From assembly GCA_028286915.1 (NCBI GenBank), contig JAQBQQ010000017.1, positions 4,524 through 68,523 on the forward strand: a stretch of DNA of 64,000 bases, read 5' to 3'. The first letter of the stretch is position 1, and each line of letters starts with the position of its first letter. The translations under genes were made by a program, and so were the position numbers. This document shows positions 1 to 64,000 of this stretch, one piece after another. The notes under the pieces are model-generated. The model saw nothing but the letters and a program-made list of their open reading frames with translations. It made no database searches and was not told the DNA's origin. The stretch is from Candidatus Peribacteria bacterium. Its GTDB lineage: Bacteria; Patescibacteriota; Gracilibacteria; Peribacterales; Peribacteraceae.

Positions 1-29
1 TTATACGATGTATTATTCCACACTTATAT

Positions 30-941
30 ATGCTACCTATCGACACAGTGCCAGAAAGGCCGATATATAATAAGACCATTACGCAGCTGGAGCAGGTGCT
101 GGCAGAGTTCAAAAGGCAGAATAAGTATAAAAATATTTATAAAACTATTCATATCGATAGTCTGGAAGGGTTTAATGACGCTGAGTTGGAGCATGTCTGG
201 AAGCTTACGCAGTATGATTACGCCGGATATGCCCAGCTGGAATCGAAAAATCCTGACGTAAGAGAAAAATTTGCCCAGATAAAAGTAAAAGTTGATAGAG
301 AAGCGGACGCGGCGGCGGAGCAAAAGAAGATGGCAATGCATATGGCTGTACCCGCAGAGATTTCCGCGCACATACATGAGGATATGAAAGCGCTCGCCGT
401 GTACGTTCCGCCGGAATACGATGCGCTCATTTCGGACGGCTCTGATTTATCTTTTATTATTAAGGAGTACCACGGTGTTGTGGCCGATATGGCTGCACGC
501 CAGCAAATGCTGGTACGGATTATAGATGCTGTGTCTGCGCGAAAATCAGGTATAAAAAAAGAGATATCCGCTCTTGGGCATCAAAGAAATTTACCATCGT
601 CCGGATCCAAAAATACAGCCGTTATGCCCGTGCGCTCTACTCAGCTACAGCAGCAGGTACATAGTGGCCACAAACCGTCAGTTGGCAGAGCAATACAATC
701 CGTTCCGCATCATCCTGCTACGTCCATGCAACTTGCACACGGTAATCGTCCGCGGAATCCTATTAATCAATCGGCGCTTAAGGAAGTTATGAAGAACTAT
801 GATGACAAGGGGAATACGTTGCAACCGCCGCCGCAAACTCTGGTTTCCAGATTCAGTGGAGCGGTAAGGAATCTCTTTTCACCGAAGGGGCCATCCTTGG
901 AGGATATGAGATATTACGCACATATACCGGAAAGAGGGTGA
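30..941 (+). CDS. hypothetical protein (Q/P/H-rich C-terminus, no recognisable domain)
   Basis: Only long ATG-initiated ORF here (303 aa). Its stop abuts the stop of the convergent gene at 942. Confidence 0.45.
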   Translation: MLPIDTVPERPIYNKTITQLEQVLAEFKRQNKYKNIYKTIHIDSLEGFNDAELEHVWKLTQYDYAGYAQLESKNPDVREKFAQIKVKVDREADAAAEQKKMAMHMAVPAEISAHIHEDMKALAVYVPPEYDALISDGSDLSFIIKEYHGVVADMAARQQMLVRIIDAVSARKSGIKKEISALGHQRNLPSSGSKNTAVMPVRSTQLQQQVHSGHKPSVGRAIQSVPHHPATSMQLAHGNRPRNPINQSALKEVMKNYDDKGNTLQPPPQTLVSRFSGAVRNLFSPKGPSLEDMRYYAHIPERG

Positions 942-2537
942 TTATGGTTTTGATGCCAACTGCTTAAGCAATTCTTCAGCCATCGCATTTCCAGGGTTCT
1001 GCCTTAGCACTTCTTCCAGCTGATTTTTTGCTTCCGGGAATTTCTTCTGGTCCATGAATGCCATGCCCAAATTCAGTCGTGCCGCCAGCATATGCGGGTC
1101 TATGGCGAGTGCTTTTCGGTATGTTTCTGTTTCATCAGCCGTTCTGCCAAAGTGAGCATATGCCGCGCCAAGGTTACTCCAGCCATCGGCATTACGCGGG
1201 TGGAGAGCCAATGAATGCTCATATTCCCGTACGGCAGCTCGCCATTCATTCTTGTCCGCCCATTCCGTGCCGCGCACATAGGATGGCAGATAGAAACGGG
1301 GATAGAGTTGTTCCATGTGCGTAAAAAGAATGAGTGGATCGCGCCACAGACCGGCTTGCCGGACGCTCATATATGTGAAGATAATCAGCAGAAAAACGTC
1401 GGCGTATAAAGCATATTTCCGTATCATTTTTGTATTCAAAATATCGGAAAGCCAGATGCTGCAAAAAATAATCAGTCCAATGGATGGCAGATAGAGGTAC
1501 CGATTGGTGGTAATAAAATGGATGCCGTTTGTGGAAAGATTTGAGAGGCTGGGACTGAGTGCCAACAGGAAAAATACGAATGCACTCAAGGGAAGCAGGT
1601 ATTTCTTTTTGATAAAAAATATTGATCCGAAAATAATCAGACAAAGAACAAGGGAGGCTATGAGTAGTGGCGATGTCCATGCAACGGGCACAAGGTACGG
1701 ATACGCAAGCGTGAGATGAACGGGCACCAGGATTTTTCCGAGCGAAAACAGAATGCCGTACGGCACAATGGGCAGAGTTTCCGTGACGGGATTGTTATGG
1801 AGCAGTTGTGTTTTGCCGTGCAGGGCAATGGCGGCAAAAATGAAGCTATAAACCAAAAAAGGCCAAAGGTGGACGTACGTTTTTTTGATTTGGGATCTGT
1901 CTGTTGCCTGTCCCTGCGCGTACATAAAGAAGGGAAATGTGAGTGGTAACAGCAGGACAGTTACCTTGCTAAGCAGGGCGAACGCAAAGAGGATAATGCT
2001 GGTGCCCAGCCATTGCTGCCGCATATTTTTCTGGTATTTCAGATACATCAGCAGGCTGCCAAGGAGAAACACCGTACTCAGCAGGTCTTTGCGTGATGAT
2101 ACCCAGACAACGGTATCGGCATGCGCCGGATGCACGGCAAAAACAGCGGCGCCAAGGAATGCCGGAAGATATTTCCGCGGACGCAGCTGGAGAATCAGAC
2201 CCATGACCAGGAGCGTGCTGCCCATGTGCAGGAGAATATTCGTGAGGTGGAATACCCATGCGGCACCGTTGCCCATGAACCAGTCCAGCTGATACGAAAG
2301 CAGCGTAAATGGCACATAGAGTTCCGGGTCATATGTGGTGAACGCGCGTCCAACCGTGTGCAGGCTGATGGCTTGAATGGTTGTATTCTCCGTTACGAGA
2401 GACGGGTCATCCAGGTTAATAAAACCATACGTGAGTGTTTGTGCGTACACCGATGCAATAAGTACCAGCAATACAACTGATCCGATAAGCAGAAACTTTT
2501 TTGGATACTTTTCTCTTTGTGAATAAAAATGAAACAT
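942..2537 (-). CDS. TMTC/PMT-like multi-pass membrane glycosyltransferase with C-terminal TPR repeats
   Basis: Many hydrophobic helices, N-terminal GFINLDDPSLV motif typical of TMTC/PMT_2-type enzymes, TPR-like C-terminus. The ORF-track start at 2606 is TTG and overlaps a terminator; the first ATG is at 2537. Confidence 0.6.
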   Translation of the reverse strand: MFHFYSQREKYPKKFLLIGSVVLLVLIASVYAQTLTYGFINLDDPSLVTENTTIQAISLHTVGRAFTTYDPELYVPFTLLSYQLDWFMGNGAAWVFHLTNILLHMGSTLLVMGLILQLRPRKYLPAFLGAAVFAVHPAHADTVVWVSSRKDLLSTVFLLGSLLMYLKYQKNMRQQWLGTSIILFAFALLSKVTVLLLPLTFPFFMYAQGQATDRSQIKKTYVHLWPFLVYSFIFAAIALHGKTQLLHNNPVTETLPIVPYGILFSLGKILVPVHLTLAYPYLVPVAWTSPLLIASLVLCLIIFGSIFFIKKKYLLPLSAFVFFLLALSPSLSNLSTNGIHFITTNRYLYLPSIGLIIFCSIWLSDILNTKMIRKYALYADVFLLIIFTYMSVRQAGLWRDPLILFTHMEQLYPRFYLPSYVRGTEWADKNEWRAAVREYEHSLALHPRNADGWSNLGAAYAHFGRTADETETYRKALAIDPHMLAARLNLGMAFMDQKKFPEAKNQLEEVLRQNPGNAMAEELLKQLASKP

Positions 2538-2595
2538 GCGGAAGGCATGATATGTGAAAGCACCAAAAAGATGAAATCCCGGATAAGGCCAATAT

Positions 2596-2632
2596 AAAAA
2601 ATTCAAGACTCAAAGCTCAGAGCTCAAGTCTT
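2596..2632 (-). terminator. rho-independent terminator after the response-regulator gene
   Basis: AAGACT..AGCTC / GAGCT..AGTCTT hairpin followed on the minus strand by a T-run (A-run 2596-2601 on plus). Confidence 0.55.
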
Positions 2633-2652
2633 AAAACTTTTCTTAGAACTTT

Positions 2653-3045
2653 TTACGCAGGCAGCGGCTCATTGAACCCCAGTACGTTCTGAATATTCGC
2701 CATGACAGTCTTGAGCGAAATTTGGGACTTCATGTAGCAGTCGCGGGCGCCGAGCTTCTTGGCATGTGCTAGGTGCTCCGGCTGTGATAGGTTGGTCATT
2801 ACCATAACCGGCGTATCTTTATTGATGGTGGCAGCTTTTTCTTCCAGAACCATATAGCCGTCTTTCATTGGCAGAATAATGTCCAGCAGGACAAGATCAA
2901 ACTTGGTCTTGATGAGCATGTCTATGGCCTGTTGGCCATCGGCACAGACAGTTGGCTCAAAACCGTTCTTCATCAGCTTGATGTAGAGCGTTGTCTGGAG
3001 GGCTTTTTCGTCCTCTACAATGAGTATTTTCTTTTTGTCTGCCAT
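2653..3045 (-). CDS. receiver-only response regulator (CheY-like)
   Basis: KKILIVEDE...DLVLLDIILPMKDG receiver motifs and no output domain. ATG at 3045 sits 7 nt downstream of a TATAAT. Confidence 0.85.
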   Translation of the reverse strand: MADKKKILIVEDEKALQTTLYIKLMKNGFEPTVCADGQQAIDMLIKTKFDLVLLDIILPMKDGYMVLEEKAATINKDTPVMVMTNLSQPEHLAHAKKLGARDCYMKSQISLKTVMANIQNVLGFNEPLPA

Positions 3046-3052
3046 ACACACT

Positions 3053-3081
3053 ATTATAGAGGATTTTGGGTTTTTTTGCAA
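3053..3081 (-). promoter_or_regulatory. sigma70-like promoter TTGCAA-17-TATAAT, 7 nt from the ATG (leaderless)
   Basis: Minus-strand read: -35 TTGCAA (3076-3081), 17-nt spacer, -10 TATAAT (3053-3058), then 7 nt to ATG 3045. Confidence 0.6.
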
Positions 3082-3160
3082 TATGGCCGCTTTAGACGGC
3101 TTAAAGAGGCAATAGCGCTACTATTTACTTATAGGGAGCTTTTTACGCTACTATAGGCGC

Positions 3161-3820
3161 ATGAAGATTCATGCCGACCGCATTTTATTCCAGGATGAGC
3201 ACCTTTTGGCGGTCAATAAATTGTCCGGCGAACTGGTAGTCAAAGGCGCCGGCCGCATAGACAGGCTGCCGCTGCTCGATTTCCTCAAGCAGGAGTACCC
3301 GGGAATCCGGCCGCTTAACCGTCTGGATTTTGAAACATCCGGCATTGTGCTGTTTGCCAGAACAAAGCATATGTTTGATGTCATGGAGGAGCAGTACAAG
3401 GCGCACGAGATGAAGAAGGTATACAGGGCGCTAGTGGTTGGCTGGCTGCCGAAAACCAAAGGAACTATTGATAGCAAACTGCCGTCGCGCATAACCAAAG
3501 AACCGGTGGAAGCTACCACGCGCTACAGTGTCATTGAGCGGCTGCCGCTTGTGACGTATGTGGAAGCCGATATGGACAGCGGCCGGCATCATCAGATTCG
3601 CAGGCATTTTGCCAACATCAAGCACCCGTTGGTCATGGACGACGTGTACGGCGATGCCAAGTTTAATAAGCTTTTTTTCCGCCAGTTTAAGTACGAGCGG
3701 TTTTTCCTGCACGCAGCCTCTCTGTCATTTGTGCATCCGTTCACGAAAGAAACAATACACATCACCGCGCCGCTGCCGAGGCATTTTCTGGATGTGCTGA
3801 AAAAGCTGAAGGCGCTGTGA
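3161..3820 (+). CDS. RluA-family pseudouridine synthase
   Basis: GRHHQIRRHF catalytic-region motif, NRLDFETSGIVLFA, typical length (219 aa). Confidence 0.85.
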   Translation: MKIHADRILFQDEHLLAVNKLSGELVVKGAGRIDRLPLLDFLKQEYPGIRPLNRLDFETSGIVLFARTKHMFDVMEEQYKAHEMKKVYRALVVGWLPKTKGTIDSKLPSRITKEPVEATTRYSVIERLPLVTYVEADMDSGRHHQIRRHFANIKHPLVMDDVYGDAKFNKLFFRQFKYERFFLHAASLSFVHPFTKETIHITAPLPRHFLDVLKKLKAL

Positions 3821-3902
3821 GGACAATTAAATTTATGTTGAAGCTATCATAAGGGTCCATGTTATATATCCCTTAATACATATTCTATTTTCTGTTATTA
3901 TT

Positions 3903-4874
3903 TTGCATATGCGCGTTCTCTCCGGACTTCAGCCATCGGGTACTATGCATTTGGGGAACTACTTTGGTTCCATTAAGCCGAATTTTGAATGGCTGGGCAA
4001 AGCCGATGAGAATCTGTTTTTCATTGTGGATTTGCACGCTCTTACAACCGTGCGTAACCCGGATGATCTGCGAAAGTTCCGGCGCGATGCATTGCTGGAT
4101 TTTCTGGCCTGCGGGTTTGATCCGGCGAAGGCAATTATTTTCTACCAGTCCGACGTTTTGGAGCATACGGAGCTTATGTGGATTCTGTCTACGCTTACGC
4201 CCATGGGACTCCTGGAGCGGGCTGTCAGCTATAAAGACAAAGTGGAAAAGGGGATTTCTGCAACGGCCGGATTGTTTACGTACCCGGTCCTCATGGCGGC
4301 GGATATTCTGCTCTACGATGCGAATGTAGTTCCGGTCGGGAAGGATCAGAAGCAGCATGTGGAAATGACGCGTGACATAGCCATTAAGTTTAATAATGAA
4401 TTCGGTGATACATTCGTTATCCCCGAGCCGCAGATTCGCGAGGAGGTAGCGGTTGTTCCGGGTACCGACGGCCAGAAAATGAGTAAGAGTTATGGTAATA
4501 CCATTCCCATTTTTGGTGAAGAGAAAGATATAAAGAAGGCAATTATGAGCATTGTGACGGATTCCCGGGAAGCAACGGCGCCTAAAGATCCGGATACTAC
4601 GATTACGTATCAGATTCATAAGCTGTTTTTGTCGGGTACCGATGCAGCTGCTTTGGCCGATGAATACAGAAACGGCCTGATGTACGGCGAAGGGAAGAAG
4701 CGCTTGTTTGAAGCATATCTGGATGCATTCGGACCCATGAGAGCAAAGCGCGCCGAGCTGGAGAAAAATGATGATCTCTTACAGCAGATTGCGGCCGATG
4801 GTGCGAAGAAAGCCCGGCTGATTGCAGGCGCGACGATGGAAAGGGTGAAGAGAGCTGTCGGGTTGATTGGTTGA
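3903..4874 (+). CDS. trpS: tryptophan--tRNA ligase
   Basis: RVLSGLQPSGTMHLGNYFG (HIGH-type motif) and KMSKS motif (GQKMSKSYGN). 323 aa. Confidence 0.95.
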   Translation: MHMRVLSGLQPSGTMHLGNYFGSIKPNFEWLGKADENLFFIVDLHALTTVRNPDDLRKFRRDALLDFLACGFDPAKAIIFYQSDVLEHTELMWILSTLTPMGLLERAVSYKDKVEKGISATAGLFTYPVLMAADILLYDANVVPVGKDQKQHVEMTRDIAIKFNNEFGDTFVIPEPQIREEVAVVPGTDGQKMSKSYGNTIPIFGEEKDIKKAIMSIVTDSREATAPKDPDTTITYQIHKLFLSGTDAAALADEYRNGLMYGEGKKRLFEAYLDAFGPMRAKRAELEKNDDLLQQIAADGAKKARLIAGATMERVKRAVGLIG

Positions 4875-4954
4875 TTGGTTTACTGGAATATATTTTATTA
4901 TTAGTTATTTCCAATCAACAAATTAACCAATAAACGAATCCATATATTCATTCT

Positions 4955-5545
4955 ATGAATCAGCCATCACGTCTTATTCTGGCCTCTTCCAGTCCCCAGC
5001 GAAAAACCTTACTGCAAGGTTTGGGTTTGGATTTTGAGGTGGTTCCCAGTGCATTCAATGAGTCCGACCACGTAGAACATGATCCGGCGAAACGGGCCAT
5101 GGCTTTGGCGGAACTAAAAGCGGCAGATGTGGCGGCAAAAAATCCGAGTTGCTGGGTTATAGGGTGCGATACGCTGGTTGTTTCTGCCGATGGCACGCTG
5201 TTAGAAAAGCCATTGGATGAAGCGGAAGCCAGGTCCATGTTACAGGCTCACAGTGGAAGTACGTCTTTGGTTCATTCCGGCCTTTGTGTTATTGCGCCGA
5301 CTGGTGAGCGCATCATTGACATATCAACCTCTAAGGTACAGTTTAAGGAATTATCCGAACAGGATATGGATTGGTGGCTATCAGATGTAGCCCGATGGAA
5401 GAACAGTTCAGGCGCATTCAAAATTGACGGTCCCGGCCAGCTGATGATTGAGCGGATAGAAGGGGACTGGACGAGTATTGTGGGTTTGCCGGTATTTTTG
5501 CTGGGAAAAATAATGCGGCAGATGCGGGCGCCGTTTTTATCTTGA
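4955..5545 (+). CDS. maf: Maf-like nucleoside triphosphate pyrophosphatase
   Basis: LILASSSPQRKTLL N-terminus, conserved Maf layout, 196 aa. Confidence 0.9.
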   Translation: MNQPSRLILASSSPQRKTLLQGLGLDFEVVPSAFNESDHVEHDPAKRAMALAELKAADVAAKNPSCWVIGCDTLVVSADGTLLEKPLDEAEARSMLQAHSGSTSLVHSGLCVIAPTGERIIDISTSKVQFKELSEQDMDWWLSDVARWKNSSGAFKIDGPGQLMIERIEGDWTSIVGLPVFLLGKIMRQMRAPFLS

Positions 5546-5640
5546 GAAACAAGAAGTACAAGGGAATCAGGCGAGGCGGGTGAGGAGCGTTTTGATACAA
5601 AAGCTACAACCTGTTCACTGCAACTTCCTCACCCGTCTCA

Positions 5641-5787
5641 TTATTCATCATCCGTAAACGGTTCCACGCTGCCGCCTTCGCCAATGGCGCGTCCGAGTTC
5701 GGGGTCAATATCGTCATTGAGGGCAAGTGGATCGTCTGCCACTTCTTCGTCATCATCTTCATCGCTATTGTCATAGAAATTAGTCAT
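5641..5787 (-). CDS. possible small, highly acidic protein (48 aa)
   Basis: My own translation: MTNFYDNSDEDDDEEVADDPLALNDDIDPELGRAIGEGGSVEPFTDDE. Below the ORF-track size cutoff. Fills an otherwise empty 290-nt gap. Confidence 0.3.
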   Translation of the reverse strand: MTNFYDNSDEDDDEEVADDPLALNDDIDPELGRAIGEGGSVEPFTDDE

Positions 5788-5837
5788 AGAATGGGAGGGG
5801 TAGAGGAGTGAAAGCAGGATACTGCTGCCTGAGACCG

Positions 5838-6536
5838 TTACAGCGCCGAGAGCTTGAATGTGCGCAGTTTTTTGCGTAATGCATCGTAATTCGGCAGAGC
5901 GGATTCTACTACTTTCCAGTACGCTTTTGAATGGTCTTTGCGTACGCAGTGCGCCAGCTCATGGATGATGACGTAATCCAGCAGTTCTTCTGACGTAAAA
6001 AGAAGAGCGGTATTCAGCATAATGACGCCCCGGGCCGAGCAGCTGCCCCACTGGCTTTGGGCATATTGCAGCTTGGTGTCGGAAATAGCTACGTTCAGTG
6101 TCCGCTGATTTACCAGTCGTACCCGGTCGCTTAAAATATCGGCGTAGGTTTTGGAGAGAAGTTTCCACAGTAACCGGTGCAGCGATGCGCGCTTTGTCTG
6201 GGTGCTTACGTCCACCAGCCAGCCGCTGGCATGTTCTTTGCCTTTGGTACGCGTTCCCGGCTGCAGTGTAAACAGTGTATGTGCATCAAAAATGGTCGAC
6301 ACGTTGAGCGTGGCTGCGCCTTGCAGCAGTGGCTCAAATGGCTGGATGGCGGACCGTTCCTGTTCTTTCCGGACTTGTCTGGCCATACGACGAAGGAGAT
6401 TGTCTATGTGTGCCTGCTCCTCGTGCGCCGAGAGGTTCCTGGCAAGCCGGATGACGATAGTGGAACCATCCAAAAATGCGCGCGAGTGTCTGTTGCGCGA
6501 ATGTTCAATGCGATGGGGAATATGGGCGTGCGTCAT
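5838..6536 (-). CDS. YgjP-like (DUF45) M48-type zinc metallohydrolase
   Basis: HELAH (HExxH) in IIHELAHCVRKDHSKAYW, the typical C-terminal location for the family. Confidence 0.8.
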   Translation of the reverse strand: MTHAHIPHRIEHSRNRHSRAFLDGSTIVIRLARNLSAHEEQAHIDNLLRRMARQVRKEQERSAIQPFEPLLQGAATLNVSTIFDAHTLFTLQPGTRTKGKEHASGWLVDVSTQTKRASLHRLLWKLLSKTYADILSDRVRLVNQRTLNVAISDTKLQYAQSQWGSCSARGVIMLNTALLFTSEELLDYVIIHELAHCVRKDHSKAYWKVVESALPNYDALRKKLRTFKLSAL

Positions 6537-6617
6537 AAGGCAAAGGCAGGCGATGCTCTCTCCATTTCTACGAAAAATATTTCAAGCGATGAGTCCTGCG
6601 CAGGGAAGCCTGTAGTT

Positions 6618-7520
6618 TTAGTACGGCTTTATCGGAACAGCTGCGGCATTTTTTGCGTACACCGGAATAGCGGAAATCTGATCCGTGCAGGCAGTAAGGT
6701 CTGCCAGTAATTGACGGTAGACATCTTTCTTCTGCGTCTCTTCCGGCAGGAAAACCTGCAATACTTTCTGTTCAGCCGAAGAAAGACATTGTTTGGCGCT
6801 TGCCCAGGATTGCAAATCCTCTCCGGCGAGCGCATTTTGCTCGGCTGCGGCGGTATTGGTTAGATCCATGGTGTGGTACAGCCAGTTGAGCAATTTATCG
6901 GCGCGTACCAACGTAAGTGTCAGGTTGGCGGCATCGCGATAATTTTTTTGTAAATTCTTTTTGGCGGTAATGAGTTGTTCTTCGTTCTCAAACACGCCCT
7001 GGTCTATGGCATTCACGAATGAGTTCACAGCTTCCAGTGCGGATTCCAGCGGTGGCATAAGGCTCTTTTTAAAGAGCAATAATTGTCCGGGAATGGCCTG
7101 GGCGTATTTGTCGGCGGCGCGGTAGTACTCGCGATCCAGTGTTAATTCGCCGCGAACGCAGCGCAATTTGGTGGCCAGAAGCGCATCTTTGTTGCTGCGG
7201 CGGATATCTTCGCGGCACTGGGCGCGGAGCGCGCTTCGGTCTGTGCGGTACTTGGTAAGTGCCGCCCGGAATGCGGTTTCGTTCTGGCTTCCCTTTAGCC
7301 GGAAATCGGTAAACCCGGCCAGCCGCCGCGCGCGGTCTTTTTCCTGCGCTATCTGTTCGGGAGTTTTTTGTGCAACCGCAGGCGTTACGCTGCCACTGCC
7401 CTGCAACGAACCCGAACCGGTAACACCTCCACTGCCGGTTTTCTGCGCAAAGACAGATGACGACAGTAGCAGCAGACATAAAGCGAAAAACAGACCGGAG
7501 AGGTGGCGGGAAGAATGCAT
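6618..7520 (-). CDS. secreted hypothetical protein
   Basis: N-terminal signal peptide (LFFALCLLLLSSSVFAQ), G/S-rich linker, helical remainder. Confidence 0.5.
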   Translation of the reverse strand: MHSSRHLSGLFFALCLLLLSSSVFAQKTGSGGVTGSGSLQGSGSVTPAVAQKTPEQIAQEKDRARRLAGFTDFRLKGSQNETAFRAALTKYRTDRSALRAQCREDIRRSNKDALLATKLRCVRGELTLDREYYRAADKYAQAIPGQLLLFKKSLMPPLESALEAVNSFVNAIDQGVFENEEQLITAKKNLQKNYRDAANLTLTLVRADKLLNWLYHTMDLTNTAAAEQNALAGEDLQSWASAKQCLSSAEQKVLQVFLPEETQKKDVYRQLLADLTACTDQISAIPVYAKNAAAVPIKPY

Positions 7521-7693
7521 AGTAACGCTATCTTATACTAATTTTCGTAAAAAATAGCAGGAATTATCGATCTTTTGAATCAAGGGTAAAGAAACATGCG
7601 AGCTCTCGCTGGAGAGGAAAATAACCACAAGCGAACAAGTGAGCGATAGCGCCATGAAAATGCCCGCTGTATCCACTTACTGCTCATTTTCTA

Positions 7694-9748
7694 CTACAGT
7701 ATTTCCCGCAGCAATGCCGCTTCTTTTTCGGCAAACTTGAGCACGGTTTCCACGTACGTGGAGTGGCTCCATGTAAGTGGCGAGACGGAGAGGTGCTTGC
7801 CGGTGAGCGGGTGCATTTGCTCGGGCAGGACGCCGGAACTGGTTGCCTGCTTTACCACCCATTGCAGGATGGCTCGTGCCGGTTCCAGTTCGGCCACATC
7901 CAGCGCGTGGTCTATGTGCCACTGGGCGTACCAGAGCGTGGTAATAATCCAGGGGTTGCCGGGAATTTCTTTGCTAAGCGGCGTGCACCACTGGTAATTG
8001 TCGTTCGGGTAACGGGCCATGCCGCCGACGCTTGTCCGGACAGTAAGATGTTCTTCCAGTTGCCTCATGGTGGAGACAATGCGCGGGTCATGAGCGGGGA
8101 GGACACCCAGCATCCAGACGACGGATATGCTGGCGTCCGGTGTGGTATCGACGTCGGTTGTTTTGCCGTCTTTCCGGGTGATTTTTTTGACGAAGCGCTG
8201 CGTGCCTTCATCAAACAAATGGAAACACAGTGCCTGCTTCATTTCATCGGCAATCTGCTGATAGTGTTCGGAGTGCTTGTGGTGTCCCAGCAGGTGCGCA
8301 ATCTGTGCGGCTGCATGCAGGCCGGCCACCGTGGAAGCGGTTGTGTAGGTAAATATGCCGCGGTGTTCTTCCCACGGGTCGTAGCTTGCCAGTGGCAAAC
8401 CTGTTTCCTCTTCGCGGAAATCACACAGGAACTGGGCTGCGTTTTTAACGAATCCTTCCCAGATCTTCTGCAGGAATTCGAAGTCCCGGACATTCATGAA
8501 GTGCTTCCAGATGGCATAAATGACCAGTGCCGTTTCGTCTTCCTGTATTGGCAGCTGCGGTTCATTGTGAGCATACCACGGGTGCCAGGATGAACCGGGC
8601 GAGCCGTCGGGGTTGTACTTATGCAGCATGTAGCCGTCCGGCATCTGGCAGCGGGCGCAGAATTCAAAGAAAGTGCGTGTCACTTCGCCGTAGCCGGCGC
8701 GGTCCAGTGCCATGCTCACAAAGGCGCCGTCGCGCGGCCAGACATAGGTGTAGGTATCGCGGTTGAATGCCATAATATCGCTGTCGGCTGCGGCAATAAT
8801 GCCGCCGTTTGAGTCAATATGCGTGCGGATCATGAGCAGGCTTCGCTTGTATAAATCCACAATATCGGCGCCGAGTGTGCCGAAATCCTGTTTGTTCTTA
8901 TTCACCCAGCTCTTCCAGTAATTGTGACAGTTTCGGTGCAGACGCTCGGGCGTTTCTTCTATGACAATTTGCTGCAGTTTTAGAACTTCGTTTAAGTGCT
9001 TACCCAGGCACAGCCAGAGAACCACTTCCGTTTCCTTATCGCCCTCCACCACGGCATCAATGGAAATAGTGGAATCCACCGAACCCTGCTCAATGGGGTT
9101 TTGCGATAAAATACCGTCTTCGGCATCGCGCCATGTTCCTTCCAGGCCGCGGTATTCAGATTTTCCAACGGTAAAAGAGGAGATGCCGCAGCTGTGGAGC
9201 TGCTCCATACTGCGCAAAATGGTGGAGTTTTTATCGCCGCGCTTGCCTATGAAACATTCGTCTGTATTGCTGCTCTGGCCGCCAATAAGAAAGTAGCGGT
9301 TCTGGCGGTAGTGAATGACGGAGTTGGTATACGGCTCGTAGAAGGCGGTATCTTTCTGCTTGTCGCCGTAAATGTGGAAATCATGGTTAAAAAAGAGTTT
9401 CACTTTGCGCTTCTCGCCGTGCAGCGTGCGGATATTAAAGTGGCGCATGAGCACGTCGTGAACCGGATGCACGTAATCCAGGAGTTTGATTTCAATTCCC
9501 AGATGCTCATTTCTGAGTGTGCTGTTTCCCACCAGTGTTTCGGGCGTGTAGCGGATATCAATCTGCCACGTACCGTCGTTGATCCAGGAGAAACCGACAC
9601 CTTCCACCATGACACCGATGCGGTGCATATGGCCATACGTAGTCTGATCTTCCATGCCCACGTACGGGTAGTATAAGTCACGCAGTTGCAGACATTCATC
9701 GAATGCCGCAAGGACGCGGGAGTTGCCGAGGACGAGCGAGCGGGGCAT
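7694..9748 (-). CDS. glycoside hydrolase family 15 (glucoamylase/glucodextranase-like)
   Basis: 684 aa with an archaeal-type GH15 layout. Conserved blocks: YTYVWPRDGAF, HPWY, LPEQ. Confidence 0.85.
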   Translation of the reverse strand: MPRSLVLGNSRVLAAFDECLQLRDLYYPYVGMEDQTTYGHMHRIGVMVEGVGFSWINDGTWQIDIRYTPETLVGNSTLRNEHLGIEIKLLDYVHPVHDVLMRHFNIRTLHGEKRKVKLFFNHDFHIYGDKQKDTAFYEPYTNSVIHYRQNRYFLIGGQSSNTDECFIGKRGDKNSTILRSMEQLHSCGISSFTVGKSEYRGLEGTWRDAEDGILSQNPIEQGSVDSTISIDAVVEGDKETEVVLWLCLGKHLNEVLKLQQIVIEETPERLHRNCHNYWKSWVNKNKQDFGTLGADIVDLYKRSLLMIRTHIDSNGGIIAAADSDIMAFNRDTYTYVWPRDGAFVSMALDRAGYGEVTRTFFEFCARCQMPDGYMLHKYNPDGSPGSSWHPWYAHNEPQLPIQEDETALVIYAIWKHFMNVRDFEFLQKIWEGFVKNAAQFLCDFREEETGLPLASYDPWEEHRGIFTYTTASTVAGLHAAAQIAHLLGHHKHSEHYQQIADEMKQALCFHLFDEGTQRFVKKITRKDGKTTDVDTTPDASISVVWMLGVLPAHDPRIVSTMRQLEEHLTVRTSVGGMARYPNDNYQWCTPLSKEIPGNPWIITTLWYAQWHIDHALDVAELEPARAILQWVVKQATSSGVLPEQMHPLTGKHLSVSPLTWSHSTYVETVLKFAEKEAALLREIL

Positions 9749-9802
9749 AAAGAGGTGAAGGTATTTTCTACGTACTACTTGATACGTACTACGTAGTGCG
9801 TA

Positions 9803-11074
9803 TTACATAGTATGTTTTTTTGATAAAGGCTTTGGTTCTTCCAGGCGAGTGCGAAGATCACACAACGCATGTGAGTAACGCCGGTAGGCTTCATAGGGTG
9901 AATCGTACGGGCTGAAGTATTTGTGTACGTCGCCGTCACTCCAGTATTTGGTGCACATGTAGTAGAAGTGGTCGGAGGTGGACAGCTTGCGCCAGATTTC
10001 CAGCAGTTCGGTATCACCGGATTCTTTGACGGGGTGCTCCAGTGCAAAGAGTGCGGACAGCGCGGCATCCTGAATAAGGTTGCCCTGCCAGGCCGAAAGA
10101 TCGCGTTCGGAATCAGCCCAGGAAACGTAGCTGTGGGCATCGACAATATTTTTGTGTTTGGCGTTCCATGAATCGATAACCTGCGACGGCGTTGCCGTCT
10201 GCACGCCGCGGTCCTGCCAGATTTTTGGCAGCGCGCGCACGAATTCGAAAATGCCGGTATCAGCCCACTGGTGCTCACCGAACGTTTCGTAGTCCATAAA
10301 AAGGTTAATGTTGTTACCGCCGGATGAAAGCAGCCAGTCGGTAAACGTTTCGGCATTCAGCGGAAAGCCCACCCATGAGCGATCCGAGAAGCGGAAGGCG
10401 ACGTCATCGGACAGGCGGTAGTTTTTGAGCAGCACATGTATGTTGTCGGATCGCTCCGGCAGCGGACGATTATTCTGAATAATCAGTTCACGTTTTTTTG
10501 GCATGCGGAACTTTGGTGGCACGAACGGTTCATTCGGGCTCCTGCCCTCGAGCAGGCGGTCGGCGCCTTCGGCCAGGATTCCTTTAAAGCCCATCAGCCG
10601 GACGGCTTGTGCAATTTCATTACTATAGATGAGTTCGGTATTGCGGAAGACGGACGGCGTCTGGCCGAAAAGTTTTTGGATCTTCTTCACATGCTTGCTT
10701 ACCTGGGCGCAGAATTCATCCAGAGATTTTAAATAACTCAGTGAGTGGTAGTACGTTTCGGCCATGAATTCCACTTTTCCGGTGGCGGCAAGCGCGCGGA
10801 AAGAATCCAGCACATCCGGTCCGTATTCCTCGCACTGGTCCAGAAATACGCCGGACAGGGAATAGGAAACGTAAAAGTCCGGATAGGTTTTTACCAGATC
10901 CAGAATCAGCTTATTGGCAGGCAGATAACATTTTTCGGCCACCTTCCGGAAAATGGCATCGTTTTTTTCGATATCAAAATAATCAGGGTCGCCCTTGCCT
11001 ATATCCGTCACGCGCAGGTCGCGCAGGCGGTACGGCTGGTGGACCTGGAAGTAGAAGCAAATCTTGGGAGTCAT
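9803..11074 (-). CDS. glycoside hydrolase family 57 alpha-glucan enzyme
   Basis: ICFYFQVHQPYRL N-terminal GH57 signature and DYETFGEH block. Start trimmed to the ATG at 11074. Confidence 0.85.
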   Translation of the reverse strand: MTPKICFYFQVHQPYRLRDLRVTDIGKGDPDYFDIEKNDAIFRKVAEKCYLPANKLILDLVKTYPDFYVSYSLSGVFLDQCEEYGPDVLDSFRALAATGKVEFMAETYYHSLSYLKSLDEFCAQVSKHVKKIQKLFGQTPSVFRNTELIYSNEIAQAVRLMGFKGILAEGADRLLEGRSPNEPFVPPKFRMPKKRELIIQNNRPLPERSDNIHVLLKNYRLSDDVAFRFSDRSWVGFPLNAETFTDWLLSSGGNNINLFMDYETFGEHQWADTGIFEFVRALPKIWQDRGVQTATPSQVIDSWNAKHKNIVDAHSYVSWADSERDLSAWQGNLIQDAALSALFALEHPVKESGDTELLEIWRKLSTSDHFYYMCTKYWSDGDVHKYFSPYDSPYEAYRRYSHALCDLRTRLEEPKPLSKKHTM

Positions 11075-11153
11075 AACGGGTGGGGTAGATATGGATTGAA
11101 TGTATAGGTGAATGATTCCGTAGAGAGGCCATACCATGGCGTCTCTACGGATT

Positions 11154-12374
11154 TCAGCATTGCGTCATATCGCGATAGATAGAAGAAACTTTGCCGGCCT
11201 GGTTTTGCCAGGTAAGCCGCTGGAGAACGCGCGGAGCTTCGGCCTGTAGCTGCATGGCCAGTGGTTCCTCGCGCAGGATTGTCAGCAGGCAGTCGGCCAT
11301 CATGTCGGTGTCCCAGTAGTCTACTTTATACGCGTGCTCCACCACCTCTGCGGCGCCGGACTGCTTGCTTAGAATGACAGGTGTGCCATGGGCAATAGCT
11401 TCCAGTGCCACCAGGCCGAATGGTTCGGAGAGCGAAGGCATGACAAAGCAATCGGCTGCCCGGTAGAGCGCCTCGATTTCTTTGCCCTGTACCTTGCCGG
11501 TAAAGATAATGTTGTCGGCCAGGCCGAGTGCGCAGGCGCGGTCTACCAGTTCGTTTAACATGGAGCCATCGCCAGCCATGATGAACTGCGCATCCGGCCG
11601 GTAGTCATGCACGCGCTTGGCTACTTCCAAAAACTGCCATGGGTTTTTCTGAATGGTCAGGCGGCCCAGAAACAGAACGATTGGTTTTTTCTTCTTTCCG
11701 GTCTGGCTCATAATGACCGGCTCCGTGCTGGCTGCTTTCTGATCGTGGCCGTTATACACAACATTGATCTTGTCTCCGTTAATGCCATAGTGATCCGTTA
11801 GCATATTCTTGGTGTACTGGCTCACGGCAATCACTTTGTCGGCAGCCATAAGGCCTTTGCGTTCCTTCTCGGCAATCCATGGATCCGGCGAGAAGTTGGT
11901 TCGGTCCAGTTCGGTTGCATGTATGTGAGCGATGAACGGCTTGTCGTGATACCGTGCGGCGCGTGCACCCGCTTCAAACGTCATCCAGTCGTGGCTGTGT
12001 ACGACATCGGCATGAATGTCTTTCGTCATTTCCACGCTCATGGCCGTGAACTGTTCGACGGCTTGTCCGAGATCCGGTCCGTAGAGCGTATTGATTTCAC
12101 GTGGAATATTGTGGATATTCAAGCGCGCGGCATACTCTTCAAAATTATCATACGGCTGCAATGCGCTTTGCACCTGAATAATAGTGCGCACTTCTTCCGT
12201 AGGAAAACGCACGTCCATATTTTCTTCCGTAGCGCCCTGGTTGTGCGGCAGAACGAGCGTGACATGTACGCCGTTTTTCAAAAGTCCGCGCACGAGTCCC
12301 TGGCAGGCAACGCCAAGACCGCCGGTGTGGTGCGGAGGATATTCCCAGCCGAACATGAGCGTATGCAATTTCAT
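11154..12374 (-). CDS. glycogen-synthase-like glycosyltransferase (GT4/GT5, GT-B fold)
   Basis: N-terminal EYPPHHTGGLGV motif and C-terminal PSLSEPFGLVALEA motif of retaining GT-B enzymes. Confidence 0.8.
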   Translation of the reverse strand: MKLHTLMFGWEYPPHHTGGLGVACQGLVRGLLKNGVHVTLVLPHNQGATEENMDVRFPTEEVRTIIQVQSALQPYDNFEEYAARLNIHNIPREINTLYGPDLGQAVEQFTAMSVEMTKDIHADVVHSHDWMTFEAGARAARYHDKPFIAHIHATELDRTNFSPDPWIAEKERKGLMAADKVIAVSQYTKNMLTDHYGINGDKINVVYNGHDQKAASTEPVIMSQTGKKKKPIVLFLGRLTIQKNPWQFLEVAKRVHDYRPDAQFIMAGDGSMLNELVDRACALGLADNIIFTGKVQGKEIEALYRAADCFVMPSLSEPFGLVALEAIAHGTPVILSKQSGAAEVVEHAYKVDYWDTDMMADCLLTILREEPLAMQLQAEAPRVLQRLTWQNQAGKVSSIYRDMTQC

Positions 12375-12569
12375 GAATGTGTGTTTGATGTTTATTTGTT
12401 ACGTTTGATCCGGATGTTTTTCTCACCAAAATCTATGAATTATAGCAAATTCCGGTTCAAAAAGCCAGCCCTGATGCGCTTTAGGATTGTGTCAGTATCC
12501 TGAACACAATAAAAGTTTGTATAACACGTCTAAAACAAGCGTGTGGAGCGTTTTGTGAAATAAATGTTG

Positions 12570-13760
12570 CTAGAATGTACTTCCAAAGACGCGCAACTTC
12601 GTACCCACTTTCTGGAAAAACCAGATATTACGGAAGGTGGTTTGGAAGAGCGGTTCGCCGTTGGCAAGCAGCTGCCAGCGGTTTCCGGCATAGTTGCGCA
12701 TGTAGGCGATATTGTTCGTATCCAGTTGCACGCCCTGAAAATCTATCGGATGGGAAAAAGAGAATGGCTGTCCCACAAGCTTGCCGTCTTTCAGCAAGTA
12801 CATGGCAGTTTCTCCTTTTTTCGCGGCTCGCGTGGCGTATGAATCGTTATGAAAATCGATAAATCCTTCCAGGTTGGAGAGCGGCGGCGTCTTCATTTCT
12901 TCTTTATTTTTATACAAATGCACATTGTATGATGCGACATCCGTTGGTGTTACTGAATCGAAGGCCGCATGCCAGAGATTACCCTTGGGGTCTTCAAACA
13001 GAAAACCGCCGTAGCCTTTGGCCGTGAAATACGGAATAGTATTTTTATACAAAATATAATTGTCTCCGCTGTGGGCGAAGAACGCTACATCGCCGTTGGA
13101 CAGGACAAGAAAGTTCGACGGATTTTCCACCGGTGTTTCCACCAGCTTTGTGCCATTGACGTAGAGATACGCATTCCCTTTTTCGGTCAGCGTATAAAAC
13201 AAATCCTGGCCATGTCCGCGCAGGTATTCAACCGTGCCGTCCGGGTGTTCATGAAGCGTGACCGACGTGCCTGTACGTGTATCGAACATACGGATGCGAT
13301 GTGTTTCCGGAAAATACAGACGTCCGGCATTCTCGTAAACGGTTGTCGTGCCGCGGTCGTACTCAAAGGCATTATCCATACTGGAAAGCTGCGTTGCATC
13401 GTAGAAAAGCTGTGTCGGGTTTACGGCTGAAAGCAGGTGTCCGTCTTCCGTAAAGCGGAATACGGCTGGAATGTGCGGCGTTTTCTGCGTGCCGGTGATC
13501 AGTAGCTTCGTATTCACGTATAATTTAAACTGATTGTTCTTGTTGCGGAAAAGGAAGGCAATCTGGTTCCCCGGCGCATCGGCAGTAATGGCAATGAGCG
13601 TTTTCCGGTCAGCGGTAATGTGAAATTGGCGAAGTACGTCATCTATCCGAATGGTAGACATATAGTCTGGCATGGGTTTTGCGGCGGCATGTGCCTGTTG
13701 ATGGCTACCAATGAGCAGGCAGAGCAGGAGACCGGAGAAAAAACGGCGTACGTGTACCAT
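12570..13760 (-). CDS. secreted hypothetical protein
   Basis: Signal peptide from MVHVRRFFSGLLLCLLIGSHQQAHA. Beta-rich repeats, no enzyme motif seen. Confidence 0.5.
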   Translation of the reverse strand: MVHVRRFFSGLLLCLLIGSHQQAHAAAKPMPDYMSTIRIDDVLRQFHITADRKTLIAITADAPGNQIAFLFRNKNNQFKLYVNTKLLITGTQKTPHIPAVFRFTEDGHLLSAVNPTQLFYDATQLSSMDNAFEYDRGTTTVYENAGRLYFPETHRIRMFDTRTGTSVTLHEHPDGTVEYLRGHGQDLFYTLTEKGNAYLYVNGTKLVETPVENPSNFLVLSNGDVAFFAHSGDNYILYKNTIPYFTAKGYGGFLFEDPKGNLWHAAFDSVTPTDVASYNVHLYKNKEEMKTPPLSNLEGFIDFHNDSYATRAAKKGETAMYLLKDGKLVGQPFSFSHPIDFQGVQLDTNNIAYMRNYAGNRWQLLANGEPLFQTTFRNIWFFQKVGTKLRVFGSTF

Positions 13761-13901
13761 ATATAAAGAGGGGAACGGAGCACAGTGTAGCAGGAATGAA
13801 AAAATACGACTGCTTTTGAATTGCATTATTTTTACTATCTTCGGATTGCAATATCCGGAGGCTCATTGCGTCAAACACAGGTATTTGTTTTCTGTCTGTC
13901 T

Positions 13902-14804
13902 ATGTCCATTCATTCAACACGGCGTTCCGCTACCAAGAAACTTAAAGAGCCCATGCCGCCTTTTCCCGCTCAGCACCAGGAAAAGCCGGGACTGGAATCC
14001 CAGCTTGATCCGCGTCCGCGATATGAGGCGCCGCTCTATAAAGGAGCAGATAAGCTGCTTGGCCGTACGGCGCTCATTACCGGTGGCGATTCGGGTATTG
14101 GTCGTGCCGTTGCCGTGTTATTTGCCCGTGAAGGGGCGGACATAGCTATTGTGTACCTGGCCGTTGAGCAGGAAGACGCCGAGGAAACCAAGCGGGCTAT
14201 TGCGAAAGAGGGCAGAAGATGTCTGCTCATTCCGGGCGATGTGAAGGACGCCGCGTTTTGCCGGAAGGCGGTGGAAACGACTGTGGAAAAGTACGGGAAG
14301 CTGGATATTCTCGTGAACAATGCGGCCTATCAGCAGCATCAGGAGACTATTGAAGATTTATCCGAAGCCCAGTTCGAGAAGACGTTCCGGACCAATATTT
14401 TCGGCTATTTTTACATGGCCAAAGCGGCGTTGGCGCACATGAAAGAGGGCAGCGTGATTATTAATACGGGTTCCGTCACCGGACTGGAGGGGAATAAACA
14501 GTTGCTGGATTATTCGGCAACCAAAGGTGCCATTCATGCGTTTACCAAGTCGCTTGCACAGCAGTTGGTGGACCGTAAAATCCGGGTAAACTGCGTGTCG
14601 CCCGGACCGGTGTGGACGCCGTTGAATGTGGCGGATAAGCCGGCCGATAAAGCCGGTACGCATGGTGCGGATACTCCCATGAAGCGTCCGGCTCAGCCGG
14701 AAGAAGTGGCGCCAAGTTATGTTTTTTTCGCATCAGAAGCAGATAGCAGCTATATCACCGGCGAGATAATTACGCTTTTGGGTGGAGAAACAGCGGCTGC
14801 ATAA
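13902..14804 (+). CDS. SDR-family oxidoreductase (YghA/YdaD general-stress type)
   Basis: ALITGGDSGIGRAV Rossmann motif and YSATKGAIHAF catalytic Y-x3-K. Start trimmed to the ATG at 13902. Confidence 0.9.
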   Translation: MSIHSTRRSATKKLKEPMPPFPAQHQEKPGLESQLDPRPRYEAPLYKGADKLLGRTALITGGDSGIGRAVAVLFAREGADIAIVYLAVEQEDAEETKRAIAKEGRRCLLIPGDVKDAAFCRKAVETTVEKYGKLDILVNNAAYQQHQETIEDLSEAQFEKTFRTNIFGYFYMAKAALAHMKEGSVIINTGSVTGLEGNKQLLDYSATKGAIHAFTKSLAQQLVDRKIRVNCVSPGPVWTPLNVADKPADKAGTHGADTPMKRPAQPEEVAPSYVFFASEADSSYITGEIITLLGGETAAA

Positions 14805-14816
14805 AAATATAAAAAA

Positions 14817-14843
14817 GACCTGTCCGCCAGAAACGGACAGGTC
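14817..14843. terminator. bidirectional hairpin terminator between convergent genes
   Basis: GACCTGTCCG / CGGACAGGTC 10-bp stem, flanked by an A-run (plus strand), which is a T-run on minus. Confidence 0.7.
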
Positions 14844-15392
14844 TTAGGGGCAACGGGTGCGATCTGCCGCGAGCGGCAGGTTGGATGTTTTCTTCATTGT
14901 CACGGCCGGCAACGGGCGCTGGATAGCCCTCATCGTTTCCGCAGGAACACTGAGCCGCAAAAAGTGCGGCACGGTATGTCCGCTGAAACCTTCTTTTTTC
15001 AACAGCCCCTCATACACCGACAGCATAGTTTGCAAGGCATGGCACTGTCCGCCGTATTCCCTGTGCCAATAGGTCACAGTCCAATACCAGTCATCGGGTG
15101 AGCCGCGATGATGTAGCCATGCGTAGAAATTTTCCGTGTCATCGGCATCTCCCGCCGTGTGGTAGGTTTTCCCAAGAGCCTGCTCATATTTTTCCGGCTC
15201 CTGGAGTTGGCCATTGATGCGGATGAGCTTTTCCGTTTCATATATCAGATCATCGCGTACTGTCAGAAGACGGTTGGCTTTTTGTTGCAGGCTCCCGGTA
15301 CCGGGTAACGATGCCGTGCGAAGATTTGACGACAGTGGCACCAGGAGCGCCAGAATGCTGAGCAGTAGTGTGCTGTAAGCTCGTCGGGTCAT
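14844..15392 (-). CDS. hypothetical exported protein
   Basis: ATG at 15392 gives MTRRAYSTLLLSILALLVPL, a signal/anchor. No known motif. Confidence 0.4.
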   Translation of the reverse strand: MTRRAYSTLLLSILALLVPLSSNLRTASLPGTGSLQQKANRLLTVRDDLIYETEKLIRINGQLQEPEKYEQALGKTYHTAGDADDTENFYAWLHHRGSPDDWYWTVTYWHREYGGQCHALQTMLSVYEGLLKKEGFSGHTVPHFLRLSVPAETMRAIQRPLPAVTMKKTSNLPLAADRTRCP

Positions 15393-15553
15393 GGGATCCT
15401 TTCTTTTGATCACACCGTGTTGCCAAAGAGCATTGGCAAACGCCAATGGGATTACCCTAAGGCAGTTCATGCCGGTGTGAAAGTTTTTCTGCCGCGTTGC
15501 CCGGAAAAAAGCGGCTGGAACCGCTTTTATTGTCGTCGTCAGTTTTCCATGCC

Positions 15554-16351
15554 TTACTTTCGTCCGCGTTTTTTTCTGGTGGCTCCCCGGATTACTTTCC
15601 CGGATGTCGGCTTGAGTCCGCCGGCCTTGGCCTTACCGCGGGTGTTGCCACCCTGCTTGGTGAAGGCAATCTTTGCTTTCTTTAGTCCTGTAGGAGCTTT
15701 CTTCCTGGCTGGAGCTTTGGACGCTGCTTTTTTCATAGGCAATTTCTTGGTTACAGACTTCCTGGCTGGTGCACTCTTAGACGTCCTGGCCTTGGCAGTC
15801 TTACTTTTTTTCACAACAGCCTGTCTGCGAACCGGCTTTTTTACAGCTTTTTTCATTGTCTTCCGTATGATTTTCCTCGGCTTCAGTTTCGCGGTTTTCT
15901 TTGGAGCTGCCTTTTTTACTGCTTTCCTGACGGGCTTTGCGGTTTTTTTAGCCAGCTTTTTTACCGGTGCCTTTTTAGTAATGGCTTTTTTTGGAGCTGC
16001 CTTTGCTTTTGGTGCAGGTTTGGCTGGAGGTTCATTCTTTATAACAGGCTTGGAAATGGTTTTCTTCCCGGCATCCAGCATGGTGCCTTCCAGTATGTTT
16101 GCGCCACGGTCACCATATTCACCCTCGTTATTATTTGTATCATGCGGTTCAGTTTTGGTATTGGCCGCCTGCTTTGGCTGTATGTCGGTGAAAGGGGATT
16201 TGTCGTTCATGGATGCGCCATTGTCGGACGTGCTGCGGCCTTCCGTATCGTAGATGTAGCTCTGGCCGGCTTCATCGGTTGGCGGATTTTGATTGTAGTC
16301 ATCGCCGAAAATAGAGGAGAACGGCCGATGGTCTGGTGTATCGATTGCCAT
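15554..16351 (-). CDS. lysine/alanine-rich histone-H1-like (Hc/AlgP-like) basic protein with acidic N-terminus
   Basis: About 170 C-terminal residues of KKA/AKK/PVKK repeats. The N-terminal roughly 90 aa are acidic/polar. Confidence 0.6.
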   Translation of the reverse strand: MAIDTPDHRPFSSIFGDDYNQNPPTDEAGQSYIYDTEGRSTSDNGASMNDKSPFTDIQPKQAANTKTEPHDTNNNEGEYGDRGANILEGTMLDAGKKTISKPVIKNEPPAKPAPKAKAAPKKAITKKAPVKKLAKKTAKPVRKAVKKAAPKKTAKLKPRKIIRKTMKKAVKKPVRRQAVVKKSKTAKARTSKSAPARKSVTKKLPMKKAASKAPARKKAPTGLKKAKIAFTKQGGNTRGKAKAGGLKPTSGKVIRGATRKKRGRK

Positions 16352-16432
16352 AAGTAGATAAAAGTAATGTAGTAGCTAATACTACTCTGATTATCTGACT
16401 TTTCAAGTTTGTTTAGCCATTTAGCATGTATT

Positions 16433-16514
16433 TCGTTTATTCGTTGGTTTGTTGGTTCGTTAGCTCGTTATTTTATTCCTAACGATAAACGAACAAACGA
16501 AAAACGAACAAACA
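16433..16514 (-). terminator. long imperfect inverted repeat directly after the stop of the FAD/Rieske gene
   Basis: CGTTTATTCGTTGGTTTGTTGGTTCGTT... pairs imperfectly with ...AACGATAAACGAACAAACGAAAAACGAACAAACA. Confidence 0.4.
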
Positions 16515-16515
16515 A

Positions 16516-18042
16516 TTAGTCAGCCTCAATCATTACCAGATTCCTACTCGACGGACCATTCACCACAGTGCCATAGCGGTCAAAGCGGGAGCCATGGCAG
16601 GGGCAGTCCCAGCTTTTTTCACCGGAATTCCAATGCACAATACAGCCTTTATGCGGACAAACAGCTGACAATTCATTCTTTTTGCCAAATGCGTCGCAAT
16701 ATACGGCGATGCGTTTGGTGCCGCGCCTCACAACCATGCCGGTCTCTGTTTTCATTGGCACGTCATCATGCTTACCCGGCCTGAGCCAGTCGGCATATTC
16801 GCCGGCTACATTTGCATTCTCTTTCACAAACTCTTTCAGGTCACCAATGGTTTTCCGGCCGGGGTCGTACAGGTCTGCCCATGGATTTTCTGTGCCGAGA
16901 ATGAGATCGCGGATGAGCATGCCGCCGATGGTGCCGTGGGTCATGCCCATGCCGGAATCACCGGTAATAATGTATACGTTGTCTGTATCAAGTGGTTTCC
17001 GGCCAATCATAGCCAGGCCATCTACAGTTTCCAATACCTGGCCGGACCAGTGGTAGAGTACCTTTGTCGCCGCCGGAAAGCGTTTGCGGGCCCAGGTTTC
17101 CAGCCGTTGGTAACGGAGCCCCGCATCATTCGCCTGGCCGGTTTTATGGTCTTCACCGCCGACAATCAGCACATCGTGGTTTTTCTGCGAATCGTCTACC
17201 CGAACGTAGTGGTAGGGATCTTGCGTATCCCAATAGAGCGCTTTCTGTAGTGTTTTTTTGGGAATCTTCAGTCCCACTACATACGTGCGGTAGGGCGCCT
17301 GCCGCGTATAAATTGTGGCATTATCATTGATAGGCGCATTGGTTGCCACAACTACCGATGCGGCCGTCACAGTATGGCCATTGGCTGTTTTGATGACCGC
17401 CGTCTCACCGCCTTTCACGGAATCCACATGCGTATTTGTATGAATAATGCCGCCCATTTTTTCCACCGCATCAGCCAGGCCTTTGAGGTACAGCAGCGGA
17501 TGAAACTGGCCCTGATCCGGAAACTGTAAATGCACGCCCATATCAAACGTATTCGGCGGCACGCGTGTTTCAATTGTCACATCCGTGAGCCCGGCCCGGT
17601 GCGCCGCCGCTAGTTCCCTGTGTAAAATATCATTTGATTCACCTTCGGGTACAAATAAGTAGCCATTCAACCGTTCAAAGGCACAGTCGATTTTTTCGCT
17701 GCGTACGATTGTCTCAATCTGGTTGATGGCAGCCGTATGGCTCCCGGCCGCCAGTGCGGCTTTTTCTATGCCATGGATTTTTTCCAGTTCTACATATCTG
17801 TCATCCAGTGCGTTGGCCAAATGGGCCGTTGTCCGTTCGGTTTCCCCGGCGCCAACCCCTCTATCGGCCAGCACCAAGACTTTCGTACCTTCTTTGGCCA
17901 GCAGATACGCAGTAGTCAGCCCGGCAATTCCGGCTCCTATAATACATACATCAGTTGTTACGTCCGTCGTAAGCGCTTGTCGGTCCGGAATATGGGCAGT
18001 ATCCATCCAAATAGAAACAGTGGTTCCGGATGATGCAGGCAT
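16516..18042 (-). CDS. FAD-dependent oxidoreductase fused to a C-terminal Rieske [2Fe-2S] domain
   Basis: DVCIIGAGIAGLTTAY dinucleotide-binding motif. C-terminal CPHKGC...CPCHGS Rieske ligands. Confidence 0.85.
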   Translation of the reverse strand: MPASSGTTVSIWMDTAHIPDRQALTTDVTTDVCIIGAGIAGLTTAYLLAKEGTKVLVLADRGVGAGETERTTAHLANALDDRYVELEKIHGIEKAALAAGSHTAAINQIETIVRSEKIDCAFERLNGYLFVPEGESNDILHRELAAAHRAGLTDVTIETRVPPNTFDMGVHLQFPDQGQFHPLLYLKGLADAVEKMGGIIHTNTHVDSVKGGETAVIKTANGHTVTAASVVVATNAPINDNATIYTRQAPYRTYVVGLKIPKKTLQKALYWDTQDPYHYVRVDDSQKNHDVLIVGGEDHKTGQANDAGLRYQRLETWARKRFPAATKVLYHWSGQVLETVDGLAMIGRKPLDTDNVYIITGDSGMGMTHGTIGGMLIRDLILGTENPWADLYDPGRKTIGDLKEFVKENANVAGEYADWLRPGKHDDVPMKTETGMVVRRGTKRIAVYCDAFGKKNELSAVCPHKGCIVHWNSGEKSWDCPCHGSRFDRYGTVVNGPSSRNLVMIEAD

Positions 18043-18136
18043 GGGAAAAAGAGGGACAGTCCCATAGATGACGGATAGGTGTTCATTGGTCTTACCTTTC
18101 TCTTTTGTTGTGTTTACGGGTTTGTAATTATAACTC

Positions 18137-18165
18137 TTGCAATTACGTACGTAAAAGCGTACGAT
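18137..18165 (+). promoter_or_regulatory. yefM-yoeB promoter TTGCAA-17-TACGAT with a 12-bp palindrome in the spacer
   Basis: -35 at 18137-18142, -10 at 18160-18165. Perfect palindrome TTACGTACGTAA at 18143-18154. ATG 18172 is 6 nt after the -10. Confidence 0.55.
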
Positions 18166-18171
18166 ATGGGT

Positions 18172-18414
18172 ATGACTTCCGTTTCCGCTACCACAGCACG
18201 CTCTACTTTATACCGTCTCATTGAGAATCTTCAGAATGGGCAGGCACCAGTTTTGATTACCGGTAAGAAAGGAAACGCTGTATTGGTTTCCGAAGATGAC
18301 TGGCGCGCTATAGAGGAGACCATGTACTTGTCTTCTATCCCCGGCATGGCCGAATCCATAAAACAGGGAATGAAAGAGCCTATTGAAAGTGGCGTTGATA
18401 CGATTGATTTATGA
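18172..18414 (+). CDS. yefM: type II antitoxin, Phd/YefM family
   Basis: MTSVSATTARSTLYRLIE...PVLITGKKGNAVLVSEDDWRAIEETMYL aligns position-for-position with my recollection of the E. coli YefM N-terminus. Stop overlaps the toxin start (ATGA). Confidence 0.85.
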   Translation: MTSVSATTARSTLYRLIENLQNGQAPVLITGKKGNAVLVSEDDWRAIEETMYLSSIPGMAESIKQGMKEPIESGVDTIDL

Positions 18415-18674
18415 TATATCGCCTTATTTTTATGAAGCAGGCGGTGAAAGACGCAAAAAAGATTAAGAATACGCCGCTGGCTACAAAAGTAAAAAAGCTT
18501 TTAAAAATTCTGGAAAATAATCCTTTTGCTTCACCTCCTTCGTATGAAAAATTATTAGGTGATTTAGAGGGAGCTTATTCCAGGCGTATTAACCTGCAAC
18601 ATCGTTTGGTGTATCAGGTATTGGAAAAAGAGAAAATTGTGAAAATAATCCGGATGTGGACGCATTATGAATAA
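18411..18674 (+). CDS. yoeB: type II toxin, Txe/YoeB family mRNA interferase
   Basis: 87 aa with the C-terminal RRINLQHRLVYQV...IIRMWTHYE signature of YoeB. Confidence 0.9.
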   Translation: MIYRLIFMKQAVKDAKKIKNTPLATKVKKLLKILENNPFASPPSYEKLLGDLEGAYSRRINLQHRLVYQVLEKEKIVKIIRMWTHYE

Positions 18675-18680
18675 GCTTTT

Positions 18681-19481
18681 CTACCTCACCCCCTTCCAGC
18701 CCAGCGCCAGTAAAAAGAATCCCAGAGCGCATATGACGATGGTGCCGCCGCTGGCCAGGTTACCGTAATAGGAAATGAAAAGGCCGCCAGTAACCGATAA
18801 GAGCGAGCAGATGACGGCAATAATAAGCGTGTGGCGGAAGCTTCTGGCGATCTGCATGCCGGTAAGAACCGGAATCACCATAAGTGCGCCGACCAGCAAA
18901 ATACCCACGATCCGCATGCTTAAGGATACCGTTACAGCCGCTAAAATAACCAGAATCGTGTTATAGATAGACGCTTTTATTCCACCGGCTTCGGCCAGTT
19001 CTTCATCAACCGATAACAGGAAAAGTTTTTTGTAGAGAATGGTGACGGTAAGGATCACCAGCAGGCCGAGTCCGAGAATGAGTGACACATCAGTCTGTGA
19101 AACTGTCGTAATGCTGCCGAATAAATAGCTTACAAAGTTGGCATTGCCGCCGGGCGCGATGCTCATGAGGATGACGGCGATGGCCAGGCCGCCGGAGAGA
19201 AACAATGAGAGTAGCTGTTCGCCTTGTGCGGCGCGCTTCCGGCGGAGTGTTTCAATGCTTACGGCGCCAATAACGGCGGTTAGCACTGCCGATACCACCG
19301 GCTGCACGCCAATGAGTACGCCCAGTGCCACGCCGGCCAGCGCAATGTGCGACAGTGTATCGGCCATAAGCGCGTAACGGCGTGTGACGAGGAATATGCC
19401 GATGAGCGGCGCAATGATGGCGATCATGAGGCCGGCTACAAATGCGCGTTGCATGAAGCCGTATTGAAATATTTCAAACAT
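18681..19481 (-). CDS. metal (Zn/Mn) ABC transporter permease (ABC-3 family)
   Basis: Polytopic ZnuB/MntB-like sequence. ATG at 19481 avoids a long overlap with the ATPase gene. Confidence 0.85.
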   Translation of the reverse strand: MFEIFQYGFMQRAFVAGLMIAIIAPLIGIFLVTRRYALMADTLSHIALAGVALGVLIGVQPVVSAVLTAVIGAVSIETLRRKRAAQGEQLLSLFLSGGLAIAVILMSIAPGGNANFVSYLFGSITTVSQTDVSLILGLGLLVILTVTILYKKLFLLSVDEELAEAGGIKASIYNTILVILAAVTVSLSMRIVGILLVGALMVIPVLTGMQIARSFRHTLIIAVICSLLSVTGGLFISYYGNLASGGTIVICALGFFLLALGWKGVR

Positions 19482-20223
19482 GCGCGTGATGAGTAAGGCC
19501 GCCGTGGGCGCCAAAGTGGCGCTCGATGTGATCGTGACTATGAAGTTCCCCCGGTGCGCACTGGCACAGCTCGCCTTCCTGCAGACACAGCACGCATTTT
19601 ACATTCTTCATGAGAGCATGCGTGTCGTGTGATACGAAAATAATAGTGATGCCCCGCTTTTCATTCATTTCGGTTAGAAATTCGTAAAATTTTACCTGCG
19701 ATTCGGCATCCACGCCCACCGTCGGTTCATCCAGAATCAAAATGGCCGGGTCGGCAGCCAGGGCGCGGGCAATAAAGGCGCGCTGACGTTCGCCGCCGGA
19801 AAGCTGATCAATACGGCGGTTTCGCAGCTCCAGCATATTGGTTTCGGCCAATGCTCGTTCAATGGATACACTGCCGTTATCCGATGGTTTTCGCAGGGGA
19901 GTGCGGCCGCTTCGCACAATTTCTTCCACGGTTGCCGGAAACGAGAAGTCCAACTGCGTAATACGCTGCGGGACATAGCCGATGCGTTCGCGCGCGGACG
20001 ATTCCTGCACGTCCTGTCCTAAAATGCGTACGGTACCCGAGAAGGGTTTCAAAATGCCAAGCATCAGCTTAAGCAGTGTTGTTTTGCCGCTGCCGTTGGG
20101 GCCGATAATACCGGCGTATTCACCCTGTGCGATGTGGAAACTGATGCTGCGGAAAAGGGGAATGCCGTTGTAGCGGAAGCTCACGTCTTTCAGTTCGATG
20201 GCAGGTGTCGTATTTATTGGCAT
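19474..20223 (-). CDS. metal ABC transporter ATP-binding protein
   Basis: Walker A GPNGSGKTT, signature LSGGERQR, Walker B ILILDEP. Confidence 0.9.
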   Translation of the reverse strand: MPINTTPAIELKDVSFRYNGIPLFRSISFHIAQGEYAGIIGPNGSGKTTLLKLMLGILKPFSGTVRILGQDVQESSARERIGYVPQRITQLDFSFPATVEEIVRSGRTPLRKPSDNGSVSIERALAETNMLELRNRRIDQLSGGERQRAFIARALAADPAILILDEPTVGVDAESQVKFYEFLTEMNEKRGITIIFVSHDTHALMKNVKCVLCLQEGELCQCAPGELHSHDHIERHFGAHGGLTHHAHV

Positions 20224-21119
20224 TGCATGGCGGTACGAAGATTGTGGAGATTCTCACGCATGATAGACAGATAATTTTTGCCCGCCCGTATGTCCTCGCT
20301 CGTCAGTCCTTCCAGCGGGTTTAAGACCAGCGTATCAGCCCCTACTTCTTTGGCAATGGTCTGGGCCAGTTTTGGACTCACAAGTGTTTCAAAAAAGATG
20401 TAGCGGATATTATTCGTCCTGGCAGTATCCGCGGTGGCGGCCAGCTCTTTGGCCGACGGTTCACTGTCCGGCGACAGACCGCTGATGGATATGAGCTGGA
20501 AGCCATAGCGTTTGGCCATGTAATGGAAGGCATTGTGGGAAGAAATAATGCTTTTAATTCCGCACGTGGCCAGCCCGGTTTTGTAAGCGGTATCCAATGC
20601 CTGCAACTCATGCGTGTAGGCCGTGGCATTTTTTTCATAGTCCGCCACATGAGCCGGATCTGCGGCAGTGAGTGCATCGCGGATGTGCGTTACTATTGTC
20701 TGAGCCAGAACCGGGTCCAGCCAGACATGCGGGTCCAACGGGCTTTCGTTTGCCGTACCGGTTGCCGTGTCCAGTGGCAGAAAATTTTGTACCCGCAATA
20801 CGCGGGCGTTTCCGGTATCCGCTTTATCGGCCCATGTATCTACGCCACCGCCATTGGCCAAAAATACTGCTGCCGATTGAACACGGCCGATATCCTGTGC
20901 CGTTGGTTCGTAGTCATGCGGTTCGGCCCCGGCCGGGGTAATAGTTGTTACGTCTACGTAGCCGTTGCCCACTGCGCGGCTGAATTCAGCAAGCGGGTAA
21001 AAGGTGGCTACTACTTTAAGCGGGCCGGAGGTGGCGCCAGGTGTTCCGGGTACTGCTCCTGCGCAGCCTGCAAGGAAGCTGGTTGAAAGGACGCATATGC
21101 ATACTGACAAGCGTTTCAT
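20214..21119 (-). CDS. metal ABC transporter substrate-binding lipoprotein (ZnuA/TroA family)
   Basis: Lipobox FLAGC. Cluster-9 SBP blocks (PHDYEP, DPHVWLDP). Confidence 0.85.
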   Translation of the reverse strand: MKRLSVCICVLSTSFLAGCAGAVPGTPGATSGPLKVVATFYPLAEFSRAVGNGYVDVTTITPAGAEPHDYEPTAQDIGRVQSAAVFLANGGGVDTWADKADTGNARVLRVQNFLPLDTATGTANESPLDPHVWLDPVLAQTIVTHIRDALTAADPAHVADYEKNATAYTHELQALDTAYKTGLATCGIKSIISSHNAFHYMAKRYGFQLISISGLSPDSEPSAKELAATADTARTNNIRYIFFETLVSPKLAQTIAKEVGADTLVLNPLEGLTSEDIRAGKNYLSIMRENLHNLRTAMQCQ

Positions 21120-21155
21120 GGCTGCAAAGGAATGAGAAATATATATGCATCTTAA

Positions 21156-21170
21156 TGCAACATTGTTGCA
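21156..21170. promoter_or_regulatory. 7-1-7 palindrome TGCAACA-T-TGTTGCA upstream of the metal-uptake operon (candidate Zur/Fur-family box)
   Basis: Perfect inverted repeat 37 nt upstream of ATG 21119. The 7-1-7 geometry is typical of Fur-family operators. Confidence 0.45.
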
Positions 21171-21236
21171 AAATCAAGAAATTCCTGATCCTTCATAAAA
21201 TGCAGGTTCGTAGTGCGCGGCAAGATTTGCGTTCAA

Positions 21237-22457
21237 TTACGCCCCGTGAATAAATTCCTGTACGGATGACGCACTCAGAGTACGGGCATCCTGTGGCAGA
21301 GTAATGGAAAATGTTGTTCCTTTACTCTCTTCGGAACGGAAGCTGATGTGTCCGCGAACCAGCTGCACCAGCTGATTCACCAGATATAAGCCGAGTCCGT
21401 TCCCGTTATTCTCAATGTAGATAACATTTTCGCCACGGAAGAATTTGCTGAACACCTTCTGCTGCTCCCTGGTCGGAATACCGTAACCGTTATCTTCCAC
21501 TTCTATAATCAATGTTTGTCCTTCTTTCTTTGCGCGCAGCGTAATGGTGCCTTTCAGTGGCGTATACTTAACCGAATTATTCAGCAGGTTACTCAGAATT
21601 TCCTTAAGCAATATCGGGTCGGAGAAGAGTGTAAGTTCGCGGGGACAATCAATCACAACGCTTTGTTCTTTTTTTAGATATTCCGAAAGCTGCTCGGCGC
21701 GGACGGTTTCCAGCAGGCTGGCAAGCTCCATATAGGTAAAGTTCGGCTGTGTTTTGCCCACCTCCAGGTTGGAAAGCTGCATGAGCGTGGCGATGGTTTC
21801 GGCCATGCGCTTACTGCTTTTATGCGCGCCTTCCAGAATGGATTTCAGCTGCTCGCTGCTCATTTTAGTCACATCCGTATCCATCATAATTTCCAGATTC
21901 CAGATGACGGACGTAAGTGGCGTGCGCAGCTGATGACTGGCCAGCGATACGAATTCAGACTTGGAGTTATCGGAAATTTTCCGCTCGGTAATATCCTGTT
22001 GCACCACTGCCAGGAGTGGTTTGCCCTTACCGGTTGCAACCGGGTACATGTTGAGTTGCACGTAGTATTCTTCGCCGCTTTTTTTACGATGAATAATTTC
22101 TTCTGATGCAAACGCGGAGCGTTCGGCAAGCGCGCGCTCAATACGTTGGTACATGTTTAAGCTTGTTTTTTCGCTCCATAGTACAGCCAGAACTTTGCCC
22201 ATACTTTCTTCACGGCTGTAACCGGTCAGTTTTTCCCATGCCTGGTTCACGTACATAATGGTATTTTCCATACTCAGGATACAAATGGCACTGGTGGACG
22301 CGTCTAACGTCAGACGGAATATTGCAGCCGTTGCCTCGGATTCATCAAAACTGTCATATGCCTGACTGATCGCACTGAGCAATGATTGCAGGGAGGGTGA
22401 CGCATCGGGGTTATCTCCCAGGAATTGGCGGATTTGTGCAGCGAGTCGCTGGTGCAT
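21237..22457 (-). CDS. PAS-domain sensor histidine kinase (cytoplasmic)
   Basis: PAS region, H-box SHQLRTPLTS, N/G boxes (GNGLGLYLV). Start trimmed to the ATG at 22457. Confidence 0.85.
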   Translation of the reverse strand: MHQRLAAQIRQFLGDNPDASPSLQSLLSAISQAYDSFDESEATAAIFRLTLDASTSAICILSMENTIMYVNQAWEKLTGYSREESMGKVLAVLWSEKTSLNMYQRIERALAERSAFASEEIIHRKKSGEEYYVQLNMYPVATGKGKPLLAVVQQDITERKISDNSKSEFVSLASHQLRTPLTSVIWNLEIMMDTDVTKMSSEQLKSILEGAHKSSKRMAETIATLMQLSNLEVGKTQPNFTYMELASLLETVRAEQLSEYLKKEQSVVIDCPRELTLFSDPILLKEILSNLLNNSVKYTPLKGTITLRAKKEGQTLIIEVEDNGYGIPTREQQKVFSKFFRGENVIYIENNGNGLGLYLVNQLVQLVRGHISFRSEESKGTTFSITLPQDARTLSASSVQEFIHGA

Positions 22458-22620
22458 AAATAGAAAAAATATCCTCTTATTATAGCAGAAATAGCCACAC
22501 ATATCCATACTGCTATTCTAAAGAGCGTGTGGGCAGCTTGTGCCTAATGCATACGTTCTTTGGCAGTTACTACGTATCCGGTCTTTTCCGAAGTCTACTT
22601 TTGTGCTATACTTTCTGCAT

Positions 22621-23007
22621 ATGCACGCAAAAACAAAAAAAATTCTGATCGTGGAAGATGAGACCATGCTGGCCAAAGCCATGGAGTTACACTTCAAGAA
22701 GCATGACTTTGAAACCAAGTTGTGTGGCGATGGCGATTCGGCCATTGAGGAACTGATGACGGAAAACTATGACGTGATTCTCCTAGATCTTATTTTACCG
22801 GGTAAAGACGGTTACGCCGTTTTAGAGGCCATGAAGCAGACGATAAATGCCGATGTTCCTATTTTTGTGCTTACCAATTTGAGCCAGGAGGAGAGCTTGT
22901 CCAGAGCGGAAGCGCTGGGCGCCATTCGCTGTTACGTAAAAGCCAAAATTTCACTGAAAGAAGTGATTGATGAAATTCGGGAAGAGCTGGCGAAGAGAAG
23001 CAAATAG
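22621..23007 (+). CDS. receiver-only response regulator (paralog of 2653-3045)
   Basis: KKILIVEDE, DVILLDLILPGKDG, TNLSQ. An extended -10 (TGcTATACT, 22604-22612) lies 8 nt before the ATG. Confidence 0.85.
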   Translation: MHAKTKKILIVEDETMLAKAMELHFKKHDFETKLCGDGDSAIEELMTENYDVILLDLILPGKDGYAVLEAMKQTINADVPIFVLTNLSQEESLSRAEALGAIRCYVKAKISLKEVIDEIREELAKRSK

Positions 23008-23182
23008 GCTTGTTTGTTTTAGTGAAAAGTCGATCAGAAAATGACTCACAAGGCCGGTTGGCGGTCATGCATCATCAGTCTGTAGTTTTTAGCACACTAC
23101 GTTTGTCAGAATGAATGATGGCTCTTTGTACATGATTCCACCAAAGCATAGGGGGTTGGTTCGATGTATCAATGCATAAGAT

Positions 23183-23722
23183 TTATGCCTTTTTTTTGCG
23201 CTTCGCCATTTCCTGTAATACCTGGTCCGGAGATATCTCCACTTTCAATTGCTCCAGTTCCGGGTCATTGCAGGCATCTATGCCCATGTGATCCGCAATG
23301 GCGTCCACCAGTTTAAGAATTTTGGTTACCTCGTATTCGCCGAGCAGGTTCACATGCAAATCCAAGTCCGCACGCTGGTCCGCCACCTGTGCCAGCCTGT
23401 TCTGGCTGATGAGAACGAATGTGGAAAGGAAAATGGCCTCCAGGGAGACGACCATGGTGAGCAGGCCGAACGGAAAAGGATCAAAAGCCGGAATCGACGT
23501 GAGGCTGGTATTGATAAGCATCCAGACCGCAAACCAGATGACATGAAAGTACAGAAATACCATGCTGCCGGAGAAGGACGTAATCCAATCGGCAATTTTA
23601 TCTTGTATGCTTTTGGCCTGTTCCAGTTGCTGGCGCATTTCCAGAAGCGTATCAATATTCCGGTCGATCACCTGTGCCAGGTGCTGTTGATGCAGTTGTT
23701 TGGTGACGGGTTTCTTTTTCAT
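23183..23722 (-). CDS. DUF1003-family membrane protein
   Basis: Two TM helices with the FDPFPFGLLTMVVSLEAIFLSTFVLISQNR signature. 4-nt overlap with the upstream kinase gene. Confidence 0.7.
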   Translation of the reverse strand: MKKKPVTKQLHQQHLAQVIDRNIDTLLEMRQQLEQAKSIQDKIADWITSFSGSMVFLYFHVIWFAVWMLINTSLTSIPAFDPFPFGLLTMVVSLEAIFLSTFVLISQNRLAQVADQRADLDLHVNLLGEYEVTKILKLVDAIADHMGIDACNDPELEQLKVEISPDQVLQEMAKRKKKA

Positions 23723-25179
23723 AGTGTGGGGGTATGAGAAGTGTTTGCTTCGAATGATTCGTCTGCCGGTAGCGTAAAGTACACAGAAGTTCCTTTGCCT
23801 TTCATGCTTTCAATCCACATTTGCCCGCCGCTATGCTCTATAATGCCTTTGGTAATGTAGAGTCCCAAGCCGTTACCTACCGGCTGCTGCTTCATGGCGT
23901 CTTTGCCCCTGCGCATCTGGTGGAAAATGCCGGTTAGATCTTCCGATGAAATACCATAGCCTTCATCGCGCATGCAAAGGAGTATATGATTTTTCTCGTA
24001 CGGCTTGGCTTCAATGAAAATACTACTCCCGGACGGGGAATAGTACATGGCGTTTTTCAGTAGGGATTGTATGACTTCCGCTAAAAGTGACCGGTCGAAG
24101 ATGACGCACAGATCGCTATTTACATTTAATATCACGCGTTGTTCGCGGTACGTGAGGTCTGTGCGGAAAGCGGCAACAGTACTCTCTATGGAGGTGCGCA
24201 GATTCAGTTCTTCGTTGTGCAACGTCAATTCTTTGCGGCGCAGTTGACTTGCTTTGGCCAGTGCTTCAATAATTTCGGTCATCCGGGCAATGCCGATATT
24301 CAGCTGCGCGAAGGCTTCATGTTTACCGAGTTCTGATTTCTCGCATTCATCATGCAGGATTTCCACCCACCAGCGCATGCCGGAGAGTGGCGTGCCAATC
24401 TGGTGCAGTGTCAAATCCATAAGACGGGAACGTTCATGGTCCAGTTCCTGCATATTTTCCAGTCGCCGCTTCCAGACGAAAATGCCGATGTAGCTGGTCA
24501 TGAGTACACCAACCACGAACACCAGTAAAAGAACCAGTGGCGACAGCACGCTTTGCGAGACAATCAGATATTCGCTGGCATCCATATCAATACCAAGCAC
24601 TGCTACCGTTTGGCCATTGGCATTCACAATAGGTGCGAACCCGGACAGGAGCGAGCCCCACTGGTCGGTATAAATGGCGGTGACAGTCGGCTGTTCGAAC
24701 GCCGCTTTCTTCAGTTCCGGAACAGCGAGGATATTATAGCTTTCGCCCGGGTAGCCGGGTTCTTCGTTGGGGTCCACGACGCCGTTTTTATTGGTGTCCA
24801 GCGCGGCCACACTTTTGCCGGTATCGGCATCAGCTACAAACGTTAAGGCCTGCGGGTCGTTTGTTTTACGGAAGATATACGCGAACTTTGCCTGGGGCAC
24901 GCGGTTGCGGATATTATCCAGTTTACGAACGGTAGTACGGAATGTCTGAGTGGTCATATCGCTCGTCCGGTGGATGGCATGTATTTCCTCAGCCGAAAAT
25001 TGGAGCGCACCCACGGCGGCCGCTGTCTTTAGTTCCTCCTGGATTTTGGATTGCAGTACGGATTTGCTGCGGAAATGGAAAAAGATGCCCAGCGTGACAA
25101 TAACTACCAGCACAATGCAGGCCGGCGTAAGGCTGCGAAGCGTACGGAAGGTTTCCCGGATAGTGAGACGTTTATTCAT
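23719..25179 (-). CDS. membrane sensor histidine kinase with periplasmic-type sensor domain
   Basis: Two TM segments flank a roughly 190-aa extracytoplasmic region. HATPase G-box GNGLGLYITKGIIEHSGG. Confidence 0.8.
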   Translation of the reverse strand: MNKRLTIRETFRTLRSLTPACIVLVVIVTLGIFFHFRSKSVLQSKIQEELKTAAAVGALQFSAEEIHAIHRTSDMTTQTFRTTVRKLDNIRNRVPQAKFAYIFRKTNDPQALTFVADADTGKSVAALDTNKNGVVDPNEEPGYPGESYNILAVPELKKAAFEQPTVTAIYTDQWGSLLSGFAPIVNANGQTVAVLGIDMDASEYLIVSQSVLSPLVLLLVFVVGVLMTSYIGIFVWKRRLENMQELDHERSRLMDLTLHQIGTPLSGMRWWVEILHDECEKSELGKHEAFAQLNIGIARMTEIIEALAKASQLRRKELTLHNEELNLRTSIESTVAAFRTDLTYREQRVILNVNSDLCVIFDRSLLAEVIQSLLKNAMYYSPSGSSIFIEAKPYEKNHILLCMRDEGYGISSEDLTGIFHQMRRGKDAMKQQPVGNGLGLYITKGIIEHSGGQMWIESMKGKGTSVYFTLPADESFEANTSHTPTL

Positions 25180-25279
25180 GTGTGTTGATTTATCTGGATA
25201 TTATAGCAGATTTGACGTTTTTTTGCGAGAGGCGGCTTATGCATTGTCCGGACGGACAGTCCGGGTTTAGTATGCACGT

Positions 25280-25843
25280 ATGCACTCTCTTATTATCACC
25301 GCTCACCCCAATGCGCAGGGTTTTACGCATCAAATAGCCGGAAAGTACCAAAAGGTCCGGGAGGAGGCTGGCCATACGGTACAGATATTGAATCTCTATG
25401 CGCCGGAGAACCGGCAGGAATTTCTGACATATAAAGACCAGAAAGAACTGAGTGCCAGAGGCCAGCAGCTGAATGCCATACAAAAAGAGATTCAGAAAGC
25501 CGATGAGCTGGTCTTCATATTTCCTGTCTGGTGGTACGACGTACCGGCCATTTTGAAGAATTTTTTAGACATGAATTTTGCGCCGGGTTTTGCATTTTCC
25601 TATTCCTCGCGTGGCATTAAGGGGCTGTTTACCGGCAAGACCATGCGCTTCTTTTCTACAGCAGCCGCACCGGCTCTTATTTACCGCTTGGGTTTTCTGC
25701 CGTATGTTCCCAGTTTTAGAAAATCCCTCAAAGATTGTGGTATTCGTTTATCTTCAAAGACTATTTTTGGCTCACGTCGCGGCCCCAATGGTACACAGGA
25801 AAAGAAGTGGCTTGAAGACGTACGCGTTTTAGCAGCCATATAA
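25280..25843 (+). CDS. flavodoxin-like NAD(P)H dehydrogenase (quinone)/FMN reductase
   Basis: MHSLIITAHPNAQGFT N-terminus and the FPVWWYDVPAILK motif of the Flavodoxin_2 family. Confidence 0.75.
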   Translation: MHSLIITAHPNAQGFTHQIAGKYQKVREEAGHTVQILNLYAPENRQEFLTYKDQKELSARGQQLNAIQKEIQKADELVFIFPVWWYDVPAILKNFLDMNFAPGFAFSYSSRGIKGLFTGKTMRFFSTAAAPALIYRLGFLPYVPSFRKSLKDCGIRLSSKTIFGSRRGPNGTQEKKWLEDVRVLAAI

Positions 25844-25844
25844 T

Positions 25845-26183
25845 ATGGACATCATTCCGTATTCCCAATTTGAGCAAGTGGAGCTGCGTGTCGGTCGGGT
25901 GATTGCTGTGGCTGATTTTCCCGAAGCCAGAAAACCGGCCTATATACTTACTATCGATTTTGGTGCGGACATAGGCACCAGGAAATCATCCGCGCAGATA
26001 ACGGAAAAGTATGCCAAAGAGGAGCTCATGAACCGGCTGGTAGTTTGTGTCGTGAACTTTGCTGCCAAGCAGATCGGGCCGCTTCTGTCGAAGTGTCTGG
26101 TCTGCGGCACGAATGACGCGGAGGGGAGAGTGACACTTTTACATGTGGATGCCGGTGTACCGTTGGGATCGAAAATTTATTAG
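25845..26183 (+). CDS. csaA: CsaA/YgjH-type tRNA-binding domain protein
   Basis: FEQVELRVGRVIAV...KPAYILTIDFG OB-fold tRNA-binding signature. 112 aa. Confidence 0.8.
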   Translation: MDIIPYSQFEQVELRVGRVIAVADFPEARKPAYILTIDFGADIGTRKSSAQITEKYAKEELMNRLVVCVVNFAAKQIGPLLSKCLVCGTNDAEGRVTLLHVDAGVPLGSKIY

Positions 26184-26230
26184 CGCTAGTTCCTGGCCGA
26201 CAGTGCTGCCATCGCTCATACAAAGGTAAT

Positions 26231-26971
26231 TTATATCGATATCACCGATACAGCCCTAAAACCCACCCGTTCTATAGTCCCGGACTTGAAAATTTTCAAA
26301 GCCGCTTCTGTATCAGCACGGCGCATTTCCGCTGTAAACAACATATCCAACCCTGCATCACCTGCTTTCGGAAGGGCTGGATGCAGCACAAACTCCGTTA
26401 GTGGAAAATCTTTAAAGGCTGATAATCGTTCACCGAATTCTTCGGGTTCGCATGGCGATCGTTTGGTGCCTTCGCAATTCCAGCTGTAGAAATTATGCCG
26501 GACATGCGGCGCTTTTAACTGCATGGGTGGAATATCGCCTTCAAACAACTCATTCATCATCTCCATCCACCACGGCAAAATTTTATCATTTATATCGGCA
26601 TTAAAGTTGCCGTGCGTGCTTATGTGTGCCGGGTTCCGGCCAAGCTGATCCCGGAAAAACCTGAGCTGCCGCCGGGCATCTTCAGCAGCTTTTTGTTGCA
26701 TTTCTTTCTGTTCACCCAGGCATGTTCCTTTTCTTTTTAAATCTTTGGTCATCTGCACGCGTTCGGCATCGGATATTCCGCTCAGCTCAAAGTGCAGCCC
26801 GATGGATACATTCGGCATATTCATCATCACTTTTGCCCGCTCTATGGCGCCGGGCTGTTCTATAAGATATTCGGCGCAGAAGGGGAGTTTGGTTTGTTCT
26901 GCCAATGTTTGTATGCCTCTATCTACAGATGCAAACCCGGCATCGTCGCATATAAGGAAGAGGGAGGGCAT
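26231..26971 (-). CDS. ChbG/HpnK (YdjC-like) carbohydrate deacetylase family protein
   Basis: N-terminal LICDDAGFASVDRGI and the IGLHFEL block follow the YdjC pattern (xNADDFGxS..N.GI ... iGxHxxL). Confidence 0.6.
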   Translation of the reverse strand: MPSLFLICDDAGFASVDRGIQTLAEQTKLPFCAEYLIEQPGAIERAKVMMNMPNVSIGLHFELSGISDAERVQMTKDLKRKGTCLGEQKEMQQKAAEDARRQLRFFRDQLGRNPAHISTHGNFNADINDKILPWWMEMMNELFEGDIPPMQLKAPHVRHNFYSWNCEGTKRSPCEPEEFGERLSAFKDFPLTEFVLHPALPKAGDAGLDMLFTAEMRRADTEAALKIFKSGTIERVGFRAVSVISI

Positions 26972-26974
26972 ATT

Positions 26975-27124
26975 ATGTGGATTATAGGATATATAATTGC
27001 TAGTTTATATAGCATGACTACTGATGAGGATATGGAAGATATTAAAGCGATTAAAGAAAGCATGAATGAGCCGACTATTTCTTTTTATGAGGCATTTTTA
27101 CCAGTTGACCAAGCGATAATCTAA
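26975..27124 (+). CDS. possible 49-aa ORF in an AT-rich insert
   Basis: MWIIGYIIASLYSMTTDEDMEDIKAIKESMNEPTISFYEAFLPVDQAII, with GGGAGGG 8 nt upstream. No homology recognised. Confidence 0.2.
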   Translation: MWIIGYIIASLYSMTTDEDMEDIKAIKESMNEPTISFYEAFLPVDQAII

Positions 27125-27130
27125 TTAAAT

Positions 27131-27197
27131 GTTTGCGTATGCCCCGGTTCACAGACGCAAACCCGGCGTCGTCGCAGATGAGGAGGAGAGAGGGCAT
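27131..27197 (-). pseudogene. orphan 5-prime fragment of a YdjC-like paralog
   Basis: Encodes MPSLLLICDDAGFASVNRGI, then diverges. A roughly 65-nt imperfect direct repeat of 26908-26971 (MPSLFLICDDAGFASVDRGI). Confidence 0.6.
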
Positions 27198-27213
27198 AGA
27201 AGATTATAATTTT

Positions 27214-27801
27214 TTATTCCATCAAACGGAACCAGTCACGCATTGTAAGTTGTAATCTTACAATTTCATCATCAGCAAGTTGGCTACAATGGGCTATTGG
27301 ACCTCTGAGGATATTTAAATTAGACATAACTCTTTCTACTGCTTTAATGCTTGAAAAAATTGAAGCAAATACATCCCAATTATTTTTTATAATTTCGCCC
27401 AATTCTCCGAAAGTGCAAAAATCAATCGGCTCTTCAGATCGTGGTGTTACAGCAGAGTCGATTTCTCTCTTTTGCCTTTCTTCGGCAACTTTCCTTAACT
27501 CTGCTTTGATTCTATGGCTTAACCACCAATTTGTGCCTTCTGCAGCACTTAATGTTGCAGTTATTAATCTCCTAACCGTTTTTTCTAAAGAGTAAAAAGT
27601 TTCATAATGCGGAGCCATAATTGCTGCTTCATTTTTTATATCTTGTTCAATTTGTGGATAGTAGGTTTCATCAGCTTCAATTGTATTTTTATGTCCACGG
27701 CTAAGATCTATTCCATATTTTTTTTCCACTTGATCTAGTTCATGCTCTATGAGCTGACTTGTCATTGAAAAATGTTTTATGGAATTAATAATGTTGCTCA
27801 T
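27214..27801 (-). CDS. Swt1-like HEPN domain protein (predicted RNase)
   Basis: Rx4H motif NILRGPIAH (R166/H171, codons 27289-27306), plus NWW and IIKNNWDVF blocks typical of Swt1-type HEPN. About 32% GC. Confidence 0.75.
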   Translation of the reverse strand: MSNIINSIKHFSMTSQLIEHELDQVEKKYGIDLSRGHKNTIEADETYYPQIEQDIKNEAAIMAPHYETFYSLEKTVRRLITATLSAAEGTNWWLSHRIKAELRKVAEERQKREIDSAVTPRSEEPIDFCTFGELGEIIKNNWDVFASIFSSIKAVERVMSNLNILRGPIAHCSQLADDEIVRLQLTMRDWFRLME

Positions 27802-28460
27802 CTATCTATAAGGTGATCGCGTAAGCTTTTAAATATTGCATTAAAAACTGCGATATCTGAAGTCGCAGGTAAATTCAAATTAATTGTATAACCAAGTTTA
27901 ATATCGATACTTTTTTTATCTACCTCTTTTATGGGAGAAAATTTTTGTTCAAAATCTGGTGTTGGCTCACTCTCTAAGACATCTTTTTCGTTTATATCAT
28001 CAAAATTAGCAAGACTGCGTAAAGCTTTGAATGAACCTATTATTGATTTAACTGATGAGGAACTGGCATCTAAGCCGGTAGCTTGAACAATTACACCTTT
28101 TAACTCAGCATCAGAAGCATCATGCACATATTCATTTATTTCATACAAAGCTGCATAGCCTTTTCTTATCCCTTGAGCTGCAGCATGGGGCCTCAATTGT
28201 TCATTTCTAAATTCCTTATATAAATCTGTAGGTGTACCATCGGCATTTAAGAATCCTGTCCTTTTTAGAAAAGGAATAATAGGTCTGGCTGAGCCTCCTT
28301 TTAATGCAAGTTTAGTCGAAAGAAAATCTTGAGTAAAACGATCTGGCGTTGAAGCTGTTTTAATCTTTTCTAAAGTTTTTGTTATAATACCATAAGCGTT
28401 TACATAAGGTACGTTTATTCCTCCATTTTGACCTGCACTTAATGTTTTCGGATTTGTCAT
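27798..28460 (-). CDS. DUF5343-like protein, partner of the HEPN protein
   Basis: TPDRFTQDFLSTKLALKGGSARPIIPFLKRTGFL block as I remember it for DUF5343. Stop overlaps the HEPN start (ATGA). Confidence 0.55.
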   Translation of the reverse strand: MTNPKTLSAGQNGGINVPYVNAYGIITKTLEKIKTASTPDRFTQDFLSTKLALKGGSARPIIPFLKRTGFLNADGTPTDLYKEFRNEQLRPHAAAQGIRKGYAALYEINEYVHDASDAELKGVIVQATGLDASSSSVKSIIGSFKALRSLANFDDINEKDVLESEPTPDFEQKFSPIKEVDKKSIDIKLGYTINLNLPATSDIAVFNAIFKSLRDHLIDR

Positions 28461-28466
28461 AAATGC

Positions 28467-28478
28467 AATTGTACAATT
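28467..28478. promoter_or_regulatory. perfect palindrome AATTGTACAATT overlapping the -10 (TACAAT) of the HEPN operon
   Basis: Minus-strand read: TTGCAT-16-TACAAT-7 nt-ATG(28460). The palindrome covers the -10, as in autoregulated TA operons. Confidence 0.5.
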
Positions 28479-28520
28479 CTATGGGGTATATGCAAATTTA
28501 GTTTTATTTAATTTATCCAT

Positions 28521-28566
28521 TTGACATCCCATCTCACACACCATAACATTCAACCAAATGGTTGAA
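28521..28566 (+). promoter_or_regulatory. arsR promoter TTGACA-17-TAACAT plus inverted repeat TTCAACCA-AA-TGGTTGAA over the start site
   Basis: -35 at 28521-28526, -10 at 28544-28549, ATG 28558 (8 nt later). IR 28549-28566 resembles ArsR/SmtB TGAA..TTCA operators. Confidence 0.6.
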
Positions 28567-28893
28567 CTTTCTTTGGGACTCAGCTTGGACAATATCTTCG
28601 CCTCGTTGGCCGACCCGACGCGCAGGGATATTCTGCGGCAGGTAGCCATAAAGGAGCTGTCGGTATCGGACATTGCCAAGGCGTATAATCTCACTTTTGC
28701 CGCCATCTCCAAGCACCTCAAGGTTCTGGAAAGGGCCAAGCTGATAACCAAGCGTAAGGAGGGGCGTGAACAGATTGTGCAACTGGCGCCGTCTACCATG
28801 AAGGACGCTACAGAATACCTGCGCACCTATGAAAAACTCTGGAACGACCGGTTCGATGCATTGGATGCTTACTTAAAAACTCTTCCCAAATAG
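28558..28893 (+). CDS. ArsR/SmtB-family transcriptional regulator
   Basis: LADPTRRDILRQV...LSVSDIAKAYNLTFAAISKHLKVLERAKLI winged-HTH signature. Confidence 0.9.
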   Translation: MVELSLGLSLDNIFASLADPTRRDILRQVAIKELSVSDIAKAYNLTFAAISKHLKVLERAKLITKRKEGREQIVQLAPSTMKDATEYLRTYEKLWNDRFDALDAYLKTLPK

Positions 28894-28935
28894 CCAAGAC
28901 TCAAAACTCAAGATTCAAGATTCATCCCCCTTTCT

Positions 28936-29376
28936 ATGACTCCCTCCACTCTCGACCTCACTATTACCCGTACATTCTCCGTCCCGCGCGAAGCCGTTTG
29001 GCTGGCATGGACGAACGGCGACCGCATACGGCAGTGGAGCTGCCCGAAGGATTTTGAAATTACACTGGGTGAAACGGATTTGCGCGTTGGCGGAACGTAC
29101 CGTTGTGTCATGGTGGCACCGGATGGAACAGAACATATTGTGGTGGGGGAATATAAAGAAATGGTGGAGCCTGAGAAGCTGGTGATGACCCATGCCTGGG
29201 AAAATGATGGTGAAGCCGGCCCCGAGACAATTGTTACCGTACATTTGGCGGATAACGGCGACGGCACGACCACCATGATGTTTCACCAGACCGGCTTTTT
29301 ATACGAAGATGACCGCGACGGGCATAGAGACGGCTGGAACGAATGTTTCGACAAGCTGGAAAAACTTCTTTCATGA
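28936..29376 (+). CDS. SRPBCC/AHSA1 (Aha1-like) domain protein, paralog 1
   Basis: TITRTFSVPREAVWLAWTN...W N-terminal signature. Confidence 0.85.
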   Translation: MTPSTLDLTITRTFSVPREAVWLAWTNGDRIRQWSCPKDFEITLGETDLRVGGTYRCVMVAPDGTEHIVVGEYKEMVEPEKLVMTHAWENDGEAGPETIVTVHLADNGDGTTTMMFHQTGFLYEDDRDGHRDGWNECFDKLEKLLS

Positions 29377-29411
29377 CTCAAAATTCAAGACTCATTCTTC
29401 CCCCTCGCACT

Positions 29412-29912
29412 ATGACAACCGTACCCGCCGATACTTTCACCACTTCCCGCACATTCAATGCACCGCTGGCTGCCGTATGGAGTGCCTTTACGGATGCCGA
29501 CAAACTCACCAAATGGTGGGGACCGAAAGACTTTGCCATGAATGACTATACGCTCGATTTTCGTTCGGGCGGCGTGTTTCTTTACAGTATGACTCCTCCG
29601 GGCGCCTCCGCCATGTGGGGTAAGTTTATATATGAAGAAATTGAGCCCATGAAAAAAATCACGTTCATCAATTCCTTTTCGGATGCCGATGGCGGCGTCA
29701 CGCGTAATCCATGGAATCCCACATGGCCGTTGGAAGTACATAACACGCTTATGTTTGAAGAAGTGGATGGTCACACTACCCTTACGCTGGTTGGCGGGCC
29801 TATCAATGCCAGCGAGGAAGAAATAAAAATGTTCGGCGAAGGTACGGCAGATATGACAAAAGGTTTCAACGGAACATGGGACCAGCTGGAAGAATTCCTC
29901 AAAAATTCCTAA
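29412..29912 (+). CDS. SRPBCC/AHSA1 domain protein, paralog 2
   Basis: TTSRTFNAPLAAVWSAFTDADKLTKWWGPK. Start chosen by alignment with the paralogs (alternative ATG at 29373). Confidence 0.8.
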   Translation: MTTVPADTFTTSRTFNAPLAAVWSAFTDADKLTKWWGPKDFAMNDYTLDFRSGGVFLYSMTPPGASAMWGKFIYEEIEPMKKITFINSFSDADGGVTRNPWNPTWPLEVHNTLMFEEVDGHTTLTLVGGPINASEEEIKMFGEGTADMTKGFNGTWDQLEEFLKNS

Positions 29913-29961
29913 TTCTTATCCTTTATTTCTTTTACTTCTTCTATTTCTTACCTTCACCATT

Positions 29962-30444
29962 ATGGCTACCAAAACTCTCCACATTACCCGTATATTTAAT
30001 GCCCCGCGCGAAACCGTCTGGAAAGCTTTTACCGAATCCGAACAGATCATGAAATGGTGGGGCCCGAAAGATTTTACATCGCCCTCCGCCAGAGTGGATT
30101 TGCGCGTCGGCGGCACATATCTCTTTTGCATGCACGGTCCGGCAGGGACTCAGTTTGATAAAGACATGTGGAGCACGGGCACCTATAAGGAAATCATTCC
30201 TCTGGAGAAAATTGTCGCCACAGATAATTTTTCCGACGAACACGGTACTATTATTTCTCCCGAAGACTACGGCATGCCGGGGGAGTGGCCGGAGCAGATG
30301 ATCGTAACATTTGTCTTTGAAGATGCCGGTAAAGGCAAAACAAAGCTGACACTCACGCACACCGGTCACCCGGAGGAAATGGCTCACTTGGCCGAGGCGG
30401 GTTGGAACCAGTCGCTGGATAAATTTGCTGCTATACTTAACTGA
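29962..30444 (+). CDS. SRPBCC/AHSA1 domain protein, paralog 3
   Basis: HITRIFNAPRETVWKAFTESEQIMKWWGPK. Confidence 0.85.
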   Translation: MATKTLHITRIFNAPRETVWKAFTESEQIMKWWGPKDFTSPSARVDLRVGGTYLFCMHGPAGTQFDKDMWSTGTYKEIIPLEKIVATDNFSDEHGTIISPEDYGMPGEWPEQMIVTFVFEDAGKGKTKLTLTHTGHPEEMAHLAEAGWNQSLDKFAAILN

Positions 30445-30463
30445 CTTTCCTTCCATTATTTCT

Positions 30464-31003
30464 ATGCTTCCCGTTATTCTTTCCATCCTCGTTGTTCTCA
30501 TAGTCGTTCTTCTGGTGCTTATTGTCCTGCAGCCGAATGAAGTACGGTACACGCGCAGCACGACGGTGAATGCCCCTGCAAGTGCAGTATTTCCGCTTAT
30601 TAATGATTTTCATAAATGGACTGACTGGTCGCCTTGGGAAAAATTAGATCCGAATACCAGAAAAATGTATGGCGGTCCTGACAGCGGGGTCGGTTCCACC
30701 TATGCCTGGGAAGGCAATAAAAATGTCGGCTCCGGTCACATGAAAATTCTGGAGAGCCATCCGCATATGCTTGTGCGCATCGCCTTGGAATTCCTGAAAC
30801 CCATCAAAGGAAGCAATATCACCGATTTTACGTTTGAGGAAAAGAATGGCACCACAGTTGTCACGCAGACTATGTCCGGACCGAACAGTCTGATGGGTAA
30901 AGTGATGGGTTTGATAATGGATATGGACAAGAAAATGATCGGGCCGAACTTTGAGAAAGGTCTGGCGGATATCAAGGCCATCGCAGAAGGAGCGGCCAAA
31001 TAG
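30464..31003 (+). CDS. membrane-anchored SRPBCC (polyketide-cyclase-like) protein
   Basis: N-terminal TM helix, then VNAPASAVFPLINDFHKWTDWSPW. Confidence 0.7.
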   Translation: MLPVILSILVVLIVVLLVLIVLQPNEVRYTRSTTVNAPASAVFPLINDFHKWTDWSPWEKLDPNTRKMYGGPDSGVGSTYAWEGNKNVGSGHMKILESHPHMLVRIALEFLKPIKGSNITDFTFEEKNGTTVVTQTMSGPNSLMGKVMGLIMDMDKKMIGPNFEKGLADIKAIAEGAAK

Positions 31004-31026
31004 TTATTTGTTTTTACGTGCACCCC

Positions 31027-31065
31027 GAGCCTGTCGTCCTTCGTCTTCACTCAGAATGACAGGCT
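31027..31065. repeat. hairpin containing the GAGCCTGTCG core (same family as 44014-44127)
   Basis: AGCCTGTC (31028-31035) pairs with GACAGGCT (31058-31065). Intergenic. Confidence 0.5.
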
Positions 31066-31105
31066 AACGTCTCAAGGCAGGATAATATTTTATTCACCCT
31101 CTTTT

Positions 31106-31585
31106 ATGACTGATCAGCATACGACAACTCCGGACCGTGAAATCCGTACCACCCGCACGTTTCATGCGCCCATAGAGCGCGTGTGGGAAGTATGGACCAA
31201 CCCGGATCACATAGCTCTGTGGTGGGGGCCGGCCGGCTTTACGAATACTATCGAACAGATGGAGGTAAAACCCGGCGGTACCTGGCGCTTTATTATGCAT
31301 GGCCCCGATGGCAGGGACTGGCCGAACGTGATTGTCTACGAAGAGGTAGTGCCGCACGAGCGCCTTGTCTATAACCATGGCTCCGATGACCCGAAGGACC
31401 CGAACCATTTCCGTGTCACCGTTACATTCGAAGAGCAGAGTGGCAGCACCAAGCTCAGTATGATTATGCAGTTTGATACAGCAGCCGAACGTGACAAGGT
31501 GGTAGAGGAAGTTGGTGCCATTGAAGGCCAGAAGCAGACTATGGACAAGCTGGAAGAGTATTTATCGCGTGACCAGTCGAACTAA
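31106..31585 (+). CDS. SRPBCC/AHSA1 domain protein, paralog 4
   Basis: RTTRTFHAPIERVWEVWTNPDHIALWWGP. Confidence 0.85.
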   Translation: MTDQHTTTPDREIRTTRTFHAPIERVWEVWTNPDHIALWWGPAGFTNTIEQMEVKPGGTWRFIMHGPDGRDWPNVIVYEEVVPHERLVYNHGSDDPKDPNHFRVTVTFEEQSGSTKLSMIMQFDTAAERDKVVEEVGAIEGQKQTMDKLEEYLSRDQSN

Positions 31586-31616
31586 TCGAATTCTATTTTT
31601 TCTCTTCTCTTCTCTC

Positions 31617-32012
31617 ATGAACACTACTTCTCCAGGTACCAAAACTGATCGCATTATCTACCGGGTTTCCACGGCGCTGATTGTGCTGCTGATCGCCTTG
31701 CCGGCTGTCACGTTTTATACGGACTTTGCCTTAAACTCTATTCAGCATTTAGGTTTTCCTGCATATTTCGGTATTGAAGACGGCATTGCCAAGGTTATCG
31801 GCGGTATCGTACTGGCTGTGCCTATGGTTCCGATGCGTTTCAAGGAATGGGCATATGTCGGTTATGGCATCGATTTCATTTCCGCCATCATTGCCAATGC
31901 GGTCGTCATCGGCCCGGGCATGGCCATGCTTCCGGTTGTGGCCCTTATTGTGCTTGCCGTGTCGTACATCTACTTCCATAAGACGCATGTGGTGTATGCA
32001 CCAGGAATCTAA
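31617..32012 (+). CDS. DoxX-like small membrane protein
   Basis: Four hydrophobic helices and about 130 aa, in the position typical of ArsR-AHSA1-DoxX clusters. Start trimmed to the ATG at 31617. Confidence 0.55.
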   Translation: MNTTSPGTKTDRIIYRVSTALIVLLIALPAVTFYTDFALNSIQHLGFPAYFGIEDGIAKVIGGIVLAVPMVPMRFKEWAYVGYGIDFISAIIANAVVIGPGMAMLPVVALIVLAVSYIYFHKTHVVYAPGI

Positions 32013-32060
32013 AATTGTGTTATTATTTACGCCCTTATCATTCGTTATCTTTCTTCTGCC

Positions 32061-33521
32061 ATGACTTTATCCTCCAGTATTTCCGCCGGAATAAACCCGC
32101 ATCATAATGGCCGTTGGCTGGCGCTGATGGTTTTGTGTCTCGGCTCGCTCATGATTGTTCTGGATACGACTATTGTGAACGTTGCCCTGCCATCTATCCG
32201 AACCGATCTTGGCTTTTCCGAAACATCGCTGGCCTGGGTGGTGAATGCGTATTTACTCACGTTTGGCGGGTTTCTGCTGCTTGGCGGACGGTTAGGGGAT
32301 TTGTATGGTTACCGGAAGCTGTTTCTTGTGGGCATTGTGCTCTTTACGCTGGCATCGTTGTCCTGCGGTCTGGCCGGTACGCAGTGGACGCTGATTGTTG
32401 CCCGCGCATTGCAGGGAGTTGGCGGCGCTATTGTGTCGGCTGTCTCGCTGTCACTCACCATGAATCTTTTTACCGAACCTGCTGACCGCGCAAAGGCAAT
32501 GGGTGTATTTGGGTTCGTCTCGGCTGGCGGCGGCAGTATCGGCGTGCTTTTAGGTGGTTTACTGACAGGTACGCTCAACTGGCACTGGATTTTTCTGGTG
32601 AATATTCCGGTGGGCATTCTGGTGTCTATACTTTCTTTCTTTCTCATTCCCAAGATGCAGGATGAGGCGTCCGGACATTTGGATGTTGCCGGTGCAGTCA
32701 CCGTTACCACATCGTTAATGCTGGCGGTGTATGCCATTGTGAATGGCAACCAGAATGGTTGGACATCCAGTCTGACGCTCGGCCTGCTTGCCGCTGCCGC
32801 TTTGCTGCTGGCACTCTTTGTATGGGTTGAATCGCGCGTTCAGTCGCCTATGATTCCGCTCAAGTTTTTCCGTCTTCGTAACGTTGTGACCGCCAATATT
32901 GTCGGCGTTCTTTGGGCCGCTTCCATGTTCGCGTGGTTCTTTATTTCGGCGCTGTATCTTCAATTGGTTCTTGGCTACACGCCGCTGCAAGTCGGTTTAT
33001 CGTTTTTACCGGCCAACCTGATTATGGCTGCTTTTTCGCTGGGGCTGTCCGCCAAAATTGTCATGAAGTTCGGCATTCGCCGGCCGTTGGCAATCGGACT
33101 TTTTACTGCTGCCTGCGGTCTGGCCTGGTTTGCACGCTCGCCGGTAGCCGGTAATTTTACGTTTGATGTTTTGCCGGGAATGATTCTGCTGGGCGTTGGC
33201 GGCGGCATTGCCTTTAATCCCATGCTGCTTGCGGCCATGAGCGATGTGGAACCGCATGAATCCGGTTTGGCTTCCGGCATTGTGAACACCGCATTCATGA
33301 TGGGCGGCGCACTTGGCCTGGCAATTCTGGCCAGCCTCGCGGCATCGCGTACCGGCAGTTTGGTGGCAGCCGGTAGCGATCACCTGGTGGCGCTGAACGG
33401 CGGTTATCACGCGGCATTTTTGGTCGGGGCATTGTTCGCTGTTGCAGCGGCTATCATTGGTGGAGCGTTCTTGCGGATTTCGGGCGTGCCGGTATCGCCG
33501 GATATGGCGCATGGCGTATAG
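32061..33521 (+). CDS. MFS transporter, 14-TMS DHA2 (EmrB/QacA) type
   Basis: LDTTIVNVALPSI and GRLGDLYGYRK motifs. 486 aa. Confidence 0.9.
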   Translation: MTLSSSISAGINPHHNGRWLALMVLCLGSLMIVLDTTIVNVALPSIRTDLGFSETSLAWVVNAYLLTFGGFLLLGGRLGDLYGYRKLFLVGIVLFTLASLSCGLAGTQWTLIVARALQGVGGAIVSAVSLSLTMNLFTEPADRAKAMGVFGFVSAGGGSIGVLLGGLLTGTLNWHWIFLVNIPVGILVSILSFFLIPKMQDEASGHLDVAGAVTVTTSLMLAVYAIVNGNQNGWTSSLTLGLLAAAALLLALFVWVESRVQSPMIPLKFFRLRNVVTANIVGVLWAASMFAWFFISALYLQLVLGYTPLQVGLSFLPANLIMAAFSLGLSAKIVMKFGIRRPLAIGLFTAACGLAWFARSPVAGNFTFDVLPGMILLGVGGGIAFNPMLLAAMSDVEPHESGLASGIVNTAFMMGGALGLAILASLAASRTGSLVAAGSDHLVALNGGYHAAFLVGALFAVAAAIIGGAFLRISGVPVSPDMAHGV

Positions 33522-33571
33522 GCTGCTTTTTCCCCCTGCCTCTTCCCACTCTGCCCTCTTTTCTATTCACT

Positions 33572-34624
33572 ATGCACGCTCCTGCTTTTGACCTGAAAAT
33601 TTTTGCATTCTCACTGGCATTTTTCCTTGTCGCTTGCCGAGGCAGCATGCCTTTAGCCAAGACCGCCGTTGTATCAGACAATTCTGTGAGCGTTTCCAGT
33701 TCATCACTTCCGGTTGTCGCTTCATTGGATCCGGCTGACATACATACGTATACAAATCCCGGGTTTCATTATACGGTTTCCTATCCCTCGTTGTGGAAAG
33801 TGAGTTCGTATGCGGATCAGACGCCTGCTAGTGTTCGCCTCTGGCAGTTTGATGATCCTTTGGATGAGAACAGTGACAATCATCCGACACTCACTATTGA
33901 TTCATACTTTCATACAACAGTAGATGATGTAGCGAAGCGGCTCATTGATACAACTTTTATGAATCCTACGAAGATACTACTTAATAACCAGCCGGCGGTT
34001 TACGCCACAAGAGATAGCGGCAGGGAAGTTGATACTTTGTATCTGCTGGAAAGCAGTGACACAGCATATGTTCTTACTGTCTCCCATCAATCAGCAGACG
34101 TGCAACATAGTGGCATTGCCATTGCACGTACGTTTACCATATTGCCTGAGGTTCCGTATGCAAAAGATGCCGGCAAAGATCTTACCGTCAAGGCAGGCGA
34201 GCCTATCAGTTTCTCCACACAAGACTTGTTGGTGAAAAAAATTAAGAAAGATACTGTCGATGTTTCAGTCTTTTTCACGCATCAGCTTGCCGAAACAGCC
34301 AAAGAATGCGGTCCCAAACGTCCTGACGGATATTTCACGAAGCTGGATGCCGCTTTCCGTGGCAGCAAGGCCGTGCGGTATCAGATTATTGATGCGCACT
34401 ATCCTTTACGGACAGCTTTTGAGATCGTCGTTGCGCCTAACAAAATGCATTACCAGGATCAGCAATCATTTGGAGAAGACTTTTTCAGTTGCGGTGCCGG
34501 TGGGGACTTCCCATATGCGCTGAGTAAAAATTGGCTGGTCTTTATAAGTGCCTGCGGAGGCGTAGCACCGGACCCCTGCTCCGATTATGAGGCAGTTACC
34601 AAACCGACCGTAGCCATAAAGTAG
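33572..34624 (+). CDS. hypothetical lipoprotein
   Basis: Signal peptide with lipobox LVAC. No catalytic motif recognised. Confidence 0.5.
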   Translation: MHAPAFDLKIFAFSLAFFLVACRGSMPLAKTAVVSDNSVSVSSSSLPVVASLDPADIHTYTNPGFHYTVSYPSLWKVSSYADQTPASVRLWQFDDPLDENSDNHPTLTIDSYFHTTVDDVAKRLIDTTFMNPTKILLNNQPAVYATRDSGREVDTLYLLESSDTAYVLTVSHQSADVQHSGIAIARTFTILPEVPYAKDAGKDLTVKAGEPISFSTQDLLVKKIKKDTVDVSVFFTHQLAETAKECGPKRPDGYFTKLDAAFRGSKAVRYQIIDAHYPLRTAFEIVVAPNKMHYQDQQSFGEDFFSCGAGGDFPYALSKNWLVFISACGGVAPDPCSDYEAVTKPTVAIK

Positions 34625-34741
34625 GTAGCGGTACTGTTTTTTACTGAAAAAAGTATGCGTATGGTAAGTTCGGCAAATAAATATTGATGCCAACATACTT
34701 CATGAGTAGTATAGTGGTTTTATTCTTTCCCACTCTTTAGT

Positions 34742-35134
34742 ATGAGCAATCCCGTTATTCACTTCGAGATTCAGGCAGACAATATTGAGCGCGCCAAGAA
34801 ATTTTATGAAGAAGCTTTCGGTTGGAAAGTAGAGCAAATGATGACAAAAGAACAGGGAGGTATGGACTATTGGGGTCTTACTACGCGTCCAGAAGGACAG
34901 CCTGGCATCAATGGCGGTCTGTATCAGCGCCCTGCACAGAATGAGATACACACTTATGATTGCACTATTCAGGTTGAAGATCTGGATATGGCAGTGGAAG
35001 CCGTGAAAAAGAGCGGCGGTACCATTACGCAGGAAAAGAGTGAAATACCCGGCGTGGGCTGGTTCGCCAGAGCCCTGGACACCGAAGGTAATAAAGTCGG
35101 CCTCATGCAGCCAACGGAGTGGCAGGCAAAGTAG
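34742..35134 (+). CDS. VOC/glyoxalase-family protein
   Basis: VIHFEIQADNIERAKKFYEEAFGW... and the C-terminal GWFARALDTEGNKVGL pattern. Confidence 0.85.
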   Translation: MSNPVIHFEIQADNIERAKKFYEEAFGWKVEQMMTKEQGGMDYWGLTTRPEGQPGINGGLYQRPAQNEIHTYDCTIQVEDLDMAVEAVKKSGGTITQEKSEIPGVGWFARALDTEGNKVGLMQPTEWQAK

Positions 35135-35146
35135 GTATTTATTTGT

Positions 35147-35197
35147 TCGCTCGTTGCCCGATGAATGTCATATAGGCAACGAGCGATACTATTTTTT
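35147..35197 (+). terminator. rho-independent terminator
   Basis: 12-bp stem TCGCTCGTTGCC / GGCAACGAGCGA followed by TATTTTTT. Confidence 0.75.
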
Positions 35198-35242
35198 ACG
35201 GAGATATCCGCAGACTATCTGCAGGCAAATTAAATCGTTCTA

Positions 35243-35740
35243 TTATGCTGTCATGGAACCATTTTCCTTTTTCTTTGAAACAACCGCCATCCAGCGTAGC
35301 TGAATATCCGTATTTTGCTTGGCATACCATACGTCATCATAATCCATCCATAGACGCATAAATATCAGTTTTTCGATTTTTTCCAGTGTGCCAAATTCAG
35401 GATCGGCAAGAAGAATATGGTCTTTCTGTACACTATCCACGACGCTGAAATGTCCCATATATCCATACTTCATCCACGATACGATAATCACGGCATTCTC
35501 CTTGTTTGCTCGTCTAAGATCCGTCCAAGACGTATTCCTTTTTGCACGTACTCGTAGCCCGAGCTTCTTTATTGTATGTACAAGATCAATATCAGTAAGA
35601 CCATCTTTGCGTTTATATTCAGATACTCTCGCTATCTCTTTGAACGATATAGGCAAACCCAAATAATCTACGGCCATTTTGATAGATGTCGGACCACAAT
35701 CGGAATCGTCTATTTGTTTTAATGGCAAAATCTTTATCAT
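35243..35740 (-). CDS. peptidase C39-like (papain-fold) domain protein
   Basis: QIDDSDCGPTSIKMAVDYLG catalytic-Cys context and a downstream GHFSVV His. Confidence 0.65.
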   Translation of the reverse strand: MIKILPLKQIDDSDCGPTSIKMAVDYLGLPISFKEIARVSEYKRKDGLTDIDLVHTIKKLGLRVRAKRNTSWTDLRRANKENAVIIVSWMKYGYMGHFSVVDSVQKDHILLADPEFGTLEKIEKLIFMRLWMDYDDVWYAKQNTDIQLRWMAVVSKKKENGSMTA

Positions 35741-35785
35741 ACAAGCAGTTTATATGAAGAACGACTGACTTAATAACTTAATATA

Positions 35786-35816
35786 TGGAGTGGGTTACTG
35801 GAATCTATTACAGCCG
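35786..35816 (-). repeat. tRNA-Gly 3-prime-end-like repeat, copy 1
   Basis: TGGAGTGGGTTACTGGAATCTATTACAGCCG. Shares the exact 12-mer GGGTTACTGGAA with copies 2 and 3. Lies immediately 3-prime of the GNAT stop. Confidence 0.6.
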
Positions 35817-36290
35817 TCATGAGTCCTTCTGGGAGCCTATGTCTCTGAATGTAAGCTCGATCATTCCATCTTGATTGGGGGTGATAGGGCAACATGCCCA
35901 TCCATTTTTCTCAAAAAAAGTTTTTGCTTTGGGATTCCTAACATCGACAAAAGTCTTCCACATTTGCTCCGGCTTCAAAGGGTGTAGCTTTATCAGTTCA
36001 TCCAGTGCATCAGAGCCAATGCCTTTACCACGATGAGTTGGCTTTACTGCAAAATCAGTAATGAAATAAGCAGGATGCTCTGAATCTGGAAGTATTACAC
36101 CAATTACTGCTACCAGATCATTTCCTTGAAAAACACTATAATGGCATCCATCAGCTTCCTGCATTACAGCATGAAGCCATTCATCATCTTTTTCCATCGG
36201 CCCAAGGTGTAGATTCAATTCGGAATCGGCATACCAGGATTGGTACTCTGAAAAATCTTCTTTTCTAAACTTAGAAAACTGCAATTGCAT
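35817..36290 (-). CDS. GNAT-family N-acetyltransferase
   Basis: AVKPTHRGKGIGSDALDELI acetyl-CoA binding motif. TATAAT lies 6 nt before the ATG. Confidence 0.8.
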   Translation of the reverse strand: MQLQFSKFRKEDFSEYQSWYADSELNLHLGPMEKDDEWLHAVMQEADGCHYSVFQGNDLVAVIGVILPDSEHPAYFITDFAVKPTHRGKGIGSDALDELIKLHPLKPEQMWKTFVDVRNPKAKTFFEKNGWACCPITPNQDGMIELTFRDIGSQKDS

Positions 36291-36368
36291 GGCCGAATTA
36301 TACCGCAGTTATGTTCCAGTTGCCGGTTACATTTTAAAACATTTCAAATAGCTCAATGGAATTGAATT

Positions 36369-36404
36369 TAGGTGGGGCGGGTTACTGGAAAATCTTACAA
36401 ACAC
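36369..36404 (-). repeat. tRNA-Gly 3-prime-end-like repeat, copy 2
   Basis: TAGGTGGGGCGGGTTACTGGAAAATCTTACAAACAC, downstream of the DHFR-like gene. Confidence 0.6.
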
Positions 36405-36444
36405 TTGTCGGCCGTAGCCCAGAGGCGAAGGATGATGGGTGCTT

Positions 36445-37011
36445 CTAGGATTTTGTGTCCATGACAGGCGCATACCGAAGGATGATGCCACCAGTGGAAA
36501 GAGGACGATCTTCCAGTAATTTGAGCTTGTGGTAGGGTGTCCCTTGAGGGAATAAGAGTTTCCCTTTGCCGAGAAAGATAGGTGCCACAAGAAGCCGGTA
36601 CTCATCGAACAACTTCTCCTTCATCAAAGTTTCCGAAAGATTGCCGCTGCCGAACACAAACATGTTTCCGGTTCCTTGCTGCTTCAATGCCGGAATCTCC
36701 GCAGCTGCATCTCGCACAATCGTGGTGTTGTTCCAATCGGCCTTGTTCAAACTACGAGAACAGACGAGTTTGCGAATGCTATTCATGAGCGCGGTTGTCT
36801 CGCCTTCACCCTCTGCGGTCTGCCAGTAAGCGGCCATTCCTTCGTACGTAGTTTTGCCAAATACCAACATGTCAGCCGATTTGAGCTGTTCGATGCCAAA
36901 TTGCTTCACCTCATCGCCCCAGATAATGTCGTGGAATGGCAAGTCCCAACTCTTCTCACCCTCAAAATAGCCATCGATGGTGATCACATTCCACATGATG
37001 AGCTTTCTCAT
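36445..37011 (-). CDS. dihydrofolate-reductase-like (RibD C-terminal domain) protein
   Basis: MRKLIMWNVITIDGYFEG... and the MFVFGSGNL pattern. Start trimmed to the ATG at 37011. Confidence 0.8.
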   Translation of the reverse strand: MRKLIMWNVITIDGYFEGEKSWDLPFHDIIWGDEVKQFGIEQLKSADMLVFGKTTYEGMAAYWQTAEGEGETTALMNSIRKLVCSRSLNKADWNNTTIVRDAAAEIPALKQQGTGNMFVFGSGNLSETLMKEKLFDEYRLLVAPIFLGKGKLLFPQGTPYHKLKLLEDRPLSTGGIILRYAPVMDTKS

Positions 37012-37080
37012 AGCGGAAGAGTAGCAGGGTTGTATTTCTGTCACTAGTTCAAAAAACAAATGGCTTACATAAGCCATAAA

Positions 37081-37116
37081 TTAGGTGGAGCGGGTTACTG
37101 GAATCTGTGACAACCG
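37081..37116 (-). repeat. tRNA-Gly 3-prime-end-like repeat, copy 3 (best copy)
   Basis: TTAGGTGGAGCGGGTTACTGGAATCTGTGACAACCG compared with the tRNA 3-prime end TGGAGCGGGTGAACGGAATCGAACCG at 38940. Same orientation as the tRNA. Confidence 0.65.
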
Positions 37117-37128
37117 TGATCTGTCCGG

Positions 37129-37611
37129 CTAGGGAGTCGTGTCCGTAACGGAACGAGCTCTATAGCCTGGATGCACTCGCGGTCGAATCTTCTGATAAGT
37201 GGCAATTTTCTTGAGCAATTCCCGAAGCGTTTCTTGTTCACTTGTATTTAGCCCAACGCATAATTCTTTCTCATGGTCTTGCGCAATCCGTCCGAGATTT
37301 TGGAGTGTATTTTGCCCCTCTTTTGTCAGGCGCAGTGCGAACGACCGACGATTGTTCGGCCGCGAATGACGTTCTACCAGCGTACGTTTCTCCAGTTCAT
37401 CGAGAAGAAGCACAAGGCGACTGGGAAACATGCCAAGCAAGTCGGCCAGCGCTCGTTGCGTCATATCGGGTTCCTGGCCGAGGATGCGTAGAATCCCCGC
37501 GAGAGGTGGTGTCAGATCGAGTGGCCCTAGTCGTTCGGCAAAGCGCATTGAGGCATATGCGCCGATTTGCGAAAGCAGGAATGCCGAGCTCGAATACGAT
37601 TTCTTCTTCAT
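37129..37611 (-). CDS. MarR-family transcriptional regulator
   Basis: Winged-HTH region LTPPLAGILRILGQEPDMTQRALADLLGM...LVERH. ATG at 37611. Confidence 0.85.
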   Translation of the reverse strand: MKKKSYSSSAFLLSQIGAYASMRFAERLGPLDLTPPLAGILRILGQEPDMTQRALADLLGMFPSRLVLLLDELEKRTLVERHSRPNNRRSFALRLTKEGQNTLQNLGRIAQDHEKELCVGLNTSEQETLRELLKKIATYQKIRPRVHPGYRARSVTDTTP

Positions 37612-37612
37612 C

Positions 37613-37627
37613 GTTATTGACAATAAC
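37613..37627. promoter_or_regulatory. 7-1-7 palindrome GTTATTG-A-CAATAAC in the marR / membrane-protein divergent promoter region
   Basis: Overlaps -35 TTGACA (37617-22) of the plus gene (-10 TAATGT 37640-45) and the -10 TATTGT of marR (TTTACA-17-TATTGT-8-ATG). Confidence 0.6.
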
Positions 37628-37654
37628 AATTCATGAGATTAATGTAAAGTACAT

Positions 37655-38347
37655 ATGGCAATTTCTGACACGCAAAACACAGGCACTCGTCATGCGGGGC
37701 CAAATCCAGGCACCTTGGCTATCGTTTTTACAGTGCTCTTCTTCGCTGGACTTCTCTCCATGACTCTCTTCACAGGGGGTGCGTATCCCACGCCATTCAA
37801 ATCTTCTGAGGAGATTGCCGCCTTCTTCCGAAGTTATCCATTTCAGGTTTCCCTAGGTGCATTCTTCCAGTTCGGTTCTGCTATTCCTCTCGGCCTCTAC
37901 ACCGCTACGATGACGAGTCGTCTGCGCTTTCACGGCGTGCGCTCGGCCGGAGTGGATATTGCCCTCTTTGGCGGCTTCTCGGCTTCTCTCCTGACGCTTG
38001 TCTGGACACTGATACAGTGGACGCTCGCACAGCCAGCTGTCACTTCTGACGGCACGCTGGTACGGGCACTCTTTTCTTTGATCTTTGCATTGGGTGGACC
38101 AGGATATAGTGTTCCACTTGGGCTCCTTATTGCAGGAATTTCTGTTCCTGCCTATTTCTTCCGCCTGCTACCGCGATGGGTGTGTTACTTTGGCTTCGTG
38201 TTGGCAGCCATTGGAGAATTAAGCTCTCTAGGTCTTGTCTTCCCGCAGGTGTTCTTCTTAATCCCACTGACGCGCTTCCCGGGTTTTCTTTGGCTCATTG
38301 CTGCCGGGTACACGTTGCCGAGTCGCACTAGAGCATCATCGAACTGA
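37655..38347 (+). CDS. integral membrane protein (6 TM), divergent from marR
   Basis: 230-aa hydrophobic ORF. Family not recognised. Confidence 0.55.
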   Translation: MAISDTQNTGTRHAGPNPGTLAIVFTVLFFAGLLSMTLFTGGAYPTPFKSSEEIAAFFRSYPFQVSLGAFFQFGSAIPLGLYTATMTSRLRFHGVRSAGVDIALFGGFSASLLTLVWTLIQWTLAQPAVTSDGTLVRALFSLIFALGGPGYSVPLGLLIAGISVPAYFFRLLPRWVCYFGFVLAAIGELSSLGLVFPQVFFLIPLTRFPGFLWLIAAGYTLPSRTRASSN

Positions 38348-38455
38348 CATAGAAAGGCCGGATAGCTAATTCACCGATATTTTAGTTGTATTTCTGCTTG
38401 CCCATACAAAATAGAATGGCTTATATAAGCCTTCGCTGCTACTTTCAGGAAATAT

Positions 38456-38474
38456 AGCGATCCCGCTACGGCGC
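38456..38474. repeat. left arm of a 19-bp inverted repeat flanking the GIY-YIG gene
   Basis: AGCGATCCCGCTACGGCGC. The reverse complement of 38864-38882 is AGCGATCCCGCTTCGACGC (17/19 match). Confidence 0.55.
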
Positions 38475-38479
38475 GATCC

Positions 38480-38719
38480 TTAGAGATATTTCTTAGCAAA
38501 GGCTCTGCCCGATTGGGTTTTTAGGTACCGCTCAAAGTTTTCCGCCTTTTCTTTATCCGTGAACGCAAGATAGCTCTTGATGCGCCAGGGTTTGAATTTA
38601 TTGGTGTGAATGCTTTCGCCGGCATTATGTTCCGCAAGTCGTCTTTGTAGATCGGTAGTCATTCCTACATACCAATGATGTGCGTTCAGCACGGATTCCA
38701 AGATATAGACGTAATACAT
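38480..38719 (-). CDS. GIY-YIG nuclease-superfamily small protein (UPF0213-like)
   Basis: YYVYILES...WYVGMTTDLQRRLAEHN GIY-YIG signature. 79 aa. Confidence 0.85.
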   Translation of the reverse strand: MYYVYILESVLNAHHWYVGMTTDLQRRLAEHNAGESIHTNKFKPWRIKSYLAFTDKEKAENFERYLKTQSGRAFAKKYL

Positions 38720-38863
38720 AGCGGACCAATACTCTGTGATATTGCTATAACTATAAAGATGTACTTAACATGAAAATCTGTGGCACCAGTGATTATATGC
38801 ACTGAGAAGCCACAAAAGGTGTTCCATGCCTCAATGGAACGCCAGCTTACCACCAGCGCAATC

Positions 38864-38882
38864 GCGTCGAAGCGGGATCGCT
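38864..38882. repeat. right arm of the 19-bp inverted repeat flanking the GIY-YIG gene
   Basis: GCGTCGAAGCGGGATCGCT. See 38456-38474. Confidence 0.55.
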
Positions 38883-38939
38883 GCACTATGGAAATCAAAA
38901 TTTTTTCATGCTCGTCAGCGCCTATACCGCGAAGACGGA

Positions 38940-39014
38940 TGGAGCGGGTGAACGGAATCGAACCGTCGTCTTCAGGTTGGAAACCTGAGGTAATAGCCGT
39001 TATACGACACCCGC
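38940..39014 (-). tRNA. tRNA-Gly (anticodon UCC), CCA encoded
   Basis: Hand-folded cloverleaf. Acceptor GCGGGTG/CACCCGC, anticodon arm TCAGG-TTTCCAA-CCTGA, T-arm GACGG-TTCGATT-CCGTT, 3-prime TCCA. 75 nt. Confidence 0.9.
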
Positions 39015-39032
39015 ATAGGTGAATGCCCGACG

Positions 39033-39060
39033 ATTATACGGATTGGCATGGGTTTGTGAA
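39033..39060 (-). promoter_or_regulatory. tRNA-Gly promoter TTCACA-16-TATAAT
   Basis: Minus-strand read: -35 at 39055-39060, -10 at 39033-39038. The mature 5-prime end lies 18 nt after the -10. Confidence 0.6.
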
Positions 39061-39115
39061 GATACAAATATTTTAAAATTCTAAGCACTAAATCCTAAAT
39101 TCTAAACAGAATTCT

Positions 39116-39400
39116 TTATTTTAAGAGTATTTTTAAGGCTTTTGCATCATCAACTTTCCGCCATGGGTGGCAGGTGAGTAGCCGGCATATCAATAGGAAA
39201 GAGCCTATGATAAGACCTTTTTCATAGATTACTTTTTTACCATATTCTGAACACGTTGGCTCGTGCCGGCAATAACCGTATGGGTATAAGTGACGCAGCG
39301 GGCCGTGATCCGGCGATAGTGTCTGCTGGTAGAAGCTGATGGCGGCTACGGCACTGCGACGGGGGAGAAGCCGGAGTTGTTGAATAATGAGTAAAGCCAT
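39116..39400 (-). CDS. yidD: membrane protein insertion efficiency factor YidD
   Basis: ISFYQQTLSP...CRHEPTCSEYGKKVI signature. Confidence 0.85.
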   Translation of the reverse strand: MALLIIQQLRLLPRRSAVAAISFYQQTLSPDHGPLRHLYPYGYCRHEPTCSEYGKKVIYEKGLIIGSFLLICRLLTCHPWRKVDDAKALKILLK

Positions 39401-39472
39401 AGTTTAGCGGTCACACCATTGCACACAGTCCGTCTACAGGGTAGCTTTCAGTGTACCTTTTCTCCCGCACTT

Positions 39473-39727
39473 ATGCCTCTCACATTTGAGCAAATGCTCA
39501 TGTTTCTGTACATGCTTGTGGCTGTCATGCTGATTATCGTGTTATATCACGCTATCTTTGTTATTGTGGATGTTCGTAAAATTACGCGACGGGCGGAGCA
39601 GGTAACGCAGGAAATACAGAGCGTGGTGCTTAAGCCGCTCTCGGTAGTGGATCAGGCGATGGATTTTGTAACGGATTTTCTGCATCAGAAGAAGAAGGCG
39701 GCCAAGAAACACGTTGATCATGAATAA
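39473..39727 (+). CDS. small single-TM protein (DUF948-like)
   Basis: TM helix followed by a coiled region. Start chosen at the ATG at 39473. Confidence 0.4.
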   Translation: MPLTFEQMLMFLYMLVAVMLIIVLYHAIFVIVDVRKITRRAEQVTQEIQSVVLKPLSVVDQAMDFVTDFLHQKKKAAKKHVDHE

Positions 39728-40049
39728 TATGGCCAGAGCTTCGCTTAAAAAAACGGCTGCAACAGATGCTCCCAATAAGGCTCATTTGAAAAAGTCCTTG
39801 GACGATATTCAGAAGGCTATAGAAGCTTTGCCCGCTGAATATGATTATATCTTCAAGCCATCGAGGCACTTGTTTTTCACATTTTTACGCGGCATGGCGC
39901 AGGCGCTTGGCGCTCTTACGGTGGTGGTTATTGTGGTTCCTCTTGTTATCTGGGCATTGTCCAAGATTGAATGGGTGCCGACAGTCGGTGATTTTGTCCG
40001 GCAGGTAAGAGACAGAGTGGAGCAGACGCAGAATACCATGAGGCAATAG
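39714..40049 (+). CDS. small membrane protein (DUF5665-like)
   Basis: FFTFLRGMAQALGALTVVVIVVPLVIWAL block. 14-nt overlap with the previous ORF. Confidence 0.45.
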   Translation: MIMNNMARASLKKTAATDAPNKAHLKKSLDDIQKAIEALPAEYDYIFKPSRHLFFTFLRGMAQALGALTVVVIVVPLVIWALSKIEWVPTVGDFVRQVRDRVEQTQNTMRQ

Positions 40050-40138
40050 CCATTTGGTTCGTTGCACCAGCGAATCAGAAAAATAAGCCGGCAAACGATA
40101 AGCGGGTTGGCAGTATCTGCATTCCCACAAGCTACCAG

Positions 40139-40642
40139 CTACAATACCGGCTGTTCATCAATGAATACTCGTATAAACAGTCGCTTTAGCACATCTACTG
40201 ATGCTTCCAGAATGCTGGCCAGGACGTTGTTGAGCCGGCGTATGCGGGCATAGAGTTTGTTTACTTCATGGGCGGAACCCGGCTGGTTGGCCCTGGTAAT
40301 ATGGCGCGCCTTGGCTGCCAGTTCCTGCACCTCTTTCTGTATGTGACTCTGTAGCTGTTTTTGCATAACGGCTGGTGCCGGAACATTCGCAATAGCCTGG
40401 TCGCGTGGGGAGACGGTTTTGGAGTCGTCGCGTTTTACGCCATTTTGTCCGCCCCCGCCCATATCGCCTGAGCGGTCTTCGCCGGTTCTTTCGCTTATTT
40501 TATCGGAAAAATTATCAAATGTATCAAGTAGCCTATTAAGCTCTATCATCTTCGCCGGCTGAGACACAATCAGCTTTGTATTGTGAGACTCAGGAGAAGC
40601 GTTGAGTGAGGGGCCTTGTTCGGGACTGGAAAGGGTTGCCAT
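40139..40642 (-). CDS. hypothetical protein
   Basis: ATG at 40642 avoids overlap with the divergent HIT gene. No motif recognised. Confidence 0.4.
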   Translation of the reverse strand: MATLSSPEQGPSLNASPESHNTKLIVSQPAKMIELNRLLDTFDNFSDKISERTGEDRSGDMGGGGQNGVKRDDSKTVSPRDQAIANVPAPAVMQKQLQSHIQKEVQELAAKARHITRANQPGSAHEVNKLYARIRRLNNVLASILEASVDVLKRLFIRVFIDEQPVL

Positions 40643-40715
40643 GAATATGCTTATTATACTCCTTTTTGATGTTTCCCGGAAGGAAATGCCCACATTTTGC
40701 CGTACGGGCAGCTTC

Positions 40716-40744
40716 TTGTTATGATTATCAAATCGTTCTACTAT
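40716..40744 (+). promoter_or_regulatory. promoter TTGTTA-17-TACTAT, 7 nt from the HIT ATG (leaderless)
   Basis: -35 at 40716-40721, -10 at 40739-40744, ATG 40752. Confidence 0.55.
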
Positions 40745-40751
40745 AGAATAT

Positions 40752-41114
40752 ATGACTAAGCCTACGATATTCCATAAAATTCTTGCCCGTGAAATTCCGG
40801 CAACCATTGTCTACGAAGATGATGAAGTGCTGGCGTTTACCGATATTCATCCGCGGGCGGAAACGCATATCCTCTTTATTCCCAAGCAGTTCGTGGAATC
40901 CGTCGCTCATGCGCATGATCACCTGGCGCACATTCCAGGCATGCTTATACAAAAAGCCAAACAATACGCCGAGCAACACGGCATTACCGGCTACAAATTA
41001 CAATATAATGTCGGCCCGGATGGCGGGCAGGAAGTACCGTATATTCACCTGCATTTTCTGAGTGATACGCCTCTTGGAAACTCTCCCGAAGGGATCCCTT
41101 CGGAACAGCACTAA
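40752..41114 (+). CDS. HIT-family (histidine triad) nucleotide hydrolase
   Basis: IFHKILAREIPA N-terminus and the histidine triad YIHLHFL. Confidence 0.9.
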   Translation: MTKPTIFHKILAREIPATIVYEDDEVLAFTDIHPRAETHILFIPKQFVESVAHAHDHLAHIPGMLIQKAKQYAEQHGITGYKLQYNVGPDGGQEVPYIHLHFLSDTPLGNSPEGIPSEQH

Positions 41115-41169
41115 ATTTCAAATTCAACTCTCTCCCTATCGATCGGAACGATAGTTTGGAATTTGGTGC

Positions 41170-41832
41170 TTAGGATTTGGAATTTTTTGCTATCACTGTC
41201 TCCAGCAGTCCATCTGTTACTTCATGCAGACTGCCAATAACCACATCTGCATGCAGGTGGATAGGGGAGTCCGGGTTCGGGTCAAAGCCAATACATGTCA
41301 TGCCGGCTGCTTTGGCGGAACGCACGCCGGTGGCGGTGTCCTCCAGGGCGACACACTCATGCGGATCGACACCTAACTTTTTGGCGGCCAGGAGATACAC
41401 GTCCGGGTATGGCTTCCCTCGTCCGGCTTCATCGGCCGTACTTACGGACGCGAATCTGTCTGTTAATTGAAAGCGCACCAGAGCCTCTTCAATCCAGTTT
41501 TTCTGGGACGACGAAGCGATGGCATGAGGAACATGTCTGGCATCCAGCAGATCCAGCAAAGGCAGCACGCCGTCGATTATCTGCGCTTTCGTCCGGTAAA
41601 TGTTCAGGGCGAATGTATCAGTCTTCTTTCGGTATTCCTGCTCAGATATGTGTATATCGTAGTCATCAGCCAGAATGTGGTAAATATCCACCACGCTTCG
41701 CCCTCGCAACAGCGCATTGTCTTCTTCGGTCCAGGAGGGGATAAAGGATCGATACAGCTCCACCGTTCCCATGTCCCAATATTGCTGCGTGTCTAATACC
41801 ACGCCGTCGAAATCGAAGATGAATGCTTTCAT
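41170..41832 (-). CDS. HAD-superfamily hydrolase (beta-phosphoglucomutase/phosphatase-like)
   Basis: MKAFIFDFDGVVLDT motif I. Motif IV EDTATGVRSAKAAGM. Confidence 0.85.
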   Translation of the reverse strand: MKAFIFDFDGVVLDTQQYWDMGTVELYRSFIPSWTEEDNALLRGRSVVDIYHILADDYDIHISEQEYRKKTDTFALNIYRTKAQIIDGVLPLLDLLDARHVPHAIASSSQKNWIEEALVRFQLTDRFASVSTADEAGRGKPYPDVYLLAAKKLGVDPHECVALEDTATGVRSAKAAGMTCIGFDPNPDSPIHLHADVVIGSLHEVTDGLLETVIAKNSKS

Positions 41833-41867
41833 GGGCGGAGTGTAGGGGTGATGTGATTGTATGCCAA

Positions 41868-41897
41868 GGTAGCCGGGGAATTAATTCCCCGGCTACC
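41868..41897. terminator. perfect 30-nt palindrome after rpsA
   Basis: GGTAGCCGGGGAATT/AATTCCCCGGCTACC, 23 nt downstream of the rpsA stop. Confidence 0.65.
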
Positions 41898-41920
41898 TGC
41901 TGTTCCGGAACGTGTTTTCG

Positions 41921-43333
41921 CTACGCTTCGTAACCGGCTTCCGTGGCTTCTTCTTCGGTATTGAAGTACACGCGCTTATCGGCCTTTACCTTTTTGCCCT
42001 GAGCGGAATCGACGGCGTAAAACTTCTTGCCTGCCTTGGAGGCTACAAACTTTGCACCTTCGGGAACCTCAACTTCTTCTTCCGAATCCTCCTTGTCCGC
42101 CGAAGCTTCCTCAGAAGCGGAGGTGGATGAATCTTCTGCTACCTCCTTCTTTGCTTTCTTTGCAGGAGCTTTTTCTTCTTTCTGGGCAGCTTCTTCCTCT
42201 TCGCGTTCTTTCTTGAGGCGCTCCATGGTTTCTTTATCGATAGGCATGAGAGCTTTGATGGAAAGGCCAATGCGGCGTTCGTCGACATCAATATTGATCA
42301 CCTGGGCATCCACTTTCTGGCCGATAGTGAGTACTTCACCCGGGTCTACGATCTTGTGGTGGGAAATTTCGCTTAAGTGCACCAGACCGTTAATGTCTTT
42401 TTCCAGCTTAAGGAAGGCGCCGTAATCGGCAAAGCGGATGACCGTTCCCTGTACTTTCTTGCCGACAGGGTAACGCTCGGCGATTTCTTCCCATGGGTCT
42501 TTGGTTAGCTGTTTAATAGACAGGGACAGTTTCTCGCCGTCCAGACCGATAACCTTCACACTCACTTTGTCGCCCGGCTCGGCATATTCGGATGGGTTTT
42601 TGACATGGCCCCAGGCGATTTCGGAAATGTGGACGAGTCCTTCCAGGCCGTCAAAGGCGACGAACAGACCGAACTTCACAATACCGCTCACAATACCGTC
42701 GCGCTCATCTCCCACCTTTAAGCTTTCCAGAGACTTGGCGCGCTCTTCGCTCATGGCTTCGCGCTCAGATACCACAATTTTGCCGGCATCTTCATCCATC
42801 GTAATGATTTTGACCGTAAACGTATGGCCGATGAATTTGGCCAGGCGGTTGATGATTTCGGAGGCATCGGCGTTATTGACGCGCGGGTAATTTACCGGAG
42901 CCAATTGGGAAACCGGCAGGAAGGTGCGAATACCATCAATGTTGGCGAGCAGGCCGCCCTTGTTGGCTTCCTGAGCCGTAAACTTCATTGTCTGTTCGCT
43001 TTCCACCAGCTTATGGAAGTAGTCCCATGCTTTCTGCTGGCTGGCCATGCGCAATGACATGACAATCATTCCTTCGTCATTTTCCTCCTCCAGCACCAGG
43101 GCTGACACCGTATCGCCGGCGCGGAGATCTTTAAATGTGTGGAACGAGTCGCGGAGCTCACGACCGGAGATAATACCGGTGGCGACTCCTTTAATATCCA
43201 ACAGGAGCTTGTTTTTACCTTTGAAGACGACCATGCCTTCAACCAATTCGCCAGGCTTCACGCGAAGCACGGCAGGGGATTCCTTGAGCAGTTCTTCCAT
43301 CATGGAAGGTTTTTTGGCGGTTGCAGTTGCCAT
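41921..43333 (-). CDS. rpsA: 30S ribosomal protein S1 (four S1 domains) with charged linker and an extra C-terminal module
   Basis: Repeated S1 OB-fold blocks (GxVxG.V....G.F...., HISE). ATG at 43333. Confidence 0.85.
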   Translation of the reverse strand: MATATAKKPSMMEELLKESPAVLRVKPGELVEGMVVFKGKNKLLLDIKGVATGIISGRELRDSFHTFKDLRAGDTVSALVLEEENDEGMIVMSLRMASQQKAWDYFHKLVESEQTMKFTAQEANKGGLLANIDGIRTFLPVSQLAPVNYPRVNNADASEIINRLAKFIGHTFTVKIITMDEDAGKIVVSEREAMSEERAKSLESLKVGDERDGIVSGIVKFGLFVAFDGLEGLVHISEIAWGHVKNPSEYAEPGDKVSVKVIGLDGEKLSLSIKQLTKDPWEEIAERYPVGKKVQGTVIRFADYGAFLKLEKDINGLVHLSEISHHKIVDPGEVLTIGQKVDAQVINIDVDERRIGLSIKALMPIDKETMERLKKEREEEEAAQKEEKAPAKKAKKEVAEDSSTSASEEASADKEDSEEEVEVPEGAKFVASKAGKKFYAVDSAQGKKVKADKRVYFNTEEEATEAGYEA

Positions 43334-43502
43334 AATAAAACAGGGGTGCGAGGGAAGGGATAAAAAGAAGTTTTGACATTCTCGCACGAGCAATGTCATT
43401 TCCTGTCTATTGTGTCATATTTTCTGATCTATACAAGCTTTTAAGATAGTTTTATTTGACAATATTGCATGATTAGTTCTAAATAAGAATTATGGAATTC
43501 TG

Positions 43503-43934
43503 ATGGTCAGAATTTCGCGCTCATTGGAGACAATGGCCATGCTTAACCGGAAAAACTGGGATCTCGTCCGTTCCTTCACGGTCACCAAGAAAGAGCTGCA
43601 AAAGTACGTGGAGGAAAATTTTGTGGAAAGCACTTCTGAGGCAATGATCGATTTCCTTGAGGCTAAATGCAAGGACGCCGGTGAAGAGCTTTCGCTGGAA
43701 GAAATTGCGGACAGGCTCCGCCGCGTGAAAGATGAGCGCCGCAGGCGACATCTTGCAACTGCTATTGGCCTGTTCGCAACGAGCAGCGCACTGAATCTGC
43801 TGCCCGATAAAGCTCGTAAAGGATTTAAACTTCTTGCCGTTCGCGACAATCGTGATTCACCGTCAGAATTGCACTCAGAAGAAACCGAGTTTTCGCGGCA
43901 GCTGGAAGACCGGCTCCTTAACCCGGATGCTTGA
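43503..43934 (+). CDS. hypothetical protein
   Basis: Balanced composition and a terminator right after it. The overlapping minus-strand ORF is S/R-rich and looks like antisense. Confidence 0.45.
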   Translation: MVRISRSLETMAMLNRKNWDLVRSFTVTKKELQKYVEENFVESTSEAMIDFLEAKCKDAGEELSLEEIADRLRRVKDERRRRHLATAIGLFATSSALNLLPDKARKGFKLLAVRDNRDSPSELHSEETEFSRQLEDRLLNPDA

Positions 43935-43967
43935 TCTAAAGCATGGTTGACCCAGAGAGGAAACCAA

Positions 43968-43997
43968 GGGCACACAGCCATGTGCGCCCTTTTTTTT
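43968..43997 (+). terminator. rho-independent terminator
   Basis: GGGCACACA / TGTGCGCCC stem followed by T8. Confidence 0.75.
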
Positions 43998-44013
43998 GCA
44001 AACAAAAATTACT

Positions 44014-44127
44014 CACTGTCACATTGAGCCTGTCGAAATGTGGTCTGAGGAATAATAAAGAAACAGACTAAAAGTGCTGTGGAAGTAATGACTGAGATTA
44101 GGTTTCGACAGGCTCAACCTGACAGTG
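44014..44127. repeat. 25-bp terminal inverted repeats (23/25) spaced 64 nt apart; MITE-like or structured element
   Basis: CACTGTCACATTGAGCCTGTCGAAA (44014-44038) against TTTCGACAGGCTCAACCTGACAGTG (44103-44127). Confidence 0.6.
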
Positions 44128-44207
44128 CCAAAAATATCAAACCACTCACTACTCACTATCAACTCTTGTCGGCCGCAGTCAGCCGCGGCTGACGAAGGCT
44201 GAACAAG

Positions 44208-44930
44208 CTACAAAACATTCTTCTCAATCTTCATTGCCTCAGCCGTTCCCAATTTTTGTTCCTGGCTCGTTTGCGGGTTGAATATCTGGTAGTAGAGCTG
44301 CACCAGCTCCTGCGTATCCAGCCGCTTGGATTGCAGCCCGATATTTTCCAGCCCCGTCTGAATAAGGTTCACGCGATCTTTGAGCTGGTTACTGTGGCTG
44401 CCAAAATCTTTCTGCCGCTGGCCGGCTTTGGCTGTGGAGTCGTCCGGGCTCAGGAAGCCGAAGAACTGCTCCAGCATGGTTTTCTTGCGGATAGTGGCGT
44501 CCAGCGGAATGACGACAAAGAAACGCTTTTGCATAATGTCGGCTACATCCACCAGCTTTTCCACGAAGTCCGCGTACGACAGAGTCTGGTCGCGCAGAAG
44601 AGGATTGGTGTGCTTGCTACTCATGGCGCGCAGTTCGGCCAGGTAAGGATCAATATTGATTTTGGATGACCGGATGACAATCTGAATAGGAAAATTGAGC
44701 GTGTTCATGAAGGATTCGTAGCCGGCAATAATACCGGTCTGCTCGGTTTCGCTTTTTAAGCTGAAGTTGAGTGCCTCTACCTGCAGGACTGCACGAAGCC
44801 CGCCGTTTTTAAGCAGCACGGTGTCATTGCGGATTTCGGCAATGGGCAGAAAACGCTGGGTGGATGTGAGCGCGCCTTTCTTGCGCTGCCGTACGGTGTC
44901 CTTGGCCTTTGGCGGTGTGGTATCGGCCAT
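44208..44930 (-). CDS. VirB4/TraC-like N-terminal-domain-only protein (no ATPase domain)
   Basis: FLPIAEIRNDTVLLKNGGLRAVLQVEALNFSLKSETEQ...FPIQIVIRS resembles the N-terminus of Gram-positive/CPR VirB4-type ATPases. No Walker motifs. Confidence 0.5.
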   Translation of the reverse strand: MADTTPPKAKDTVRQRKKGALTSTQRFLPIAEIRNDTVLLKNGGLRAVLQVEALNFSLKSETEQTGIIAGYESFMNTLNFPIQIVIRSSKINIDPYLAELRAMSSKHTNPLLRDQTLSYADFVEKLVDVADIMQKRFFVVIPLDATIRKKTMLEQFFGFLSPDDSTAKAGQRQKDFGSHSNQLKDRVNLIQTGLENIGLQSKRLDTQELVQLYYQIFNPQTSQEQKLGTAEAMKIEKNVL

Positions 44931-44932
44931 TA

Positions 44933-45583
44933 TTATTTGGTGTGCGGGAAAATATCGCGGAAAACAGATAAGTCCGATAGCGAGTACTGCTGCTCCGGTG
45001 TCTTTTTATCAATGCTGATTTTGGACGGATCCACCGGAAACATATCGCTGTCGTCCGGCGTATCTACTGGCTTTTCCACGGCTGGTGCCGCAGGTGCGGC
45101 GGCGGAAACGGCAACAATGGCTTCGTCCGCAACGGGTGCGGCGCCAAGCGGCATCATGCCATGGTCTAGAATACTACTGAGCTCTTCGATCTTCCGCTGC
45201 GTCTGATTTTCCGGCGTGACCGCTTTGGCCGGCTCAGCCTTTTTACTGGACGTGTGAATGGTAATACTAATGCCCTTGCGCGGTGCCCATGTACGCACGG
45301 GTGCTTTCTGCATGCGCTCCAGCGTGAGCATGACAATTTTCATGAGTGTTAAATCATTAATCTTAATAAGAGAAAAGGCGATGGACAGCACGCCCGGCAC
45401 CCAGAGGATAATCGTCGTGATAATATCCGGCGGTGTCCCCGCGGCTTTGGCGAATACCGAGTAGAGAACATAGCTAAACCCGCAACCACCGGTCATCATG
45501 AGCGTCTGTCGCAAGGTGAGAGGCCCGACTATGTGGTCTTCTATATAGACGTTCTGCGGAATTTTGACGGGGTCTATAGGCAT
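44933..45583 (-). CDS. PrgI-family (VirB3-like) membrane protein
   Basis: IPQNVYIEDHIVGPLTLRQTLMMTGG followed by two TM helices, the typical PrgI N-terminus. Confidence 0.6.
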   Translation of the reverse strand: MPIDPVKIPQNVYIEDHIVGPLTLRQTLMMTGGCGFSYVLYSVFAKAAGTPPDIITTIILWVPGVLSIAFSLIKINDLTLMKIVMLTLERMQKAPVRTWAPRKGISITIHTSSKKAEPAKAVTPENQTQRKIEELSSILDHGMMPLGAAPVADEAIVAVSAAAPAAPAVEKPVDTPDDSDMFPVDPSKISIDKKTPEQQYSLSDLSVFRDIFPHTK

Positions 45584-45723
45584 GAGTGTTTGTATGAGAA
45601 ATTCCTATCAGTATAGCAGAAAAGGGCATGTATTGGAAGGAGCCAGACCGAGGAGTCAGAGGATGCAAGTGAGTCAAAAGAGAGGCTGAACAAGCACAAG
45701 ATTCAAGGGAAACAGGAGAAACA

Positions 45724-45755
45724 GGGGATTCAAGAGAGTTTATCTCTTGTTCCCC
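45724..45755 (-). terminator. hairpin terminator after clpC
   Basis: GGGGA-TT-CAAGAGA loop TCTCTTG-T-TCCCC. About 12 bp of pairing. Confidence 0.55.
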
Positions 45756-45780
45756 TTGAATCTCTTGTACCACTTGTTTC

Positions 45781-48390
45781 CTAGGCATTCGCCATTTCCT
45801 CCTCCACTTCCACTGTAGTATCCACTATCGCTTTGCGCTCTCCGCGCATGAATTCAAGGCCGTCTGCGCCTTTCTTTGTGATTTTAATGTGGTCACCTTC
45901 GGAGAAGATGCCGCGCAGAATATGTTCGGCGATTTCGGCTTCTATTCTGTCCTGGATAACACGGCGGACAGGTCTGGCACCGTATTCCGAATCAAATCCT
46001 TCTTCGGCCAGCAGATTTACTACTTTCTGGTCGTATTCCAGAGTATAGCCCTGCTCTTCCAGACGGTGAGCCAGTGTATCCACATGCATCTTCACAATCT
46101 TGCGGATGTGCTGCTGGTTTAAGGCGTTAAAGACGATAATGTGATCGATACGGTTGAGAAACTCCGGACGCATATGGTCTTTGAGTTCGCCGACCACTTC
46201 TTTGCATTTCTCTTCGTATTCATCTTCTTCGGCTCTGGCTTCCTCTTCCAGTTTGAAGCCGATTTTAGCAGCCTGTTTGGTGAGTTTTTCGGCACCAATG
46301 TTACTGGTCATGACAATAATCGTATTGGTGAAATCCACCTGCTTGCCCTGGCCGTCTGTCAGCATACCGTCTTCCAGAATCTGCAGAAGAACGTTGAAGA
46401 ATTCCGGGTGAGCTTTCTCGATCTCATCGAAGAGAACAACGGAGTATGGCTTCCTGCGCACCTGCTCGGTGAGCTGGCCGCCTTCTTCGTAACCCACGTA
46501 GCCGGCAGTGGCGCCGATAAGGCGCGACACGTTATGGCGTTCCATGAACTCGGACATATCAATTTTAATGAGCGCGTCTTCGCGGTTGAAGACTTCTTTG
46601 GCAATGGTGCGGACGAGCTCTGTTTTACCTACACCCGTTGGCCCGAGGAACAGGAACGAGCCAATGGGACGGCGGACATCGGAGATGCCCACGCGGCTGC
46701 GGCGGATAGCGCGGGCCACTTTTTTAATGGCTTCATCCTGTCCGACAATGCTTTTCCGCATGACTGCCTCCAGGTTCGTGAGGCGCTTGGCTTCGGATTT
46801 GAGAAGTTTGGTTACCGGTACGCCTGTCATGCGCGCCACAACGGCGGCAATATCGTCTTCGGTAATTTGCAGGGGAGTACGGCGGTCGCCATCGTGGGAG
46901 CTCTTCATTTTTTCCAGCTGTTCTTTGAGCGTCTGCTGTTCCTGTTTCAGGCGCAGCGCCAGGTGGTACTTCTGTTCTTTAACAGCCAGTTGCTGCTTTT
47001 GCAGCAGTGTCTCCAGTTTCTCTTCGGTCTTGCGCAACTCGGGCGAGGCGCCGGCATCCTGCAGGCTTTTACCGGCGGCGGCTTCGTCCAGGACATCAAT
47101 TGCCTTGTCTGGCAGATAGCGCTCGGTAATGTAGCGCTTGCTGAGCGTGACGGCGGCCACAATGGCGTCGTCGGTAATGGACAGGTGGTGGAATTGCTCG
47201 AAACTCTCGCGGAGGCCTTCCATAATTTTGATGGCATCGGCGACAGCCGGTTCATTGACGGTAATAGACTGGAAGCGGCGTTCCAATGCGCGGTCTTTTT
47301 CAATGGTGCGGAATTCATCCAGGGTCGTGGCGCCAATGACGCGGAGCGCACCGCGGCTAAGAGCCGGCTTTAGAATGTTGGCGGCATCCAGCGAGCCATC
47401 GGCGGCACCGGCACCAACAACGGTGTGCATTTCATCAATGAACAGAATAATGTCATTATCACTTTTGATTGCTTCTTTAATAATGTCATCCAGACGCTGT
47501 TCAAATTCACCGCGATACTTCGTTCCGGCGACGAGCGAACCCATATTCAGCATCAGCAGACGCTTGCCTTTGAGCGAATCCGGAACCATGCCCGACACAA
47601 TGCGCTGGGCAAGGCCTTCCACAATGGCGGTCTTTCCCACGCCCGGCTCGCCAATGAGCACGGGGTTATTCTTGGTCTTGCGGTTTAAAATACGGATCAT
47701 GCGTTCAATTTCTTCATCGCGACCGATGATAGGGTCTATTTTCTTCTCTTTTACTTTGGCTACGAGGTCGTCGGTAAAGTAATCCAGTACCGGCGTCTTG
47801 CTTTTGCCGTCGGATTTTTTACGCTTCAAGCCTTCGGGGTCGGCATTCGGCTGATTCTGCTGCATGCCGGAAACCACCATACCCTGCAGTCCGCTAAAGA
47901 ATGCTTCCAGCGACTGTTCCAGGTTGCGGTTCTGTTGCTTGAAGGAATTGATCTGGCCGAACATTTCTTCCACGCGCATGCGTAGGTCCTCCGGATCCAC
48001 CTGCATGTTTTCCAGAATAAGCGTGGCGGCGTTCTTGCCGGTGGAAACGAGCGAATGCAGCAAATGCTCCGTGCCTACGTTGGCATGGCGGAACTTGTGC
48101 GCGGTTACCACGCTCTGCTCAATGACGGTATGAAGAAAAGTGGAGAGCCCGTGTTTTACGTGCTGGCCTTCCACGCTGGTGGTCTTCATGGCTTTCAGAA
48201 GAATGCGAACATTCTCCTGCGTCACGCCGGCTCCCGTGAAAATGGAAAAGCCGAGGGATTTTGGAATGCTGAGGAGGCCCAACAGAAGATGTTCCGTACC
48301 GATGTACGTACTCTTCATGTTCTTTGCCTCCTGTTCTGCAATCTGCAGAGCAAGCTTGGCATTAGGGGTAAAGCGATCAAACGGATGCAT
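45781..48390 (-). CDS. clpC: ATP-dependent Clp protease ATP-binding subunit ClpC (class I AAA+)
   Basis: Two Clp_N repeats, two Walker A motifs (GEPGVGKT, GPTGVGKT), a short roughly 55-aa middle domain and a ClpP-docking IGF loop (AAKIGFKLE). Confidence 0.9.
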   Translation of the reverse strand: MHPFDRFTPNAKLALQIAEQEAKNMKSTYIGTEHLLLGLLSIPKSLGFSIFTGAGVTQENVRILLKAMKTTSVEGQHVKHGLSTFLHTVIEQSVVTAHKFRHANVGTEHLLHSLVSTGKNAATLILENMQVDPEDLRMRVEEMFGQINSFKQQNRNLEQSLEAFFSGLQGMVVSGMQQNQPNADPEGLKRKKSDGKSKTPVLDYFTDDLVAKVKEKKIDPIIGRDEEIERMIRILNRKTKNNPVLIGEPGVGKTAIVEGLAQRIVSGMVPDSLKGKRLLMLNMGSLVAGTKYRGEFEQRLDDIIKEAIKSDNDIILFIDEMHTVVGAGAADGSLDAANILKPALSRGALRVIGATTLDEFRTIEKDRALERRFQSITVNEPAVADAIKIMEGLRESFEQFHHLSITDDAIVAAVTLSKRYITERYLPDKAIDVLDEAAAGKSLQDAGASPELRKTEEKLETLLQKQQLAVKEQKYHLALRLKQEQQTLKEQLEKMKSSHDGDRRTPLQITEDDIAAVVARMTGVPVTKLLKSEAKRLTNLEAVMRKSIVGQDEAIKKVARAIRRSRVGISDVRRPIGSFLFLGPTGVGKTELVRTIAKEVFNREDALIKIDMSEFMERHNVSRLIGATAGYVGYEEGGQLTEQVRRKPYSVVLFDEIEKAHPEFFNVLLQILEDGMLTDGQGKQVDFTNTIIVMTSNIGAEKLTKQAAKIGFKLEEEARAEEDEYEEKCKEVVGELKDHMRPEFLNRIDHIIVFNALNQQHIRKIVKMHVDTLAHRLEEQGYTLEYDQKVVNLLAEEGFDSEYGARPVRRVIQDRIEAEIAEHILRGIFSEGDHIKITKKGADGLEFMRGERKAIVDTTVEVEEEMANA

Positions 48391-48427
48391 ACAAATGATG
48401 AGAAAGTAATGATAGTGACTCGTGTCA

Positions 48428-48454
48428 TTAGCAGTCTAATAAAGGGAGTGCTAA
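48428..48454. promoter_or_regulatory. CIRCE element (HrcA operator)
   Basis: TTAGCAGTC-N9-GAGTGCTAA against consensus TTAGCACTC-N9-GAGTGCTAA (17/18). 38 nt upstream of the clpC ATG. Confidence 0.8.
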
Positions 48455-48732
48455 ATGTCGACCGGAATCATGACATTTTATCTGATGTATATAATAAGTA
48501 TAGTGTCAGAGATGGAGTAATATGGTCTTCTGGACGTATGTATACTAAAGTTGATCAAGCGGACTATCAGTGCTTATTGATTCAGGAACCGATTTTTAGC
48601 AAAGGATGCAGTTTTGATGCCTGCCGGAAGTGGCTTGCCTAAACGCGTTATTCATAATCGCTATCCAAAGCCGGATAGGCAATATCACAAAATCAGCAGA
48701 AGGTCTCTGCTTTGAAGGAATTTTTTGGCTTT

Positions 48733-49410
48733 CTATTTTCCTGTTGTCTTGAATGCCACCGGCCACTTGAATGTTGCCAAAGATATCTGCCCATGCGACA
48801 ACTTCCGTTCCAGCGCCCAGTACAGAGTCACGGCGCACAGGCCTGCAAGCGCCATGCCAACCTGGTATGTAAGCGGCAGGCTGCCGAAATAGGCATACAT
48901 AACGGCGCCCGGTGCAACACCTATGGCAGTAATGATGCAAAATTCCAAGCGGCTGGTATCTGTAAATAGTCCGAATGCGTAGCTCACAATATCGCCATGC
49001 AATACCATGCGCATAAAAATACCGTGGAACATGCTTTTCCCCTCCACCAGCCCGGACATGGTTTTCAGTTGCGATACAGATACAAATTTGCCGATGACCG
49101 GTTTGCCGAAGTAACGCGCAGCCTCAAATAAGATCTGGCTTCCCAGTACCCAGGAAAGACATACCAGGGCGGCTGTAGCCGGCCAGTCCCAGAGCACAAC
49201 CGCAATAGGTATGAACGGCAAAAGGCTGGCGAAGGGGATCACTACGGTTACAATTCCAATAAGGACAAACAGCGCCATGCCCCAGCCGCCAGGCGTGTGA
49301 TTTAGAATGTCTCGCAGCGCTCCCAAATGGTTTCTTGCGTATGAAGAAATAACGATAAACGCAAGAACTCCCAGAACTGCCGGCCATATTTTTTGGACAA
49401 TGGATTTCAT
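48733..49410 (-). CDS. TVP38/TMEM64 (DedA-related) family membrane protein
   Basis: VIPFASLLPFIPIAVVLWDW...GSQILFEAARYFGKPVI signature. ATG at 49410. Confidence 0.75.
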   Translation of the reverse strand: MKSIVQKIWPAVLGVLAFIVISSYARNHLGALRDILNHTPGGWGMALFVLIGIVTVVIPFASLLPFIPIAVVLWDWPATAALVCLSWVLGSQILFEAARYFGKPVIGKFVSVSQLKTMSGLVEGKSMFHGIFMRMVLHGDIVSYAFGLFTDTSRLEFCIITAIGVAPGAVMYAYFGSLPLTYQVGMALAGLCAVTLYWALERKLSHGQISLATFKWPVAFKTTGK

Positions 49411-49507
49411 ATATTTATATATTATAACATGTATTATAAAATTGATCAATTTCTAAAAAAAAGGCCTTATTCGTCATAAGGCCCTTTATAGCATGATATA
49501 CACAGTT

Positions 49508-50815
49508 TTAAGCCGTCGGTTCCACTCGTTTCCTTGTTCTTAATTCCCGCAAATCTTCCAGGAACAGGGCGACAATTGTCGTGGTAGGAATGGCGAGCAT
49601 AATGCCCAGAAGAGGATGAATGAAAATTGGGAAGCTGATGCCAACCAGCATGGCGAAAATGATGGCGATGGGGGACAGTCCCACGGCGCGCTTCATAATG
49701 AGCGGCACGAGCAGGTTGTTTTCACACCATTGGATTACGTAGTAGACCAGAATAATGACAAGACCCCAGATGAATCCGCCTTCGGTGGTGGCAATTAATA
49801 CAGCCGGAACGGCAGCTATAAGCGGCCCGATGACGGGAATAAATTCCGTGAAGCCGGCCAGAATAGCGAGGGTGAGTGCGTACGGCATGCGCAGAATCGT
49901 GAGCGCCAGGAATACCAGGAAACCCAGAACCAGACAGAGGGTGAGCTGGCCGCGTGCCCACTGGGCGAGCTTGAAATGAATTACCTCCGCCTTGTCGGTT
50001 GCATAGCCTTTGTAATCCGAAGAAATGAAGCCGCGCACCCAGGTAATGATTTTCGTTTTTTCCACCTGAATAAAGAAAGCGAGCACGAACACGATGACGG
50101 CCTTGCTGACAAAGTCGAATACAGAACCGGCGATCTGTGCGGCGAAAATAAGCGACCCCTGCGCAACGGTGTTAAGATTCTGGCTGATTTGCCCCAGTGC
50201 GTCTGTGAAGCGCGTGATATTCAGGCTTTTGAGTGTGGATTCAATGAATACCGTCATCTGTTGATTGGTGGCTGCATTGACGAATGGCAGGTTGATTTGC
50301 GGATGCTGCAGGAATGCATTGGCCCGCGCATTCAGCAGGCCGGCAATGGCCTGTATCTGATCCGCGATAATCGGAATAAGTGAAATGAGCAGGAATACAA
50401 TGAGACAGACGGCAATCAGATAATGAAGAAGCACGCCAAGGCCGCGCGGAATACCCATGCGCTTGAGCGCTTCCACACCGGGGTCCATAATGGTGGCTAC
50501 AAAAATAGCCAGTATCATGAGAACCAATTTATCTTTTAAGATGAACAGCATTTGAAAACCGTAGTACACCACGGCAATGGCCAGGGCCACTTTTACAATA
50601 TTGCCAATGCTCAGGTAGGCGATTACTTCATTTAGGGGAGTTCGTTCCGGCAACATTACTCTGTGAGTGGAGCCATTGATATCAGCCTTGTTGATCTCTT
50701 TGGCTTTGGCCAATAGTTTTTGCGCTTTTTCGCCAATAATACGGAAGGATGTGAACGATTGCTTATCATTCTTTTTATTGGGTGCAGGCGGTGGCGTAGG
50801 TTTCTTGGGTGGCAT
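49508..50815 (-). CDS. AI-2E family transporter (PerM/UPF0118)
   Basis: Eight TM helices and the C-terminal FIPVIGPLIAAVPAVLIA signature. Confidence 0.85.
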   Translation of the reverse strand: MPPKKPTPPPAPNKKNDKQSFTSFRIIGEKAQKLLAKAKEINKADINGSTHRVMLPERTPLNEVIAYLSIGNIVKVALAIAVVYYGFQMLFILKDKLVLMILAIFVATIMDPGVEALKRMGIPRGLGVLLHYLIAVCLIVFLLISLIPIIADQIQAIAGLLNARANAFLQHPQINLPFVNAATNQQMTVFIESTLKSLNITRFTDALGQISQNLNTVAQGSLIFAAQIAGSVFDFVSKAVIVFVLAFFIQVEKTKIITWVRGFISSDYKGYATDKAEVIHFKLAQWARGQLTLCLVLGFLVFLALTILRMPYALTLAILAGFTEFIPVIGPLIAAVPAVLIATTEGGFIWGLVIILVYYVIQWCENNLLVPLIMKRAVGLSPIAIIFAMLVGISFPIFIHPLLGIMLAIPTTTIVALFLEDLRELRTRKRVEPTA

Positions 50816-50885
50816 GCTGCTTCGGTTTGGAATGGAATGAAGAGGGACGGAGCGGATTGTGCGCTAAAATTGTGCGGGATTTTTC

Positions 50886-51260
50886 CTACCGGGCGAGGGC
50901 GAAAATAATGGTATCGATGATAAGGAAGGAGAAAATGCAGAATGCCAGACCGCCAACCGCGTATAGAATGCGGTTTCGGGGACCGGAGGTGTCGGTACCG
51001 CGCACGCCTGCCAACGCTATTTCATAACCGGCCAGTAAAATTTCTATAAGGGCGAGTCCGCCGGCAAAACTGAAGGCGAGCTGGATAAGGTAAGCCAGGT
51101 ACAGTGGAATGCATTGGAATCCGAAGATGCCGGTTACAAAGCTGCAGCCGGGGCCAAGCTTGCTTTCATCCGGAATGAGCGACGCACTTTGGGCCAGGGC
51201 CGCTACCGGCAGCGCGGAAAGGAAAACTGCGTACAGGCGTGCGCGGAGGGATGGCTTCAT
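50886..51260 (-). CDS. small secreted two-TM protein, possibly a TrbC/VirB2-type T4SS pilin
   Basis: Signal peptide, Cys pair, two hydrophobic helices separated by a short charged loop. 124 aa. Confidence 0.35.
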   Translation of the reverse strand: MKPSLRARLYAVFLSALPVAALAQSASLIPDESKLGPGCSFVTGIFGFQCIPLYLAYLIQLAFSFAGGLALIEILLAGYEIALAGVRGTDTSGPRNRILYAVGGLAFCIFSFLIIDTIIFALAR

Positions 51261-51336
51261 GTGCGGCTATTGTGCGGCAGAAGTGCGTTCTTTTGTATAG
51301 CTCGCTTTCTTTTTGTGTAGCCAGAGCCACTCAAGT

Positions 51337-52395
51337 ATGCTCTTGTCCAATTCATCCATGGCTTTCAACTGGCAAACCGCTCCCCGGCCTATGATCGCAC
51401 TCGCCCCAATGGCCGGTGTGACAGACAGTTCCTACCGCCAGCTCATAAAGAGAGTGGCGCCCGAGACGATTGTGTATACCGAATTCTTAAGTACGGATGC
51501 GCTGGCATATGGTGCTAAAAAAACACTGTCGATGATCAATTTTGATCCGGACATTGAACGGCCGTTTATTGTGCAGGTATTCGGCAAAAAGCCGGAGCAT
51601 TTTTTGGAAGCGGCCAAGATAGTGGAACAATTGGGTGCCGATGGCATAGATATCAATATGGGTTGTCCGGCCGCCAAAGTGGTATCGTCCTGTCATGGTT
51701 CGGCGCTTATCCGGGACCCGGACCTGGCTGCCGAACTTGTCCATGCCACAAAAAAAGCAGTCACCATTCCGGTGAGTGTGAAAACGCGTCTGGGGTGGGA
51801 TACCAAGAACACGCTCATTCCGTTCTGCCAGCGCGTGGTGGAAGCCGGTGCATCGGCATTGGCTATTCATGGCCGGCGCTATTGCGATAAATTCGGCGGT
51901 AAAGCGGACTGGGAACCTATTTATGAACTTAAGCGCAATGTAAGCGTGCCTGTCATTGGCAATGGCGATATTTTTACCGCCAGGGACGCACTGGAGAAAA
52001 TCGGCAACCTGGATGGCGTTATGGTGGGGCGGGGGACATTTGGCAACCCCTGGCTGATGGCGGATATTGCGCAGGCTTTATCGGCTGCAGCTTCAAAAAA
52101 TGATCACCTGAATAATGAGCAGAAAATCAACGAACACAGTGCGGCTGCCACCGAGCCACTGGTGAATGCCTTCGGTACGCCCACTGTTTCCAGCCTTTCC
52201 TTCCGGGAAAAGATTCCCTTTATTTTGTTGCACTGTGAGTTGGCCGTCACTCACAAAGGCGAACAGCGCGGCATGATGGAAATGCGCCGGCACCTTAGCA
52301 GCTATGTCAAAGGCTTTGATGGCGCCAAGGAAATGCGCGAGAAGCTGGTACGGGTGGAAACGTTTGAAGAAGCAAAGAAGATTTTGTGCGTTTAA
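51337..52395 (+). CDS. dus: tRNA-dihydrouridine synthase
   Basis: ALAPMAGVTDSSYRQL, DINMGCPAAKV (catalytic Cys), IHGR. Start uncertain (TTG 51313, ATG 51337 or ATG 51358). Confidence 0.9.
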   Translation: MLLSNSSMAFNWQTAPRPMIALAPMAGVTDSSYRQLIKRVAPETIVYTEFLSTDALAYGAKKTLSMINFDPDIERPFIVQVFGKKPEHFLEAAKIVEQLGADGIDINMGCPAAKVVSSCHGSALIRDPDLAAELVHATKKAVTIPVSVKTRLGWDTKNTLIPFCQRVVEAGASALAIHGRRYCDKFGGKADWEPIYELKRNVSVPVIGNGDIFTARDALEKIGNLDGVMVGRGTFGNPWLMADIAQALSAAASKNDHLNNEQKINEHSAAATEPLVNAFGTPTVSSLSFREKIPFILLHCELAVTHKGEQRGMMEMRRHLSSYVKGFDGAKEMREKLVRVETFEEAKKILCV

Positions 52396-52410
52396 CGTTG
52401 CGTTATAAAA

Positions 52411-52435
52411 ATTCCGCAGCCATAGGCCGCGGAAT
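52411..52435. terminator. hairpin between convergent dus and rplA
   Basis: ATTCCGCAGCC-ata-GGCCGCGGAAT, with a T-run on the minus strand. Confidence 0.6.
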
Positions 52436-52456
52436 AGTTTGATCGCAGGTCTGTGC

Positions 52457-53158
52457 TTACAGTTGTATTTTCAGGCTTGGTCCCATGCTTGGGCATACGA
52501 ACACCGTGCTGATGTATTCGCTCTTGATGCCACTTGGCTGAGCGTCTTTGACAGCGGCAATAAGGGCCATCAGGTTTTCCTCCAGCTTTTTGTTGCCGAA
52601 TGATACTTTGCCGAAGATCACATGGATGATTCCCTGCTTGTCCATGCGCACTTCAATGCGGCCTTTCTTGAGTTCTTCAATGGCCTTGGCTACGTTCTCC
52701 GTAACGGTTCCGGCTTTTGGGGATGGCATGAGCCCTTTTTGTCCCAGTGTCTTGGCAATCTTTCCCAGGTCTTTCATGACACGCGGGTGAGCAACGGCGA
52801 CATCAAAGTTGATATCTCCGCTTTCAATCTGCTTAATAAGGTCTTCGTTACCGGCCATATCTGCGCCGGCTTTCTTGGCGGCGTCCACCAGGTCATCTGG
52901 TACAAAGGCGGCAATGCGTACTGTCTTGCCGGTACCGTTTGGCAGCGAAACAGTCGTGCGGATCAGCTGATCTGCCTGTGTCGTGTCGGCATTGATGCGG
53001 ATATGCGCTTCTGTGCTGGCATCAAAAGAGCTTATAGACAGCTGTGGCAGAAGCTCGGCGGCTTCGGCAATGCTGTACATGTCTTTGGTTACCAATGCTT
53101 TCTTTGCGGCGTACTTTTTGCCCTTTCGCTGCGCAAGGGGAGTGGCTTTAGAGGCCAT
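52457..53158 (-). CDS. rplA: 50S ribosomal protein L1
   Basis: Conserved L1 blocks (NLPNGTGK-like LPNGTGKTVRIA, MPSPKAGTVT). ATG at 53158. Confidence 0.9.
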   Translation of the reverse strand: MASKATPLAQRKGKKYAAKKALVTKDMYSIAEAAELLPQLSISSFDASTEAHIRINADTTQADQLIRTTVSLPNGTGKTVRIAAFVPDDLVDAAKKAGADMAGNEDLIKQIESGDINFDVAVAHPRVMKDLGKIAKTLGQKGLMPSPKAGTVTENVAKAIEELKKGRIEVRMDKQGIIHVIFGKVSFGNKKLEENLMALIAAVKDAQPSGIKSEYISTVFVCPSMGPSLKIQL

Positions 53159-53269
53159 AATAATGAGGGGGAACGTGGTAGAAACAGGGGCGCCCGGAAC
53201 AAAAAACGAAGGGCTCCCACGGACCGCGCAGATTGTGCAGGATCGTCGGCTTTTCCGCAAGTTCTTCAC

Positions 53270-53292
53270 AAAAAAAGCCGGGAAACCCGGCT
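53270..53292 (-). terminator. rho-independent terminator between the inserted membrane-protein gene and rplA
   Basis: AGCCGGG-aaa-CCCGGCT stem followed by T7 on the minus strand. Confidence 0.75.
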
Positions 53293-53318
53293 TTTAAGTA
53301 AAGGAGAATAAGAAAGGC

Positions 53319-54158
53319 TTATTTCTTCTTTTTTGGAGCTTTCTTGGCTGCTTTATGAGTATGGGCTGGTTTGGCAGCCGGTTCAGCGCTTTCAACTTTC
53401 ACTTCGGCAGGTGGAACGGACATTGAAACCGGCGTGCTTGGGAAACTGGCCGGTTTTGGCGCGACTTTTACCGTGTTCAGCACCGAAGGCAGCATGGCAG
53501 GACTGGAAACCATTATTTTCTTCTCGGGAGCTTTGGCAGCCGTTGAAGCCATAGGAGCAGCTGCTTTGACAGGCATTGTTTGGGTGGGAGCGGGGGTTGG
53601 TGTGCGGGCGGCAGTAGCAGGACCTGGTGTCTGTACCTGCGTGCACCAGGAAAGAATAAGTCCGTACGCAAGTGCGATAACCGGCATTATCCACCAGTCG
53701 GGCATGGTGTTGGCAACGCCCAGTAACATAAGGCTCAGTAGGGCAAGTGCGGCAAGAACCGTTGCCAGAAAGCCAATAATTTTGAGCGTGTAGAAGTAAA
53801 TGGCGTATGGAACGGCTTTGGATGTTTCATCGATGGTACGAGCCATGTGTTCATGTAATAAAAACACCAGGCCACCTGTGGCAAAGACAATTAGAAGGGC
53901 CAGGTAATATTTGGCACCAAGCGGCTGCACGGCACCGCTAAGCACACTCCTGAGTGCCGGTATGGCACTGGCAGACATAAGAATAATGCCGAAGGTCTGC
54001 ATGAGATAACTATAAATGGCCTTCCCGATGGCGGCAGGTTTGGAGCCGGGCGTTAAAATGGACGGAATGAATACGAGTACCAGCAAATGCGTCAGCATCA
54101 GTGGAATAAAAAGGACTGACAGTGACTCAAAGACGCCTAGAAAATTGAGGATATCCAT
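53319..54158 (-). CDS. polytopic membrane protein with an Ala/Pro/Lys-rich C-terminal tail
   Basis: Six hydrophobic helices followed by a roughly 110-aa low-complexity tail ending KAAKKAPKKKK. ATG at 54158. Confidence 0.5.
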   Translation of the reverse strand: MDILNFLGVFESLSVLFIPLMLTHLLVLVFIPSILTPGSKPAAIGKAIYSYLMQTFGIILMSASAIPALRSVLSGAVQPLGAKYYLALLIVFATGGLVFLLHEHMARTIDETSKAVPYAIYFYTLKIIGFLATVLAALALLSLMLLGVANTMPDWWIMPVIALAYGLILSWCTQVQTPGPATAARTPTPAPTQTMPVKAAAPMASTAAKAPEKKIMVSSPAMLPSVLNTVKVAPKPASFPSTPVSMSVPPAEVKVESAEPAAKPAHTHKAAKKAPKKKK

Positions 54159-54393
54159 GGAAAGTCGGGAAGAAAATCCATGCGAGTGTACGGGGCGTTT
54201 CTCTCTCGTGCACGACAAATGCATTGCGTGGAAGGAGGGAGAAGTATGCAATGAATATCAGCCATGTTGTCTTTGCACGATCTTGGATTCTGAATGGGAA
54301 GCACTAAATCTTTCACGCGGTCATTCTGCGGAGAGAGAATGATGCCTGGGATTTACAAAACAGTGCGTGGCTTTCTGGAAGCGATGAGTAGCT

Positions 54394-54816
54394 TTAGGCT
54401 ACTTCAACACCCATGCTGCGGGCGGTGCCTATGACGATTTTTTTAGCGGCTTCAATATCGTTGGCATTTAAATCCGGCATCTTTCTTTCTGCGATAGCCG
54501 TTATCTGTGCCATGGTCAGCTTGCCTACTTTCTTCTTGTTTGGCTCGCCGCTACCGGACGTTATTTTGAGTTCCTGCTTAATAAGATCGGCCATTGCCGT
54601 TACTTTTACCTTAAAGGAGAAGCTGCGGTCGTCGTAGACGGTAATTTCAACCGGCAGCGACTGGCCCATGCGATCTTTGGTCTGTTCGTTGAATTGGCTG
54701 CAGAAACCGCCAATATCCACACCAGCCTGGCCCAATGCCGGACCCAGTGGCGGTGCAGGGTTTGCCTGACCTCCTTTTGCCTGAACTTTGATAACTTTCT
54801 TGATGGTTTTAGCCAT
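54394..54816 (-). CDS. rplK: 50S ribosomal protein L11
   Basis: [23 protein letters not shown] signature. 140 aa. Confidence 0.95.
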
Positions 54817-54825
54817 AGTGGATGG

Positions 54826-54853
54826 ATTGTAATGAAATCTTCGCGCAGGTCAA
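54826..54853 (-). promoter_or_regulatory. rplK promoter TTGACC-16-TACAAT, 9 nt from the ATG
   Basis: Minus-strand read: -35 at 54848-54853, -10 at 54826-54831, ATG 54816. Confidence 0.55.
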
Positions 54854-54974
54854 CGACAATTAGGAGAGTGGGCAGGCGGCAGGGCGTAGTGAGTGGTTCG
54901 TTTATGACAAAATATAGATATACTCATTTAATTTTAATCAAATTGGCATTTCTACAGCCTCCGCGTTTCACTGC

Positions 54975-55544
54975 TTACTGAGTCAGCTTATCAATAATCT
55001 TCTGTACCAGCTGATCCTGGCCGGCGGAAACGTGAAATTCGTAGAGGCGGTCCTGTATACGGATGAAAATGAGCCGCTCTTCACTTATGGCCGGATCCAG
55101 AAAGGTGAGGAAGTTATAAACGGGCCGGTCCGGCTGTGTGCGTGTTTCATCTTTTAAATCTTTCATCTGAGGCGAAAATGATGGCAATAAGGCATCTTTG
55201 ACGGCCAGAAAATACTCTTTGGCATTGGGGGACTGGACGTAGGAGAAGAGTGCAATCCGGTCATTGTTATATAGGAGAACAGTGGATTCCGCCGGAACTT
55301 CCTTGGGCACTACTTTGCGCAGCAGGCTCTGGGAGGCAGCCAGTTCGGCATCGCTGGTGGTAAGAGCAAGATCCTTATATATCTGCCTGAGGTCCGGGCC
55401 GGACTGTTTGATGACACCGGCTGCCTGTTGCGCGCCGGATGGAAGCAGCAGGTGATTCCCGTTAAAGACGGCATCGGCAGTACCAAGCAGTATGAGTGCC
55501 AGTATGCAGCCGCAGGTGAGCAGTACCGTGTGAAGACGATTCAT
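54975..55544 (-). CDS. hypothetical exported protein
   Basis: N-terminal signal/anchor (VLLTCGCILALILLG). No motif recognised. Confidence 0.45.
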   Translation of the reverse strand: MNRLHTVLLTCGCILALILLGTADAVFNGNHLLLPSGAQQAAGVIKQSGPDLRQIYKDLALTTSDAELAASQSLLRKVVPKEVPAESTVLLYNNDRIALFSYVQSPNAKEYFLAVKDALLPSFSPQMKDLKDETRTQPDRPVYNFLTFLDPAISEERLIFIRIQDRLYEFHVSAGQDQLVQKIIDKLTQ

Positions 55545-55640
55545 GGAATAAGATTCTACCGCACGTATGCGCGCGAAACCATTAAGAGGGCTTTCTTGGC
55601 CGGGCAGATGATGGTGCGGAATTTTTCTGTCCCGTCTGCA

Positions 55641-55668
55641 TTGGCCTCATGTTCTTGTCTGCTATGAT
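55641..55668 (+). promoter_or_regulatory. ruvB promoter TTGGCC-16-TATGAT, 8 nt from the ATG
   Basis: -35 at 55641-55646, -10 at 55663-55668, ATG 55677. Confidence 0.55.
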
Positions 55669-55676
55669 AGTTGCCT

Positions 55677-56726
55677 ATGGCGTTGCACAGAACAGATTCG
55701 GCGGCATCTTTAACGCAGCCGGTACCGCTGCCGGGTGAGCCGGCGCAGTTTGAGCAGTCGCTCCGGCCGCGCACGCTTACTGAGTATATTGGTCAGAGTA
55801 AAATAAAAGGTCATTTACTGATGCATATTCAGGCCGCAAAAGGCCGGCAGGAACCACTGGGACACACACTTTTGCACGGGCCGCCGGGGCTGGGGAAAAC
55901 TACGCTCGCCTTTATTCTGGCGCGCGAAATGGGAGCGAACATTCGCATTACCAGCGGGCCGACTCTGGAAAAGCCGGGCGATCTTGCTTCCATACTTAGT
56001 AACCTGCAGCAGGGCGACGCCCTCTTTATAGATGAGATTCACCGCCTGCGCCCCGTGGTAGAGGAGATGCTGTATAGCGCCATGGAGGATTACGCGCTGG
56101 ATCTGGTGATAGGCAAAGGGCCGACAGCCCGCTCCATGCGGTTGGCCATCAAGCCATTTACACTTATTGGCGCAACAACTAAAGCCGGTTCCATGAGTGC
56201 GCCGTTGCGTGACCGTTTCGTCAATCAGTTCAAGTTGAGTTTTTATGATATTCCGGAAATGCAGTTGGTTGTGGAGCGCTCCGCCGAGATTTTAGCCATG
56301 GCTGTTGATGCTCCCGCCGCCCATCGCATAGCTAAAAGCAGCCGCTTCACGCCGCGCATTGCCAACCGCCTGCTGCGTGCCGTGCGGGATTACGCGCAGG
56401 TGCAGGGCCGGGAGCGTATCGATATTGCGGCCGTGGAGCACACGTTGGATGCTCTGGAGATAGACGAAGACGGCTTCGATGCCACAGATCGCCTCATTTT
56501 GTCGGCCATTGTGGATATGTTTAACGGTGGCCCGGTTGGTTTGTCCACTATTGCCGCCGTACTGGCCGATGAAGAGGAAACGATTGAGGATGTATATGAA
56601 CCCTATTTGCTCCAACAGGGCTACATGCAACGGACGCCCAAAGGACGGGTAGCCACAAAGAAAGCGTACGAGAAGCTGGGGAGGGTGTTGCCGGAGGGAA
56701 TGCAGGCGACGATGTTTGAAGGATGA
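55677..56726 (+). CDS. ruvB: Holliday junction branch migration helicase RuvB
   Basis: RPRTLTEYIGQ, Walker A GPPGLGKTT, Walker B LFIDEIHR. Confidence 0.95.
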   Translation: MALHRTDSAASLTQPVPLPGEPAQFEQSLRPRTLTEYIGQSKIKGHLLMHIQAAKGRQEPLGHTLLHGPPGLGKTTLAFILAREMGANIRITSGPTLEKPGDLASILSNLQQGDALFIDEIHRLRPVVEEMLYSAMEDYALDLVIGKGPTARSMRLAIKPFTLIGATTKAGSMSAPLRDRFVNQFKLSFYDIPEMQLVVERSAEILAMAVDAPAAHRIAKSSRFTPRIANRLLRAVRDYAQVQGRERIDIAAVEHTLDALEIDEDGFDATDRLILSAIVDMFNGGPVGLSTIAAVLADEEETIEDVYEPYLLQQGYMQRTPKGRVATKKAYEKLGRVLPEGMQATMFEG

Positions 56727-56869
56727 TGAAGAGGAAATAGAAGAGATAGAGGAAATAGACGACTCGGCAGTGTCCATTTTCTCGTCGGCTTTGAGCAAGA
56801 AGCGAAGGCTGACGGGCATGATTGTTGATTTTATATATCGCTTACATTTTTCTGCTTTAAGATAAATAC

Positions 56870-57454
56870 ATGTCCGACTATAAAAATATCCTCGGGATGC
56901 TGTCTGTTTTTGTCGGACTTCTGGGAAGCTTTCCCTATATTCGGGATACTTTAAACAATAAAACCAAGCCGCATGCCATTTCATGGTTTGTCTGGTTTTT
57001 CTTAAGCGGTATCGCTTTCACGGCACAAATTCTTAGGCAAGGAGGCGCAGGTTCGTGGCTTTCCGCTTATGCATGCCTGTATTGTTTATTCATATTCATT
57101 TTGGCTCTTCGTAACAATCAAAAATCTTTTGTGTTGTTGGATTGGATTTCGCTAGTCGGATCTGTTGTTGCTTTGTTTGTATGGTGGCTGACAAAAGATC
57201 CAACAGGTTCAGTTATACTTATCACTATCATATATATGTGTGGTTATATTCCGACTATCCACAAAGGTTTCTATCAGCCTTATGAAGAAACGATTATTTC
57301 CTGGGCATTGGGTTCCGTCGAATTTGCATTTTCTCTGCTTGCACTTGGGTCCTATTCAATAGTGACAGGGCTGTATCCGTTTGCCGGGCTTATTGCCAAT
57401 GGCTTATTGGCTTTGATGTTGATCATACGCAGAAATCAATTATATAAAACATAG
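56870..57454 (+). CDS. integral membrane protein (6 TM)
   Basis: 194-aa hydrophobic ORF with its 3-prime end next to a convergent glycosyltransferase gene. Family not recognised. Confidence 0.5.
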   Translation: MSDYKNILGMLSVFVGLLGSFPYIRDTLNNKTKPHAISWFVWFFLSGIAFTAQILRQGGAGSWLSAYACLYCLFIFILALRNNQKSFVLLDWISLVGSVVALFVWWLTKDPTGSVILITIIYMCGYIPTIHKGFYQPYEETIISWALGSVEFAFSLLALGSYSIVTGLYPFAGLIANGLLALMLIIRRNQLYKT

Positions 57455-57457
57455 CGG

Positions 57458-58564
57458 TTAGTTCATCATTTTTTCAATATGCCGGTGAATTCCATCCTCA
57501 AACCTTTGTCTGGAAAACTGCTTCGCGTGATTTGTGCAGGCGTGTTTATCAAAATCCGATTTCTTGAAATGCGTGAGTGTTTCTGCCAGTGAGTCGGCAG
57601 ACGGCTGGGAAAAGAATAGTCCGGTTGTGCCATCCGCTACTGTTTCGGTTGCACCACCGGCGCGGTAGGCAATAACGGGTGTGCCGCTGGCCATGGCTTC
57701 TACCGGAACAAGGCCGAAGTCATCGTGACCGGGGAAGAGGACGGCATCAGCAGATGCGTACATGCTGCGGACATCTTCATTGGGAAGACGGCCGTGAAAA
57801 TGAATCGTCGGCCCGGCGAGTGACTGTAGGCGTGCGGCATCCGGGCCTTCGCCCACAATGTGTAATGTTTTTCTCAGCTTGTTACAGGCGAGAATGGCGA
57901 TATCAATGCACTTGTACCTGGCGAGCGTGGAGACAATTAAAAAATAAGGAGTGCCGGTATCAGTCTTTTTTTGTCCCGGTTCAAACCAGAAATCATCCAC
58001 CGGCGGGTAGAGGATAGTGCTGTCGCGGCGCCAGTATTGTTGTATGCGTCGTTGTACTTCGGTGGAATTTGCCAGCAGATAATCCGGGCGACTGGCAGTT
58101 TCCGTGTCCCATACGCGCAGTGCCGGCAGAATGCGCCGCAGGTAGGCTTGTCGCAGCGGGCCAGCTATTCCTTCACCGGCGCGTTCCTGCACTTCGTGCG
58201 TGCTGTCCCACAGGTAGCGGGCGGGGGAGTGCACATAGCATAGGTGCCGGGGCTTGCCATTGCTCATAATGCCGTGAGCAAAGGCCGAGCTACTGGAAAG
58301 TATTAAGTCAAACTCCGAAAAATCCCATGCCTCTACGGCCCTGGGAAATGCGGACAGATACAGATGATGATTTGTTGAAAAGCGAGCAAAGCGCTGCAGA
58401 CTGCTTGTCCGGACACGGCTGGCCGGAAACCATTCGCCAAGTTTCACTTCGTTATAGAGCAGCGTATACACCGGTGCGTCCGGGAACATATCGGCAAATA
58501 CGCGTGCCACGCGTTCGGCACCGCCGCGGACAGTAAGAAGTTCATGAACAATGGCAATTTTCAT
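57458..58564 (-). CDS. GT4-family (group 1) glycosyltransferase
   Basis: MKIAIVHELLTVRGGAERV N-terminus and C-terminal FPGHDDFGLVPVEAMASGTPVIA. Confidence 0.85.
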   Translation of the reverse strand: MKIAIVHELLTVRGGAERVARVFADMFPDAPVYTLLYNEVKLGEWFPASRVRTSSLQRFARFSTNHHLYLSAFPRAVEAWDFSEFDLILSSSSAFAHGIMSNGKPRHLCYVHSPARYLWDSTHEVQERAGEGIAGPLRQAYLRRILPALRVWDTETASRPDYLLANSTEVQRRIQQYWRRDSTILYPPVDDFWFEPGQKKTDTGTPYFLIVSTLARYKCIDIAILACNKLRKTLHIVGEGPDAARLQSLAGPTIHFHGRLPNEDVRSMYASADAVLFPGHDDFGLVPVEAMASGTPVIAYRAGGATETVADGTTGLFFSQPSADSLAETLTHFKKSDFDKHACTNHAKQFSRQRFEDGIHRHIEKMMN

Positions 58565-58660
58565 GGCGCAAGAATAGCAGGATTTTCCCCTGCAGGAGAG
58601 TGTTACCTTTTAAGGAATATTTGCAGCATTACCATGAATTACATTATCGGGCGCACCATG

Positions 58661-60790
58661 CTACAGGCCGTACTTTGTACTGAGGTATAATTCTACCGCC
58701 TGCCTGTTTGCCGTAGACAAGGCGCTGTTATAAGCGATGACTTCTGCAATTTCACCATTCAATGGTTCATTATAAATACCCACAGCACCCAGAGCGATTT
58801 TGCTCGGCGACGTTATGTTTGTATTTGAGCCGATAAGTGCTCCGCCCAGATAAAAGGAAGCGCCGGCGGATGTGCCGGATACGGAGGCATAGACGAATTG
58901 CCCGGACATGACTGAGGAACCATTAATGAAGGCGCTGTTGTAGAATTTATGCAGCCCGCTATACGGCCCGACAAGCCAGTTATTATCCACGCCTTGAACA
59001 GCGCGGCGGAGAGCACTTATACCGTTTGTATTGTAGACCACAAATACGGTGTATGGGTTTCCTATAATCGTTGTTGTTTTAAGTCCGTCATCCGTATTGT
59101 CCAGCTTAAGAGTTGAATTGGAGTTCAGAGCGGAAAGTTTTAGCAGCGGTCGTTTTGTAGTAGTAAGCTGGGTGGCATCGTTGCCGATACCGGATTGGTC
59201 TTTCCAGCAGCCGACAGGATTATTGGTGGCAGTGGCGACAACTGTGCAGGCACTGTCCTGGTACAGACCGGTATCAGCCTTAAGCCACAACTGCAAACCG
59301 GCGATATTATTCGGGGCAAATGTCACTGTTCCCGCGACAGGGAAAGTGAAGCTCGATTCGGTATCGGGATCATCACTGGTAATGGTTACTGTTCCGGTTT
59401 TTGCGCCGGCCGATACCGCCGCCATCTGCATAATGAATGTCCGTTCCGTATTGGCTGCAATGGTTGCGGCGGCTGGCTGTGTCGTAATGGTAAAGTCTGT
59501 GTTTGGGTTTGGAATTGAGAGCGATACCGTCAGTGTGGCATTGCCTGTATTTTGAATGGTAAACGTTTTGCTGACTGCCGTTCCGACAGGCGTGGTGCCG
59601 AAACTGATGGCTGTTCCCTGGGCATCGGTGATTGGTGTGCCGCTGCTGTTTGCTCCGTCAAAGAGCGCAATATCCGGCGCGGACACTGCTACTGTCCCCG
59701 ATACCGTGAAGTCGTAATTACTTTCATCTGAGTCATTGGTTGTAAATGAAATAGTGCTGTTGGGACTGCCGATGCTGGTCGCAGTCATGGTGATAGTGAA
59801 AGTCGTTGTGCCTCCCGCTACAATTGTCGTACTGCCGAAAGCACCAATGGTAAATGAGGCAGACGTACTGTTGGCAGTCGCAGGGGAGAGTGTAAGCGGC
59901 TGAGTTCCGGTGTTGCTGATTGTCAGTGTTTTTACAACGGGTGTATTTTGCGGCGTTGGGCCGAAAGACAAAGATCCGCCATCGGCAATATTGGCACTGC
60001 TTTCACTAACGGCGATTTCCGGAGCACCGATTGCAACGACGGTGCCACTTACATTTACCGTGTAGCTGCCTTCGTCTGCATCATTTGTCGTAAAGCTGAG
60101 TGTGCCGGACGGGGTGCCAACGCTTCCTGCAGTCATTGTTACGGTAAAAGTGGCTGTGCCGGCGGCGGCAATGGTAGTTGCGCTGAATGCAGAGACTGCA
60201 AAATTGCCAGTTATATCCGGCGTGGACGGCGATAATATGAGAGGGCTTGTGCCGGCATTTTGGACAGTAAATGTTTTGACGACAGCTGAGCCCTGCGGCG
60301 TGGATCCGAAGCTGTCAGTGGAACCACTGGCGATACTTATACTATTTTCAATCAGATTGATTTCCGGGGCACCGCTGATGGTGTTGCAAAGCGCGTCTGG
60401 CGGGCCGACATCAACCGTAGTTTTTCCTGTATTGGCGGCAATGACGCCTACCACGCCGCCATCTTTATACACCTTATAGCCCGTGTAGTTTGCGCACGGT
60501 TCTACCGGATCTACAGGCAAAGATGCAAAATATATTGGTATCAGTTGATCTAAATTGATGCAGCCTGAAATATTGGTAATGCCCGGTTTGCATATATATT
60601 TAGCCGTGGCTGCACTGGCAGGAAAACTGCCTGCCAGTGGGACATCGCCGTTATCAATAAGATATTGCAAAAGCGCTCCTCGTATCTGCTTACTGGCACT
60701 GACACGTTTGGCATCCTCCGTCTGCCTGAAAATTCTGGACGGGCCGATGAATGCAATAGTCACGCTGGCCAGTGTTCCAATAATGCCCAT
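58661..60790 (-). CDS. giant type-IV-pilin-like surface protein: three Ig-like (choice-of-anchor-D/ASH-type) repeats plus a C-terminal LamG domain
   Basis: Three roughly 95-aa repeats (FTVQNAGTSPLILS / LTISNTGTQPLTLS / FTIQNTGNATLTVS). LamG-type C-terminus (GEIAEVIAYNSALS). The frame stays open upstream through RRGFTLIELLIT. Confidence 0.7.
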   Translation of the reverse strand: MGIIGTLASVTIAFIGPSRIFRQTEDAKRVSASKQIRGALLQYLIDNGDVPLAGSFPASAATAKYICKPGITNISGCINLDQLIPIYFASLPVDPVEPCANYTGYKVYKDGGVVGVIAANTGKTTVDVGPPDALCNTISGAPEINLIENSISIASGSTDSFGSTPQGSAVVKTFTVQNAGTSPLILSPSTPDITGNFAVSAFSATTIAAAGTATFTVTMTAGSVGTPSGTLSFTTNDADEGSYTVNVSGTVVAIGAPEIAVSESSANIADGGSLSFGPTPQNTPVVKTLTISNTGTQPLTLSPATANSTSASFTIGAFGSTTIVAGGTTTFTITMTATSIGSPNSTISFTTNDSDESNYDFTVSGTVAVSAPDIALFDGANSSGTPITDAQGTAISFGTTPVGTAVSKTFTIQNTGNATLTVSLSIPNPNTDFTITTQPAAATIAANTERTFIMQMAAVSAGAKTGTVTITSDDPDTESSFTFPVAGTVTFAPNNIAGLQLWLKADTGLYQDSACTVVATATNNPVGCWKDQSGIGNDATQLTTTKRPLLKLSALNSNSTLKLDNTDDGLKTTTIIGNPYTVFVVYNTNGISALRRAVQGVDNNWLVGPYSGLHKFYNSAFINGSSVMSGQFVYASVSGTSAGASFYLGGALIGSNTNITSPSKIALGAVGIYNEPLNGEIAEVIAYNSALSTANRQAVELYLSTKYGL

Positions 60791-60995
60791 AGTTATAAGA
60801 AGTTCTATGAGCGTGAAGCCGCGTCGCTGTCTGAGTGTCCAATGCCTTGAGAGCAGGGAAGTACAGGAGCCGGACTGGCGGGTTCGTGACTGATGCAGGT
60901 GAAGTATTTGAATCTCACTATTATAGCTTATTTATGCCATTTTTTCAATATAGGCATAATTGAAATTATATCCTTTCTTGCTATAAGACATCTAT

Positions 60996-61024
60996 AAAAA
61001 GGCCACAGCACGGATGCTGTGGCC
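60996..61024 (-). terminator. rho-independent terminator downstream of the DUF1704 gene
   Basis: GGCCACAGCA-cgga-TGCTGTGGCC stem followed by T5 on the minus strand. A second 10-bp hairpin lies at 61050-61073. Confidence 0.7.
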
Positions 61025-61078
61025 AATTGTCCATTTGGCTGCTTGTAACCCGGCATTGATTTTTCAATGCCGGTCTCG

Positions 61079-62542
61079 TCAGTTGCTCTGCATGTCCTTG
61101 AGCATCTGCTCCACTAGCTCGTCGGCGACGTTGCGATCGGTGAACGGCAGGTCTTCGGGCTTAAGATCAATCCCGGCGAGGGAGAGAAGTCCATCCCGCG
61201 TCATGATCGCCGCTTCGTTGTAGTGACCGAAGCCAAGTGTCACGAGTCCTCGGTGTATGCGCTGGCCGCGCTCGTAGGCCAGATCCTTGGCCATCGCGTA
61301 GCCGTAGGGATTCGTGGTATCGATGTGGCCGCGCATGACGCGGTACGTCGTGTAGTACGCATCGTCCTTGCCGTCCTTCCATAGTGTCGGATCGATCTCC
61401 GAGCGCTGCGGGAGCGGCGTGCCCTTGGGAACCTTCAGCTTGACCCGCAGGTAGCGGTCAAGCTGGTCGCTGAACACATCATGGAAAGAGCCGCCCTGTT
61501 GCGCGTGTGCAACAGCGGTAGGGTAGGCGTAGGAGAAGATGCGATACTCCTCATCCGGCCCGAAGTACTCTTCCAGGCAGGCAATCTCCAGCGTCATGGC
61601 GAGCCCCTCGTAAAGCGTTTCATCGTCGCAGGTGAGCCGTCCGCCCCGGATGCCGAAGAGATCCCAACCGTTCTGCGCCTGCCGCGCGTGGCCTTCGATC
61701 TCGTGACGCGTTAAGACGATGATCCGCTGACCGGTACGGGAAGCTTTCTCCGGCAGGAAGACCGTCTGGCCTTGCAACGATCGATGCCGCACGTCGATGG
61801 CCGTGGTATCGCGGGAGACCACGACTGCGAAGCCGTGGCCACCACCCTCGCTGCGCAGGAGGTTGTAGCGTTCCAGCGCCGACGTGAAGATTTTCTGGAT
61901 CTCCTTCGCGTCGCACTTGCGATCCTTGAGGTAGCGCTTCTGCTCTTCTGTGAGCCTGCCTTTGGATGGAGATTGCGAGAGGAGCTCGGTCTTTGGCATC
62001 GTTGCCGACTCGAACTCCTGCTCGGCGCGCTGGAGCAGGTCATCATCGGGCTGCCAGTACTTGCTTTCGAGTGCACGCTTGGTGAGCGCATCGCCCATGA
62101 GGTTGTCCACTGCGCGCCCCGCGAGTCCATCCACCATGTCGCAGGTGGCCAAGTCGTCGCGGATCTTCTCCATGAGCGCCGAGCCGAACCACTGTGCCGG
62201 ATGCGTGGATTGCGAAGCGCTCCTGAACCTGCGCTCCAGTTCTTGCAGGCGCATCCGAGCGCTCTGCATATCCGTCCGCTGCGCGTAGGAGTATGTAAAC
62301 TGGGGATTGTAGGTTTCCCCCTTGTCAAACGCCTCCATGAAACGTTGTTCCTCGCGCTCGCGGCCATCGGCGTCGGCGGTGTAGAACTCAACGGCATTCC
62401 AGTCGCCGGAGATCTCCATCACCTCCGTCGCAATCTCCCGTAGCGTCTCCGGCACCTCCTTGAGGGCCGAGACGGGGAGGAGCTCTCGCGTCGCCTGCCT
62501 CCTCTGAAGGAAGGCCTGCACCGTCGGGTCTTGTACGGACAT
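61079..62542 (-). CDS. DUF1704 / MATCAP-like zinc metallocarboxypeptidase-family protein (QEGLA-motif family)
   Basis: HEIEGH (HExxH) followed by YEGLAM (QEGLA-type motif). ATG at 62542 is preceded by AAGGAG at 8 nt. About 70% GC in a sampled segment. Confidence 0.65.
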   Translation of the reverse strand: MSVQDPTVQAFLQRRQATRELLPVSALKEVPETLREIATEVMEISGDWNAVEFYTADADGREREEQRFMEAFDKGETYNPQFTYSYAQRTDMQSARMRLQELERRFRSASQSTHPAQWFGSALMEKIRDDLATCDMVDGLAGRAVDNLMGDALTKRALESKYWQPDDDLLQRAEQEFESATMPKTELLSQSPSKGRLTEEQKRYLKDRKCDAKEIQKIFTSALERYNLLRSEGGGHGFAVVVSRDTTAIDVRHRSLQGQTVFLPEKASRTGQRIIVLTRHEIEGHARQAQNGWDLFGIRGGRLTCDDETLYEGLAMTLEIACLEEYFGPDEEYRIFSYAYPTAVAHAQQGGSFHDVFSDQLDRYLRVKLKVPKGTPLPQRSEIDPTLWKDGKDDAYYTTYRVMRGHIDTTNPYGYAMAKDLAYERGQRIHRGLVTLGFGHYNEAAIMTRDGLLSLAGIDLKPEDLPFTDRNVADELVEQMLKDMQSN

Positions 62543-62615
62543 GTGTTCATCTCCTTTGTCATACAGGTGTTGGGAACCAAGGTATTTCTGTACCTCGGTA
62601 GTGCTGCTCACCTGT

Positions 62616-62662
62616 CACAGCAGCAAATTAAGCACATGCAATATGCGTAAGTTGCTGCTGTG
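62616..62662. repeat. 11-bp perfect inverted repeat at the upstream edge of the GC-rich gene
   Basis: CACAGCAGCAA (62616-62626) and TTGCTGCTGTG (62652-62662). Confidence 0.5.
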
Positions 62663-62903
62663 GCTTGTTACGAAACAACCAGTGCTGTGAATGGACAATG
62701 ATTACAGAAAATCTGCAATATTATTAAAATAAATCTGCTATAATGCTTAGTCAATTCAAAGGTCCATAAACTCTGAAATTCATCCTTTTTGATGCGTAAG
62801 CCGTGGAATGTTCTGCTGCTCGATCTGCAGACCATTAAAGCGCTATGGTTTTTTATATGTGCTTACCTGGTAAATTTTTTGAAAGTATTGTATAATATAA
62901 ATT

Positions 62904-64000
62904 ATGTCAACAAACAACCAATACAAAGCAGTGACGTTTACGGCGGCCTTAGCCGTGCTCATACTTACCGGCTGCGGCGCGAGCAAACAGCTTGCTATCC
63001 CTGCCGGTCTAAATTCTTCGTATTCAAGTAGCACCTCGGCCCAGCCAACCTTTCTCTTTCCCGAAACCCCAGCTACGGAAACAGGCTCGGTTGCTGAGCT
63101 AGACGCAAAAGCAAAGAAGGGAAACACCATGGCTGCGTATGCGCTGGCGCTCAAATATTATAAAGGTGACGGTGTAAGTAAAGACGACGTACAAGCAGAA
63201 GGATATCTTTCTTTTGCCATGATGTACGCGCCCATTGAAAGCAGACAGATGAAAATGACGGAGGAAAGCGGTACGTATTTCAAAACGCATCTCAGCGCCA
63301 TTCAAGAGCATGAAGCTCAAATGCTGATGAGCAGTCTGATCAAAACGTATCCCGCTCCTCCTATGCCATCGGATACGGAGATACAGAAGGCCATGCAGGA
63401 AGAAGCCGCGCATCCGTCGTCTATCGCTCCGTCTGCCATTCATGATGCCGTCTCTTCCTACGCCTACTGCAGTTTGTGGAACATTCAAAGTGATGATGTC
63501 GGCTGCGCCATGCTGGGCACCGATAAACCAACGACGTTGCCCATGCGTCTAGAGGAGCCTGCGGAAGTGCAGACATTCTTCCAAAAATATACGGCAGCTG
63601 CCTGGAAGCAATTCTGCGCAACAACGTCTGATGATTCATCTAATGATCCGGACGAACGCAGCGACCGTGCCTTCTGCAATACGGCTGGCGCTTTGCATTT
63701 CCTTGATCCGCAATTCTGTCTGGCACTGCCCGCTGACTATAACCTGGGAAGCTCACTGGCTTCGAAGTGCCTTATGACTCTGGCTATCAAGAAAAATGAT
63801 GCGTCTGTCTGCGACATCACATCTGTCAGCGCCGATGAATGCCACAAGCGGTATACACATATTATGAATCCGGCAGCCGAAGATCCGCTCCCAAAAGATG
63901 TGCAGAATTATGCCAAATGCCATGTATGGGAAGGCTATGGATGTGACGGCAAACGCACTGATACTGCGGCACAAATGCCGACGGAAGAGCCGACGACGGT
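62904..64000 (+). CDS. lipoprotein with a Sel1-like repeat and a Cys-rich C-terminal region (3-prime partial, runs off the window)
   Basis: My own translation shows no stop through 64000. Lipobox LILTGC, Sel1-like GNTMAAYALALKYYKGDGVSKD. Absent from the ORF track because it has no stop. Confidence 0.6.
   Translation, partial: MSTNNQYKAVTFTAALAVLILTGCGASKQLAIPAGLNSSYSSSTSAQPTFLFPETPATETGSVAELDAKAKKGNTMAAYALALKYYKGDGVSKDDVQAEGYLSFAMMYAPIESRQMKMTEESGTYFKTHLSAIQEHEAQMLMSSLIKTYPAPPMPSDTEIQKAMQEEAAHPSSIAPSAIHDAVSSYAYCSLWNIQSDDVGCAMLGTDKPTTLPMRLEEPAEVQTFFQKYTAAAWKQFCATTSDDSSNDPDERSDRAFCNTAGALHFLDPQFCLALPADYNLGSSLASKCLMTLAIKKNDASVCDITSVSADECHKRYTHIMNPAAEDPLPKDVQNYAKCHVWEGYGCDGKRTDTAAQMPTEEPTT

Follow-up and report, generated by a model that had tools for sequence, protein, structure and literature searches.

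What are the two overlapping, AT-rich genes that lie among housekeeping genes in this contig of 'Candidatus Peribacteria', and what might they do? An earlier note, made from the letters alone, had described them as a foreign, translationally coupled pair that encodes a DUF5343 protein and a Swt1-type HEPN protein, and it had proposed a candidate defence or toxin-antitoxin (TA) module. Our analysis of the window (the whole stretch of 64,000 nucleotides) supports this core reading. We put the probability at roughly 60% that the locus holds an intact two-gene conflict module, self-contained and spread horizontally, that acts by toxin-antitoxin-like abortive infection. The features that we refer to are listed here, with coordinates in the window.

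27798..28460, minus strand: gene A, the 220-aa DUF5343 protein, PDC-M34A (GenBank JWM56_557, "hypothetical protein"; 100% match to an NCBI MAG protein)
27214..27801, minus strand: gene B (JWM56_556), the 195-aa HEPN protein of the Swt1/Abi2 clade, a predicted RNase effector, PDC-M34B
27996..28409, minus strand: DUF5343 domain of gene A, residues 18-155; basic, modelled as all-alpha with one beta-hairpin and possibly winged-helix-like
27903..27995, minus strand: acidic linker of gene A, residues 156-186, predicted to be disordered (from variable alignment columns, pLDDT, and pI)
27801..27902, minus strand: invariant C-terminal tail of gene A, residues 187-220, LGYTINLNLPATSDIAVFNAIFKSL..., a proposed HEPN-docking or neutralising element
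27798..27801, minus strand: ATGA overlap of the stop of gene A and the start of gene B (translational coupling)
27289..27306, minus strand: catalytic-type motif R166-x4-H171 within LNILRGPIAHC, conserved in homologues
28468..28495, minus strand: sigma-70-like promoter TTGCAT-16-TACAAT, which ends 7 nt before the ATG at 28460
28467..28478, no strand: perfect 12-bp palindrome AATTGTACAATT, which overlaps the -10 box and is probably incidental
27137..27198, minus strand: diverged copy of the 5' end of a ydjC-like gene (repeat D1), at the downstream edge of the acquired DNA
26973..27136, no strand: AT-rich spacer (GC 0.31) that separates the ydjC-like gene, which is intact, from the duplicate of its 5' end

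Both proteins match Pfam families above the curated thresholds, which bears out the identities that had been proposed for them. Gene A matches DUF5343 (PF17278) with E = 3.8e-44 and 150.8 bits (gathering threshold 27), and its residues 18-155 cover profile positions 1-137 of 140. Gene B matches HEPN_Swt1 (PF18731; E = 1e-11, 45.4 bits, curated cut-off 27.5) over residues 69-193, or profile positions 3-113 of 115; a conserved N-terminal extension of 68 residues lies ahead of the HEPN domain. The sequence blocks that the earlier note had singled out (NWW, IIKNNWDVF, TPDRFTQDFL...KRTGFL, and LNLPATSDIAVFNAIFKSL) are all present, in invariant or nearly invariant alignment columns. Reading base by base, we also recovered the two coupled minus-strand ORFs with ATGA at 27798-27801, and RGPIAH (R166 to H171) in the codons at 27289-27306. 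A search of NCBIfam profiles with the module proteins gave no matches.

The earlier note knew of no named system with this gene pair, but one is listed: going by its sequence, the pair is the PADLOC-DB candidate PDC-M34 and not a new kind of system. Gene A matches the model PDC-M34A (PDLC04589) with E = 1.7e-47, and gene B matches PDC-M34B (PDLC04592) with E = 1.4e-37. Both models are covered at near full length, and no other PADLOC system matches. We made this assignment by reading the component HMM matches and the gene adjacency (same strand, A then B, 4-nt overlap) against the cassette definition, CAS_00130, FAM_01148>>FAM_01657, that Payne et al. give (2024, bioRxiv 10.1101/2024.01.29.577857; supplement file 8). 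In that study, the PDCs are described as untested, and PDC-M34 is a guilt-by-embedding prediction. Our literature search found no test of PDC-M34; other PDC candidates had been tested. With the same two models, order, and strand, nothing is structurally different in the present copy; it is one more example, from a MAG of 'Candidatus Peribacteria', and it is not part of an RM/BREX locus.

We predict that gene B encodes an HEPN endoribonuclease that is active and toxic. The earlier note had staked its proposal on the conservation of the Rx4H motif in homologues, and the motif is indeed conserved: N163, R166, and H171 are invariant in an alignment of 30 HEPN homologues, and LNxLRxxIAHC is kept in 79 of 80 genomic loci. 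R166-GPIA-H171 has the spacing of the conserved Rx4-6H motif by which active HEPN RNases are recognised, and bacterial HEPN domains of the Swt1/Abi2 clade are held to be catalytically active conflict RNases (Anantharaman et al. 2013, PMC3710099). The AF2 model of gene B is all-alpha (pLDDT 83), and its top fold match in the PDB is the HEPN protein PbAbiF (8vz6; probability 0.95, TM 0.43), which is a weak match (E = 0.46). This is the sole HEPN match by fold, and a sequence search of the PDB with the HEPN protein gave no matches. Alternatively, the roles might be reversed: HEPN would sense RNA or regulate without being catalytic, and DUF5343 would be the output, e.g., a transcription factor that is released when RNA is bound. 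Some HEPN domains, such as those of eukaryotic Swt1 and MtlR, bind but are inactive (Anantharaman et al. 2013, PMC3710099), and the DUF5343 domain is basic and might bind DNA. However, the full N...R-x4-H motif is invariant, which is a mark of active HEPN RNases, and DUF5343 is also found fused to effector-type domains, in keeping with a part as sensor or adaptor. We consider the reversal of roles to be highly improbable.

If gene B is a toxic RNase, does it have a fixed partner? We surveyed 80 loci from about 14 phyla. A DUF5343 gene lies directly upstream of the HEPN gene, on the same strand, in 76 of them; of the four exceptions, three run into the end of a contig, and the fourth has a truncated HEPN gene. 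In other words, the adjacency, which the earlier note had suggested checking across genomes, was found in every testable locus, and the pairing is obligate. The coupling is conserved as well: the stop-to-start gap ranges from -17 to +17 nt in all 68 analysable loci, and the 4-nt overlap is the commonest arrangement (21 loci). There is no third conserved gene, and the 146 immediate neighbours are heterogeneous.

The survey also shows a horizontally acquired, well-conserved module with a patchy spread across phyla and a foreign composition. In the window, a low-GC island extends from about 26973 to 28550, and the GC content of the module is 0.345, versus 0.50 for the rest of the window; the counts in the earlier note (19/60 G+C at 27601-27660 versus 32/60 at 28561-28620) were accurate. 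Elsewhere, the GC content of the module is below that of its flanks in 63 of 67 loci. The flanks are not homologous between loci, and homology stops at the coding regions, which is why we rejected a mobile unit with conserved ends or inverted repeats. A tRNA or tmRNA gene lies within 400 bp in 11 of 60 loci, and the neighbours are often tRNA genes, RM genes, IS elements, or recombinases. For example, the pair is embedded between type IIG RM genes in one locus (L093), and others have it next to MTase+MutH (L087), TIR+IS110 (L090), a cluster of Schlafen-like helicase, MazG-like, and DUF2726 genes (L094), or within a serine-recombinase element (L099). In two loci (L081 and L098), it lies among housekeeping genes. 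One genome has two copies (L021/L032), and copies that are broken by an IS element or by frameshifts occur. We found no match to HEPN in 50,697 phage records (tblastn), no match to DUF5343 in 72,556 plasmid records (tblastn), and a single locus in the 2.9 million contigs of IMG/VR. Given this near absence, and no PHROG matches for the module, we rejected an origin from a phage, plasmid, or satellite.

These observations cut both ways for the idea that the pair is a two-subunit cellular RNase, an RNA-processing factor, or a stress-response factor, with DUF5343 as a nucleic-acid-binding specificity subunit, HEPN as the catalytic subunit, and host RNAs as the substrate. Such a factor could account for sequences that change little from phylum to phylum (for arms-race genes, the conservation of both proteins is unusual), for the several copies, including ours, that sit among housekeeping genes, and for the essential absence from phages, plasmids, and viral contigs. 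On the other hand, the distribution is extremely patchy (only 157 matches in 185,579 species genomes, with relatives at 46-77% identity), and the AT shift, the non-homologous flanks, the enrichment of tRNA-adjacent sites, the RM, IS, recombinase, and TIR genes as neighbours, the disrupted copies, and the two-copy genome all count against such a factor. We think that a cellular factor of this kind is quite improbable.

How might the partner restrain the RNase? AF2 predicts the DUF5343 domain (pI 9.2) as helices plus a hairpin at residues 70-78, with pLDDT of 83-95. A fold search gave weak, non-significant matches to wHTH proteins such as MarR, GntR, and SspB. There were no significant fold relatives in the PDB or BFVD and no sequence relatives among solved structures. 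Because the fold search gave no significant match, the "winged helix" reading of this domain is tentative. The linker varies in length and sequence in the alignment of DUF5343 proteins (A2) and has a pLDDT of just 43-47 and a pI of 4.5. The tail, with 16 invariant columns in the same alignment, is more conserved than any other part of the protein. The tail had been called amphipathic in the earlier note, but we do not retain this description: the hydrophobic moment of its helix is 0.28, which is equalled by 36% of shuffles.

Decayed loci suggest a role for the tail. In one locus from a MAG (L046), the DUF5343 domain has been deleted, and a mini-ORF for the tail and the adjoining HEPN gene are intact. 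In another (L052), the HEPN gene is split by an IS21-like element, and DUF5343 is intact. No locus keeps a full-length HEPN gene while lacking the tail. This pattern fits a toxic effector that is held by the tail. Furthermore, DUF5343 domains that are fused directly to other outputs (a kinase, or a coiled coil plus TM helices) do not have the tail. (The kinase fusion, in P0267, is a singleton. We considered whether the N-terminal domains of that kinase family are distant relatives of DUF5343 and rejected this, as the hhalign probability was below 1%.)

For abortive infection, we propose that a promoter of the module's own, beside the start codon, would transcribe both genes, and because the genes are translationally coupled, both proteins would be made together. 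The DUF5343 protein would hold the RNase in an inactive state by means of its C-terminal tail, an invariant strand-helix element, and the disordered acidic linker would tether the tail to the basic, winged-helix-like domain, which might serve in sensing or regulation. When a phage infects, or when the partner is lost, an HEPN dimer would be set free or activated; it would cut cellular and/or phage RNA, and growth would stop. In this scheme, we infer the neutralisation by the tail, the trigger, and the anti-phage function; the case for contact between tail and HEPN comes from conservation and from the single decayed MAG locus. We are doubtful of a bolder version: DUF5343 would be a previously undescribed sensor/antitoxin fold that cages HEPN with a C-terminal "plug" on a flexible acidic tether until a phage component releases it, and PDC-M34 would represent a mechanistically new class of abortive-infection system with a protein-caged HEPN. 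If that were true, it would be among the most sequence-conserved defence modules common to CPR/Patescibacteria and at least a dozen other phyla.

The region upstream of gene A bears on whether the module regulates itself. The promoter described in the earlier note (TTGCAT-16-TACAAT, 7 nt before the ATG at 28460) is present and predicts a near-leaderless transcript with no Shine-Dalgarno sequence, but promoter-like sites in this region are at the chance level (5 found versus 6.1 expected). The only upstream element common to the closest relatives is a TAnAAT box, 6-14 nt before the ATG (about 30 nt in L087). The perfect palindrome at 28467-28478 is also real, but the role that had been suggested for it, as the operator of an autoregulated TA operon, does not stand. 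The window contains 23 perfect 12-bp palindromes, and when the 60 nt upstream are shuffled, one turns up in 4.5% of the shuffles. The palindrome is missing in the closest relatives (L001-L007 and L087), and no inverted repeat recurs upstream of the module in relatives. Because the palindrome is unconserved and at chance level, the argument for autoregulation fails. As for the hallmarks of type II TA systems, the module has two small genes in a bicistronic operon and a toxin domain that can be recognised, and it lacks a conserved operator. We also rejected an RNA antitoxin or a known ncRNA, as there are no tandem repeats in 26800-28900 and no Rfam match.

The lack of a conserved operator counts against a selfish type II TA addiction module with no role in phage defence, in which DUF5343 would be a DNA-binding antitoxin that represses at the palindrome and neutralises HEPN, and the pair would be maintained by post-segregational killing or just as a parasite of the genome. 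The antitoxin-first order, the ATGA overlap, and the small sizes of the genes all suit this explanation, as do the basic wHTH-like domain, the disordered linker, the conserved C-terminal segment, and, in the present copy, the palindrome over the promoter. The decay of L046 and L052 fits it equally well. However, addiction modules thrive on plasmids, and this pair is absent from the 72,556 plasmid records. Typical antitoxins are fast-evolving, whereas the putative antitoxin here is long (220 aa) and very conserved, and the pair is also found embedded in RM/BREX-type loci. Overall, we consider a purely selfish module to be unlikely, and we continue to favor abortive infection.

Other HEPN-based systems resemble the module in part. 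HEPN-MNT (type VII TA, e.g., SO_3166/SO_3165 of Shewanella) is likewise a two-gene operon in which a small Rx4-6H HEPN RNase has its partner encoded directly upstream, and both it and the present module are widespread and horizontally mobile. However, the HEPN-MNT partner has an MNT domain, whereas the partner here has DUF5343 only, with no match to a nucleotidyltransferase family at E ≤ 1, so neutralisation by AMPylation is not expected. Also, the HEPN of HEPN-MNT is of the DUF86/HEPN type, while ours belongs to the Swt1/Abi2 clade and has the N-terminal extension. AbiF/AbiD (Abi_2) systems share this clade, as Abi2 and Swt1 fall in the same one (Anantharaman et al. 2013, PMC3710099), and PbAbiF is the best, if weak, structural match (see above). 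PbAbiF is bound to its ncRNA, whereas the partner here is a protein, and we found no Pfam Abi_2 match, no upstream repeat array, and no Rfam RNA that would indicate AbiF/AbiD or a type III TA. In RnlA-RnlB and LsoA-LsoB (type II TA systems with an HEPN toxin that act against phage T4), a protein partner is thought to restrain the HEPN RNase, as we propose here, and our functional model is a TA module that also serves as phage defence. The present module differs in gene order and sizes, as RnlA is a large multidomain toxin that is encoded first and followed by a small antitoxin, and no similarity to RnlA/RnlB or LsoA/LsoB was found in Pfam, PADLOC, or NCBIfam.

Should PDC-M34 work as a defence or TA system, the HEPN RNases would gain a member that is regulated by a protein partner with no known fold relatives, and DUF5343, a family of thousands of sequences, would gain a function. 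The pair would also offer a compact (1.25 kb), highly conserved, and easily tested module that is found from Patescibacteria to Pseudomonas. What we add to the catalogue entry is that the pairing is obligate, that gene A consists of domain, linker, and tail, that decayed copies point to the tail as the restraint, and that DUF5343 is, in rare cases, fused to other outputs.

For the window itself, the practical yield is modest: a candidate that was already listed is present here as a lone, intact copy that was acquired recently. We rejected a defence island in the 64 kb, as the other PADLOC matches are single generic-domain ones and the Pfam content, including that around the module, is housekeeping. 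The AT-rich spacer at 26973..27136 has no Pfam, PHROG, or Rfam match and no counterpart in related loci, and a small plus-strand ORF within it (26975-27124), which we considered and set aside, matches no family. The truncated gene fragment that had been noticed beside the module is the diverged copy of the ydjC-like 5' end: 27137-27198 is identical at 51 of 62 nt (82%) to 26911-26972, at the 5' end of the ydjC-like gene (26231-26971), and 18 of 20 amino acids are kept despite the 11 nucleotides that differ.

The two minus-strand genes lie exactly where the earlier note had placed them, and profile searches assign them to the families it had suggested: the 220-aa protein to Pfam DUF5343 (E = 3.8e-44) and the 195-aa protein to HEPN_Swt1 (45.4 bits; cut-off 27.5). 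Both proteins are exact GenBank entries from a "Candidatus Peribacteria" MAG and are annotated as hypothetical. The last four of the features listed here were checked base by base, and the sequences are as the note had given them.

27798..28460, minus strand: DUF5343 gene, 220 aa (ORF call; GenBank hypothetical protein JWM56_557)
27214..27801, minus strand: HEPN gene, 195 aa (ORF call; GenBank hypothetical protein JWM56_556)
27798-27801, minus strand: ATGA, the stop/start overlap of the two genes
27289-27306, minus strand: RGPIAH codons (Rx4H motif) of the HEPN gene
Ending 7 nt ahead of the DUF5343 gene's ATG, minus strand: promoter-like TTGCAT-16-TACAAT
28467-28478, no strand assigned: perfect palindrome AATTGTACAATT

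In PADLOC-DB, the 220-aa protein matched PDC-M34A (E = 1.7e-47), the 195-aa protein matched PDC-M34B (E = 1.4e-37), and neither matched any other model. By these matches, the module belongs to a phage defence candidate that is already on record, PDC-M34, which is cassette CAS_00130 (FAM_01148>>FAM_01657) in the supplement of bioRxiv 10.1101/2024.01.29.577857. The authors describe their candidates as untested (bioRxiv 10.1101/2024.01.29.577857), and M34 is not among the several that were assayed in another study. Searches of NCBIfam with both proteins found no model for DUF5343 or its HEPN partner, and a literature search for PDC-M34, DUF5343, PF17278, and PF18731 found no mention of them. Thus, the pair is catalogued yet uncharacterised; the earlier note, which knew of no named defence system with this gene pair, is corrected in that the pair is already listed.

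Relatives are widespread. At E ≤ 1e-3, there were 2182 protein-database clusters for HEPN and 4939 for DUF5343. Across 185,579 species, each represented by one genome, a scan found 157 relatives. The best 80 of these, with 46-75% protein identity to the window, are spread over about 14 phyla (Patescibacteria, Actinomycetota, Acidobacteriota, Planctomycetota, Verrucomicrobiota, Pseudomonadota, Chloroflexota, Nitrospirota, Cyanobacteriota, Bacteroidota, Gemmatimonadota, Spirochaetota, Zixibacteria, and Eisenbacteria). A DUF5343 gene is immediately upstream on the same strand in 76 of the 80 loci; three of the exceptions end at a contig edge, and in the fourth (L042) the HEPN gene is N-terminally truncated. 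In all 68 loci that could be analysed cleanly, the gap from stop to start measures -17 to +17 nt, most often a 4-nt ATGA/GTGA overlap. The Rx4H motif is likewise conserved, as LNxLRxxIAHC (79/80 loci). Among 146 immediate neighbours, we found no third shared gene. In one Solirubrobacteraceae genome, the pair occurs twice, at sites about 850 kb from each other (L021 and L032; contig CAVWYR010000001.1).

The HEPN protein is acidic (pI 5.5; family median 5.1), its AF2 model is all-helical (pLDDT 83), and a strongly conserved N-terminal extension, YYPQIE...EAAxMAPHYExFYSLE, precedes the Pfam domain. The model's best fold match in PDB, though weak, is the HEPN abortive-infection protein PbAbiF, which agrees with the Abi2/Swt1 HEPN clade of Anantharaman et al. 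(PMC3710099). In the partner, a basic, well-predicted DUF5343 domain (residues 18-155; pI 9.2; helical with one beta-hairpin) is followed by a variable, acidic, disordered linker (156-186) and an almost invariant C-terminal tail, LGYTINLNLPATSDIAVFNAIFKSL. Judged by its hydrophobic moment, the tail's helix is not amphipathic, contrary to the earlier note. This protein has no significant fold relatives in PDB or BFVD; the weak matches are mostly to winged-helix proteins.

Decayed loci and fusions bear on the tail's role. At L046 (5675-6582), the DUF5343 domain is mostly deleted or frameshifted, and a 60-codon ORF just ahead of an intact HEPN gene still encodes the tail, although this locus is from a MAG and may reflect an assembly error. 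At L052 (3527-6094), the DUF5343 gene is intact and the HEPN gene is split by an IS21-like element with a 524-aa IstA-like transposase and an IstB-like ATPase; at L060 and L030, neither gene is whole. We found no locus in which a full-length HEPN gene occurs without the tail. It is missing where the DUF5343 domain is fused directly to other outputs: P0267, a singleton fusion, joins the domain to a Ser/Thr kinase whose family usually bears unrelated N-terminal domains, and P0353 (371 aa), with a coiled coil and two predicted TM helices, may be a membrane-effector variant. P0267 is encoded 2.6 kb downstream of a canonical pair (L090, 1220-9688), next to an IS110 transposase and a TIR protein of 468 aa. 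These few cases, some MAG-derived with possible assembly errors, suggest a tail that docks onto HEPN in trans or restrains it, and an N-terminal domain that works as a module for sensing or regulation.

Overall, the observation is confirmed and the earlier interpretation is essentially right. We favour (probability about 0.6) a toxin-antitoxin-like abortive-infection or defence module, in which the HEPN RNase would be the effector and the DUF5343 partner would restrain it through the tail, with its N-terminal domain sensing or regulating. A purely selfish toxin-antitoxin module seems unlikely to us, and a cellular RNA-processing function more improbable still. One more HEPN two-gene candidate would not surprise a specialist; this one belongs to a broad and compact family that is highly conserved and whose structures are unexplored.

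Other kinds of control were considered. A HEPN-MNT system is ruled out because its partner is a nucleotidyltransferase, whereas DUF5343 lacks such a domain. An AbiF/ToxIN-like RNA antitoxin is unlikely, as the locus showed neither a repeat array nor a match to a known RNA family. The palindrome, which had been read as an autoregulatory operator, is neither rarer than chance nor conserved. Upstream, a TAnAAT box is the one element shared by the closest relatives, and it is so near the start codon that the mRNA would be short-leadered or leaderless.

Homology between loci ends at the limits of the coding region. Module G+C is below that of the flanking DNA in 63 of 67 loci (mean difference -8 points). 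Of 60 loci scanned, 11 (L002, L004, L005, L006, L010, L027, L031, L035, L040, L045, and L060) have a tRNA or tmRNA gene no more than 400 bp from the module, which appears to be far above the frequency expected from tRNA density. Such positions are typical of genomic-island insertion sites. The pair did not turn up in phage or plasmid records and was almost absent from IMG/VR. The Pfam-annotated contexts of nine loci are:

L093: between type IIG RM genes
L087: adjoins MTase and MutH
L090: adjoins TIR, IS110, and PIN
L092: adjoins IS481 and RHS
L094: within a Schlafen-like helicase/MazG-like/DUF2726 cluster
L096: adjoins another HEPN family, DUF4145
L099: inside a serine-recombinase element
L081, L098: plain housekeeping surroundings

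In the window, the module is a lone insertion amid housekeeping genes, with a ydjC-like gene on one side and ArsR and AHSA1 paralogues on the other. Its foreign composition stands: G+C is 0.345 versus 0.50 in the rest of the window, and a recount gave the same 19/60 in the low stretch and 32/60 in the flank. The low-GC island (about 26973 to 28550) contains a 62-nt piece of normal GC (27137-27198). This piece, the neighbouring gene fragment of the earlier note, is a diverged copy of the ydjC-like gene's 5' end (26911-26972), separated from the intact gene by a 164-bp AT-rich spacer (26973-27136). The copies match at 51/62 nt (82%) and 18/20 aa, with mostly synonymous differences, which suggests that the fragment derives from a related genome's orthologue and that recombination with a donor already carrying the module beside ydjC brought the module in.

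The Pfam content of the 64 kb is mainly housekeeping (AAA_2/Clp-type ATPase, YgjP-like peptidase, ABC ATPases). Elsewhere in it, PADLOC gave isolated single-component matches (PDC-M37B, E = 5.8e-43; DolB; mad3; AriA; Csa3) and no recognised complete defence system. The stretch 28558-31585 encodes an ArsR-family regulator and then, in tandem, four AHSA1/SRPBCC paralogues and a Polyketide_cyc2 protein, with short direct repeats (D2 and D5) at the paralogues' starts.

Follow-up and report, generated by a model that had tools for sequence, protein, structure and literature searches.

A tRNA-Gly-anchored array of accessory genes in Peribacteria resembles an integron-style site of gene capture, with no recombinase gene found nearby

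In Peregrinibacteria, accessory genes are stacked behind tRNA-Gly in short modular units that are separated by copies of a conserved element of ~68 nt, which itself ends in a tRNA-Gly 3' end. The elements form a family, are anchored at the tRNA gene in a constant orientation, delimit cassettes of variable content, and have no recombinase gene nearby. By analogy, the locus looks like an integron-style gene-capture site, and we consider it reasonably probable that the three copies in the stretch of DNA analysed here (R1, R2 and R3 in a 64-kb stretch from Candidatus Peribacteria, called the window) are attR/attC-like junctions, left as cassettes accumulated at tRNA-Gly through site-specific recombination in trans.

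Results

R1, R2 and R3 are members of a family of 68-nt elements

An earlier note on this DNA had reported three repeats of the same orientation that share an exact 12-mer, and indeed GGGTTACTGGAA is found on the plus strand of the window at 35792, 36379 and 37092. Allowing ≤1 mismatch it has four matches in the window versus 0.19 expected, a number reached in 0/100 shuffles, and a repeat search grouped R1, R2, R3 and the 3' end of the tRNA into a single 20-nt family. The resemblance of the best copy to the tRNA-Gly 3' end was likewise borne out, as a search with the tRNA 3' 20-mer and ≤3 mismatches returned the tRNA itself and R3 alone (17/20, 0.00 expected), with R1 and R2 matching at 16/20 and 14/20 positions by hand count.

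The repeats are, however, not degenerate copies of this tRNA, as had been proposed, and the shared unit spans ~68 nt instead of ~35 nt. R1, R2, R3 and copies elsewhere have the consensus TGGAGCGGGTTACTGGAA-nn-TATTACAAC-nnn-GATG-n7-CTAGGAG-n5-GTC, which, read in the tRNA sense, is a conserved non-tRNA arm of ~48 nt that leads into the final 19-20 nt of a tRNA-Gly (T-loop to CCA). The core is identical to a different tRNA-Gly allele, its 19-mer being the exact 3' end of tRNA-Gly(UCC) in locus L021, a Peribacteria allele, and R1, R2 and R3 are closer to each other and to ~80 foreign copies than to the tRNA of the window. R2 (type B) differs from type A in that a REP-like hairpin of ~30 nt is inserted at ~36402-36432, an insertion that the alignment also reveals in L016, L025 and L036.

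A further ACCGT match to the tRNA claimed for the best copy is not significant, since the similarity of the arm to tRNA bodies is overall not significant or marginal (z = -0.4 to 1.9). Against four tRNA-Gly bodies the arm gave z = -0.4 to 1.3, which is not significant, and against a tRNA-Gly(UCC)-like copy in L106 it showed collinear short matches (GGACA..TCC..GCCG..CATGGTT) with p ~0.05. RNAalifold predicted no structure on one strand of the element and just -3.7 kcal/mol on the other, and an Rfam search at E <= 10 matched neither the tRNA model nor any other family. ARAGORN called the real tRNA in the array of the window and none of the elements.

Table 1. Features of the tRNA-Gly locus, with positions counted in the window
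Feature	Position	Strand	Basis and remarks
C39-like peptidase gene	35243-35740	-	Pfam Peptidase_C39, 7.6e-15; just beyond R1
R1, type A	35783-35853	+	core 35786-35805; nhmmer 63.1 bits
GNAT acetyltransferase cassette gene	35817-36290	-	Pfam Acetyltransf_1, 3.6e-12
R2, type B	36370-36467	+	core 36373-36392; nhmmer 38.5 bits
RibD_C / DHFR-family cassette gene	36445-37011	-	Pfam RibD_C, 9e-19
Terminator-like hairpin + T-run	37060-37077	-	terminator scan; directly 3' of R3 core (tRNA sense)
R3, type A	37082-37153	+	core 37086-37105; nhmmer 60.2 bits, E = 6e-17
MarR-family regulator	37129-37611	-	Pfam MarR, 2.5e-10; NCBIfam MarR-type matches
230-aa ORF	37655-38347	+	ORF list; divergent from MarR; tRNA-proximal unit
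GIY-YIG module	38456-38882	-	22-nt inverted repeats 38456-38477 / 38861-38882, 91% complementary
GIY-YIG gene	38480-38719	-	Pfam GIY-YIG, 3.5e-15
tRNA-Gly(UCC), encoded CCA	38940-39014	-	ARAGORN; Rfam tRNA 60.7 bits
YidD gene	39116-39400	-	Pfam YidD; conserved chromosomal flank, 5' side of tRNA

Elements overlap the ends of cassette genes

The repeats had been placed right after stop codons; instead, R1, R2 and R3 overlap the last 7-12 codons of their genes. R2 supplies the TAG stop of RibD_C (36445-36447) and R3 that of MarR (37129-37131), whereas in R1 the TAG is changed to CAG so that the GNAT ORF ends 12 nt further at a TGA (35817-35819). Throughout the family the element provides a conserved TAG stop at offset +43 in 13 cases, plus near variants. 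On the opposite strand its AGGAG..ATG lies at the called ORF start in L056 and L092, and for ~28% of the elements the adjoining gene has the opposite orientation and turns its 5' end towards the element.

The intrinsic-terminator-like hairpin next to R3 has a second copy at 38418-38431 (terminator scan). Hairpins of the R3 type also follow the cores in L016, L051, L006, L040 and L042, and in L061 one directly follows a real tRNA-Gly(GCC). Some cassettes have their own terminator hairpin, so that they are probably not promoterless, unlike those of integrons. Of the close-coupled promoters postulated for the individual genes, a consensus scan recovered a promoter-like site for MarR and none for the others; the same scan placed a promoter-like site with an 11/12 match at 39060-39033 (minus strand) for tRNA-Gly(UCC).

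MarR comes last in the tRNA-proximal unit and terminates within R3, and the 230-aa ORF of this unit has no family in Pfam or NCBIfam. The GIY-YIG module is a separate small unit abutting the tRNA trailer, with the same architecture in L016 and L098. At the other end, the C39-like peptidase gene is probably an outermost cassette, lacking a recognisable terminal element; a C39-containing ORF sits as a cassette in L078. YidD cluster C2 adjoins the tRNA in L007, L036, L040, L073 and also L104.

Arrays are anchored at tRNA-Gly and differ in content

We collected 72 stretches by a genome-wide scan and 26 more loci from metagenomes, giving a total family of 85 elements in 53 loci, all from Peregrinibacteria/Peribacteria. 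All matches to the 68-nt extension in the genome-wide scan are in MAGs labelled Peregrinibacteria/Peribacteria, plus one labelled 'bacterium'. In the earlier note, scattering of the motif away from tRNA genes or a fixed gene order among relatives had been named as grounds for abandoning integration, but neither was found. Exact-core copies occur solely beside tRNA genes (genome-wide scan), and contigs between 263 kb and 1.07 Mb in length carry one exact core each, beside tRNA-Gly; on the 1.07-Mb contig it lies 0.6 kb from tRNA-Gly(UCC). Where tRNA-Gly is present (27 loci), it is on the arm side and co-oriented in 26/27, at 419-6586 nt from the nearest element. Gene order varies as well: genomes have the same YidD-tRNA-Gly flank or a near-identical or the same tRNA, yet their cassettes differ. 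The flank proteins shared among element-bearing genomes are just 30-80% identical.

The arrays start with tRNA-Gly, followed by repeated units of cargo gene(s) plus element. Between elements, the units are 1.2 kb long in the median, with a single ORF in 23/32 of them, element density reaches 5 copies per 8 kb, which is far above the number of tRNA-Gly genes, and ~72% of the ORFs neighbouring elements are co-oriented with the tRNA. The cargo consists of accessory genes such as GNAT, RibD_C/DHFR-like, MarR, kinases and transporters. GIY-YIG is the commonest family (7/74 array ORFs) and usually adjoins the tRNA; GNAT accounts for 5/74.

Cassette modularity is most evident for the RibD_C unit of the window, which is found again, from core to core, in further arrays where its neighbours differ. 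Compared with L042 the homology extends from core to core at 69% nucleotide identity, with none beyond the cores, and further contexts are provided by L102-L107, with the RibD_C gene being the first unit after tRNA-Gly(CCC) in L102. In L042 a tRNA-Gly(CCC)-type 17-mer is found at the cassette border, though the array is a UCC one. The likeness of element copies is 0.666 within one array and 0.667 between genomes, and as the former does not exceed the latter the copies are not local duplicates, which points to independent acquisition.

The element core of L102/L103 agrees with the tRNA-Gly(CCC) of its own locus at 19/20 positions, up to the T-loop, and that of L106 agrees with the local tRNA-like copy of the L021 type, down to a lineage-specific base; at the sequence level this is how attL/attR pairs classically look. 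For the majority of genomes, and for the window, the core mismatches the T-stem of the local tRNA, with ~10 nt of contiguous identity for a crossover. The identity between element and local tRNA in the window comprises TGGAGCGGGT plus GGAATC, so that a crossover there must lie in the acceptor/CCA segment. Arrays of one species are identical from sample to sample (L030/L074/L089, L006/L077/L098, L102/L103, L104/L105) and thus give no sign of ongoing turnover.

No recombinase gene was found near the arrays

The window had been described as free of an integrase, and in agreement with this tblastn with XerD, IntI1 and resolvase probes detected no tyrosine or serine recombinase, either in the window or across ~400 kb of loci. 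IntI1 and XerD gave no match below E = 0.008 anywhere in the window or the loci examined, their weak N-terminal matches falling on an ORF whose sole Pfam match is the CAP family. Integrase families were absent from the Pfam scans of the array loci, whose listed matches contained no polymerase or primase and one helicase-domain ORF (L084). No element copies were present in the IMG/VR, phage or plasmid collections searched, and neither an excised circle nor an empty site was observed in the loci examined.

Discussion

The tRNA-anchored cores and the variable content support the earlier proposal of serial integration at the tRNA, or a cassette array, whereas recombination chemistry, a trans-acting enzyme and present-day activity are features that we infer. 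An element-bearing cassette would recombine with the 3' end of the tRNA-Gly gene, which would serve as array anchor and attB/attI-like site, or with a resident element. The reaction would be a site-specific recombination of the T-loop/acceptor class, carried out by a recombinase encoded elsewhere and acting in trans; new units would thereby stack beside the tRNA, and old junctions would persist as attR/attC-like sites. A bolder version, which we put forward only tentatively and regard as rather doubtful, is that of an integron-analogous capture platform of Peregrinibacteria with an unlinked enzyme. The tRNA-Gly 3' end would then be both fixed attachment site and transcription source, the unstructured 68-nt element with its tRNA-Gly 3' end would be the cassette site, and the enzyme, which might be non-canonical, would be either a recombinase encoded on the chromosome or the GIY-YIG/inverted-repeat module homing to the same site.

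Among the other explanations, the one we would entertain first, unlikely as it is, dispenses with an integrase and invokes nuclease/transposase-type accumulation, in which a GIY-YIG module bounded by terminal inverted repeats would home to the 3' end of tRNA-Gly, its cuts or 13-21-nt target-site duplications would make the partial tRNA copies, and repair with foreign DNA would insert the cargo. The prevalence of GIY-YIG genes beside the tRNA fits this idea, as do the 22-26-nt inverted repeats enclosing the gene in the window, L016 and L098, the position of the module between the tRNA end and a 13-21-nt local tRNA-end copy in L007, L040, L030 and L016, and a local 13-nt tRNA-end copy ~110 nt from the tRNA, with no gene between, in L104. 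The gene is, however, present in only about a third of the tRNA-anchored arrays, its 79-aa product is a bare catalytic domain without a DNA-binding domain (Pfam), and target duplication leaves the non-local core and the conserved arm of the 68-nt elements unexplained. Slightly less probable still is a cis-acting role of the element, as an RNA or DNA signal that serves the adjacent gene and is conserved for this use, such as a 3'-UTR, a tRNA-like processing/stability signal or a translational or stop-codon module, the arrays merely reflecting which genes use it. Overlapped gene ends with the TAG at +43, AGGAG..ATG at ORF starts on the other strand and the CCA-bearing acceptor mimic at the element end would suit such a role, but the mRNA-sense strand has no consensus secondary structure, Rfam gave no match, RibD_C homologues outside Peribacteria do not have the tail, and the element is restricted to the tRNA-Gly neighbourhood instead of marking gene ends generally. 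Moreover, those elements that face the 5' end of an opposite gene cannot be the 3' UTR of that gene.

We find it improbable that the elements are pseudo-tRNAs, that is, decayed tandem tRNA-Gly copies of an ancestral cluster with later insertions between them. Clustered tRNA-Gly GCC, CCC and UCC genes do exist in some Peribacteria (L021, L102), and the L106 sequence that the arm matches collinearly is not called by ARAGORN; yet the arm does not resemble the four other tRNA-Gly bodies, the Rfam tRNA model is unmatched, the elements far outnumber tRNA-Gly genes, and neutral decay would not yield non-tRNA blocks kept in 85 copies. A dispersed REP-like repeat with a chance resemblance to tRNA, to which the weak look-alike after trpS (4871-4891) had seemed to point, is highly improbable and we regard it as refuted: the look-alike is outside the family, nhmmer finds three elements in all in the 64 kb, within 1.4 kb (35783-37153), long contigs carry their single exact core beside tRNA-Gly, and the match of R3 to the tRNA end is not expected by chance.

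Recombination at tRNA-Gly can be compared with several known systems. Like integrons and CALINs, the arrays consist of short, mostly single-ORF and mostly co-oriented accessory cassettes, each followed by a conserved site-like element that often contains the stop codon of the ORF, they occupy a single fixed position next to a strong promoter, and the cargo types overlap (GNAT, DHFR-like, glyoxalase/Ble-like). They differ in that no IntI gene was found adjacent to the array (tblastn, Pfam), the element has no attC-type imperfect hairpin (RNAalifold) and, by eye, no GTTRRRY/RYYYAAC core sites in its consensus, and the anchor is a tRNA gene, whose 3' end forms the element end, instead of attI. 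Classical integrases that target tRNA genes include a class with T-loop sublocation, reportedly described by Williams in Nucleic Acids Res. in 2002. Its hallmarks recur here as a T-loop-to-CCA identity block of 19-20 nt (L021-type genomes, L102, L106) and a direct repeat on the 3' side of the tRNA, but there is no adjacent int gene and the block mostly matches a non-local tRNA allele. In E. coli tRNA operons, e.g. tyrT, tRNA-linked repeats lie downstream of the tRNA, for which a literature search gave passing mentions only; these also are repeated copies of the tRNA 3' end including CCA, but they are tandem, with no cargo genes between them and no lineage-wide cassette system.

As in islands defined by attL/attR, an intact tRNA is followed on its 3' side by a direct repeat of the tRNA 3' segment, and content behind the conserved YidD-tRNA flank is polymorphic between relatives, but no integrase gene was found inside the island next to the tRNA. 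Prochlorococcus tycheposons are tRNA-seeded islands flanked by partial tRNAs (bioRxiv 10.1101/2020.12.28.424599). With these and with CIME-like accretion the arrays share directly oriented partial tRNA 3' copies inside the island and cargo beside a tRNA that varies between relatives in streamlined genomes. In contrast to tycheposons, the examined loci show cargo alone, with no integrase or replication module, the units are ~1 kb and usually one gene, and the junction is more than a partial tRNA, namely a 68-nt element with a ~48-nt non-tRNA arm. By analogy, the units are better compared with integron-like cassettes or tRNA-seeded integrase-less islets than with whole integrative elements.

Bacteria of the candidate phyla radiation have tiny genomes, and how they gain genes is little understood. 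The locus is a lineage-wide, easily recognised hot spot in which a tRNA gene is followed by a stack of single accessory genes, and its element provides a sequence handle by which metagenomes can be searched for the flexible genes of Peregrinibacteria. If the capture platform proved true, a cassette-array system would have evolved a second time and independently, here in bacteria whose genomes measure ~1 Mb. Should the element be a working recombination site, it would represent integron-like capture built from different parts; were it only a fossil, it would still be a record of tRNA-seeded islet formation in streamlined genomes.

A repeat family shared by the gene junctions and the tRNA-Gly 3′ end

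The window contains three exact copies of GGGTTACTGGAA, all on the plus strand (35792, 36379 and 37092), where shuffled sequences give an expectation of 0.19 matches even at ≤1 mismatch. Repeat finding assigned the tRNA 3′ end to the same 20-nt family as the three copies, and the third junction, R3, is identical in 17/20 positions to the last 20 nt of tRNA-Gly(UCC), the sole tRNA gene of the window (expected 0.00). This confirms the repeats at tRNA-Gly reported in the earlier note, and the flanking genes are likewise as described there. The note took the repeats for degenerate copies of the window tRNA; judged by sequence comparison, they are instead members of a conserved, lineage-wide element.

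We scanned TGGRGYGGGTTACTGGAA against one genome per species and obtained 72 stretches, 26 of them in MAGs labelled Peregrinibacteria or Peribacteria; one further locus, L030, is labelled only 'bacterium' and shares their architecture. The similarity in these genomes extends over ~68 nt, TGGAGCGGGTTACTGGAA-nn-TATTACAAC-nnn-GATG-n7-CTAGGAG-n5-GTC-n-TGA. The other matches were chance occurrences in coding sequence or genuine tRNA genes, namely tRNA-His in Saccharibacteria and tRNA-Gly(UCC) in a Peribacteria MAG (L021), whose 3′ end is exactly the first 19 nt of the element. A metagenome scan added 26 loci, giving a total of 85 copies in 53 loci, and literature searches found no published description of the element. 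R1 and R3 belong to the ordinary form (type A), and R2 carries an inserted hairpin of ~30 nt (type B, also present in L016, L025 and L036). An nhmmer profile of the element recovered these three copies and none besides in the 64-kb window, showing that the look-alike at 4871-4891, which had been raised as a warning of a dispersed motif, is unrelated.

Features of the array region; the gene order is C39-like peptidase, GNAT, RibD_C/DHFR-like, MarR, 230-aa ORF, GIY-YIG, tRNA-Gly, YidD
Feature	Position in window	Remarks
C39-like peptidase gene	35243-35740	
Element R1	35783-35853	type A
GNAT gene	35817-36290	
Element R2	36370-36467	type B
REP-like hairpin	36402-36432	inside R2
RibD_C/DHFR-like gene	36445-37011	
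Terminator-like hairpin	37060-37077	
Element R3	37082-37153	type A
MarR gene	37129-37611	
230-aa ORF		plus strand; without family match
Terminator-like hairpin	38416-38431	
GIY-YIG module	38456-38882	also L016 2229-2641, L098 6427-6891, and in L007, L040, L030, L104, L085
GIY-YIG protein gene	38480-38719	79 aa
REP-like hairpin	38926-38939	tRNA trailer
tRNA-Gly(UCC) gene	38940-39014	minus strand

Association with tRNA-Gly and variable array content

A tRNA-Gly gene, mostly UCC and sometimes CCC or GCC, is present in 27/53 element loci, and in all but one of these (26/27) the gene is found on the side of the arm and points the same way as the tRNA-like core, with 419-6586 nt between it and the closest element (26 loci). 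The loci without tRNA-Gly are mostly short contigs, sequences with the element at their edge, or long arrays; L016 and L059, which share one contig, together hold nine copies. In L004 (3867-4766), the sole locus with tRNA-Gly(UCC) inverted relative to the element, the orientation may be due to an inversion between two tRNA-like sites.

Many genomes share synteny on the YidD-tRNA side (clusters C0, C1, C2 and C6), and the opposite side differs in every genome. Three loci (L003, L038 and L051) have a tRNA almost identical to that of the window, yet their other array side differs. Arrays of same-species loci from different samples are identical and thus give no sign of present-day activity. The window's own organism is represented by only one other contig (L001) with the same arrangement, so that strain-level polymorphism was rejected for it. 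A marked G+C trough (0.35-0.42 versus ~0.50 elsewhere) lies at 27001-29000, ~7-9 kb from the array.

The RibD_C unit illustrates this modularity, being 69% identical at the nucleotide level to a unit in L042, with an alignment that spans the element arm, the gene with its 5′ region and the terminator hairpin and ends at the next core. Its neighbours are MarR and GNAT in the window versus ORFs of 328 and 337 aa in L042, where the border core is TGGAGCGGGATACGGGA, the 3′ end of tRNA-Gly(CCC), in an array anchored by a UCC gene. Elsewhere this gene is the first unit after tRNA-Gly(CCC) (L102/L103, 86% amino acid identity), precedes an element and a DUF4256 unit (L106/L107), or lies in a UCC array without an adjacent element (L104/L105). 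In other phyla the homologues (65-70% identity) have different short tails, indicating that the element stands in for the natural tail and stop codon. The protein (window 36445-37011 and P0060-P0109) shows this identity to sequences from Leptospira, a Spirochaetae MAG and a Woesearchaeota archaeon, an unusual degree of conservation between distant lineages that suggests wide horizontal spread.

Cassettes and their junctions with genes

Successive elements are spaced by 545-4368 nt (median 1.2 kb), with a single ORF in 23/32 units. The cargo is accessory, comprising GIY-YIG (7), GNAT (5) and RibD_C (2) proteins, P-loop kinases, GrpB, an FAD oxidoreductase, a C39 peptidase, transporters (Na/H, MFS, YibE/F and cation-efflux) and unknowns. 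Among the ORFs adjoining an element ~72% are co-oriented with the tRNA, ending either a few nucleotides from the edge of the element or ~8 codons into it. The latter stop at a conserved TAG, at offset +43 in 13 cases and as near variants in others, always in a single frame. About one third of the adjoining minus-strand ORFs use this TAG, as expected where only one frame has a nearby stop.

The block CTAGGAG-n5-GTC-n-TGA (for example window 37127-37150) is conserved in the elements of all loci and serves a dual purpose, providing minus-strand genes with the TAG stop and a tail of 6-7 codons, [FLV]xD[TI]xS, and contributing on the other strand to the start of neighbouring ORFs. Opposite-strand neighbours start 0-40 nt from the element, and in L056 and L092 the called ORF starts at an ATG after its AGGAG. 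We rejected a functional C-terminal peptide, [FLV]xD[TI]xS*, as the block is no less conserved when left untranslated beside plus-strand genes, TAG usage matches the prediction for one frame, and RibD_C homologues elsewhere carry other short tails.

Core and arm

The tRNA-derived part is confined to the first 19-20 nt. The arm (~48 nt) does not significantly resemble tRNA-Gly bodies (z = -0.4 to 1.3), and its similarity to a tRNA-like copy in L106 is marginal (p ~0.05). The whole element as a pseudo-tRNA was rejected, with no match to the Rfam tRNA model even at E ≤ 10 and arm comparisons with tRNA bodies at z = -0.4 to 1.9. On the mRNA-sense strand RNAalifold found no fold, and what it found on the opposite strand was negligible; in view of the absent consensus fold a structured RNA or attC-like hairpin was also discarded. 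The T-stems of local tRNA-Gly genes vary between genomes and the element core is constant (TTACTGGAA), so that identity to the tRNA in the window is limited to TGGAGCGGGT plus GGAATC; covariation of the element's AACCGT with the local T-stem was inconsistent across loci and rejected. Where a genome has a local tRNA of the matching type, the core tracks it: in L102/L103 the core is 19/20 identical to the local tRNA-Gly(CCC), ending at the T-loop, and in L106 the core and the local UCC-type copy have a lineage-specific base in common. This tracking is what integration leaves behind when the crossover falls within the T-loop or 3′ of it.

The tRNA-Gly(UCC)-like sequence of L106 (3030-3103) lies at the far end of the array and was not called by ARAGORN. 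Its T-stem pairs poorly when read by eye, and the 5′ strand of this stem, CATGG, is identical to the matching block in the element; the sequence could be an intermediate between tRNA and element.

An LTR-type primer-binding site, suggested by an 18-mer of TGG plus 15 nt complementary to the tRNA 3′ end, was ruled out because the elements lie in direct orientation next to the tRNA gene, no reverse transcriptase occurs among the family matches listed, and in most genomes no tRNA matches the full 18 nt. A phage or plasmid attP was rejected as well, scans of IMG/VR and of phage and plasmid collections having found no element in viral contigs, phages or plasmids; the 18-mer itself matched twice in IMG/VR, both times in the coding sequence that also gave an Acinetobacter chromosomal match (L014), and neither contig has a tRNA gene.

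Hairpins and a GIY-YIG module at the same tRNA end

A second repeat family is a REP-like hairpin, ccggc-GTAG-(variable stem and loop)-CGAAG-gccgg, which type B elements carry as an insertion and which also lies directly 3′ of tRNA-like cores and real tRNA-Gly genes (also L016, L036, L038, L039, L053, L055, L059, L091, L093, L096 and others). Its stem changes are clearly compensatory (CC/GG, CT/AG, CCC/GGG, CTCCTC/GAGGAG, TCAGCC/GGCTGA and TTCCATGCG/CGCATGGAA), and it has no match in Rfam. The GIY-YIG gene by tRNA-Gly is enclosed by inverted repeats of 22-26 nt built from halves of this motif. Several genomes have the module between the tRNA end and a copy (13-21 nt) of the 3′ end of the local tRNA. 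With a layout like that of a REPtron or casposon, it looks like a small mobile module that homes to the 3′ end of tRNA-Gly.

The terminator-like hairpin ATGGCTTAnATAAGCC(AT) with a T-run, present twice in the window, follows element cores in L016, L051, L006, L040 and L042 and a real tRNA-Gly(GCC) in L061, so that core and terminator behave as one unit.

Origin of the array

Neither the window nor any locus examined yielded a tyrosine or serine recombinase. Searches by tblastn with XerD, IntI1 and gamma-delta resolvase found nothing there, the sole weak match lying at an ORF whose only Pfam match is the CAP family, and only cargo appeared in the Pfam summaries or when the larger array ORFs were scanned one by one. 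We favour site-specific accretion at tRNA-Gly by a recombinase acting in trans as the probable origin of the array. A nuclease- or transposition-driven variant has a small chance of being correct: the GIY-YIG module with its inverted repeats lies at the same tRNA end and holds the only nuclease-like gene recurrently present, making it a minority candidate for the enzyme.

A cis-regulatory role as the main reason for the element's conservation is unlikely in our judgement. That the elements are decayed tRNA copies we regard as quite improbable. Local tandem duplication or concerted evolution was rejected, as copies are no more alike outside the core within an array (0.666) than between genomes (0.667), which argues against local duplication. 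A dispersed repeat is hardly credible, since contigs as long as 263 kb to 1.07 Mb carry a single exact core, next to tRNA-Gly.

The array resembles an integron in geometry and in function: it has a fixed site beside a predicted strong promoter (an 11/12 match to a promoter-like site upstream of the window tRNA-Gly), one site per cassette at the gene 3′ end, often with the stop codon, and accessory cargo. The array is not a member of the integron family, as tests for IntI and for attC structure found neither; it also resembles integrase-less remnants in tRNA-seeded islands. The reading of the repeats as integration scars in the earlier note is supported in corrected form, and for the mechanism we infer that cassettes carrying the ~68-nt site would recombine at the tRNA-Gly 3′ end and stack behind the gene, each old junction persisting. 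Of the concepts described so far, the closest is the tRNA-seeded island model of the Prochlorococcus tycheposons (bioRxiv 10.1101/2020.12.28.424599).
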